NCBI GenBank assembly: GCA_016930515.1
Contig: JAFGGO010000082.1
Span: 1-32,764 of the forward strand
Origin: Promethearchaeota archaeon
GTDB lineage: Archaea; Asgardarchaeota; Lokiarchaeia; Sigyniarchaeales; SOKP01
Length of the DNA: 32,764 bases
Reading direction: 5' to 3'
Both the position numbers and the translations under genes were made by a program. The notes beneath the pieces are model-generated. The model worked only from the letters and a program-made list of their open reading frames with translations. It had not been told where the DNA came from and ran no database searches. This document shows positions 1 to 32,764 of this stretch, piece after piece. Each line of letters starts with the position of its first letter. Positions within the stretch are counted from its first letter, which is position 1.

Positions 1-1
1 A

Positions 2-532
2 ATAATAGGATTTGCTTTAACCACCGATTTAATAATAAATTACTTTGGTTTGGTTTTTCGTCTCATTGGGGACATCATTCATTTTGCATCGTTGTTTTTA
101 TTGTTCTTATTCTTTGAAACAACGCCATCATTTGCGGAATTTGAATGGAAGGATAAGGTGGAAAGTATTTATATAATGCATAGGTCTGGATTGCTCTTAT
201 ATCAAAAAAAAATAAATCGAAACGATCAGCAGGAATTCTACGAGGCATCACAATCGGGAGTATTAACCACGCTTAAGATGATGTTGGATAATATTAGCGA
301 TCAACAGGAGGCAACATTCATTGAAAAAAAGGGAAAATTTGTTCTCATCCAACCTGGAACCTACATTTATGGCGTTCTTATATGCAAGAAAAAATTAAAT
401 TCTTTGATTTCTATTTTGTTAGATATTATTCAAAAAATTGAAGGTATATATTCTGGAGTTCTTGATAATTGGGACGGAAATCTTGTTGTTTTCAAACCAT
501 TAAGCGAGATCGTAAAGGAATTTCTTTATTGA
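2..532 (+). CDS. 5'-truncated membrane protein with C-terminal longin/roadblock-like domain
   Basis: Frame is open from position 2 (IIGFALTTDL...). Hydrophobic helices precede IYIMHRSGLLLYQK and a beta-beta-alpha-beta-beta-beta-alpha pattern typical of longin-like domains; the fold call is inference. Confidence 0.6.
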   Translation: MIGFALTTDLIINYFGLVFRLIGDIIHFASLFLLFLFFETTPSFAEFEWKDKVESIYIMHRSGLLLYQKKINRNDQQEFYEASQSGVLTTLKMMLDNISDQQEATFIEKKGKFVLIQPGTYIYGVLICKKKLNSLISILLDIIQKIEGIYSGVLDNWDGNLVVFKPLSEIVKEFLY

Positions 533-604
533 ACTCTTAAATCTTTTAAAAAAGAAAAGAGAAATAATTAAAAAACCTTTTAGTCTTATGAATTGTCTAT
601 ATAA

Positions 605-781
605 TTATTCTTTTGCGAAGAACGCCCCGCATTTACCGCATTTCATTCTTCTTGCATACACGGGAGTTCCCTGCATACTATAATACAGCACCTGTGATTT
701 ATCAGGCTCTTCATGGAGCATTCTTGGGTTCTCGTTGTCGCATTTTGGGCATTTTGCTCGCTTAAATTCTGATTCTGTCAT
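605..781 (-). CDS. 58-aa C4 zinc-ribbon protein (below ORF-track cutoff)
   Basis: Hand translation: MTESEFKRAKCPKCDNENPRMLHEEPDKSQVLYYSMQGTPVYARRMKCGKCGAFFAKE*. Two CxxC pairs; coding-like GC between AT-rich flanks. Confidence 0.85.
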   Translation of the reverse strand: MTESEFKRAKCPKCDNENPRMLHEEPDKSQVLYYSMQGTPVYARRMKCGKCGAFFAKE

Positions 782-907
782 GATCTTACTCGTAAAAAAA
801 AAAATTATATTTTAACGAAAACATAGAGTAAATTAATATAAATTATAAGTTTTCTTTGTTGTTCCGTGATCGTAATACGAATAAGTCTTATACACAATAG
901 TTTGAAT

Positions 908-1765
908 TCACATGTTAATATTTTTAAGTGCTTTTTCTAATAGAAAGGTAAATCCAGGATAATTATTCTTACGAATAAAATATTTCTTTGCTGAAATCCC
1001 CCATCGCTTATTATAGCGCATTGCATCTATAAAAAAAGCATGATCCACGATCTGGCTGCCTCCAACAACATCAACCCCTCTTAAAAACAGCGGATCAGGA
1101 AAAAAACCTCCAGTTGGCCCGATAATAGACACGAATTCCGCTCCAATGCAATTTTCCAAAATGGCATCTATAGTATCGTTCATGATAGTGGTGCTAGTGA
1201 TCAATATTTTTGTACATTTTAACAACCTTCTCGGATCTAAGGTCACTTCCCAACCGTCAGAACCCCTCAAGTGTTCTTTTTTTTTCTCGACAACGACCAG
1301 CCTTAGTCCCATTTGAACGATTTTTCGAACTAATGGCGGAAATAGACCCACCATCCCTACGACATCGTTGGGCCTTAAATCAGGCAATCCGAGGGAGTCT
1401 TCTGTAAAATCAAAGGAAAAGCAAGCTTTCCGAAAAACCCATTGAGAGATCGCATTTATTGCCCCCAAACCAAGAGCTCTTTCAACCAAATCGTCTGAAC
1501 TGAATCTCATTGCGATCTCGTAAGGTACTTTACCCTTGAGCTCGCTTAAATCCAGTTTTGATAAGATTTTTTTAACGCGTTTTTCTAAATTCAGGTACAT
1601 TAATCCGACCGATCCATCTTCTAAAACGATCGCACCAAAATTAGAAGTTTTATTTTCCTTTATGGAAGCATTAACGGCGGGAAAAAAAGCACTCGAAATC
1701 AAAGGAATTTCTACTTTTTCATTAACCTTTTTTGTCATGTAAATGAATTCCTTAGTGATTGTCAT
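908..1765 (-). CDS. DUF364/DUF4213 Rossmann-like protein (putative heavy-metal chelation family)
   Basis: Motifs RALGLGAINA, VGMVGLFPP, ITSTTIMNDTID, IGPT and LFLRGVDVVGG match DUF364. Confidence 0.8.
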   Translation of the reverse strand: MTITKEFIYMTKKVNEKVEIPLISSAFFPAVNASIKENKTSNFGAIVLEDGSVGLMYLNLEKRVKKILSKLDLSELKGKVPYEIAMRFSSDDLVERALGLGAINAISQWVFRKACFSFDFTEDSLGLPDLRPNDVVGMVGLFPPLVRKIVQMGLRLVVVEKKKEHLRGSDGWEVTLDPRRLLKCTKILITSTTIMNDTIDAILENCIGAEFVSIIGPTGGFFPDPLFLRGVDVVGGSQIVDHAFFIDAMRYNKRWGISAKKYFIRKNNYPGFTFLLEKALKNINM

Positions 1766-1810
1766 TGTTGATTCAACTTTTTCTATGTGATCATGTGATA
1801 AGAGAGGAGT

Positions 1811-2344
1811 TTAATCATTCAAAAGAAGTGTTTTTTCGAGAATTTCGCTCGTTATATCTTCAATGGTTCTTCCTGTTGTTTCTATAATAATTTCAGCTGC
1901 GGCTTGGTAAAAAGGACGCCGGAAATTTAATACATTTTCGATTTCGGTTTTAGGGTCTTTTTTATTGATAACTGGTCGAGATTCCTTACCATCTTTCATC
2001 GCTCTATCATATATTTCCCTCGTGCTGGCAGTTAAAAGAACGATGTGACAACTGCGCTTTAAGTAATCAATATTTATTTTGTTTAGAATAACGCCTCCTC
2101 CACAAGATACGACCACATGTGTCATTTCAGAAGCTTTTTTACATGCTGCGATCTCGTATTCTCTAAATCGAATTTCACCATCTTCTGAAAATATACTTGG
2201 AATACTTTTTCCCGCATCCTTAACGATTAATTGATCAGTTTCTATAAATGAATAATCCTTCCCTATTTTTTCAACGAGTATTTTTCCAATAGTGCTTTTC
2301 CCCGTTGCCATAAACCCAATGAGAGCGATGGAATCTTTAACCAT
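1811..2344 (-). CDS. aroK: Shikimate kinase (P-loop, bacterial AroK type)
   Basis: IGFMATGKST Walker A, IFSEDGEIRFREYE, SCGGG, RP lid and RRPFY. Confidence 0.93.
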   Translation of the reverse strand: MVKDSIALIGFMATGKSTIGKILVEKIGKDYSFIETDQLIVKDAGKSIPSIFSEDGEIRFREYEIAACKKASEMTHVVVSCGGGVILNKINIDYLKRSCHIVLLTASTREIYDRAMKDGKESRPVINKKDPKTEIENVLNFRRPFYQAAAEIIIETTGRTIEDITSEILEKTLLLND

Positions 2345-2619
2345 ACTTAATAATAAATCACGATCGACTTATATAGTATATCATCTTCTCAACGAAGATT
2401 TGGACTTATAAATATGGCTTAACACCATTTTCCACTTTTTCTTGGGAATAATAAACCTAAAAATGAAAAAAAAGAGGATTTTAAGCTCTAAATCACGAAA
2501 ATCAATATTTTTGAATTTCTCGAGAAGTATTAAGTTTTTATAGAATCCAACGAACAGATATTATATCAGACTATTTTTTTATAATTATAAAAACCAAAAA
2601 TGGAATGGTAGCGATTTAA

Positions 2620-4617
2620 ATGGCATATAATAACGAAAATGTATTTGATATGGAAGAATCTGACAGACTTAGAGAAGAAAAAGAGCGAAAGGAAAAAGAA
2701 AGATTGGAAAAAGAATGGTTAGAAAGCCAAAAAGAGAACAATAAGCTATATCCAAACAATATACTTTTTGTCATACCCAGTTGGGGCGATTTACTCGGAT
2801 ATCCTACTTTAGGAACATACGCTCATCATAATGTGTTAAAAATCGATACCGACCTCGTTGTATTTCTTGGCGGATACGATTATTCGATAGAAACGGAGAA
2901 TGGGACGTTGCATTTTCTTTTTGGATTAGGTTTTCACTATTTGAAATTTGAAATAGAATCTGGCAAATATATCACAGATCATAGAACTTTAACTTGTTTA
3001 GTTTTAAGCGATTTCGTTTACGATCACATGGCATCTTCTAAAAACATAACATTAGAAAACGATAGAGATGTGGTAATCGCGGAAAAAGTCGTGCGAGTGC
3101 CAATCGATTTGTCATTCAAGTCAGAAAATCAAATCACATTCATTAAGGGGGCCTTGATGAGGAATGTGTTCATTCCAAATAAGGACGCAATATTACACTT
3201 TATCGATCACATTCGAGATCCTGGAACCTACCAAATTTCTCAATATGGACACATGATCTTGAGCACGCATTCAAATTTTTACGATACTATTCTTGTATCC
3301 GAAAAAATGCGATCAAATCCCTATAAAACATACTTGGAATCTGCTGCTGGACTAAGTGGGATCGTTTTTGGTGCCGATCAACTCCTGAAGGAAACTGTTT
3401 CGTCAATAAACCTTCAGATCATCGAACACAATATATCTCAATTGAAAGAGATATTTTCCAGATGTGAATTCGATCCAATGTATCTTTATTCACTCCTCGA
3501 AAACGCTTCAAAAGAGTTAAGAACGGAGGGTCCTCAAATACCCACTACACCAGGAACAACGCCCAAGCAGTCAATCTTTGCCTCTGCGGCAGATAGAATG
3601 GATTCGTATGTAAGTTGGCCACCAAGATTAGTGAGGAAGCCGAGCGAAAAGAAGACAATAATCTCACCTCTTAGCACCGTCAATAAAGCTTATGAAGAAA
3701 CCCAAGTTGTATCTCAAAGTATCCCCATAGGAGATCTAACGCATATTGAATACGAACAGGAAAAATTCGAGCTTAATTCTCTCAAATCGAAACGAGTGGA
3801 ATCTAAACCCCTTCCCAATCCTCCTGGACAGAATATAAAGGAGATCATTTCCTATCTACTCAGCGTCATAAACAACGATTATGACATGCGCTCTTTAGGA
3901 ATGGCATTCGAGATTTGCCGTGACGTCATGAACCAAATGAGTATTAGCTCGTCAAAGATGCTCCAAAAGGATATATGGGAGATGAGCAAGTATGCTAACC
4001 TATACTCCAAAAAAGAGGGCAATTTAAGCCTTCCTCCAAAGGAAAAAGCCGAACTACTTGAAAAATTTATTAATTGGACTTCAAGAATCGAAGAAGAAGA
4101 GAGATTAGAACGAGAAAGATTAGAACGAGCCCGAAGAGAAAAGGAAAGAAAGGAGAGAGAAGCAAGAGAAGCAATAGAGCGGCAAAGAAGAGCCGAAGAG
4201 CAATTCCAAAGGGAACAGGCAGAACGAGAACGCTTGGAAAAGGAAAGAAAGTTGCTCGAAGAAAAAAGGACGGAGATAGCTCGATTAAATAAAATAAAAG
4301 AACAACAAGAACAAGTTAAAAAAGAGAAAGAAGCATTAGAGCGGCAAAGGATCGAAAACGAAAAACGAGAAAGAGAAAGACAGATAAAAGAAGCTAAAGC
4401 TAGGGAAATTGAGGAGAAACTAAGGCAAGAAAGAGAGAAGCAAGAAGCATTGCAAAGGGAAAAGCGGGAACTAGAACGATTGAAAAAAGAACGCAAGCTT
4501 AAAGAGAAAAGGGCAAAGCAGCAATTAAAAAAAGAAAAACAACTCGAGAAACAAAGGCAGAAAATAGAAAAGAAGAAACTAAAAGAACAAGAAAGGATAA
4601 GAAAATTAGACTCGTAA
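2620..4617 (+). CDS. Hypothetical protein: globular N-terminal region, Pro-rich linkers, helical domain and a ~175-aa E/R/K-rich helical tail
   Basis: 665-aa ORF; the C-terminus is almost entirely E/R/K/Q/L/A. Confidence 0.8.
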   Translation: MAYNNENVFDMEESDRLREEKERKEKERLEKEWLESQKENNKLYPNNILFVIPSWGDLLGYPTLGTYAHHNVLKIDTDLVVFLGGYDYSIETENGTLHFLFGLGFHYLKFEIESGKYITDHRTLTCLVLSDFVYDHMASSKNITLENDRDVVIAEKVVRVPIDLSFKSENQITFIKGALMRNVFIPNKDAILHFIDHIRDPGTYQISQYGHMILSTHSNFYDTILVSEKMRSNPYKTYLESAAGLSGIVFGADQLLKETVSSINLQIIEHNISQLKEIFSRCEFDPMYLYSLLENASKELRTEGPQIPTTPGTTPKQSIFASAADRMDSYVSWPPRLVRKPSEKKTIISPLSTVNKAYEETQVVSQSIPIGDLTHIEYEQEKFELNSLKSKRVESKPLPNPPGQNIKEIISYLLSVINNDYDMRSLGMAFEICRDVMNQMSISSSKMLQKDIWEMSKYANLYSKKEGNLSLPPKEKAELLEKFINWTSRIEEEERLERERLERARREKERKEREAREAIERQRRAEEQFQREQAERERLEKERKLLEEKRTEIARLNKIKEQQEQVKKEKEALERQRIENEKRERERQIKEAKAREIEEKLRQEREKQEALQREKRELERLKKERKLKEKRAKQQLKKEKQLEKQRQKIEKKKLKEQERIRKLDS

Positions 4618-4961
4618 AGTATTGAAGATAATTTCTATCCAAATCTTATCATATTTTTCTTTAATTTCTTGCATCCTCTATATAGGAGTAATGTTTAATT
4701 TGGCCAATATTAAGAATTATAGCGTTAATTTAGGAGCCGTGATTAGTACCATTCTTATTGGTCTGAAAATAGTATATCTACTGCTTATAGATCGTTCCTT
4801 TAAAGTTTTTTTTTGAATGGATTACAATGTTTTTTGGATGGATATTTTATTTATAGGTTGGAATCTTGATTTTAAGATGCTAGAAAAATTCTGAAAAATG
4901 AAGTTTTAATGGCAATTTTTATTTAAAATCCTGAATTTTTCAACTAACAATAATTTAAAAC

Positions 4962-5837
4962 ATGATACTAATGACCTTTGCTATATCAGGAACAACTAAA
5001 ATATTTTGCCTTATTGGCCACCCGGTCGAGCATTCCATGTCTCCTACCATGTGGAACGCTGCCCTCCAGGAATTAGGGCTCGATTACACTTATGTAGCTT
5101 TTGATGTCGAATCCAATAATCTTGAAAACGCCATAAAAAGCATGAGAGCATTAGGAATAAAAGGAATGAACGTCACGATCCCTCATAAGGAAGCCGTTAT
5201 CAAATACATGGATGAAGTAGAAGAAGTCGCAATGAAAATGGGTGCCATTAACACCATTAAAAACGATAACGGAGTGTTGAAAGCTAGAAATACGGACGCT
5301 GGGGGCGCACTCAAGTCACTAATAGAGGCAGGATGTAAAATCTCGGGAAAAAATGTACTCTTCTTGGGTTCGGGAGGCGTGGCAAGATCTGTTGCTTATA
5401 TTCTTTCAAATAAAGTTAACAAGATAATACTTACAGATATAGTGGAAAAAAACGCCCTTTCTGTTGCGAACGAGATCAAGAAAAATATGGGTGCGAACAT
5501 CGAAGGTAAATTAGCGAATCTCGAAATGTTGAAAAAAACCATTAACGACATAGATATCCTCATAAACGCAACGCCAATCGGGATGCATCCAAAAATTGAC
5601 AATACCCCCATTCCAAAAGAGTTACTTCACGAGGATTTATTCGTATTTGACGTGATTTATAACCCACTTAAAACGAAATTGCTAAAGGAGGCTTCAGAAA
5701 TAGGATGTAAGACTTTAGGTGGACTTGACATGTTAGTAAATCAAGGAGTGCTCGCTTTCGAATGGTGGACAGGAAAGAATCCAAATTCAACCTTGATGAA
5801 ATCTAAAATCATAGAATTCTTGGGATTAAGACAATAA
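4962..5837 (+). CDS. aroE: Shikimate dehydrogenase
   Basis: GHPVEHSMSP, GMNVTIPHK, GAINT, NTD, GSGGVAR, NATPIGM and GLDMLVNQG. Confidence 0.96.
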   Translation: MILMTFAISGTTKIFCLIGHPVEHSMSPTMWNAALQELGLDYTYVAFDVESNNLENAIKSMRALGIKGMNVTIPHKEAVIKYMDEVEEVAMKMGAINTIKNDNGVLKARNTDAGGALKSLIEAGCKISGKNVLFLGSGGVARSVAYILSNKVNKIILTDIVEKNALSVANEIKKNMGANIEGKLANLEMLKKTINDIDILINATPIGMHPKIDNTPIPKELLHEDLFVFDVIYNPLKTKLLKEASEIGCKTLGGLDMLVNQGVLAFEWWTGKNPNSTLMKSKIIEFLGLRQ

Positions 5838-5914
5838 ATCGTATCGAAACCTTACTATTTAAATCCAATACTTAAATGCTTTTTCTTGACAATTCTTAAA
5901 GGATTTTACATTAT

Positions 5915-7138
5915 ATGGTGTTGATGGAAAAACCGATTGTTTCTGTAGCACATGACGAAAATATCAAAAATGCGGTTATAAAATGTTTAGATTCAATTAA
6001 CCTTCCCGATCTCAACGATAAAACCATCCTCTTGAAACCAAACGTGGGTAGAGAAGCAGGATCCTTGTTAGGAATTAATACAAACTCCGAAGTAGTGAAG
6101 GTTGTTTTTAATTACTTGAAAGAAAGATTTAAAGCGCGCTTCCTAATTGGGGACTCGCCTATCATAAACACGGATACAAAAAAAGCTTTTGAGCAATCGG
6201 GATATTCACTTTTGCTTAAAGAAGAAGGGCTCGAATTTATTGATTTGGACGAGCCCAATCCTATCGAAATAGACATTCCCCAGGGAACAGTATTAAAAAA
6301 CATTAAATTAACAGGATATCTCAATGAAATAGATTATTTAATCTCCATTCCGGTTCTCAAGATGCACATGCATTGCGGGGCTTCGTTAGGGTTTAAAAAT
6401 TTGAAGGGTCTCATATACAAGCGAGAAAAAACGCGTCTTCACCACTTGCAAAATCCAGAAGCGATTGAAGAATTGAAAAAGAAAAACAAAAAAATCAAAG
6501 AATTAGATGTAGCAATCGCGGACCTTGCCCGAGTGATAAAACCAGATTTGGTTGTTATTGATGGATCATATGCAATGGAAGGAATGGGCCCTTCTTCAGG
6601 AGATCAAGTCAGACTCGATACAATCATAGCATCCACGCATCCGATTGCAGCAGATATAGTTGCTCTAGCTTTAGTCCAGCCAGATTGGAATTTAAGCGAT
6701 GTTCCACATGTAGAGATTATTTCTAGCCGCTTAAATCCCTCAATTACTTCTGTAAAGGACATCATGACAATTCCGAGTGATATTCAAAACTTCATCCATC
6801 CAATTGAACCTCCTCCAACAACCATCACTATAAAATATAAAAATGTGCATTTAGTGGATGTTGATTCGTGTTCTGCTTGCCTTTCGACGATATTTAACTT
6901 GTTAAAAAATAATAAGGACCTAATTGATACGCTTTTTACGACAAAAAGTCCTTTAAGATTAGCCATTGGAAAAGGAATTAAGGATTCAGACCTCTACGAA
7001 GACACCTACTTAATTGGAAATTGTACCGCAATGCATAAAGGAAAAGGTTGTTGTTTTATTAAGGGTTGTACCCCAGTTGAATCTTCCATAGTAAAAGCAA
7101 TATATGATAATGTAAAATTGAGAAAAAAAAAGGATTAA
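5915..7138 (+). CDS. DUF362 family Fe-S protein with C-terminal Cys-rich domain
   Basis: ILLKPN, PVLKMH, KNLKG, MEGMGP; C-terminal CSAC...GNC...GC.P. Confidence 0.82.
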   Translation: MVLMEKPIVSVAHDENIKNAVIKCLDSINLPDLNDKTILLKPNVGREAGSLLGINTNSEVVKVVFNYLKERFKARFLIGDSPIINTDTKKAFEQSGYSLLLKEEGLEFIDLDEPNPIEIDIPQGTVLKNIKLTGYLNEIDYLISIPVLKMHMHCGASLGFKNLKGLIYKREKTRLHHLQNPEAIEELKKKNKKIKELDVAIADLARVIKPDLVVIDGSYAMEGMGPSSGDQVRLDTIIASTHPIAADIVALALVQPDWNLSDVPHVEIISSRLNPSITSVKDIMTIPSDIQNFIHPIEPPPTTITIKYKNVHLVDVDSCSACLSTIFNLLKNNKDLIDTLFTTKSPLRLAIGKGIKDSDLYEDTYLIGNCTAMHKGKGCCFIKGCTPVESSIVKAIYDNVKLRKKKD

Positions 7139-7483
7139 TTATAACACATTTGTTCCACAATAAGGACAAAATCGCGTGCGTTCCCTCTCTAATTTAACCC
7201 CACAATTAGGACAGAATTGAACAGAGACAACTTCTTCCTCGGGTGTTATATTAATTGAATAAGGATTACTTCGTTGTTCTGATATAATCTCTTTTTGGGT
7301 GTTCGAGGGGTAATAATTCGAATTTGAGCCCTTATTTTGAGATTTTGAGAAATAGATACCAAAATATATGAGTACGCCGATACCACCAGTAAAGATTGCA
7401 AGAATAATTACTAGAACCCAATTAATTTCTTCTTTTTCCTGTGGAACCGCTTCTTTTTGTTTATAAATTGATTGTGTTTCCAT
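7139..7483 (-). CDS. Membrane-hairpin protein with C-terminal zinc ribbon (paralog of the neighbouring gene)
   Basis: WVLVIILAIFTGGIGVLIYFGIYFSK; FCPNCG...FCPYCG. Confidence 0.8.
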   Translation of the reverse strand: METQSIYKQKEAVPQEKEEINWVLVIILAIFTGGIGVLIYFGIYFSKSQNKGSNSNYYPSNTQKEIISEQRSNPYSINITPEEEVVSVQFCPNCGVKLERERTRFCPYCGTNVL

Positions 7484-7613
7484 TTTTATTCATTTTTTTT
7501 TTTTATTTCTTATGATATATAAAAAGCAGGACTTACTAAAATGATCTGGAGTCCAATTGTAGAATTAAACTAAAAAGAAGATATAAAATAAATATAATCA
7601 TATTTAAAAAGTT

Positions 7614-7997
7614 TTAGAGCTTAGTTCCGCAATTTTTACAGAATTTGGCTCCAGGTTCAATATTTTCTCCACAAAATCCGCAATATTCCAAAATATTATC
7701 GGTTTTTTTCATATTTTGAGGTTTTTTTATTTGATTTTGTTGTTGTTCTCTAAGAACATAAGGATTTTGACTGGTCTGGACTTGTTGTTGATCATCGGAT
7801 CCTGGAAGACAGATAGTGTTACAATGAACGCAACGATCTGGTGGTTTAGAATAGTAAATGGCTAAATAAATTAGTAAACCGATTCCAGCAGTGAAAAATA
7901 AAAGGATTATAGCGAGACAAACATCAAATTCTTCTCTCTTTAAGAGTACATTTTGCTCACAATAATTGCAATATCCAACATTACTTGAAAGACTCAT
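7614..7997 (-). CDS. LITAF-like zinc/membrane-hairpin protein with C-terminal zinc ribbon
   Basis: YCNYC - hydrophobic segment - RCVHC, then YCGFCG...FCKNCG. Confidence 0.75.
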   Translation of the reverse strand: MSLSSNVGYCNYCEQNVLLKREEFDVCLAIILLFFTAGIGLLIYLAIYYSKPPDRCVHCNTICLPGSDDQQQVQTSQNPYVLREQQQNQIKKPQNMKKTDNILEYCGFCGENIEPGAKFCKNCGTKL

Positions 7998-8027
7998 ATT
8001 CTCTATTAAAATAAAGGTATATTTAAC

Positions 8028-8447
8028 TTATAATTTTAATTCATTTAATGCTATACCGCAAGAGGGACAATATTTTAAGCTCTTATCGATTTTTTCGCGA
8101 CAATATGGACATTCAATAATATCGGGTTTACCACCCATATCGATTTGTTTTATTATACGAGTTATTTGGGCTTTTGAGCCCGGGAGCTTGTCGTTCGATT
8201 CGTAGAATTTAACAGGGTTCGAACATCGAGGACAATATTTTTTTTTTTTGATGAGAAAGTGATATATAAGAAAAATTGGCAAGAGAATCCCCAAGCTGGC
8301 TATAATGGTTATTCCCCAAATTTGGGAGTAAAGATCGTTTTTAATCCTTCTTATCGGTTTGACCGCTCTACGACATTTTTTACAATAAGGATATCTGAAT
8401 TCCTTGCCTTTTTTAACGAAAATGATTTGCTTATCTTTATTTTTCAT
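8028..8447 (-). CDS. LITAF-like zinc/membrane-hairpin protein with C-terminal zinc ribbon
   Basis: YCKKC - hydrophobic segment - YCPRC, then CPYC...CPSCG. Start moved to ATG 8447 to avoid overlap with tmk. Confidence 0.75.
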   Translation of the reverse strand: MKNKDKQIIFVKKGKEFRYPYCKKCRRAVKPIRRIKNDLYSQIWGITIIASLGILLPIFLIYHFLIKKKKYCPRCSNPVKFYESNDKLPGSKAQITRIIKQIDMGGKPDIIECPYCREKIDKSLKYCPSCGIALNELKL

Positions 8448-8484
8448 TAAGTTTAATATTATTATATTCTTTAAAAAAACTATC

Positions 8485-9090
8485 ATGCGGTATAGACCTT
8501 TATTCGTCGTATTAGACGGAATTGATGGAAGCGGGACATCTACACATAGCACGCTTCTCAAGGGTTACCTTGAATCGAAGGGTTTGAATGTTCATTTGAC
8601 GAGCGAACCTTCGAACGGCGAAATTGGTAAGCTCTTGAGAATATATCTAAAAGACAAGGATATTCCGTCCATAACCGATGCTTTGCTATTTGCCGCAGAT
8701 CGAAGTCTCCATTATTTCGGAGAAATTAAAAAGAAACTCGATGGAGGCCGTTTTGTCATATCAGATCGGTATCTTGAATCCTCAATCGTATATCAATCAC
8801 TTTCCTCTGACGAAATAACCGTTGAATGGGTTAAGGAGATAAACAAACACGTTAAAAAACCCGATATTACAATAATTCTCGATATTGATCCAAAGATTTC
8901 TCTAAAGAGAAAGAATGACCAAGAATTGGAAAAATTTGAAGAAGTTAGTTTTTTAGACAAAGCCAGGCATTTATATCTTTCTCGAGCAAGAGAAGAAGGA
9001 CATTTTGTAATAAATTCAGACGACATAATCGAGTTAGTCCAAGAGAAGATCCAAGATATTGTAAATAAAAAAATTGAAGAATCAATTTAA
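8485..9090 (+). CDS. tmk: Thymidylate kinase
   Basis: DGIDGSGTST P-loop (T where K is usual), EP, LLFAADR, ISDRY..SS..YQ and PDITIILD. Start set at ATG 8485. Confidence 0.92.
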   Translation: MRYRPLFVVLDGIDGSGTSTHSTLLKGYLESKGLNVHLTSEPSNGEIGKLLRIYLKDKDIPSITDALLFAADRSLHYFGEIKKKLDGGRFVISDRYLESSIVYQSLSSDEITVEWVKEINKHVKKPDITIILDIDPKISLKRKNDQELEKFEEVSFLDKARHLYLSRAREEGHFVINSDDIIELVQEKIQDIVNKKIEESI

Positions 9091-9210
9091 TCTAAATTTA
9101 TTGTTGTTTTATTTGATAAAATCAGAGCTTAGATAAAAAGCAACGAAATATATTTAAAATTATTGTTACATGTAATTGTTAAAAGGATATATGAAAACTA
9201 TATAAAACAG

Positions 9211-10467
9211 ATGACAGAAAATTCCAGAGAAAGGAAAACATTCGACAAAGATAGATTGTTTAACCTCGTAAAAATCTTTAGCTTTCCTCGATTATCGGGT
9301 ACTGATGGAGAAGAAAAATCCGTAAAACTATGTGTGAAAGAGTTTAAAAACATTGGTTTTAAAGAAGAAGATCTTGAACAAGAGAAATTTGTATTTTCAG
9401 ATTTTTATTCAACAACCCTCATTCAACTCGTAATGATAATAAGCTTGACATCTTACTTGATCTTGTTGTACCTTGCTTACATATATCCAATCGTCATACT
9501 ATTTGTTTTTGGAGTCATTGCGATCGTTATTATTTTGATAATAAAAGGACTTAGGACTCCAGAAAAGGGTTTTTGGGGAGAATATTTTGGTACATCCCAT
9601 AGTTCCACAAATGTTATCGCAAAAATCCCCGCTTTAGAAAATCCCTCAAAAAATTGCGGACACTTAATTATTTCTGCCCATTTAGATTCAAAATCGCAAT
9701 CTTTCAAAACAGGTTGGAGAATAGTACTATATAGGCTTTTTTTATTCGGGGGAATAATCCTAGGAATTCTATATTTAGTACAACTGTTTTCAGGTATATT
9801 CATTGGTCATCTCGGACGGTTTTCCATATTCTTTCAATTAAGCATTTGGGCGTGTACATTCGTTCTTTTTCTTTCAAATGTCATGCTTTTATTTCTCACA
9901 ACTGGCAATAAGTCTCCTGGAGCCTTGGACAACGCTTCAGGCATGTCCATAGTGTTTGAACTCGCAAGGTACTTTAAAATGTATCCATTAAATAACCTAA
10001 ATTTATGGTTTTGTCAATTTTCGGCAGAAGAATTAGGAACAATGGGATCAAGAATTTTTGTGAATAACCGCGAACATCTCTTTCTAAAAGGAAAAACTTT
10101 TCAAATCAATTTGGATATGATATCATCGGCAAAACACGGAAAAAAAAAGAATAGGGTGCAATACTTAAAATCTTATGGAATATTTCCTCGTAAAGTAATT
10201 TCACCCTTGCTGGGAAGATATTTAGACCAAGCCGCAGCTAAAGAAGGGCTTGAGATTCACGGATTTCACCTATCAACGGGAGCTCATTTGGATTCCGTGC
10301 CATTTCACTTAAGAGGATACGACGCCATAGACATTGCCACGAGAGCTGCCGCAAAATACACCCACAACAAAATTGACACTCCAGACAAGGTCGATCCTGA
10401 AGTATTACTTCGCACTGCCAAGATTGTCAGGAGGGCGGTGTTAACCCTCGACGAGGATTTTGTATAA
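9211..10467 (+). CDS. M28 family zinc peptidase with inserted transmembrane hairpins
   Basis: SAHLDS, GALDNASG, AEELG.MGS, INLDM, HLD and a C-terminal H...DT; two hydrophobic hairpins are inserted. Confidence 0.85.
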   Translation: MTENSRERKTFDKDRLFNLVKIFSFPRLSGTDGEEKSVKLCVKEFKNIGFKEEDLEQEKFVFSDFYSTTLIQLVMIISLTSYLILLYLAYIYPIVILFVFGVIAIVIILIIKGLRTPEKGFWGEYFGTSHSSTNVIAKIPALENPSKNCGHLIISAHLDSKSQSFKTGWRIVLYRLFLFGGIILGILYLVQLFSGIFIGHLGRFSIFFQLSIWACTFVLFLSNVMLLFLTTGNKSPGALDNASGMSIVFELARYFKMYPLNNLNLWFCQFSAEELGTMGSRIFVNNREHLFLKGKTFQINLDMISSAKHGKKKNRVQYLKSYGIFPRKVISPLLGRYLDQAAAKEGLEIHGFHLSTGAHLDSVPFHLRGYDAIDIATRAAAKYTHNKIDTPDKVDPEVLLRTAKIVRRAVLTLDEDFV

Positions 10468-10500
10468 TAAGGTAAATTAAAAAAAATTAGCTTATCAGAT

Positions 10501-11277
10501 CTACATTGTTTGACATATTAAAAATTCCCTAACCTTGTTTTCTAAAACATAAGAGTTTTTTTGACTATAATTAAATAGATAAAACCTGTAATGTTCTGGA
10601 ATTGTAGGTGATATCTTCATTTCATAAGGGGAGGAATGTAGAGGGTTATTTATCCCAAGAATATTTTCGTTCAAACTATTTACGGCAACCCAATGATAAC
10701 CAACATTAAGTGCAACACATGGTGTCAGCTCTCCCTTCTGGTTTTCAAGATGTGCTTTTAATAAGGATATTTTTTTCTTATAATTACCATCATTCGTAGA
10801 AAAATCCTTTGAAGTAAAGTATAATCCGCCCGTGCCATCACGAGATTCTTGTTCTTGTGGAAAAAAACCTCCACCAAATAAATAGAACAAAATTTTGAGA
10901 TCTGCATCAGTTCTCATCGTATTCAAACTTTTTCTCAAGATGGCTTTTGTAATTTTATTATCTTGAGTAAAAGTTTTATTAGAGATTTGGTAATGAACAA
11001 TAGGCATGTAATAATCAACAATCTCGGGATTTTTAAGGCGTAAATAATCGTTCAAGATATTATTGCCTAGCGATTTTAATAATATATAAGTGATTACAAC
11101 CGACCATTTAAACTCGATTCTTGTCTGCTTCATTAAATCAGAGATACTGATATAGATCTCATTCAAGAACTCCTTATACTTCGTATTTTTTTCGGGGTTG
11201 ATCAACATGAGAAAGGTCGAAATGCCACAAGTGACTGAAAGCTGTCTATAAGATGGTAGGTTATACTTTCTTGACAT
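10501..11277 (-). CDS. Papain-fold (C39-like) cysteine peptidase candidate
   Basis: LPSYRQ..VTCG (oxyanion Q, catalytic C), HWVAV and INNPL in the order seen in C39-like peptidases. Confidence 0.55.
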   Translation of the reverse strand: MSRKYNLPSYRQLSVTCGISTFLMLINPEKNTKYKEFLNEIYISISDLMKQTRIEFKWSVVITYILLKSLGNNILNDYLRLKNPEIVDYYMPIVHYQISNKTFTQDNKITKAILRKSLNTMRTDADLKILFYLFGGGFFPQEQESRDGTGGLYFTSKDFSTNDGNYKKKISLLKAHLENQKGELTPCVALNVGYHWVAVNSLNENILGINNPLHSSPYEMKISPTIPEHYRFYLFNYSQKNSYVLENKVREFLICQTM

Positions 11278-11437
11278 ATTTTAAATCGGAAAACTTTTTT
11301 CATTAATTATATCTCAAGTTAAATTAATACTATTTTTGTTTATAGGTGTTATCCTAAGGAAAAATAAGATTTAATACTTTAACAATTTTCATTACTAATA
11401 TAAACCTGATCTAAATAAGAATAAAAGTGGATTATAA

Positions 11438-12706
11438 ATGGCTCAGACAGTTACTGAAAAGATACTCATGGATCATTCTGAAGAGAAAAAAGCCATCCCT
11501 GGAGATTTCATAGAATGTGAGATTGATACACTAATGGTACACGAACAATTAGGAGGAAGAATTCACAAGGAATTCGAAAAGCTCGGTATTGATCGAGTGT
11601 GGAATCCAGATAAGATCTTTTTCATCTTGGATCACTGGACACCAGCACCAACGATATCTGCGGCTCAAATGCATCAAGACGCCCGAGCATTTGCGAAAAA
11701 ATACCATTTTACTCACAATTATGGCTCACAATTGAACTTGGGCATTTGCCATCAAGTTCTCCCCGAGAAGGGCTTTGCACGACCAGGAGAGCTCATCGTC
11801 GGTTCTGACAGTCACACCACCACATACGGAGCGTTTAATTGCCTTTCAACGGGGATTGGTGCGACGGACGTTTCAGTCGTATTGGCAACTGGTAAATTAT
11901 GGTTCAAGGTACCTGATTCGTATAAAATAAGTTTGAAGGAAAATTTAAACGAATGGGTAATGTCAAAAGACCTGATCTTGCAGATTATTGGTGATCTTTC
12001 CACGAAAGGGGCAATTTACAAGTCTCTCGAATTTCACGGAACAGAATCGCTTTCCATTGATTCGAGGATGACCATTTCAAACATGGTAGTCGAGGCGGGT
12101 GCTAAGTTCGGAATATTCCTACTCGACGAAAGGATGGAAGAATGGGTTCAATCTCACTCGAACCGCCCCTACAAGTGTATAAAACCAGACGAAGATGCTA
12201 TATACGAAAAAACTATTGAATACGACCTTTCAACAATAAAACCACTCGTAGCAAAACCTTCTTCTCCTGGTAATATTGAATCAGCGGAGAATGTTGAGGG
12301 TATCGAAATCGATCAAGCGTTTATTGGAAGTTGCACCAATGGACGAATGGAAGATCTTCGGATTGCTGCTAGAATCGTGAAGGGTCGAAAAGTACATCCT
12401 AACACGAGATTTATAGTTACTCCTGCCTCTACTGAAATTTACTTGCAGGCCCTTAAAGAAGGACTGATCGAAACTTTCGTGAAATCTGGAGCCGTAGTTA
12501 CCCATTCGACCTGTGGAGCGTGCATAGGAGGTCACTTGGGCGTCCTAGCACCAGATGAAACTTGTATAAGTACAACAAATCGTAATTTCACGGGACGTAT
12601 GGGTTCTCCTAAATCGCAAATTTATTTAGCCTCGCCCGCAACAGTTGCTGCATCCGCTTTAACAGGTAAAATAACTGATCCAAGGAGGATAGAAAGTGTT
12701 AGATAA
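11438..12706 (+). CDS. leuC: 3-isopropylmalate dehydratase/homoaconitase large subunit
   Basis: DH, GICHQV, GSDSHT, GSCTNGR, CGACIG, STTNRNF.GRMG and YLASP. Substrate (LeuC vs HacA) cannot be resolved by eye. Confidence 0.88.
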   Translation: MAQTVTEKILMDHSEEKKAIPGDFIECEIDTLMVHEQLGGRIHKEFEKLGIDRVWNPDKIFFILDHWTPAPTISAAQMHQDARAFAKKYHFTHNYGSQLNLGICHQVLPEKGFARPGELIVGSDSHTTTYGAFNCLSTGIGATDVSVVLATGKLWFKVPDSYKISLKENLNEWVMSKDLILQIIGDLSTKGAIYKSLEFHGTESLSIDSRMTISNMVVEAGAKFGIFLLDERMEEWVQSHSNRPYKCIKPDEDAIYEKTIEYDLSTIKPLVAKPSSPGNIESAENVEGIEIDQAFIGSCTNGRMEDLRIAARIVKGRKVHPNTRFIVTPASTEIYLQALKEGLIETFVKSGAVVTHSTCGACIGGHLGVLAPDETCISTTNRNFTGRMGSPKSQIYLASPATVAASALTGKITDPRRIESVR

Positions 12707-13196
12707 AATCGAAGGTCGAATCTATGTGTTAGGAGATGATATAAATACAGACGACATCGTGCCAAGCCACACACTGACGATGAGGGATCCTACCGAAATG
12801 GCTAAATACACACTTGAATTCGTCGATCCCGAATTTGCAGCACAAGCTAAAAACATAAACATAATTTTTGGGGGAGAGGATTTTGGTACAGGGAGCTCTC
12901 GCGAGGAAGCCGTTAATGTGTTTAAAATTCTTGGCATAAAAGCCATTGTTGCTAAATCTTTCGCGAGAATATACTTTCGCAATTTAATAAACAACGGCAT
13001 CCCCGCCATCACTTTAGATTGGGGAATTAACGACTTTAAAAAAGGTGACGAGGTTTTGATATCGCTAAAAACCGGAGTAATAATAAATAAATCTTCTAAC
13101 AAAGAATTTTCGTTTTCGAAATTACCCGCTTTTTTAACAGACATTCTTGAAGAAGGTGGCGTCCTCAATAAATTAAAAAAAAGATTCAATAGTTAA
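12696..13196 (+). CDS. leuD: 3-isopropylmalate dehydratase/homoaconitase small subunit
   Basis: DINTDDI.P, FGTGSSRE and SFARIYFRN.IN.G; overlaps the large subunit. Confidence 0.88.
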   Translation: MLDKIEGRIYVLGDDINTDDIVPSHTLTMRDPTEMAKYTLEFVDPEFAAQAKNINIIFGGEDFGTGSSREEAVNVFKILGIKAIVAKSFARIYFRNLINNGIPAITLDWGINDFKKGDEVLISLKTGVIINKSSNKEFSFSKLPAFLTDILEEGGVLNKLKKRFNS

Positions 13197-13199
13197 ATC

Positions 13200-13588
13200 A
13201 TAAATTCAGAATATGTTTTAGAAGGATCAATTCAAGAAACAATGCTTGGTCCTTTATGGGCTCGTGCAGTATATGGTAAAATGTACCCCCACATCCTAAA
13301 GGAAGAAATGGCGATCGAGATCCTTGAAAAAATAAAATTTAAGATAAGCTAAAAAATTATTTCGAAAGATGGTAAAAAAATGGGGAAAGGAAAAGCAGTA
13401 CATTTTCACATCAAAAATCCAAATAAGTCGTTTTTGCAATGGTCAGATAACATCTCCGTGAAGGACTGGTTTCCCTTATGGGAAAGAACAGAAATTGATC
13501 AAAGCTGGAACCAACAAACAAAAAAATGATAAATTTAAACTTGAAGTTAAAGACTTCAAAGATTGTTCTCTTGAAGTTCCAAAAATAA
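13200..13588 (+). pseudogene. Decayed TcmP/LCM-like class I SAM methyltransferase
   Basis: INSEYVLEGSIQETMLGPLWARAVYGKMYPHILKEEMAIEILEKI matches the family N-terminus. ATA instead of ATG, in-frame TAA at 13350, catalytic core absent, then a C-terminal-like segment (QWSDNISVKDWFPLW) with a frameshift near 13525. Confidence 0.65.
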
Positions 13589-13648
13589 GAAACAAAACGT
13601 TCATATTAATAAAGTATTTTAATTTTGCATCTTTTTCCCTATCACTAA

Positions 13649-13778
13649 GTTAATACCATTTCTTAAAAACTTAGGACGTCGAAGACGGTTTCAATATAAA
13701 ATGGATATTGAAATGAAGCAGATATCAAGTGCAACTAAAGAATACTACTTCTCCAAAAGTTAAGAATGGTTATTTAAC
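13649..13778 (+). promoter_or_regulatory. Candidate structured 5' leader of the rpl11 operon
   Basis: Long closing helix plus internal hairpins CGTC/GACG and TTTCAATAT/ATATTGAAA, paired by eye. Confidence 0.45.
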
Positions 13779-13807
13779 GAAATCTATAAAAAATGAAACG
13801 GATCACA

Positions 13808-14305
13808 ATGAGCGAAAAGAAAATAGAAGTCAAAGCATTAGTAACGGGGGGACAAGCGTCTGGTGGACCTCCGATTGGTCCCGCAGTGGGTCCAACGGGG
13901 ATTAATATTAAAGATGTCGTTGATGTCATTAACGAAAAAACGCAAGTTTTCAAGGGCTTGACAGTTCCCGTCCGTATTTTGTGCGATCCTGAGACAAAAC
14001 AATTTGAAATATTCATAGAAACTCCAAGCACAGCCAGCCTATTGCTCAAAGAACTAGGTGCCGAAATGGGGTCCAAAAGCCCAGGAGAAGAGATACTCGG
14101 CGATTTATCCATGGAACAGATCATGAACGTTGCAAAGGCGAAACGGGATATTTTATTAGAAAAGACTTTTAAATCGTGCGTGAAGACCGTAGTTGGAACC
14201 GCTTTATCCATAGGCGCTACGGTTGAGGGACAAAATCCCAAAGCACTACAAAAAGCCATTGATAACGGACAATTTGACGATGTGATCAAGAAAGGGGAGG
14301 CGTGA
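13808..14305 (+). CDS. rpl11: 50S ribosomal protein uL11
   Basis: GGQASGGPPIGPAVGPTG and VVGTALSIG. Start likely ATG 13808. Confidence 0.97.
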   Translation: MSEKKIEVKALVTGGQASGGPPIGPAVGPTGINIKDVVDVINEKTQVFKGLTVPVRILCDPETKQFEIFIETPSTASLLLKELGAEMGSKSPGEEILGDLSMEQIMNVAKAKRDILLEKTFKSCVKTVVGTALSIGATVEGQNPKALQKAIDNGQFDDVIKKGEA

Positions 14306-14307
14306 TA

Positions 14308-15021
14308 ATGAAACTCGAAGATAGAATGCTAAAACAATCCTTAAACGCCGCAATTGAAAGCTCCGTCCTTAAAAAGGAAGGTAAGAAAGATAAAATCCGA
14401 AAGTTTGACGAATCTATAGATTTCATCATCAATCTCAAGGATATCAACCTCAACGATCCAAAACAACGTATCGAAAAGGAACTTATCTTACCTAACGATA
14501 TTATTACTCAAGACATGCCAAATATTTGCGTTATTGCATCAGATGAAATATTAATGGAAGCTAAGAAGTTGAAAATCGACACGATCGATTCTGAAGGGTT
14601 AATATCACTTAACGGACAAGAGAAAAAAGAAAAAAAAAAGTTTGTTAAGAAATACGACTATTTTATTGTTGAAGACAAGATGATGAGAGATGTCGCTAAA
14701 TATTTAGCCCGTTTTCTAGGTCCGGTAGGTAAAATGCCCAAACCATTTCCTTCTGGATACGGAATCGTTTCTTCCGTTGACGACCTTAACACGGCGATTG
14801 ATAGGTATAAAAAGATCATTCGCGTTTCCGTGAAGAAACATCCAATAGTTCAAGTAAAAATTGGAAAGAAATCAATGGCAAAAGATAAATTATACGCAAA
14901 CATGAAGGCAGTCGTTGATTATATTGCGGATCTCATGCCTCATAAATACAACAACTTCAAGTCAATCTACCTGAAAACTACGATGGGACAACCCGTGAAA
15001 CTAGGAGGTGTTGAAAAGTGA
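14308..15021 (+). CDS. rpl1: 50S ribosomal protein uL1
   Basis: RKFDESIDFIINLK, LGPVGKMPKP and YLKTTMG. GGAGG lies upstream of ATG 14308. Confidence 0.96.
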   Translation: MKLEDRMLKQSLNAAIESSVLKKEGKKDKIRKFDESIDFIINLKDINLNDPKQRIEKELILPNDIITQDMPNICVIASDEILMEAKKLKIDTIDSEGLISLNGQEKKEKKKFVKKYDYFIVEDKMMRDVAKYLARFLGPVGKMPKPFPSGYGIVSSVDDLNTAIDRYKKIIRVSVKKHPIVQVKIGKKSMAKDKLYANMKAVVDYIADLMPHKYNNFKSIYLKTTMGQPVKLGGVEK

Positions 15022-15995
15022 TTAAAAGAACTGAAATCCCTCAATGGAAAATAGACGAGGTTCAAAAATTAGTAGATTTATATAAACAGTACAAGACCAT
15101 TGCAATCGTGAAGATTGCTGGAATTAATGACAAGCAAATTCAGGATGTTAGAAAGAAACTGAGAGGAAAGGCAGTCATTAAGATGTCTAAAAAATCGCTT
15201 CAAACGCGAGCCATTGAGATATTTAAACAAGAATCGAAAAAAACAAATCTCGACGAAATAATCAAAAACATCCCACCTCAATCAAGTGTTGTTTATACTA
15301 ACATGGATATTTTTGACTTGAAAAGAGTATTTATCCAAAACAAATGGATGGTCCCTGCTAAACCAGATGAGATCACCCCCGTGGACATTTGGGTGCCCGA
15401 AGGAGATACAGGTCTTCCAACGGGTCAAGTCATTTCCGAGTTAAACATGACGTTGAAATTACCCACGAGAATTCAAAACGACACTATATGGATTCGCGAA
15501 AATACTCGCACGCACAAGGCTGGAGACCTGGTTACCATAAAACAAGCCTCGGTCTTGAAAAAATTAGGCGTGAATCCCTTAGAGTCCCTTATCAACATTC
15601 ATTTTGCCTGGTCAGACGGCGAAGTCATTCCAGAAGAAGTTCTTTACTTGGACATCGTTGCATTCCAGAAAGACGTACTTTCAGCGTATATGAACGCTCG
15701 AACGATTGCTTTAGAATTAGGAGTTGTTGACGACGATACTCTCGAGCCTTTAATTCAAAGAGCTCACAAAGGAGCTATTGCTCTACTTTTTGAGCTTCCA
15801 ATATTCGAAGAAAGTATGCTAGAGGACTATATTTGTAAAGCCGAAACGAACGCAAATGTTCTTCACGCTAATATTTTTGGAAGTGCAGTTAGTGCAACTT
15901 CCGCATCAAGTACAAGCCAAGAAGAGTCAAAATCTGAAGACCCCGAAAAAGATGACAATGAAGAGTCCGTTGGTATTGGAGGACTATTTGGATAA
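15018..15995 (+). CDS. rplP0: 50S ribosomal protein uL10 (P0)
   Basis: IPQWKIDEV, VRKKLRG and an acidic tail ending GIGGLFG. SD GGAGGTG at 15004-15010 precedes the GTG start. Confidence 0.96.
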   Translation: MIKRTEIPQWKIDEVQKLVDLYKQYKTIAIVKIAGINDKQIQDVRKKLRGKAVIKMSKKSLQTRAIEIFKQESKKTNLDEIIKNIPPQSSVVYTNMDIFDLKRVFIQNKWMVPAKPDEITPVDIWVPEGDTGLPTGQVISELNMTLKLPTRIQNDTIWIRENTRTHKAGDLVTIKQASVLKKLGVNPLESLINIHFAWSDGEVIPEEVLYLDIVAFQKDVLSAYMNARTIALELGVVDDDTLEPLIQRAHKGAIALLFELPIFEESMLEDYICKAETNANVLHANIFGSAVSATSASSTSQEESKSEDPEKDDNEESVGIGGLFG

Positions 15996-16065
15996 CTAAA
16001 TTAAATTTTTTTAATGATACAAAATACAATAACAAAAAATCAAACAATAAACAGAGGAATGAAAA

Positions 16066-16368
16066 ATGGAAAGTATATACGCAGCTCTCTTGCTTCACAA
16101 GGCTTCGAAAAAAGTAACTGAAGCCAACATCGAAAAAGTCTTAAAAGCCGCCGATGTTAATGTCGACAAGACGCAACTTACCAAGATCGTAGCGGGTTTG
16201 AAAGACAAGAACATCGACGAGATCATTGCTTCCGCCGCCGCAGCACCCATGATGATGGCCCCCGCAGGTGGAGCACCGGCCGCTGCTGCAGCGCCTGAAA
16301 AGAAGGAAGAGAAAAAGAAGAAAGAAGAAGTAGACGAAGAACCCACGGGTATTGGAAGTCTTTTCTAA
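16066..16368 (+). CDS. rpl12: Archaeal stalk protein P1 (L12)
   Basis: MESIYAALLLH, Ala-rich hinge, C-terminal GIGSLF; followed by a T-tract. Confidence 0.96.
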   Translation: MESIYAALLLHKASKKVTEANIEKVLKAADVNVDKTQLTKIVAGLKDKNIDEIIASAAAAPMMMAPAGGAPAAAAAPEKKEEKKKKEEVDEEPTGIGSLF

Positions 16369-16620
16369 ATTAATTTTTTTTTATTTTATTTTCATGATTT
16401 ATCTTTTATTTCACAAGTATTTTAAACCCATGATCCTAATAAAGATGAAATGTACGCTTGAACTTTAACAACATTCATGACTTCAACTAAAGGTTCCTTT
16501 TTATTCATTTCAAGATCATAAACTTTTTTTTAAATTCAATTTTTTTACAAATAACTTTAACGTAATTACGACAATTTACAAATATTACGACAAGAATTAT
16601 TGTTGGAAATTGAATAAATC

Positions 16621-18054
16621 ATGGCAGGAGCGTTTATCAAATTTTTTACACCGTTTGTGCGGATAATGCCGGAAATCAAGCAACCGCAAAGAGAAGTCAG
16701 GTTTAAAGAAAAGTTTATCTGGACGGCCGTGGTCCTCATTGTATACCTCATCATGTCGAACATACGATTGTACGGAGTTGACCTTCAAAATGTATCGGAT
16801 AGCATGTATTGGATGCGAATCATCCTTGCGTCTCAGAGAGGAACCCTCACGGAATTGGGAATTGGTCCCATTGTCACAGCGGGACTTATCATGCAATTGC
16901 TCCTTGGAAGCAAGTTGATAAAAATAGACATGTCAGACCCATACGACAGATCCATGTTTAGCGGAGCCCAGAAGGTAATGTCCATGTTCATGACCATGTT
17001 TAATTCAATCGTTTACATCGCAGGAGGTCAATTTGGCACGCTTACCTTGCCCAACGCAATCTTCGTGTTCATCCAGCTCATGTTCGCAGGCCTCGTGATC
17101 ATATTATTGGACGAAATCCTTCAAAAAGGATGGGGACTCGGTAGCGGAGTGTCCTTGTTCATTGGTGCGGGCGTTGCGGGTCAGATCTTTTGGAGCCTAT
17201 TCAGTTTCCAAAACACCGGATTAGGCCCTCACGGTGTTGTTGTCGCTTTCTTTACCTATTTATTCGATAACAATCCAAGCACGGATGTTGGTTCCCTATG
17301 GGTAAGACAAAACACGCCAGGATTGATGGGACTCATTACCACGGTCATCATCATTCTCATCGTGGTATGGTTTGAGTCGACAAAAGTAGAAATACCGCTT
17401 CAACACGCGGGATATCGTGGGTTCAAGGGCAAGTATCCGATGAAATTATTATACGTCTCCACGATCCCCATAATTCTCCTTAATGCACTCTACGCAAACT
17501 TTATTTTCATAGGTCAATTGTTCGTCGGTCCGACGGGTTTCTTGCGAGGCGTCTGGGACGATACTTGGTTAAATTTAATAGGTGTTTTTGAAGTTCAAGG
17601 AAACCAAATGGTGCCCGTGTCTGGATTGCTCTATCTCCTTTCGCCTCCTCAAGGCTTGGATCAATTAGTGGCAGATCCGATTCGAGCCCTGATATATCTT
17701 GCTTTTTCAACCTACCTGTGCATCAAGCTCGGAAAGGTCTGGGTCAGCGTGAGTGGCATGGCACCCCGAGACATTGCCCAACAGATCTTAGACTCGGGAA
17801 TGCAAGTTCCGGGTTTCCGGCGTTCAGAAAAGATCGTGGAAAAGATTCTTAAGAGGTACATTCCAACGCTAATCGTTCTGAACGGTATCATCATTGCCTT
17901 CTTAAGCTTCACGGCAGATAGCTTGGGTGCCCTATCAAGTGGAACAGGTTTGTTGATCGCAATAGGCATCATACATCAATACGCCGAAACGATAAGTAAG
18001 GAAGTTGCAGCCATGCAATATCCATCCATGAGGGAGTTTTTAGGTTTGGATTAA
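16621..18054 (+). CDS. secY: Preprotein translocase SecY/Sec61alpha
   Basis: GTLTELGIGPIVTAGLIMQLL, KGWGLGSGVSLFI, YPMKLLY, VPGFR and SGTGLLI. Confidence 0.97.
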   Translation: MAGAFIKFFTPFVRIMPEIKQPQREVRFKEKFIWTAVVLIVYLIMSNIRLYGVDLQNVSDSMYWMRIILASQRGTLTELGIGPIVTAGLIMQLLLGSKLIKIDMSDPYDRSMFSGAQKVMSMFMTMFNSIVYIAGGQFGTLTLPNAIFVFIQLMFAGLVIILLDEILQKGWGLGSGVSLFIGAGVAGQIFWSLFSFQNTGLGPHGVVVAFFTYLFDNNPSTDVGSLWVRQNTPGLMGLITTVIIILIVVWFESTKVEIPLQHAGYRGFKGKYPMKLLYVSTIPIILLNALYANFIFIGQLFVGPTGFLRGVWDDTWLNLIGVFEVQGNQMVPVSGLLYLLSPPQGLDQLVADPIRALIYLAFSTYLCIKLGKVWVSVSGMAPRDIAQQILDSGMQVPGFRRSEKIVEKILKRYIPTLIVLNGIIIAFLSFTADSLGALSSGTGLLIAIGIIHQYAETISKEVAAMQYPSMREFLGLD

Positions 18055-18157
18055 TCAAATCCCTTTTATTTTATGTGATTATACATTAAACAATGTAATA
18101 AAACAAATCTAAATTGAAAAACTATTAAATAACAAACGACTTAATTGATCTTAAGAA

Positions 18158-18769
18158 ATGCTAGCCATAATGTTTCAAAATTTTGCAGATATCGTATTTA
18201 ACACATCTGAAGGTGCTTTTTTCTTCGTGTTGTTTTTATCGTTTAGCATAGCTCTAGGAAGCGCTCTCCTGTCCAAAAAGCTCATTGACACTTCAGAAAT
18301 AGAAAGGAAACAAAAGCAAATTAAGACTCACGAGGAGGAAAAGGCAAGAATAATAGAGCTCGCCCAAGTAGACCCTAACAGGTACCGAAAAGCTCGAAAA
18401 CGCTGGGAACGCAAGGACGCTGTAGTCAAGAAAACTCAACAAAAAATGGGGCTCCAGCGCATGAAACCCACATGCATCACTTTCCTTCCCATAATGATCA
18501 TATTTTTCGCAATAGCCCCGGCTTTTGGGGGCACACCCGTTGCAATGGCATCCATGAACCCGTTAAATGTTCCATTACTTGGTTCAATGATTACAAATGT
18601 AAGAATTGCGCCTTGGATCACCTATCAAGCGTGGTACATGATCTGTTCTCTTTCTTTTCAACCGTTATTCCAAAGAGCGTTTAAAATCCAGACACAAACA
18701 ACTGGAGGAGGCTTCAGCCAAATGCTCAGTGGTCAGAAAGCCAAGGCCATGGAATTTCCTGACATTTAA
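18158..18769 (+). CDS. DUF106/EMC3/TMCO1 (Oxa1 superfamily) membrane insertase
   Basis: TM - coiled coil - MKP...TF.P TM - WYMICS; conserved position downstream of secY. Confidence 0.88.
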   Translation: MLAIMFQNFADIVFNTSEGAFFFVLFLSFSIALGSALLSKKLIDTSEIERKQKQIKTHEEEKARIIELAQVDPNRYRKARKRWERKDAVVKKTQQKMGLQRMKPTCITFLPIMIIFFAIAPAFGGTPVAMASMNPLNVPLLGSMITNVRIAPWITYQAWYMICSLSFQPLFQRAFKIQTQTTGGGFSQMLSGQKAKAMEFPDI

Positions 18770-18907
18770 AAAAGAAACGGAAAATTCTCAAACCTTTTTC
18801 TTTAATAGCGATATTTTCAATTTAATCTTGTTATTTTCTTCAATATTACCTTTGAAGGTTATATCCAAATTCTTGAATAAAAATTGAAAAATTAAAATTA
18901 AAAAAAA

Positions 18908-20521
18908 TTACTTGTTTTTATCTTTCACGATCATGTTCAATCCTTTCAGGACTGACAAGACGGAACTCATCACCACATCTTCGTGAGTGGCGCTTGTTTT
19001 AATGATCCTGTTTGAATCGAGGTCCATCAATTCGATCGAGACGTGGCCCAAAGCGTCAGTTCCGCCCGTGACCGCATCTATATTGTATTCTAATAGTTTT
19101 ATCTTGCTCATCGGCTCGAAACACTTGACGATTGCTTTTATCGATGCGTCCACGGGACCTACCCCCACGGAAGAAGCAACTCGTTCGATATAATCACCGT
19201 TTTTACGTATTTTAAGTTTCACGGTTGATGTCGGGATTATAGAGCCGGTCAAGGCCGTTAGTTCTTCGAGGATCACATATTTCTCTTCCTCTGGAAGTTC
19301 TCCTAAGACGTCCTTGACGATTGCAAGAAAATCCTCTTCCGAGACTTCGTGTCCCTTGTCTCCAAAACGCTTGACATGATCCATGATTTTTTCAAATTGC
19401 GAATCAGATGTTGGAATGCCCATCTCCTGTAATTTTGCCTTGAGTGCGTGTCCGCCCGTATGCTTGCCAAGCTTGATAGATGCCCTTACGATGTCTTCAA
19501 CTGCGTCAGAGCGCTTTATTCCGATCAATTCGGGCGTGATGGGCTCGAATGCTCGAGCGTGCTGAATCATTGCGTGAGCGTGTATTCCAGATTCGTGGGC
19601 GAAAGCATTTTGACCAATCAACGGTTGAAGTCTTCCGATTTTTACCTTACCCCCACAAAAACTTTCTATCAGTTTTGCTGTGGGAAATATTTTTCTGGTA
19701 TTCACATTCATCGGAATTTGATAAAGGGCGTAAAGAGACATTGCCGTTTCTTCAAATGAAGCGTTTCCAGCTCGTTCCCCCAATCCCATTATCGTTGTTT
19801 GTGCTTCTGACGCACCGTTTTCAAATCCAGCTAGAGTATTAGCTACAGCAAGACCAAAATCGTTGTGACAATGGACAGCAATTCGTACATTTTTTGGTAG
19901 CGCCTCGTAATTTTTCCGAATGATGTAACCAAATGCATTGGGAGTAATTGTTCCAACAGTATCAGGAATGTTCACGCGCGTGGCACCACATTCAACAGCA
20001 GTTAAATTCGCTTTAATTAAATAATCCAAATCGGTGCGAGTTGCATCCATGGCCGAAAATAAAACCGTGGAATAATGTTCCTTTGCATACGTAACTTCTC
20101 TAATGATACTGTCAATGACTTCTTGTCTAGTCATTTTCATTTGTTCTTTTAAATGCAAATCCGATGTTGATATAAAGACATGAATGCTATCCATGTCGGC
20201 TTCAATTACCTTATCGATATCAACCCTTTTCATTCGAGCAAGCCCCATTATTTCAGAACTTAAACCGATTTTTGCTATATCTTTACATGCAGCAAAATCA
20301 CCCTCTGATGTAATGGGAAATCCTGCTTCGATAATGTCAATTCCTAAATTACTTAGTGCTTCAGCAATTGAAATCTTTTCTTCGTGAGTAAAACTAATAC
20401 CAGGTGTTTGTTCTCCGTCTCTCAATGTTGTATCGAAGAAATACGCCTTCTCAGGAAGGTTTAACGATCCTCGAATCTTTTCCATCATGTCAGACACATA
20501 TATATCCTTTTTTTCCGTCAT
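18908..20521 (-). CDS. leuA: 2-isopropylmalate synthase with C-terminal regulatory domain
   Basis: DTTLRDGEQ.PG, HCHNDFGLAVAN, GLGERAGN, FAHESGIH, GPVDA and TGGTDA. The upstream Leu-rich leader favours LeuA over CimA/AksA. Confidence 0.9.
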   Translation of the reverse strand: MTEKKDIYVSDMMEKIRGSLNLPEKAYFFDTTLRDGEQTPGISFTHEEKISIAEALSNLGIDIIEAGFPITSEGDFAACKDIAKIGLSSEIMGLARMKRVDIDKVIEADMDSIHVFISTSDLHLKEQMKMTRQEVIDSIIREVTYAKEHYSTVLFSAMDATRTDLDYLIKANLTAVECGATRVNIPDTVGTITPNAFGYIIRKNYEALPKNVRIAVHCHNDFGLAVANTLAGFENGASEAQTTIMGLGERAGNASFEETAMSLYALYQIPMNVNTRKIFPTAKLIESFCGGKVKIGRLQPLIGQNAFAHESGIHAHAMIQHARAFEPITPELIGIKRSDAVEDIVRASIKLGKHTGGHALKAKLQEMGIPTSDSQFEKIMDHVKRFGDKGHEVSEEDFLAIVKDVLGELPEEEKYVILEELTALTGSIIPTSTVKLKIRKNGDYIERVASSVGVGPVDASIKAIVKCFEPMSKIKLLEYNIDAVTGGTDALGHVSIELMDLDSNRIIKTSATHEDVVMSSVLSVLKGLNMIVKDKNK

Positions 20522-20558
20522 TTTTCTTCTACCTATTTTAATTTAACGCTATTTAAAC

Positions 20559-20605
20559 GCCTCCCCTGTTCGCAAGGTATTACCGCTCGCAAAACGAGAA
20601 GAGGC
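20559..20605 (-). promoter_or_regulatory. GC-rich hairpin in the leuA leader
   Basis: GCCUCUUCU/AGGGGAGGC, GUU/AAC, UGCGA/UUGCG and GGU-AAU-ACC. The G-U pairs work on the minus (mRNA) strand. Confidence 0.75.
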
Positions 20606-20608
20606 TTC

Positions 20609-20716
20609 TCATAATAATAATAAAAGTTCAGGTAACATTAACAACGATTGAAGTGAAGAAAGTCCACTTGATGGTTTTTCAAGCGATCTAGAAATAAATT
20701 CTTGCGTGGCTTTCAT
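20609..20716 (-). CDS. Putative leucine-sensing leader peptide (35 aa)
   Basis: MKATQEFISRSLEKPSSGLSSLQSLLMLPELLLLL*; ends CTT TTA TTA TTA TTA TGA, 87 nt upstream of leuA. Confidence 0.75.
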   Translation of the reverse strand: MKATQEFISRSLEKPSSGLSSLQSLLMLPELLLLL

Positions 20717-20762
20717 TGCTATTTCAGTTAAAAAATGTTGCTAATTACATTCCTTAATACGT

Positions 20763-20783
20763 GCATAAATTAATAATTTATGC
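20763..20783. promoter_or_regulatory. Perfect 10-1-10 palindrome, candidate operator
   Basis: GCATAAATTA-A-TAATTTATGC. Confidence 0.4.
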
Positions 20784-20817
20784 TTTGAGAAAATAACTTG
20801 CGATAATAAAATAAATA

Positions 20818-20933
20818 TGGCGCACCCGGTGGGATTCGAACCCACGCGCAGTTTCCTGCACTGGATATCTGGTATTAAAGGCGATAACAATTCAATTCCA
20901 GTCCAGCGTCTTACCGGGCTAGGCTACAGGTGC
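20818..20933 (-). tRNA. tRNA-Ser(GGA) with 29-nt canonical 37/38 intron (20867-20895)
   Basis: GCACCTG/CGGGTGC acceptor, G discriminator plus encoded CCA, CTGGA-CT-GGA-A^A-TCCAG anticodon arm, long variable arm, BHB helix CTGG/CCAG. Confidence 0.93.
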
Positions 20934-21115
20934 TTTAAGACAGATCCAAAATTCAAATCCTATATTAGTAACCATCGCGCAAATCATTAAAACTTTTTGC
21001 TTGATATTCTTTTAAGGCGCTGGCGCACAATTAAATAAAAGGGAAATAAAAAATAAAAAAAATTGAGAAAAATAGGAGTGAATCGTTCCAAGATAACGCT
21101 CGTTCTCTTTAGAAA

Positions 21116-21388
21116 TCACTTCGTTGGGACAGAAAAAGTTTCGTTCATCTTTTTCGTGAGTTTTGCTTTCTTGATTGCAGCCTCGACTGCTTCGTGGTTT
21201 GCACCCTTTTGGATCTCAATCGTTTCGGCAAGGGGTTCCACATGTTTATAATTCGTCCGTCTCCTTCGAACTGCCAGCCCGTCAATGAGCAAATAGTTCT
21301 TGTCAATAACATCAACGATAACGCAGTATTTTCCGGCTTCTCGTCCCATTGTTTTTACGCATAATCTTCCAATATCGTAAACGCTCAT
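21116..21388 (-). CDS. rpl14e: 50S ribosomal protein eL14
   Basis: IGRLCVKTMGREAGKYCVIVDVIDKNYLLIDG...VRRRR.N..H.EP; SD GGTGA. Confidence 0.96.
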   Translation of the reverse strand: MSVYDIGRLCVKTMGREAGKYCVIVDVIDKNYLLIDGLAVRRRRTNYKHVEPLAETIEIQKGANHEAVEAAIKKAKLTKKMNETFSVPTK

Positions 21389-21410
21389 AATTCGTCACCA
21401 AATTATTTGA

Positions 21411-21466
21411 AGCTCTCGTTTCTTTACTTGCTTGAATTTTCCCAAGTAAAGAAAGTTCGTTAAGCT
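21411..21466 (-). promoter_or_regulatory. Hairpin with K-turn-like internal loop in the rpl14e leader
   Basis: AGCUU-AAC-GA-AC-[12-bp perfect stem, 12-nt loop]-C-GA-GAGCU. Confidence 0.55.
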
Positions 21467-21566
21467 AAAATTAAAAATTAAGCATGAAATAAATTTCTTA
21501 CTTTTTCTAAGTATGTCGAGCTTGATATAAATTACGATTTAAATCATTCAGAAAGTACCAAATAAG

Positions 21567-22100
21567 TTAGAGTTTTTTTATGTTATCAAGAATGTTCTTT
21601 ACGATTTCCTCAATTGTCATGTTTTCGGTTTCAAGGACTAAATCGTGAATCTCTCTTGCTTTAATGGTGTCCCCCAAGTCAATACCATAAAGCTCCTTAA
21701 ATCGTTCTTTCTCGGAGGTCTCTCTAAGAGTAGTTTCTTTAAATTTTTCCTCATAGGATGTTTTATCTCGATCTGCCATTCGCTTGACTCTCGTTTCAAT
21801 GGGACAGGCAAGGAGAATTTTAAAATCTGCCTTCGTTTCTAATATATATCCGCTCAGTTGGCTATCTATGACGATATTTCCTTCTTTTGCGAGCTCTACT
21901 ATTTTTTCGTCTAATTCCTTGTCAATTTTAGGGTTGTTCTCTGCGTGAGCAGTAAATTCTTCTAGCGTCATTTCATGATCCATTGCAAGATCGCGAAACG
22001 CTTGTCCCGTCGAATAATATCGTAAACCGAGAGATTTTGCGATTCTTTTTCCGACGGTTGACTTTCCAGTTCCGTGCAAGCCAGAAATCGTGATTATCAT
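21567..22100 (-). CDS. cmk: Archaeal cytidylate kinase
   Basis: IITISGLHGTGKST, STGQAFR.LA, ID..LD and RFKELYGID; lies between rpl34e and rpl14e. Confidence 0.93.
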   Translation of the reverse strand: MIITISGLHGTGKSTVGKRIAKSLGLRYYSTGQAFRDLAMDHEMTLEEFTAHAENNPKIDKELDEKIVELAKEGNIVIDSQLSGYILETKADFKILLACPIETRVKRMADRDKTSYEEKFKETTLRETSEKERFKELYGIDLGDTIKAREIHDLVLETENMTIEEIVKNILDNIKKL

Positions 22101-22161
22101 GATTGAATATTGGTTTCGGAATTTCCCAATTTTCGTGTAATAGAAAAAGAGAGTAAAAAGC

Positions 22162-22431
22162 TTATTGATGATAAATTGCGTTTTTAATCAATCCTTGGAG
22201 GCACTTAGCACAATATCGACCACCTTCAAGGCGATTTGCTTTTCGAGCGGTGAGATCCGTCTTTTTCATTTCAGAAGGGCGAAGCTGTGGTATGGACTGA
22301 AGTGGAGTTTTACAAATCGCGCATTGACTCTTATGAGGTTTTTTCCTCCAATAATGAGTCACATTCTTGTTTCCAGGAGTCCTTAAGGCGTGTCGTTTCT
22401 GAGCCTTTGATCGTAATCCAGGTCGTGGCAT
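22162..22431 (-). CDS. rpl34e: 50S ribosomal protein eL34
   Basis: MPRPGLRS...RTPG...CAIC..PL...R..GG..C..CL. Start set at ATG 22431. Confidence 0.95.
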   Translation of the reverse strand: MPRPGLRSKAQKRHALRTPGNKNVTHYWRKKPHKSQCAICKTPLQSIPQLRPSEMKKTDLTARKANRLEGGRYCAKCLQGLIKNAIYHQ

Positions 22432-22601
22432 AGTTGTTTTCACTCGTGAGTATTATTTTCTTAACTAATGATTTTTATAAATACGATATCTAATAATAAT
22501 TTTATCATTTTAAAATTCTACTATTAACTCTTAATATAATGTTCTAGGCATTCAGGAATGAAATAGAAAAAATTAATTAATAATTAAAAACTAGGACAGA
22601 C

Positions 22602-23516
22602 CTACATCATGAATACGGGTCTTAGGAAAAAATAAAAAATAGCAATAATGACTCCCACGATGTACGACGACACGACCACTCGATACGTCGAAGAGTTAGA
22701 GAGCTCCCTGATGGCTATCGCCATGAGCGAGGGAACCCATAACATGATGATTAAGGCTTCCATTGCGTAAATTGCGGCCCATACAGCGAAATTTTCCTTG
22801 AAGACGAAGTCTAAACCCGCTTGGTCCATTAATATATTGTTAGGAAAAGCAACTCCGAGGATAATGATTTCGACGAGATATATCACGATAAATGGAACGA
22901 ACGCACAGAGCATCATCTTTCTCTTGTGAGCTTGTTGTTGCTGGAGCACTCCCCCCTTGTAGATGCTGAAAACACTCATTTCAGCTTCCTGATATTGTTC
23001 AGTTTTTTCTTCCGATTTCTTCCCAAATCGAGATTCCAACTTCTTTGAATAGTCAACGGCGTAATTCGCACCGCGAGTGAATAACCACATCACGACCTGA
23101 AAAAATAGAAGGTGGTAAAGCGTTCCAAAAATAAAACCCGCAATGAATCCCATCCAGGGAATCCAATAGATGTTTGCTTCTACTGAATAATCCTCTATCC
23201 TGAAATGTGAAAAAAGTGCCATCCAGCTAAAAGCGTATAATAAAACAATTACCCAAAAAATGACATTACCAGGAGCTTTTTTTCGCATGTGATTGATGTC
23301 CCAAAAAGCGCGGGGCGAATTAGTGAACAAGTAATACCACTTCAAGTACCAAGGATAAGGAGCGGTCCATTCTTCTTCGATTCGCTTCCAGAAAAATATT
23401 TTCTCGACAGCTTCGACCCTTAGGCGCTTTCCGCAGAATGTGCAGACATAATTTGTAGCTTTATTTTCGTTTCCACATTTTGGACATCTTTGAGTTGATC
23501 GGCTCGGACTTAGCAT
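22602..23516 (-). CDS. Zinc-ribbon + Yip1-like five-TM membrane protein
   Basis: CPKCG...CTFCG, then LFTNSPRAF (Yip1-type P...F amphipathic motif) and about 5 TM helices. Confidence 0.6.
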   Translation of the reverse strand: MLSPSRSTQRCPKCGNENKATNYVCTFCGKRLRVEAVEKIFFWKRIEEEWTAPYPWYLKWYYLFTNSPRAFWDINHMRKKAPGNVIFWVIVLLYAFSWMALFSHFRIEDYSVEANIYWIPWMGFIAGFIFGTLYHLLFFQVVMWLFTRGANYAVDYSKKLESRFGKKSEEKTEQYQEAEMSVFSIYKGGVLQQQQAHKRKMMLCAFVPFIVIYLVEIIILGVAFPNNILMDQAGLDFVFKENFAVWAAIYAMEALIIMLWVPSLMAIAIRELSNSSTYRVVVSSYIVGVIIAIFYFFLRPVFMM

Positions 23517-23603
23517 TAGTTACTCCTGCGTTTCGTATTAATGAATATATAATAAAACAATTATTATAAAAAATTTGTCTTAATTTTTCTTGAATGCATG
23601 TAT

Positions 23604-24671
23604 CTATTCGAATAAAATCTCGAAAGTTCCATTTTCTTGCTTGATTAGTTGATACTCTCGATTCGTGAACAATTTCGTTAGTTCCAGATTTGTCCGAGCG
23701 TGGCTGGTGATTTCCATTACTTTTATAGATGATGTGCCTTTGGCGAATCCCATGAGAGGAATTAATTGATCGCTGAGGTAATTATCAACTGGCACGCCTT
23801 TCTCGATGTATTTAAAAAGCTCTATTGCGGCGTGCTCTCCCAGGCGTTCAGAAGTAATACTTTTTTCACCCAAGATCGTTCCAGAAGAGATTAAAGCGCC
23901 CGTGTTAGATCGTGCCCATAAAAAGATCGCAACACCAGGACTTAGAGAGTCCACGGGATTTATTTCAATTTCTATCGGCAGGTTGAGTTTGTTTTTCAAG
24001 GTTCTGACAGCTGATTTTTTCACGCGTTCTGCCACATTGCTCTTATTCCGATCGAGGCTCTTGGTGATCGTGATTTCCCCTTGAATTAGATCCAAACCAC
24101 CCAAATGCGTGAGATTAATCGGTTTCATTGGTTCGCTCGAAGCTTCCACAAGACATCGAACTCTCGCTCCCCCTTTAGGATACCAACCGTGCTCGTCGAT
24201 CTGAAGCCGGATTTTTAACCCAGCTGCTTCGAAGCGGGGATATACAATTCGCTCCAAATAATTAAGGCTAGGAGCCCATTTTCCAAAGGTACCGCCACCA
24301 TCTAAATTTATCTCGAATTTCTTGTTTTTCAATCCTAAACTTGCAATCTGGACCGGTTGAAGGAGGAGACCCAAGCTAGCGGCCGTGTTGACCTTTATCC
24401 AAACCTTGTCAAGGAATGTATCGTTTGGATCGAAAGAAACCTCAACGGAACCGACAGAGCACTCACTAAGCGTGCTCCCCGTCAAGTTTGCCAATGTCTT
24501 GAGACCTAAAAGGTGCTGAAGTCTCATCCCAGGCTTGGGTCGATTCGCTCGTATGTTTTTGATCGATATTGGTCGTTGGTACAGGACGGAATATCCCGCG
24601 CTCAAGCGTAAGATGGCGCCCCCTCCTTCCCCGAAGGAGCCGTCGATATTTAAACTTTTATTTTCATTCAC
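23604..24671 (-). CDS. rtcA: RNA 3'-terminal phosphate cyclase
   Basis: IDGSFGEGGG.ILR, IRANRPKPG...QH, GGT, GWYPKGG, DQL and the catalytic His in TSHARTN. Confidence 0.95.
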   Translation of the reverse strand: MNENKSLNIDGSFGEGGGAILRLSAGYSVLYQRPISIKNIRANRPKPGMRLQHLLGLKTLANLTGSTLSECSVGSVEVSFDPNDTFLDKVWIKVNTAASLGLLLQPVQIASLGLKNKKFEINLDGGGTFGKWAPSLNYLERIVYPRFEAAGLKIRLQIDEHGWYPKGGARVRCLVEASSEPMKPINLTHLGGLDLIQGEITITKSLDRNKSNVAERVKKSAVRTLKNKLNLPIEIEINPVDSLSPGVAIFLWARSNTGALISSGTILGEKSITSERLGEHAAIELFKYIEKGVPVDNYLSDQLIPLMGFAKGTSSIKVMEITSHARTNLELTKLFTNREYQLIKQENGTFEILFE

Positions 24672-25803
24672 TTTTTTTCTCCGAGGAATGTATGATTCTT
24701 TCTAATCCATTAAATTGAAGCATTAATTCTATTACTTCTTTTGGTACTAATTTCTTCCAAGATTTATTATCTTTTTTGATAAGTTGTCGCACATGTGAAC
24801 TATTGAATTTTTTTTTAAAAATTTCAATTTTTTTCCCAACGACATAACCCTCGTTAGAAAATAAGGCCCTGACCCAGTTGCTATTTGAATACACCACATC
24901 AATGTCTCCTACGATCGATATCACATGAGAGATCCATTTCTTTGCGTTAAAGATATCGGGAATGTTAAAAATTTCGTATCGATGGGGTGAAATATTCCTC
25001 CGTTTCAAGGCAGCTTCTATGAATTGCCTTCTTTCGTCGCCCGAAAAAGGATCGTTCTCTGCATCCGACAGTTGCGAGCTTCCAATGCCTATCTTGATTT
25101 TTTTACACGAATTCAAGATGTTCCGTAGGACAAACACGTGTCCGTGGTGAAGCGGTTGGAATCTCCCAATAAAAAGACCTATCTTGGATTTTTGGGCACC
25201 ATTATCTCCCGATCTTTCGAATAAATCGTTTATATTCGTTTTCATGAGAAGTTTCCAAATCTTTTTTGAACGATCGATATTTTTTTCGTTTTGAAGTATT
25301 ATTTCGAGTTCTCCTTGGGTGTAAAATCTACTATGATGCTCGTCAAGTTCTATGGGATCTGGTACGAGCATAACATCACGATCTATCACGGCAAGAAAAG
25401 TATAGGAAATTTCCTTTGTTAAGTTGTCTTCTTCTTCTTTTAAATTACAAAATTTTACCTTTTTAACATGACGCTCTGCAACACCAAATTCTTCTTCTAA
25501 TTCTCTCAAGGCGTTTATTTTAATCGCATTTAGGTCGAGATTTTTTTGATACAAGACGTGACCAGAAGCCGTATCGGTAAAATACTCCGGATAGGATCTT
25601 TTGTGCTTGCTCCGCTTTTGAACTAGGTAGAATACCTCGTTTTTTGAGTCGAAGGCCACGGCAAATAAACGTATGATGAGGTGGGGTATTTTTTTGTCGT
25701 GTGCTTCCTTTCTTTTTAAGGGAAACACATATTTTGAAATTTGACCTGATTGCAAGTATTTTGCGTTTTCTTCTCGAATGCAAGCGATTATTTCATCTTC
25801 CAT
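24664..25803 (-). CDS. Nudix hydrolase (IDI/YfcD-like) fused to C-terminal NMN adenylyltransferase
   Basis: N-terminus: R.EAH...H, QKRS..K..YP, SGH, RELEEEFG. C-terminus: FIGRFQPLHHGH, IGIGSSQ, PFS..ER, SS.VR. Confidence 0.88.
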   Translation of the reverse strand: MEDEIIACIREENAKYLQSGQISKYVFPLKRKEAHDKKIPHLIIRLFAVAFDSKNEVFYLVQKRSKHKRSYPEYFTDTASGHVLYQKNLDLNAIKINALRELEEEFGVAERHVKKVKFCNLKEEEDNLTKEISYTFLAVIDRDVMLVPDPIELDEHHSRFYTQGELEIILQNEKNIDRSKKIWKLLMKTNINDLFERSGDNGAQKSKIGLFIGRFQPLHHGHVFVLRNILNSCKKIKIGIGSSQLSDAENDPFSGDERRQFIEAALKRRNISPHRYEIFNIPDIFNAKKWISHVISIVGDIDVVYSNSNWVRALFSNEGYVVGKKIEIFKKKFNSSHVRQLIKKDNKSWKKLVPKEVIELMLQFNGLERIIHSSEKKSE

Positions 25804-25877
25804 TAATGATCTATTGGTATTCGTGTTCCTTAAACCTTTAGGTGGTAAAAATCATTTCTCTTGATTTAATGATCGAA

Positions 25878-26993
25878 TTACTCTTGGTTTTTAATTTTTT
25901 TTAGAAAATAGGTTGTGTATTGAAGATTACTTTGAGGACACGCTTCTATACAAAGACCGCAACCAACACAGTCTATTGATTTTACAGGTTCTCCCTTAGA
26001 AGCTCTTGATAATATATCGATGGACATCTTACAAGCATCGTTACAGAGACCACATTCAGTACATTGGGTCAATCCCGTCAAGATTTTTTGCCCACTAATC
26101 CTTCCGATAATTCCGATGAACGTTCCAGCAGGACAATAATAACAATAACTCCTTCCTCCTATTACCATCCATCCTAAAAGCATCAATATCAGCTCGAACA
26201 TAAGATATTTGTAGAGTTCAATATTTTTTAAAATCTCCAATGAGGGAATTATACGCACATCAAAGATTACTAAAATCCACGCCAAGATGAGGAGCAGATT
26301 AACCACGATAAAAACGATTTGAAATATTTTTAGAAATTTTTTAACCTTCTTTTTGACTGCTTTCGACTTGGGTCGCTCTTTATCGAGAGTGATTAGGGGC
26401 AAGAAATCTCCAAAAGATTCTGCGTGACACCCATTCATTGGACAAATTAAACTACAAAACCAGCGCCTTCCAAACAAAACCACTCCGGTAAAAACAACTA
26501 CTTGAAAAATAATGTAAATAATAAGGCTAATTTGAACACTAATTTCCCCAAAAATATTAATAAAGGATGTGTTATACACGGATCCCGTGAGAATCAATTG
26601 GAATGGGGCGGTACTCCACGGAAACGGCATGAACAGTAAAAATAATTCAAACGAATTGGCTAATATGGGAACAATAACGAGTAAAATCAAAAGAGAAGCA
26701 CAGAAACTTGATAAACTCACGATTCGAAATCGGGATATGGTTTTTTTTAACAATTTTAAGCGTTTTATCGTAATAAAACTGAAGAAAATCACGATTAAAG
26801 TCCTTGCAATGTGTTCGTATAAAATATAGGAAATGTGAATGACATCTTGCATAGAAGGATCAAGTCTCTTACTCAAGACGCTATTAAGAAACCCAACAAC
26901 AAAACCAATTGCTATGAAAACAATAATGAGGACTTGAGCTATCCTTGTATAAAAATTTGCTTTTAATCTTGATATATTTTTAAAATCGCTCAT
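25878..26993 (-). CDS. NapH/MauN-like membrane 4Fe-4S protein
   Basis: GRRWFCSLICP and GRSYCYYCP, plus two CxxCxxCxxxC motifs and multiple TMs. Confidence 0.85.
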   Translation of the reverse strand: MSDFKNISRLKANFYTRIAQVLIIVFIAIGFVVGFLNSVLSKRLDPSMQDVIHISYILYEHIARTLIVIFFSFITIKRLKLLKKTISRFRIVSLSSFCASLLILLVIVPILANSFELFLLFMPFPWSTAPFQLILTGSVYNTSFINIFGEISVQISLIIYIIFQVVVFTGVVLFGRRWFCSLICPMNGCHAESFGDFLPLITLDKERPKSKAVKKKVKKFLKIFQIVFIVVNLLLILAWILVIFDVRIIPSLEILKNIELYKYLMFELILMLLGWMVIGGRSYCYYCPAGTFIGIIGRISGQKILTGLTQCTECGLCNDACKMSIDILSRASKGEPVKSIDCVGCGLCIEACPQSNLQYTTYFLKKIKNQE

Positions 26994-27166
26994 TTTTCTA
27001 ACGAAAAGGATGCAATAATAGATTAATGTTTCTTATTTGGACAGAAAAGAATAAAAAGGTTTAGTTATCTTTTTTAGAAAGAAGTCTGATTTATAAAAAA
27101 AAAACTTAATTTTGAAAAATTTATTGAAATATAAATTAATCAATACAATAGGGGAAAAGAAACCAG

Positions 27167-28027
27167 TCAATCGAAAAAAACGGTAATAATGTCTCCAACA
27201 TTGCAGCCTATGGTGCTTGCCGCAGATCCTTGATTGATTGATATTTCCAAGAATCCGCTGGAACCTTGTAAAAAAAATAATGTTCCTTTAGGCATGGATG
27301 CGAAATGGGACCTAAATTCTCCTGAAAAATCGTTTCCATTGTACCTTATTTTTATTAAATTGCCCTGAGATAATACTAGTGTTGAATCTTTCACACGATT
27401 GCCCTCCAAGGAGACATTAGTCGTTACATTTCCAAAACTATCGATGTAAAAAACGATACACCGAATTTTTTTGTTATCCATATCGAATTGATATTCAATC
27501 GGGTATTTTTCAAGAGTTGAAATTCTAAATGAAGAGCCGAATTTACCAAGCGGCGTTCCCTTCAAAAGATGCGCCCCTACAGGAGCCATTATGTCTCTCC
27601 CGTGAAAAGTCGAAGAAACGGGATTGTTAAAATAAGCATTATCGTTCAATTCAACGCATTCAACGATTTCTTTGGAATCAAATGCTATCGAAAGAATTCC
27701 ATTATTAGGAGCAATAAAATATTGTTGGGATTTCGTCTTGGCACAAATTACTTCACGGTTTCCTCCAACACCGGGATCCACAACAATTATAAAAACAGTA
27801 TCTTCAGGAAAATGTTTACAAGCATTTTTAGTTATATATCCTGCCTCCAAGATTGAAAACGGAGCGATTTCGTGAGATACATCGATAATATTCACATTTG
27901 GATTAATTTTTAGAATGATGCCCTTCATGCTCGCCACATAATGATGTCCCTTCGTCCCAAAATCCGTAAGCAAGGCAATAACACCACGATCCGGATTTGG
28001 TTTTTTAATATTCATGTCAAAAATCAA
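27167..28027 (-). CDS. SAM hydroxide adenosyltransferase (DUF62, fluorinase/chlorinase family)
   Basis: LLTDFG, VVDPGVG..R, PNNG, STFHGRDI.AP, IDSFGN..TN and LEISINQGSA. Confidence 0.93.
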   Translation of the reverse strand: MIFDMNIKKPNPDRGVIALLTDFGTKGHHYVASMKGIILKINPNVNIIDVSHEIAPFSILEAGYITKNACKHFPEDTVFIIVVDPGVGGNREVICAKTKSQQYFIAPNNGILSIAFDSKEIVECVELNDNAYFNNPVSSTFHGRDIMAPVGAHLLKGTPLGKFGSSFRISTLEKYPIEYQFDMDNKKIRCIVFYIDSFGNVTTNVSLEGNRVKDSTLVLSQGNLIKIRYNGNDFSGEFRSHFASMPKGTLFFLQGSSGFLEISINQGSAASTIGCNVGDIITVFFD

Positions 28028-28063
28028 ACGCTCGCAAGAAGGGAATTTGTTCGAATCGTACTT

Positions 28064-28969
28064 TTACTTTTTTTTGAACTTTTGATCGGCGTTGTAGAAA
28101 TCTTGAAGGGCTTTTGATTTCAGGTTGTATTCCTCTTCTTTATCGGCTTCCATGAGTTCTTTCGAGATTTCTGCCGCACGCTTGAAAAAGATGTAAGCCT
28201 TATTAAAGTCCTCATTTTTGATGGCTATAATAGCGTCTTGAAGAGTTTTATCCCGATTCTTGTTAAGCACGGGAATTTTATTGGCGATTTTGGACTTGTA
28301 ATTGAGTACCTTTGTCAAGTCTTTTTCGAGAAATTCATCAGCAACTTCTGCCGATTTTTTAAAAAACTTCGTTGCTTTATCGTAATCGTCCACCTTTAAC
28401 GCTTCTTCTGCTGTTTTGTAGAATTCCGAAATTTTCTTGTGTTCTCCGTTTTGTATTTTTTTTAACAATTCGTCGGCAAGCTTTCGTTCCTTATTACTTC
28501 CGCTAAGCATTTCTTTAACCCTATTTTTTATGCTTTCTTCTAAAGCAACGGGATCCAAGGAGTCCGTGAGGGTCTCCAAGTGTTCGATGTAAATTTCTTG
28601 CAGCTTTTCCTCGAATTCTGTTTGGGAAAGCGAGAGAAAATCTGAAACTTCTAAGGCAGAAGCGGCGTTTCGAAGGGAGGATTGGAACTTTTCTGGCTTT
28701 TCCTCTTCGTATAAAAGCAAGCCAATTATCAACCCATGAGCCTTTCGTGCTAGTTTTCCCTTGAATACGTGCTTGTAAGAAACAAACGAGATATCCTTGA
28801 GTTTTAAAAAATTGTGTTCATTCTTGGAGTGATCCAAATTTAACCTGAGCAAGAGAGAACTCGATAAATCAAATTTAACGCGCTTATCGGCAAAATAATA
28901 CCCTAACACCTTGTGTTCTGAGTCTGTTGGCAATAATATGGCAAAACAACCGCTTGGCACATCGTTCAC
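28064..28969 (-). CDS. Hypothetical protein: longin/uDENN-like N-domain plus two helical (MIT/TPR-like) repeats
   Basis: 301-aa ORF with GTG start; internal repeat AEEALKVDDYDKATKFFKKSAE / AIIAIKNEDFNKAYIFFKRAAE. Confidence 0.6.
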   Translation of the reverse strand: MNDVPSGCFAILLPTDSEHKVLGYYFADKRVKFDLSSSLLLRLNLDHSKNEHNFLKLKDISFVSYKHVFKGKLARKAHGLIIGLLLYEEEKPEKFQSSLRNAASALEVSDFLSLSQTEFEEKLQEIYIEHLETLTDSLDPVALEESIKNRVKEMLSGSNKERKLADELLKKIQNGEHKKISEFYKTAEEALKVDDYDKATKFFKKSAEVADEFLEKDLTKVLNYKSKIANKIPVLNKNRDKTLQDAIIAIKNEDFNKAYIFFKRAAEISKELMEADKEEEYNLKSKALQDFYNADQKFKKK

Positions 28970-29051
28970 GCTCTCAACATTATTTAAGTAACTATTTTTC
29001 AGTATTGGTTAAAATAGATAAAACCGGGATAATTTATAAAAATTGAGGATC

Positions 29052-29477
29052 TCACGTTCTAAAACTAGCTTGTATGATTCTATTCGTTTCTTCCCTGATC
29101 GATTGGATGATCGTGAGGAGTTGGGCGTAATAAACGTTATTTGCCACCGCCTTGGAAGCGTTTTTAATGTCTTCAATGGCCTTTATTTCTTCTTCCTTGA
29201 TGCTTTCAATTACTTTTTTTTCGTATAAATCTTTAAGCTTGGAATTAAACTCATCGGATAATTCTTGCATGCTCTCAGAAGACCGTGTTCTAAATTGCTT
29301 AAGCACCTCAACGATAAGTCGAATGTTTTCCGTGAGCGATACTGTTTCCTCGCTGAATTTCTGGCTCATTGCATTAATTGCGCTGCTCATATTATTAATC
29401 TGGGCAATCGTACCGTCTAAAGAGGCGGTAATTTGATCGATCTTGCTGATCATTTGTTCTAAGAGTTGTTCTGCCAT
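29052..29477 (-). CDS. All-helical coiled-coil hypothetical protein
   Basis: 141 aa with heptad pattern, no Pro, Cys, Trp or His; GAAGGAAG upstream. Confidence 0.75.
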   Translation of the reverse strand: MAEQLLEQMISKIDQITASLDGTIAQINNMSSAINAMSQKFSEETVSLTENIRLIVEVLKQFRTRSSESMQELSDEFNSKLKDLYEKKVIESIKEEEIKAIEDIKNASKAVANNVYYAQLLTIIQSIREETNRIIQASFRT

Positions 29478-29531
29478 TTTTAATATCTTCCTTCAATAAG
29501 TGTTTTAATTATTTAATTACCTTACATGGAT

Positions 29532-29963
29532 CTATTCTCCGGCAACTTGCTCATCTTCCTCTTCTTCGACCAAGCCTTGTTCTTTCAGAATTTTCACGGA
29601 TTCTATTGCTTCAGAAAGAAGCAAGTTGACGGTCTCTTGATTAAGTACTTCTCCCGCAAGCGAGGAAAAGTTTTCCAGACTTGAAATGAGCGTGTTAAAG
29701 GCTTCCAATCCCAATCCACCCTTTAAAGTTTCGAATTCTTGAGTTACTTTCTTTCCCACCTCCGAAAGTACTTCCAAATGGGACGTTTGCGTCGTTTCAA
29801 TTTCGCCCGAAAAAGTCGTGATTTTTTCCGAGAGGTTTGCGATCTTATCATCGATGTTCCTATTAAGACCATCCAAGGAGTTTTTCAAATCCTGAATTGC
29901 CACTCCAAGTTGCGCAATCCTGTTATATATCGCGTTCAGCAAATCAGTAAGCATTTCCGCCAT
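29532..29963 (-). CDS. All-helical coiled-coil hypothetical protein with acidic tail
   Basis: 143 aa with heptads; starts MAE.L like its neighbour. Confidence 0.75.
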   Translation of the reverse strand: MAEMLTDLLNAIYNRIAQLGVAIQDLKNSLDGLNRNIDDKIANLSEKITTFSGEIETTQTSHLEVLSEVGKKVTQEFETLKGGLGLEAFNTLISSLENFSSLAGEVLNQETVNLLLSEAIESVKILKEQGLVEEEEDEQVAGE

Positions 29964-30187
29964 AAATCATGACCTTTTCGGAAGTTTTCCTCGATTTTTA
30001 AATTTTCTCAAGTTTTTTTCAGAAGTTAACTATTTAATGGGATTTAACCTTTTTAATTTTATTTGCTAGATCCTCCAACGAATTTAAGAGTAGATTTAAA
30101 AGTCGGATTAACATAAAATTTTTATTTTTCCAGTTCTTTTTGACATTATACAAGTTCGCAAATTTGTAAAATCCTTGCGATTAAAGG

Positions 30188-30340
30188 GCTCCCGTAGCTC
30201 AGCTTGGTTAACGAGTACAGGTTTTTGTGCTTGATCGACAAGCGCAGGTCTTATAAATGGCCCGTGGACCTACATTGGAACACATCCGGTCCACGATCAG
30301 TAAAAACCTGAGATCGGGGGATCGAAGCCCCCCGGGAGCA
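30188..30340 (+). tRNA. tRNA-Ile(UAU) with two introns (D-arm 30211-30239; anticodon loop ~30257-30305)
   Basis: GCTCCCG/CGGGAGC acceptor, A73, CAGGT-CT-TAT-AA-ACCTG after splicing, GGGGG-ATCGAAG-CCCCC T arm, BHB motifs at both introns, T-tract downstream, no encoded CCA. Confidence 0.87.
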
Positions 30341-30456
30341 TTTTTCTTCATTCCTTATCAAAGATTATCTTCATACTTTATTCATATTAGAAAAAACACT
30401 TATTTCTTGAAAAAACTAAAAAGAAGGAAAAGATTAAAGAAAAAAGCGGAATAAAT

Positions 30457-31140
30457 TTACATTCTAAGGTTAACCCGCACCAAGCTCAGGACCCACTTCT
30501 TAATTTCCAACAAGTTTTTCAACAGTCCAGCCACGTGAGTTTTAGGGTAGGGTTGTTCGGGCGGCAATCGTTGGGCGAACGTCATCCACTTGTTAAGCGT
30601 GAGTTGCACCAAGCTCGCTCCTTCGGCCTGCATGAACATTGGAACCACGGCCGCACTCTCACGGGCGTCCCCTATGGCAAAATACACCTTGCGACCGATG
30701 GCTTCCACCATCGATAAGTGCGCCGCCTCGTCGAGCTTTCGTTCGACGAGAATGATCTTGAGGAGTTGAGTCTTTGCGTCAGCATCTCTTGAGTTAAACG
30801 CTTCCTTGGTTTCCTTAAAGTTTGTGGATACTTCCTCGTAAAACTTTTCAATACCCCCGTCTTCCGAGCTATAGATAGTAATCTTCAAGTTCTGCTCCAA
30901 TCCTTCCACGAGCGTGAATCGTTTCTGCTTGGAATAATACAAAACAGCTCTTGAACCGCCCTTCTCAGTGTCTTGGGAAAGACTAATGGATATGCACCTG
31001 CTGCTAATGGTATTGCAAGTGTGATAAGCCAACTCAAACGCTTCTTTCGGGCTCAAGGGGGCGTAGTCCTCAACCAGTTCCTTGGAAGGCCATTGGGAGC
31101 TGATAACGCCGTCGAATTGGTCTAACAGTTTGTTTTCCAT
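30457..31140 (-). CDS. Hypothetical protein
   Basis: 227-aa ORF with AT-rich flanks and globular composition; no motif recognised. Confidence 0.7.
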   Translation of the reverse strand: MENKLLDQFDGVISSQWPSKELVEDYAPLSPKEAFELAYHTCNTISSRCISISLSQDTEKGGSRAVLYYSKQKRFTLVEGLEQNLKITIYSSEDGGIEKFYEEVSTNFKETKEAFNSRDADAKTQLLKIILVERKLDEAAHLSMVEAIGRKVYFAIGDARESAAVVPMFMQAEGASLVQLTLNKWMTFAQRLPPEQPYPKTHVAGLLKNLLEIKKWVLSLVRVNLRM

Positions 31141-31269
31141 GGGTTAACTACTCTTATATGTGTTTGATTAAAACGCGAAAAGTGATAATATAACACAAAT
31201 TTTCACTTATATATTTTATTTCTTTGATCGCGACTACTTTTAAATGAGCTTCGTTCCTATTTAAAGCTT

Positions 31270-32634
31270 TTATTTTACGACTTGTTGGTAGGCTTTTTCA
31301 AGCCGCTTGACGGCAGATGTGACGTCTTCTTTAGTTGCACCAATTGCGGCGTTCATCACGATGTAAGGCACGGAATACTCGTCGCTACAAGCCCCAAATT
31401 TACTCTGGGAAGGATTAAACACTCTTGGGCCCGTGACCCTCAAGTTATAAAGTGCCCCACCTAACGCAGTACGTTGATTTTCTTTAAGGCGTTTCAAAGA
31501 CATGGAAACCGCCACGGGATTAAAAATATTCATGACCCGCTCTCCCACGCTGTCGGCAAAAGATTTTAAGAGCACTTCAAGCAATTCTCGATTTTCTTGC
31601 TGTTCTTTCACGAGTCTTTGGTATCCACTCACGCCAAGGGACAACATGGCAACTAGAAAATTAACAACGGGAGTTGCGCACGCCCTACCAGCGTAGGCTT
31701 GACTGATCATGTCCACGACGTTCTTGTTTGGAGAAACGATTACCGAACCACCAACGGGCGTTAAGAAATTCTTATCGGTGGATTGGATCACGGCATCCAC
31801 GCGACCCGCGTCCATCGCTACTCGGATCAATTTCATCCACTCGGGACTTTGTACCCCATAGGCGTTAACGATCACATGCACGAGATCTTTCTCTCGAGCG
31901 AATTTGCTTATTTCCTTGATAGCGTCGTGTTCTCTGGGAGGAAAATAGCTCGTAAAAGACAATACGGCAAAGCACGAATCGTCGTATTTCCCTGTTACAT
32001 CTTCAAAAGGTATCCGTACTGCGTCTCCCGACACTTTTCCTTTAGCAATCTTGGGCGTCATTCCAACGAACTCCAGGGCCTTTAACAGGGATTTATGGTC
32101 GATTTGAGGTACGATCACGCACTTCTTGTGTTCATTCTCAGGATCACCAATTTTGGGCTTTAAAGCGCTTAAAGTCAAGGCTAACGACATTCCAGTGGCT
32201 AAAGGCACGACTAATGCGCCCTTCACACGGGGTAATCCGAAAGTCTTGAAAAAATTCCTCGCCAGATAATTTGAAAGTTCGTACATGATCGAGGCCCCAG
32301 GCGCCTTCGGTTGGGGTGCAGATAAATAGCCGCTCCTACCCACGCCGTGACAAAACCCCGCCGAAGTCTTTAAATGAATTTTAGATGCGATTCTTGCCTC
32401 TCGTTCGCCCACTCTCGAGGCACTTGAGTCCTTATCAGTGTCCATGTTCGATAACATAGCGAGAAATACCTCGATCTGCTCGTCGCTCCATGGTTCTCGC
32501 GGAACTGCCTTTTGTTCGAGCAAGACTTTCATTGGACCTAAGAAGTCGTTTAGGATCGTTTGTCCCCGACGAAGCATGTTTTCGGGAATCGGCGAGTTTA
32601 AAAAATAATCAATAATTTTACTGAAATCAACCAT
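31270..32634 (-). CDS. spcS: O-phosphoseryl-tRNA(Sec) selenium transferase (SepSecS)
   Basis: VGEREAR, HGVGRSG....QPKAPG.S, P.ATGMSL, NAYGVQS, GRVDAVIQSTDKNFLTPVGG (PLP Lys) and YAGRA. Start set at ATG 32634. Confidence 0.95.
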   Translation of the reverse strand: MVDFSKIIDYFLNSPIPENMLRRGQTILNDFLGPMKVLLEQKAVPREPWSDEQIEVFLAMLSNMDTDKDSSASRVGEREARIASKIHLKTSAGFCHGVGRSGYLSAPQPKAPGASIMYELSNYLARNFFKTFGLPRVKGALVVPLATGMSLALTLSALKPKIGDPENEHKKCVIVPQIDHKSLLKALEFVGMTPKIAKGKVSGDAVRIPFEDVTGKYDDSCFAVLSFTSYFPPREHDAIKEISKFAREKDLVHVIVNAYGVQSPEWMKLIRVAMDAGRVDAVIQSTDKNFLTPVGGSVIVSPNKNVVDMISQAYAGRACATPVVNFLVAMLSLGVSGYQRLVKEQQENRELLEVLLKSFADSVGERVMNIFNPVAVSMSLKRLKENQRTALGGALYNLRVTGPRVFNPSQSKFGACSDEYSVPYIVMNAAIGATKEDVTSAVKRLEKAYQQVVK

Positions 32635-32657
32635 GAGGAGCACTTTATTATTAATAA

Positions 32658-32764
32658 TGGCGGCCCTCGAGGGGAATTTCGATTTTCTGTCAATCAGAAA
32701 ATATTATCGAACCCCTATCCCTCCGCAGGATAACTGGGTTTGAAGCCCAGCGTCAGAGACCACT
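32658..32764 (-). tRNA. selC: tRNA-Sec(UCA), 5' end cut by the window, with 30-nt T-loop intron (32676-32705)
   Basis: CTGGG-CT-TCA-AA-CCCAG anticodon arm, long variable arm, 4-bp T stem GGGG/CCCC, 9-nt acceptor 3' strand, G73 and CCA; adjacent to SepSecS. Confidence 0.93.

Follow-up and report, generated by a model that had tools for sequence, protein, structure and literature searches.

A conserved leucine-tailed leader ORF with an adjoining hairpin upstream of leuA in an order of Promethearchaeota: a candidate leucine-sensing leader in archaea

Results

The leuA locus and its leader

The window, i.e. the whole stretch of DNA analysed here, comprises 32,764 nucleotides of a Promethearchaeota archaeon (contig JAFGGO010000082.1). 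Its minus strand carries, one after another, a tRNA, a T-rich stretch, an A/T-rich promoter-like region, a short upstream ORF (uORF), a hairpin, a spacer with the motif TAGGT and the ATG of leuA (Table 1). The leuA gene was assigned by NF002085, and the nearest named LeuA records come from Promethearchaeota MAGs (75-78% identity). Since the neighbouring gene in the ORF list converges on leuA, the latter is apparently monocistronic here.

An earlier analysis of the letters alone (referred to here as the sequence-only reading) had described the uORF and its Leu counts, its ending CTT-(TTA)4-TGA, an internal ATG at 20638, the coordinates and distances of the hairpin and the UUU behind it. All of this was confirmed base for base. 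The hairpin is 47 nt long, with a folding energy of about -24 kcal/mol, a pyrimidine-rich 5' arm and a purine-rich 3' arm. Its 3' end lies 37 nt from the leuA ATG, and only UUU follows it. An Rfam search over positions 20400-21100 returned nothing except the tRNA at gathering score and nothing relevant up to E=10; neither RF00512 (Leu_leader) nor any other leader family matched at the leuA leader. A terminator scan did not call the hairpin.

Table 1 Features of the leuA leader region in the window
Feature	Positions	Strand	Remarks
BRE/TATA-like motif, putative promoter	20766..20782	-	consensus about RAAAA-N-TTTTTAAT; 50-66 nt upstream of the uORF ATG
TAATTAGCAACA-type motif	20736..20747	-	between the TATA-like box and the uORF start
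Leader ORF (uORF), P0001	20609..20716	-	35 codons + TGA; 11 Leu, 8 of them in the last 11 codons
Terminal Leu run, proposed sensing codons	20612..20626	-	five codons (CTT + 4 x TTA) adjoining the stop
Conserved hairpin, proposed ribosome-gated antiterminator-like structure	20559..20605	-	begins 3 nt past the uORF stop
Spacer, A/U-rich, unstructured	20522..20558	-	includes the leuA SD-like AGGT (20534-20531)
leuA, 2-isopropylmalate synthase	18908..20521	-	537 aa; NF002085 579 bits, cut-off 517

The tRNA (20821-20933, minus strand) lies directly upstream of the putative leader promoter and has an intron and a long variable arm. It was matched by Rfam with 43 bits; ARAGORN found no tRNA in the window. 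Inspection by eye gave the anticodon GGA (Ser), an intron of ~29 nt after position 37 and an encoded CCA.

Conservation of the leader ORF in front of leuA

A LeuA search in 40 relatives yielded 26 orthologous loci. At 20 of them, belonging to two families and at least 12 genera, leuA is preceded by an ORF of 31-39 codons with a terminal Leu run. The stop codon of this ORF, which can be TGA, TAA or TAG, lies 82-115 nt (mostly 87-99 nt) from the leuA start in these 20 loci. Furthermore, R1, a covariance model that comprises the Leu run and the hairpin, matched once in the genome of the window and in 33 of the 151 genomes of the class, with exactly one match per genome. All 30 R1 loci that we fetched (L157-L186) lie directly 5' of leuA, and 29 of them have the Leu-tailed uORF, the remaining one being cut by a contig end. 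Most genera without an R1 match also yielded no leuA ortholog. Altogether, 38 leuA loci have the Leu-tailed uORF in frame, and they represent two families within a single Promethearchaeota order. The sequence-only reading had started from the combination of tandem Leu codons and an RNA structure upstream of leuA; the Leu tail is conserved in these 38 loci, and the hairpin is treated below.

At one locus (L018, G039:C95) two copies of the leuA start region flank a run of N, which suggests an assembly error; R1 still finds a leader-like match there, ~300 nt upstream (33.5 bits).

The Leu codons of the 20 leaders comprise 147 TTA, 57 CTT, 30 TTG, 9 CTC, 5 CTA and 3 CTG. Loss of the run in relatives, or (TTA)n kept out of frame, had been named in the sequence-only reading as the outcome that would reduce the run to an AT-rich microsatellite. 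The relatives, however, keep the run, always in frame, and because CTT, CTC, CTA, TTG and TTA replace each other synonymously in that frame, a simple TTA microsatellite is excluded. Among the 38 leaders, Leu accounts for 86% of the final six residues. Its share over the final 17 is 59%, and Ile, Val, Phe, Met and Ala together contribute 7% there; in the first 15 residues Leu is at the background level (11%; genome-wide, Leu 9.9% and Ile 9.5%). Being Leu-specific, the tail is unlike a generic hydrophobic peptide. The N-terminus of the uORF (M-K-x-x-Q) and a motif in its middle (S-L-G-L-L-L) are also conserved, and codon sensing alone does not account for these two elements.

By the criterion used, no Leu-run uORF was found at 76 leuA loci of other archaeal lineages or at 19 leuA loci of five other Asgard families, and none was seen before leuA in two GC-rich sister families of the same order. 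That it was not found in the other lineages searched does not mean that it is absent there. In another Asgard family (f21; loci L188, L190 and L191) leuA has a conserved ORF of ~30 codons at a distance of ~240 nt upstream; its codons 4-7 encode four Leu, which are not in a terminal position. This ORF may be a leader of a different build, or it may be unrelated.

A covarying hairpin next to the leader stop codon

Folding predicted, for each of the 20 leaders, a 40-66 nt hairpin (-12 to -29 kcal/mol) that starts between -3 and +5 nt relative to the end of the stop codon. It ends 33-43 nt before the leuA ATG at 19 of the 20 loci and 52 nt before it at the remaining one, where the leuA start was probably miscalled. 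The sequence of the hairpin base is conserved in both families (GCCUCUU / GGAGGC type). Family f2 keeps the hairpin with a different sequence, and R1 misses this family.

RNAalifold returned zero pairs on MAFFT alignments of the leaders and of the hairpins alone. These alignments were not structure-consistent, and RNAalifold was replaced by per-sequence folds, a hand-written structure and covariance-model alignment; only nested structures were modelled. The pairing energy of the hairpin arms was -21.4 kcal/mol for cognate and -11.4 kcal/mol for non-cognate arms (permutation p<0.0002). When the hand-written structure was applied to the MAFFT alignment, 76% of the cells paired, compared with ~50% after sliding the partner, and 12 of the 20 pairs had a compensatory change. 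In the model-fitted alignment of 33 sequences, 75% of the cells paired (50-56% when slid) and compensatory changes occurred in 18 of the 20 pairs, and 87 double-change cells were observed against 35 ± 5.5 after shuffling, a number that none of 500 shuffles reached. Although the model-fitted alignment is biased towards the model, the slid control is free of that bias. The sequence-only reading had proposed hairpin covariation as a check, and the 18 compensatory pairs meet it. Since the uORF is conserved in 38 loci and the hairpin has undergone compensatory changes, we conclude that the leuA leader is not a chance feature.

We also looked for mutually exclusive helices, and only one conserved hairpin is present in the leuA leader. 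No cognate advantage was detected for pairing of the uORF with the Shine-Dalgarno (SD) region or the 3' arm, of the 5' arm with the SD region, of the 3' arm or the Leu run with the spacer, or of the 5'UTR/N-terminus with either arm or the Leu run. Pairing of the uORF with the 5' arm gave p=0.017, which is not significant after nine tests, and its position was inconsistent. In these tests, neither arm showed a conserved partner outside the hairpin, and the uORF, the spacer and the SD region likewise showed none. The complementarity between UCUUCU in the 5' arm and AGAAGA just upstream of the leuA start, to which the sequence-only reading had drawn attention, did not hold up: both motifs are present, but their pairing is not conserved (-6.0 kcal/mol for cognate and -6.2 kcal/mol for non-cognate combinations).

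Two candidate features of the hairpin were rejected. U-tracts inside or after it are present in only about half of the loci and are not a shared feature. A role of the GGAGG-like 3' arm as a decoy SD, with the 5' arm as an anti-SD mimic, was dismissed as a general explanation: in the cimA and Leu/Val leaders described below, the hairpin arms are unrelated and AU-rich or mixed.

Promoter and ribosome-binding sites

When the 20 upstream regions were aligned, most of them, in both families, had the BRE/TATA-like motif at an unchanged distance, and the only motif of this kind conserved across both families is the one upstream of the uORF. Its promoter function is inferred from the archaeal BRE/TATA consensus, and its position predicts a transcript start ~25-30 nt before the uORF. 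An AAGGAA-like SD precedes the uORF in most relatives. The TAATTAGCAACA-type motif recurs as TAATTARCAAYA in most loci of family f1, at the same position in L002-L014, and could represent either the initiator/start-site region or the site of a regulator acting besides the leader.

The TAGGT before leuA is nearly invariant in f1 and provides an SD-like AGGT at -13. This agrees with the SD signal of the genome itself, in which 1522 long ORFs show AGGT, GAGG and GGTG in excess at positions -16 to -10 relative to their starts. Since this SD-like AGGT is kept at -13, the leuA mRNA must begin upstream of it, and an internal promoter within the 20-odd nucleotides between hairpin and SD appears unlikely. 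A leuA transcript start mapping downstream of the uORF would have refuted the sequence-only reading; the promoter motif and the SD speak against such a start, as far as sequence can tell. In two metatranscriptome runs of the same study, nothing matched to the stretch, and DNA contigs yielded no more than fragments.

Leaders for other amino acids in the same genome

We scanned the whole genome blindly for short ORFs located upstream of long ORFs and having their last eight codons rich in one amino acid. The leuA leader was the top match by hairpin energy. The sequence-only reading had suggested a search for cognate-codon uORFs in this genome, and such leaders were indeed found before cimA (Ile) and trpD (Trp). 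The Ile-run leader (G000:C47, L115 about 301-369, plus strand) consists of 22 codons with seven Ile among the last eight. It lies 107 nt before a gene for a LeuA paralogue (L115:477-2075) that is most likely the citramalate synthase (cimA) of the Ile pathway. An Ile-run leader precedes cimA in 14 of the 22 loci examined, and its stop is followed by a hairpin with an AU-rich conserved stem. The Trp leader (G000:C24, L116 about 1333-1389, minus strand) has 18 codons and ends in W-x-W-x-W-x-W, with four Trp in the last eight codons. It is situated 143 nt before an ORF of 352 aa with a TrpD-like N-terminus (L116:134-1189, minus strand), and similar Trp leaders were seen before trpD in nine of the 18 loci examined.

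Leu/Val-rich leaders precede three further operons, encoding a methylmalonyl/isobutyryl-CoA mutase (L031, G000:C61), an acyl-CoA dehydrogenase (L032, G000:C122) and a 2-oxoacid:ferredoxin oxidoreductase of the pyruvate/ketoisovalerate family (L033, G000:C126); two of the three leaders have the motif S-T-I-T-V in common. The enzymes of these operons could serve the breakdown of branched-chain amino acids. Alternatively, they could work in the reverse direction and make keto-acids from acyl-CoAs, and the sign of regulation would then be as for leuA.

In the cimA and Leu/Val leaders, the cognate run adjoins the stop, and a hairpin within 10 nt, an A-rich spacer of ~35-60 nt and an SD follow. The sequences of these hairpins are unrelated to that of the leuA hairpin. 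From this common layout with unrelated hairpin sequences we conclude that the principle is structural and general and does not reflect a sequence-specific protein site, and that it does not depend on the resemblance of the leuA 3' arm to an SD. The layout of the Trp leader differs, with the stop located in the loop of the first hairpin, which is formed by the last Trp codons. Judging by the genes downstream, the amino acid of the sister leaders matches the pathway.

Ribosome position and the state of the hairpin

A 28-nt footprint of the ribosome was modelled on the 20 leaders. With the A site at the first Leu codon of the terminal run, the hairpin base was paired with a probability of 0.82; this value dropped to 0.21 when the A site had moved to the last Leu, and to 0.04 once the stop was reached. 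The model thus has two states, a folded hairpin with a ribosome parked upstream (starved) and a base held open by a terminating ribosome (replete). Because a biosynthetic gene must be ON during starvation, we assigned the folded hairpin to ON. The sequence-only reading had inferred the same sign, and the modelled values fit it.

In the mechanism that we propose, the leuA mRNA would start at the conserved promoter upstream of the uORF, and a ribosome translating the uORF would meet 11 Leu codons, five of them directly before the stop. If Leu-tRNA were scarce, it would stall at or before the start of the terminal run, upstream of the hairpin, and the hairpin would fold. RNA polymerase and/or the mRNA could then proceed to the A/U-rich spacer and the ribosome-binding site of leuA, and only ~35 nt of bare RNA would remain before a new ribosome loads at the leuA SD. 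If Leu-tRNA were plentiful, the ribosome would reach the stop, and its footprint would hold open the GC-rich base of the hairpin and free the 3' arm and the spacer. This open state would be OFF, most likely through premature, hairpin-independent termination or cleavage, that is, FttA/aCPSF1-type polarity acting on the exposed RNA.

Transcription-translation coupling and FttA polarity have been studied in Euryarchaeota and not in Asgard archaea. The gene for FttA/aCPSF1 is present in the genome of the window (G000:C67; TIGR03675 879 bits, cut-off 580), which is permissive evidence only, as the factor is universal in archaea. Archaeal termination operates without hairpins, using U-tracts and the FttA/aCPSF1 nuclease, and the latter was proposed to act on ribosome-free RNA (PMC8716108, PMC11616081).

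We consider it likely that the leader is a cis-acting leucine gauge read by the ribosome, with the folded hairpin as ON and the open one as OFF, the latter most likely by premature termination or cleavage. The sensing logic is well supported by the comparison of leaders, and a response to charged tRNA-Leu is inferred from it. It is likewise inferred, without expression, start-site, 3'-end or ribosome data, that the uORF is translated and that ribosomes stall on it, and so are the assignment of ON and OFF and the nature of the output. Several points count against the proposed mechanism, among them the two conserved uORF elements that codon sensing does not account for. The OFF mechanism also has no sequence signature, as the U-tract is variable and there is no alternative pairing for the freed 3' arm. 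In addition, the hairpin could refold once the ribosome leaves, and a kinetic co-transcriptional window has to be assumed.

Alternative explanations

For the output step, which is inferred, factor-dependent termination is favoured, and control of mRNA stability or translation is the main alternative. In the latter case, the same sensor would act post-transcriptionally: stalled ribosomes and the hairpin would block 5'-to-3' decay, as in ermC-type systems, or initiation at leuA would be altered. We regard this as possible but rather unlikely. It would not require transcription-translation coupling, and the leuA SD lies in the open A/U-rich spacer directly after the hairpin, where its modelled accessibility rises slightly upon stalling at the start of the Leu run (unpaired probability 0.62, compared with 0.48 in the free leader and 0.54 with the ribosome at the stop). 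However, this SD effect is small and inconsistent between loci, and the SD region has no conserved pairing with the uORF or with either arm. Pure stability control also leaves unexplained why the hairpin adjoins the stop in the leuA leader and in all folded sister leaders except that for Trp.

Alternatively, a regulatory protein might bind the conserved structure, in line with what has been suggested for the Actinobacterial LEU element, and the Leu codons would then not be what is sensed. For that element, mutation of the Leu codons was reported to have no effect on regulation (PMC1262725), and therefore a Leu uORF in itself is no proof of sensing. The precedent, the conserved base sequence of the leuA hairpin in both families and the further conserved motif at the predicted start-site region are compatible with a protein site. 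Against it, the hairpins of the Ile, Trp and Leu/Val leaders are unrelated in sequence, the cognate-codon logic and the layout are common to all leaders but that for Trp, and the Leu codons are specifically selected, with synonymous turnover. We consider this explanation improbable.

There is very little in favour of a classical attenuator of the bacterial type, in which the hairpin and the following U residues would form an intrinsic terminator and thus the OFF state. In the window the GC-rich hairpin has UUU behind it, and some relatives have U4-U5 at this place, which is suggestive of such a terminator, but the U-tract varies inconsistently between 0 and 5 U, with the run absent or limited to at most three U in about half of the loci. 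The sequence-only reading had already doubted a classical intrinsic terminator on account of the UUU, and this doubt fits the inconsistent U-tract. Moreover, the sign would be wrong, since in the footprint modelling the hairpin forms upon stalling, i.e. under starvation; the terminator scan did not call it, and no antiterminator partner was found. Archaeal intrinsic termination relies on oligo-U and not on hairpins (PMC8716108).

Finally, a small hydrophobic membrane peptide with a function of its own, or separate transcripts for uORF and leuA arising from an internal promoter after the hairpin, can hardly be upheld: in spite of the hydrophobic tail, the conserved N-terminus and mid motif and a TTTAAATA-like sequence after the hairpin in the window and some relatives, the tail consists almost entirely of Leu even though the proteome contains Ile as frequently as Leu, the Trp leader lacks a hydrophobic character, the amino acid fits the pathway in every case, the TATA-like box of the internal promoter is not conserved, and its mRNA would start downstream of the conserved SD.

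Discussion

The leuA leader is a real and strongly conserved feature. Its anatomy, conservation and covariation are observed, as is the agreement of the sister leaders' amino acids with the pathways downstream. The best reading is that of a leader peptide which senses leucine and whose hairpin is gated by the ribosome; it would belong to a group of leaders, matched to different amino acids, within this Promethearchaeota order.

In bacteria, attenuation by leader peptides is textbook knowledge; it requires that ribosomes follow closely behind the polymerase as they translate the RNA. The sequence-only reading had held that such leaders are not well established in archaea; in agreement with this, no published archaeal leader-peptide attenuator was found in our full-text literature search, and the words attenuation and leader peptide are absent from a 2021 review of archaeal transcription-translation coupling. 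A conserved set of amino-acid-matched leaders would show that amino acids are sensed through ribosome position in the archaeal domain as well, and that this sensing was re-created in a form that dispenses with the terminator hairpin, in keeping with a Pol II-like polymerase. Such a set would also make coupling and FttA-type polarity testable with defined cis elements. In annotation, the succession of a cognate-codon run, a stop, a hairpin, an A/U-rich spacer of ~35-50 nt and an SD is a simple signature with which regulated operons could be sought in uncultured archaea.

A wider generalization can be offered only tentatively. The leaders before leuA (Leu), cimA (Ile), the trp operon (Trp) and the Leu/Val operons might form an order-wide family of ribosome-mediated attenuators of an 'antiterminator-only' design. 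In this design, a hairpin right after the leader stop would protect the nascent RNA, and a ribosome at the stop would unzip it and expose the RNA to FttA/aCPSF1-type termination. If this were true, the family would be a new mechanistic class of attenuation and direct evidence that transcription-translation coupling serves gene control in the closest prokaryotic relatives of eukaryotes.

Comparison with known systems

In translational attenuation of ermC and cat, as proposed here, a stall in the leader ORF remodels a downstream hairpin. There, however, the hairpin hides the SD and the start codon, whereas in the leuA leaders 33-43 nt separate the end of the hairpin from the start codon, and no modelled state leaves the SD closed.

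The Actinobacterial LEU element (Seliverstov et al. 2005, PMC1262725) likewise combines a Leu uORF with a compact conserved structure and has no obvious terminator. The sequences are unrelated, and the base stem of the LEU element, formed by the Leu codons and the leuA SD, is unsupported here: cognate and non-cognate combinations both gave -8.66 kcal/mol (permutation p=0.50; mean z against shuffles +0.16).

The E. coli tna operon (TnaC) resembles the proposed mechanism in that the position of the ribosome at or near the leader stop decides on the access of a factor to the RNA downstream, without an intrinsic terminator. It differs in the signal, since TnaC responds to free Trp, by way of the nascent peptide at the stop codon, and not to hungry codons, and in the factor, which is Rho; here it would be FttA/aCPSF1, the involvement of which is only inferred.

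A further comparison is that with the enterobacterial leuL, trpL, hisL and pheL leaders. These differ from the leuA leader in having a terminator hairpin with a U-run, and in that a set of alternative helices could not be demonstrated for the latter; their host is not an archaeon with a Pol II-like RNA polymerase and termination without hairpins; in the leuA leader, the Leu codons also reach right to the stop. The leuA leader shows neither an Rfam match nor an intrinsic terminator, and a second helix alternating with its hairpin could not be demonstrated, so that it does not satisfy the criteria for leuL/trpL leaders. It would nevertheless work like them: a short leader ORF with tandem cognate codons lies upstream of the first pathway gene, and a hairpin a few nucleotides past the leader stop is, according to our modelling, formed when the ribosome stalls and blocked when it stands at the stop. 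Compared with the trp attenuator, this hairpin occupies the position of the 2:3 antiterminator, with no terminator hairpin after it.

Follow-up and report, generated by a model that had tools for sequence, protein, structure and literature searches.

An intron-disrupted tRNA-Ile(UAU) gene as the probable AUA decoder of a Lokiarchaeia-type Asgard archaeon without TiaS

The discrimination of AUA from AUG is one of the few points where the three domains of life differ in chemistry, bacteria using lysidine, archaea agmatidine, and eukaryotes inosine or pseudouridine. A stretch of 32,764 nucleotides from a Lokiarchaeia genome (the window, meaning the whole stretch of DNA analysed here) raises the question of how AUA is read in this organism, and whether a locus near its 3' end, described in an earlier note as a eukaryote-style tRNA-Ile(UAU) with two introns, supplies the decoder. 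The genome analysed is a draft of 4.0 Mb in 190 contigs, 94% complete, with a GC content of 35%. Among its 1416 long ORFs, ATA accounts for 28.9 per 1000 codons and for 30% of the Ile codons, and is commoner than ATG.

Comparative analysis indicates that the locus, masked by two introns, is a real tRNA-Ile gene carrying the anticodon UAU. The gene and its exons are located as follows.

30188-30340, + strand: tRNA-Ile(UAU) gene from G1 to A73, a precursor body of 153 nt, identified by Rfam RF00005, by ARAGORN after splicing and by 29 orthologs.
30188-30210, + strand: exon 1 (positions 1-21), containing the acceptor 5' strand, U8 and A9, the D-stem 5' strand GCTC and the D loop AGCTTGGTTA.
30240-30256, + strand: exon 2 (positions 22-38), containing the D-stem 3' strand AAGC, G26, the anticodon-stem 5' strand CAGGT and the loop CTTATAA.
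30252-30254, + strand: anticodon TAT (U34, A35, U36), within the loop CTTATAA that is kept in 29 of 29 orthologs and in the f8 and f26 genes.
30306-30340, + strand: exon 3, containing ACCTG, the variable loop AGATC, the T arm GGGGG ATCGAAG CCCCC, CGGGAGC and A73.

Removal of both introns yields a 75-nt cloverleaf, which ARAGORN calls tRNA-Ile(tat). Its 7-bp acceptor stem is GCTCCCG/CGGGAGC with A73; CCA is not encoded, and a T-run lies directly 3' of A73 at 30341-30345. The universal tRNA nucleotides U8, A14, G18 and G19, A21, U33, G53, U55 and C56, A58, and C61 are all present, G15:C48 is normal, and the sole departure is A54 (with G60) in place of T54. The unspliced gene scores 38.8 bits against the Rfam tRNA model RF00005 (cut-off 29), a match obtained only with lax filters. 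In line with the expectation of the earlier note, it escapes the standard finders: ARAGORN calls no tRNA on the window, Rfam with default filters matches only another tRNA at 20821-20933, and the whole-genome tRNA search skips the unspliced gene as well. Published Asgard tRNA censuses therefore probably under-report such genes. The sequence details on which that note built its tRNA-Ile(UAU) with two BHB-type introns are all correct, as judged by reading of the window, by script and by ARAGORN on the spliced 75-mer. In addition, the unspliced RNA has a folding z-score of -5.5 against shuffles, which together with the compensatory changes in the 29 orthologs argues that the gene is not a product of chance.

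The first intron interrupts the D loop and is composed of a strict motif.

30211-30239, + strand: intron 1, 29 nt, in the D loop between positions 21 and 22, strict hBHBh' in the BHB scan.
30205-30208 and 30234-30237, + strand: central helix H of intron 1, TGGT/ATCG, from the BHB geometry scan.
30209-30211 and 30238-30240, + strand: the two 3-nt bulges, TAA and ACA, from the same scan.
30212-30220 and 30225-30233, + strand: inner helix h', a 9-bp hairpin including G-U pairs.
30202-30204 and 30241-30243, + strand: outer helix h, GCT/AGC, 3 bp.
30217-30226, + strand: a copy of the anticodon-stem 5' strand within intron 1, ACAGGTTTTT, which can pair with AAAAACCTG at 30302-30310.

The predicted cuts fall after 30210 and after 30239, and the BHB scan reproduces the length, helix, bulges and hairpin previously assigned to this intron. 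Helix H stays paired in the 21 orthologs carrying intron 1, where the intron strand reads ATCG, ATCA, GTCA, ACCG or GCCA. Five f1 and two f2 orthologs are devoid of intron 1, and these read exactly the predicted junction, GCTC-AGNTTGGTNA-AAGC-G-CAGGT (also given as GCTC AG-TTGGT-A AAGC). Two other BHB registers, with introns of 27 and 25 nt, fit the geometry but leave D loops of 12 and 14 nt, and they are also ruled out by the intron-less orthologs, which display the 29-nt junction. The copy of the anticodon-stem strand is seen in many orthologs (in L160, CGGGT occurs in intron 1 and in the anticodon stem alike), and for the full-length precursor the MFE includes the ACAGGTTTTT/AAAAACCTG pairing as a helix of 8 bp.

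A different partition of the gene is implied by the Rfam alignment, in which GAGT-A-CAGGT (30213-30222) would represent the D-stem 3' strand and the anticodon stem, followed by a single insert of about 80 nt and possibly accompanied by another anticodon. The cmscan alignment does take this form, GCTC/GAGT provides four D-stem pairs, and CAGGTTTT / AAAACCTG are paired over 8 bp in the MFE. However, no BHB brackets an insert of about 80 nt, ARAGORN refuses the corresponding splice variant as a precursor, and the D loop would reach 12 nt. Most directly, the orthologs without intron 1 read the product of the two-intron model, which settles the 29-nt junction and leads us to reject the one-insert alignment, whose chance of being right is close to negligible.

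With the two-intron arrangement in place, the second intron is located beside the anticodon.

30257-30305, + strand: intron 2, 49 nt, in the anticodon loop at 38/39, relaxed BHB (HBh').
30251-30254 and 30300-30303, + strand: central helix H of intron 2, TTAT (U33-U36)/GTAA, with the 5' bulge AAA.
30258-30260 and 30297-30299, + strand: inner helix h', TGG/TCA, 3 bp.
30263-30270 and 30288-30295, + strand: hairpin S2, CGTGGACC / GGTCCACG, a perfect 8-bp stem that continues h' and whose 17-nt loop opens with U-ACA.

Symmetric cuts measured from H are positioned after A38 (30256) and before A39 (30306) and leave a loop of exactly 7 nt; a 37/38 cut yields the same product as 38/39 because of the A runs. 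The size, TTAT/GTAA helix, 38/39 site and perfect S2 stem proposed earlier for this intron are confirmed, with the motif being relaxed. Its 3' side possesses only a 2-nt bulge, opposite C32, and the BHB is non-canonical because the outer helix is out of register. Family f1 keeps UUAU/RUAR in H, and f2 together with one f1 genus (g8) carries the same intron in the canonical 37/38 register with CUUA/URAG. When 24 orthologs are aligned, pairing reaches 97% for the anticodon stem together with H and 95% for S2, with compensatory changes (in four of the six core pairs of S2), compared with 34-45% pairing in slid controls. The anticodon-loop intron is kept in all 29 f1 and f2 orthologs and in the f8 and f26 genes. 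Introns of the D, variable and T loops are gained and lost among orthologs, whereas the anticodon-loop intron is never lost; other orthologs bear additional introns, inserted in the variable region, in the T loop or at a further D-loop site, and contain as many as four altogether. A C/D-box guide within intron 2 was also considered, and inspection by eye revealed neither C nor D boxes in it.

The orthologs allow the mature tRNA to be evaluated stem by stem. BLAST of the 153-nt gene against 60 relatives gave a match in 29 of the 36 genomes of the host's own family, and simple patterns added orthologs from two further genera and from the sister family f2. The 29 orthologs (f1, f2) were extracted and spliced against the predicted mature sequence. 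Loop CUUAUAA (CTTATAA) and A73 are invariant in all of them, while every stem shows compensatory changes: the acceptor stem occurs in eight versions, every one fully complementary, the anticodon stem as CAGGT/ACCTG, CGGGT/ACCCG or CTGGT/ACCAG, and the T stem in six complementary versions. Purifying selection maintains the UAU gene in at least four families without TiaS.

The same comparison bears on whether the locus could be a decaying or unexpressed tRNA pseudogene, in which two insertions were never removed. Such decay might be read from the C13:A22 mismatch in the D stem of the present copy, from A54 in place of T54 and from the relaxed second BHB. Two metatranscriptome runs mapped to the locus gave zero coverage, as did two DNA runs. 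The mismatch, however, is private to a few copies, because position 13 is U in many orthologs, which form U13-A22. Moreover, across the 29 orthologs compensatory changes preserve all four stems around an invariant anticodon loop, the BHB helices are kept through wobble-compatible changes, a T-run terminator directly follows A73, and A54/G60 is common to tRNA-Ile(GAU). A pseudogene is thus very improbable, and the locus is treated below as a functional gene.

The T loop is located as follows.

30321-30327, + strand: T loop ATCGAAG, in which A54 (30321) and G60 (30327) replace T54 and Y60.

This loop was rightly reported before as ATCGAAG with A54 rather than TTCRANY. A54 is unique to this gene among the tRNA-like genes found in the genome. 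Ortholog T loops are either ATCGAAG or TTCRAAT, A54 going together with G60 and T54 with T60; most orthologs carry T54, and the ATCGAAG form occurs in g1, g8, f2 and f26. The arm GGGGG ATCGAAG CCCCC is present in all five tRNA-Ile(GAU) genes recovered from relatives, and because these share the loop, A54 represents a lineage variant rather than decay. From this distribution, A54 is a trait of the Ile-tRNA family in these archaea and not a eukaryotic mark; nor is it a feature of eukaryotic tRNA-Ile. The body of the UAU gene resembles tRNA-Ile(GAU) of relatives, with an identical T arm. As side observations, a CAU tRNA of a TiaS-positive family has the T loop ATCGAAA, and the anticodon stem of the UAU gene is closer to a CAU tRNA of a TiaS-positive family (L133); as regards origin, the gene shows likeness both to tRNA-Ile(GAU), in the T arm, and to a CAU tRNA, in the anticodon stem.

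An A54:A58 pair with a purine at position 60 is known from the initiator tRNA of eukaryotes and from tRNA-Ala(AGC) of animals, and the A54:A58 type reportedly has not been observed in tRNA-Ala of archaea (PMC7566577, PMC7912444). The present gene is similar to eukaryotic initiator tRNA-Met and animal tRNA-Ala(AGC) in combining A54, a purine at 60 and an enlarged D loop, following the same co-occurrence rule. Unlike them, it encodes an archaeal elongator tRNA-Ile with a normal G15:C48, and its loop alternates with the standard TTCRAAT among orthologs.

Whether this tRNA is needed for AUA depends on the alternative route through TiaS. The search for tiaS proposed in the earlier note was negative: the TiaS_FLD domain (PF08489) has no match in this genome (94% complete) and none in the 61 genomes of the class, four of which are single-contig, while the same model is positive in 4 of 4 reference archaea. 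A full-length Asgard TiaS protein used as query also finds no match in this genome; the negative is one of homology searches. In the Asgard phylum sample, TiaS is present in 171 of 301 genomes. It is zero in nine families, namely f1 (0/68), f2 (0/7), f5, f6, f8, f17 (0/19), f18, f21 and f26, and near-universal in the remaining ones, a distribution by which TiaS loss within Asgard is clade-specific. The proposed survey of UAU anticodons across Asgard leads to the TiaS-less side as well, with UAU tRNAs found in f1, f2, f8 and f26 and, by the same pattern search, none in five closed or high-quality TiaS-positive genomes. The simple pattern AGCR-N5-CTTATA had no match in TiaS-less f17, f18 and f21 (one genome each), a result that is uninformative either way. 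A 17-mer pattern with 3 mismatches, applied to the 301 genomes, produced noise, with matches about as frequent as in the reversed control, and its apparent AAU-anticodon matches are coding sequence, not tRNAs.

The tRNA set of the draft genome was examined in parallel. Stricter scans yielded some 40 tRNA-like genes, among them the initiator tRNA (CAU) at C31:4088-4185, which is the only Met-type tRNA in this incomplete census; neither elongator tRNA-Met nor tRNA-Ile(GAU) was recovered from the draft by these scans. BLAST with tRNA-Ile(GAU) of relatives, in which GAU is the partner Ile tRNA, matched only the T arm of the tRNA-Ile(UAU) gene in this genome. Three attempts at a genome-wide CAU/GAU/UAU census by stem-loop rules were swamped by false positives.

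These gaps give some room to the view that the UAU tRNA is auxiliary, and that the main reader of AUA is a tRNA-Ile2(CAU) that escaped detection and is served by a TiaS-unrelated enzyme or by a TiaS that has diverged beyond detection. The tRNA set recovered from the draft is far from complete, and the failure to recover tRNA-Ile(GAU) and elongator tRNA-Met makes it clear that some tRNA genes are hidden. Yet the TiaS domain was found in none of the 61 class genomes (four closed) by a model that detects it in 171 other members of Asgard, at least four TiaS-less families conserve the UAU gene, and the incomplete census of this genome contained no tRNA-like gene combining CAU with an Ile-type body. 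An auxiliary role is therefore improbable. In a lineage that is without TiaS and has a UAU tRNA, AUA is consequently very probably read by tRNA-Ile(UAU), and the locus is very probably a functional tRNA-Ile(UAU) gene whose product decodes AUA in this TiaS-lacking Asgard archaeon of Lokiarchaeia type.

In the proposed pathway, the splicing endonuclease would cut the 153-nt precursor at the strict D-loop BHB (21/22) and at the relaxed anticodon-loop motif (38/39). Exon ligation and then CCA addition would follow, and an archaeal/eukaryotic-type IleRS would charge the 75-nt tRNA. Two genes with a tRNA_int_endo (EndA) domain are located at C83 and C30, suggesting a broad-specificity two-subunit endonuclease, and a two-subunit splicing endonuclease has been reported to cut non-canonical motifs (PMC5829648). 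Archaeal and eukaryotic IleRS have in common a conserved arginine that contacts the carbonyl of U34 or pseudouridine-34 (PMC11685878). That the precursor is spliced, that Ile is the amino acid attached and that this tRNA alone serves AUA are inferences. An unmodified U34 is expected to misread AUG, and barring U34 from AUG presumably requires a modification.

The conserved anticodon intron contains a second fold that may be relevant to such a modification.

30247-30262, + strand: alternative fold-back S1, in which G29-C32 (30247-30250) pairs with intron GGCC (30259-30262), enclosing the loop UUAUAAAU.
30272-30274, + strand: conserved ACA, located 20 nt 3' of U34; a single nt separates it from the 12-nt continuous strand that S1 and S2 form.

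The S1 loop UUAUAAAU has U33 and U34 first, and S1 is mutually exclusive with both the anticodon stem and the BHB. It is present in the precursor MFE and 92.6% paired in the 24 orthologs, showing one-sided changes only because one of its strands is exon. The intron keeps GRCC just after the loop, which can pair with G29-C32 and abuts S2. For the precursor from which intron 1 has been spliced, the predicted MFE combines S1 and S2, at -51.3 kcal/mol compared with -48.2 for the BHB-competent fold. Across orthologs the fold-back loop measures 6-8 nt and always opens with UUAUA. The ACA starts +17 to +20 from U34 in 30 of 30 distinct orthologs and in 11 of 11 lineage representatives (four families), is the top-scoring trinucleotide when anticodon introns are anchored at U34, and occurs at that place in 0 of 9 other intron-bearing tRNAs of this genome. 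ACA follows the end of the loop at a distance of 13 nt (range 12-14), with a helix strand of 12-13 nt in between, and this spacing is held while the split between S1 and S2 varies (2+10, 3+9, 4+8, 5+8).

The pseudouridine synthases Cbf5 and Pus10 are present in most archaea, and both are encoded in this genome. A T loop on a 12-bp acceptor/T minihelix with N73-CCA is a substrate of guide-independent Cbf5 and of Pus10. An H/ACA guide would be a hairpin with an internal pseudouridylation pocket, a K-turn or K-loop, and an ACA 14-16 nt from the target; intron 2 keeps its ACA at a fixed distance but has no two-sided pocket, and no K-turn was seen in it. The modelled geometry of the intron module is closer to that of a T-arm/acceptor minihelix bearing an ACA tail than to that of an H/ACA guide RNA. 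It is conceivable, though doubtful, that the anticodon intron, which is never lost, serves as a modification handle within the precursor itself, by which a pseudouridine synthase would convert U34 before splicing. In this model, the pre-splicing precursor would switch from the BHB fold to the fold-back, with G29-C32 pairing with intron GRCC and stacking on S2. The resulting T-arm-like object would consist of a small loop that starts with U33-U34 and has A37 where a T arm has A58, a quasi-continuous helix of 12 bp, a single spacer nucleotide and, instead of CCA, ACA. The conversion of U34 would fall to a synthase that measures from ACA/CCA, either Cbf5 by way of its PUA domain or Pus10. Intron-dependent pseudouridylation is consistent with the never-lost anticodon intron and the conserved ACA module. 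Two observations count against the model, namely that the f8 and f26 genes place an A opposite C31 in S1 and have an S2 of just 4-5 bp, and that the closing pair of the fold-back is C-G, not G53-C61. If the model is true, pseudouridine-34 would let UAU read AUA without AUG, and the module would be an archaeal, mechanistically different counterpart to the eukaryotic intron-dependent formation of pseudouridine-34.

The decoding strategy itself has precedents in archaea. Among 167 archaeal genomes, Nanoarchaeum and Korarchaeum are the only TiaS-less archaea with TAT tDNA-Ile, and the tRNA-Ile(UAU) gene of Korarchaeum is likewise intron-bearing and similar to tRNA-Ile(GAU) (PMC6000648; PMC3575796). 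The present genome agrees with Nanoarchaeum equitans and Candidatus Korarchaeum cryptofilum in the genomically encoded UAU of an archaeal tRNA-Ile and in being without TiaS. Unlike in these organisms, the trait belongs to a whole class of Asgard archaea (Lokiarchaeia) plus several other Asgard families, and by description it is set apart by two to four introns, the A54/G60 T loop, and the intron fold-back with ACA.

Reviews see the UAU anticodon as a eukaryotic rescue of the codon-box problem (PMC8879553). In eukaryotic cytosolic tRNA-Ile(UAU), Pus1 makes pseudouridine-34 and -36 on the intron-containing precursor, and the tRNA-Ile(UAU) gene of Cyanidioschyzon merolae has three introns, in its D arm, its anticodon arm and its T arm (PMC9602550). 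The Asgard gene shares with its eukaryotic counterpart the UAU anticodon, an intron beside the anticodon in every copy, and intron-anticodon pairing; several Asgard orthologs also match the C. merolae gene in their D-, anticodon- and T-arm introns. It differs in that the partner tRNA in relatives is GAU rather than AAU/IAU and that splicing relies on BHB recognition; and where the eukaryotic pathway relies on Pus1, the candidate handle has the look of a substrate for Cbf5 or Pus10. The label 'eukaryote-style' given in the earlier note is therefore not retained, on account of the GAU partner and of the TiaS-less UAU genes already published in archaea (PMC6000648, PMC3575796). Of the eukaryote-like AUA route proposed there, one part stands, as the UAU tRNA very probably reads AUA and TiaS is absent, but the route is not specifically eukaryotic, being known from Nanoarchaeum and Korarchaeum.

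Two further systems are instructive. The tRNA-Ile(UAU) of Mycoplasma mobile has no intron and an unmodified U34, and is served by a bacterial-type IleRS adapted via Arg865 (PMC3575796). Both lineages have lost the C34-modifying enzyme, and in both, putatively so in the Asgard case, the wobble C has changed to U and AUA is read by UAU, but unlike the Mycoplasma mobile IleRS, the archaeal-type enzyme already has the U34-contacting arginine (PMC11685878). Multi-intron tRNA genes are known in Asgard and Thermoproteales (PMC11291895; bioRxiv 10.64898/2026.10.13.758758; PMC4090602), and the present gene is like them in its non-canonical BHB introns, in D-arm introns missed by annotators, and in intron gain and loss between relatives. 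The same papers make no mention of UAU, TiaS or AUA decoding (PMC11291895; bioRxiv 10.64898/2026.10.13.758758; PMC4090602), and within the searchable literature no paper joining TiaS or agmatidine with Asgard or Lokiarchaea was found. As the TiaS-less UAU strategy is known from Nanoarchaeum and Korarchaeum, what is new is its occurrence in Asgard, which we found reported in no paper.

Our analysis points to a whole Asgard class and several further families that have dropped TiaS and probably use an intron-bearing tRNA-Ile(UAU) for 30% of their Ile codons. The origin of the eukaryotic AUA route thereby becomes testable in cultivated relatives, through the modification at position 34, its possible need for the intron, and the enzyme that would make it.

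The D-loop intron (intron 1, 30211-30239) of the tRNA-Ile(UAU) gene carries a duplicate of the 5' strand of the anticodon stem, ACAGGUUUUU, at 30217-30226. This copy can form an 8-bp helix with AAAACCUG (30302-30310), which lies where the anticodon-loop intron (intron 2) ends, and the helix is present in the minimum free energy structure of the full precursor. The duplication is kept in many orthologs, including L160, which has CGGGU both at the intron-1 copy site and in its own anticodon stem. The copy might release G29-C32 for the fold-back, the alternative precursor fold in which these nucleotides pair with intron 2, or it might order the two splicing events.

The splice register of the anticodon intron differs between lineages. 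In family f2 and in genus g8 of family f1 (L165, L166, and L154), the intron lies in the canonical 37/38 bulge-helix-bulge (BHB) register with CUUA/URAG, and in most of f1 the same intron, compared at window positions 30250-30306, is in the 38/39 register with UUAU/RUAR. Apparently the motif used for splicing has shifted by one nucleotide, leaving the product unchanged.

The ortholog L202 from family f8 (genome G061) has the T arm ATGGG TCCGAAT CCCAT, placing C at position 55. In three Asgard genomes lacking TiaS, one per family (G114 of f17, G081 of f18, and G097 of f21), a simple pattern found no tRNA-Ile(UAU). G081 contains a CUUAUA loop (L182) directly 3' of the T-arm-like GGGTTCAAATCCC, an arrangement that might represent a permuted or split gene. 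In the TiaS-positive family f10, the tRNA L133 (G131) combines a CAU anticodon with an Ile-like body, an intron in the anticodon loop, and the T loop ATCGAAA with A54. At least six f10 genomes carry the same 17-mer, and the intron of L133 has no ACA at +17 to +20, counted from position 34. L133 may be the tRNA-Ile2 that TiaS modifies.

Elsewhere in this genome lies the initiator tRNA.

G000:C31:4088-4185, (+), initiator tRNA-Met

It has A1:U72, the anticodon stem GGG/CCC, and a CUCAUA loop with a 22-nt intron, and was miscalled by ARAGORN as tRNA-Ser(aga). Several other tRNAs called by ARAGORN in this genome, among them Tyr(ata), Val(aac), and Ser(act), likewise appear to be artefacts of introns.

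Other genes in the window include the following.

20821-20933, (-), second tRNA gene (Rfam 43.2 bits)
27167-28027, SAM hydroxide adenosyltransferase-family gene
31270-32643, (-), SepSecS, O-phosphoseryl-tRNA(Sec) selenium transferase (Pfam E 2e-112)

The second tRNA, assigned as tRNA-Ser(gga) by ARAGORN, has a long variable arm and a 31-nt insert in the anticodon loop. The SepSecS gene is located about 900 bp downstream of tRNA-Ile(UAU), and its presence means that this organism has the archaeal/eukaryotic selenocysteine route.
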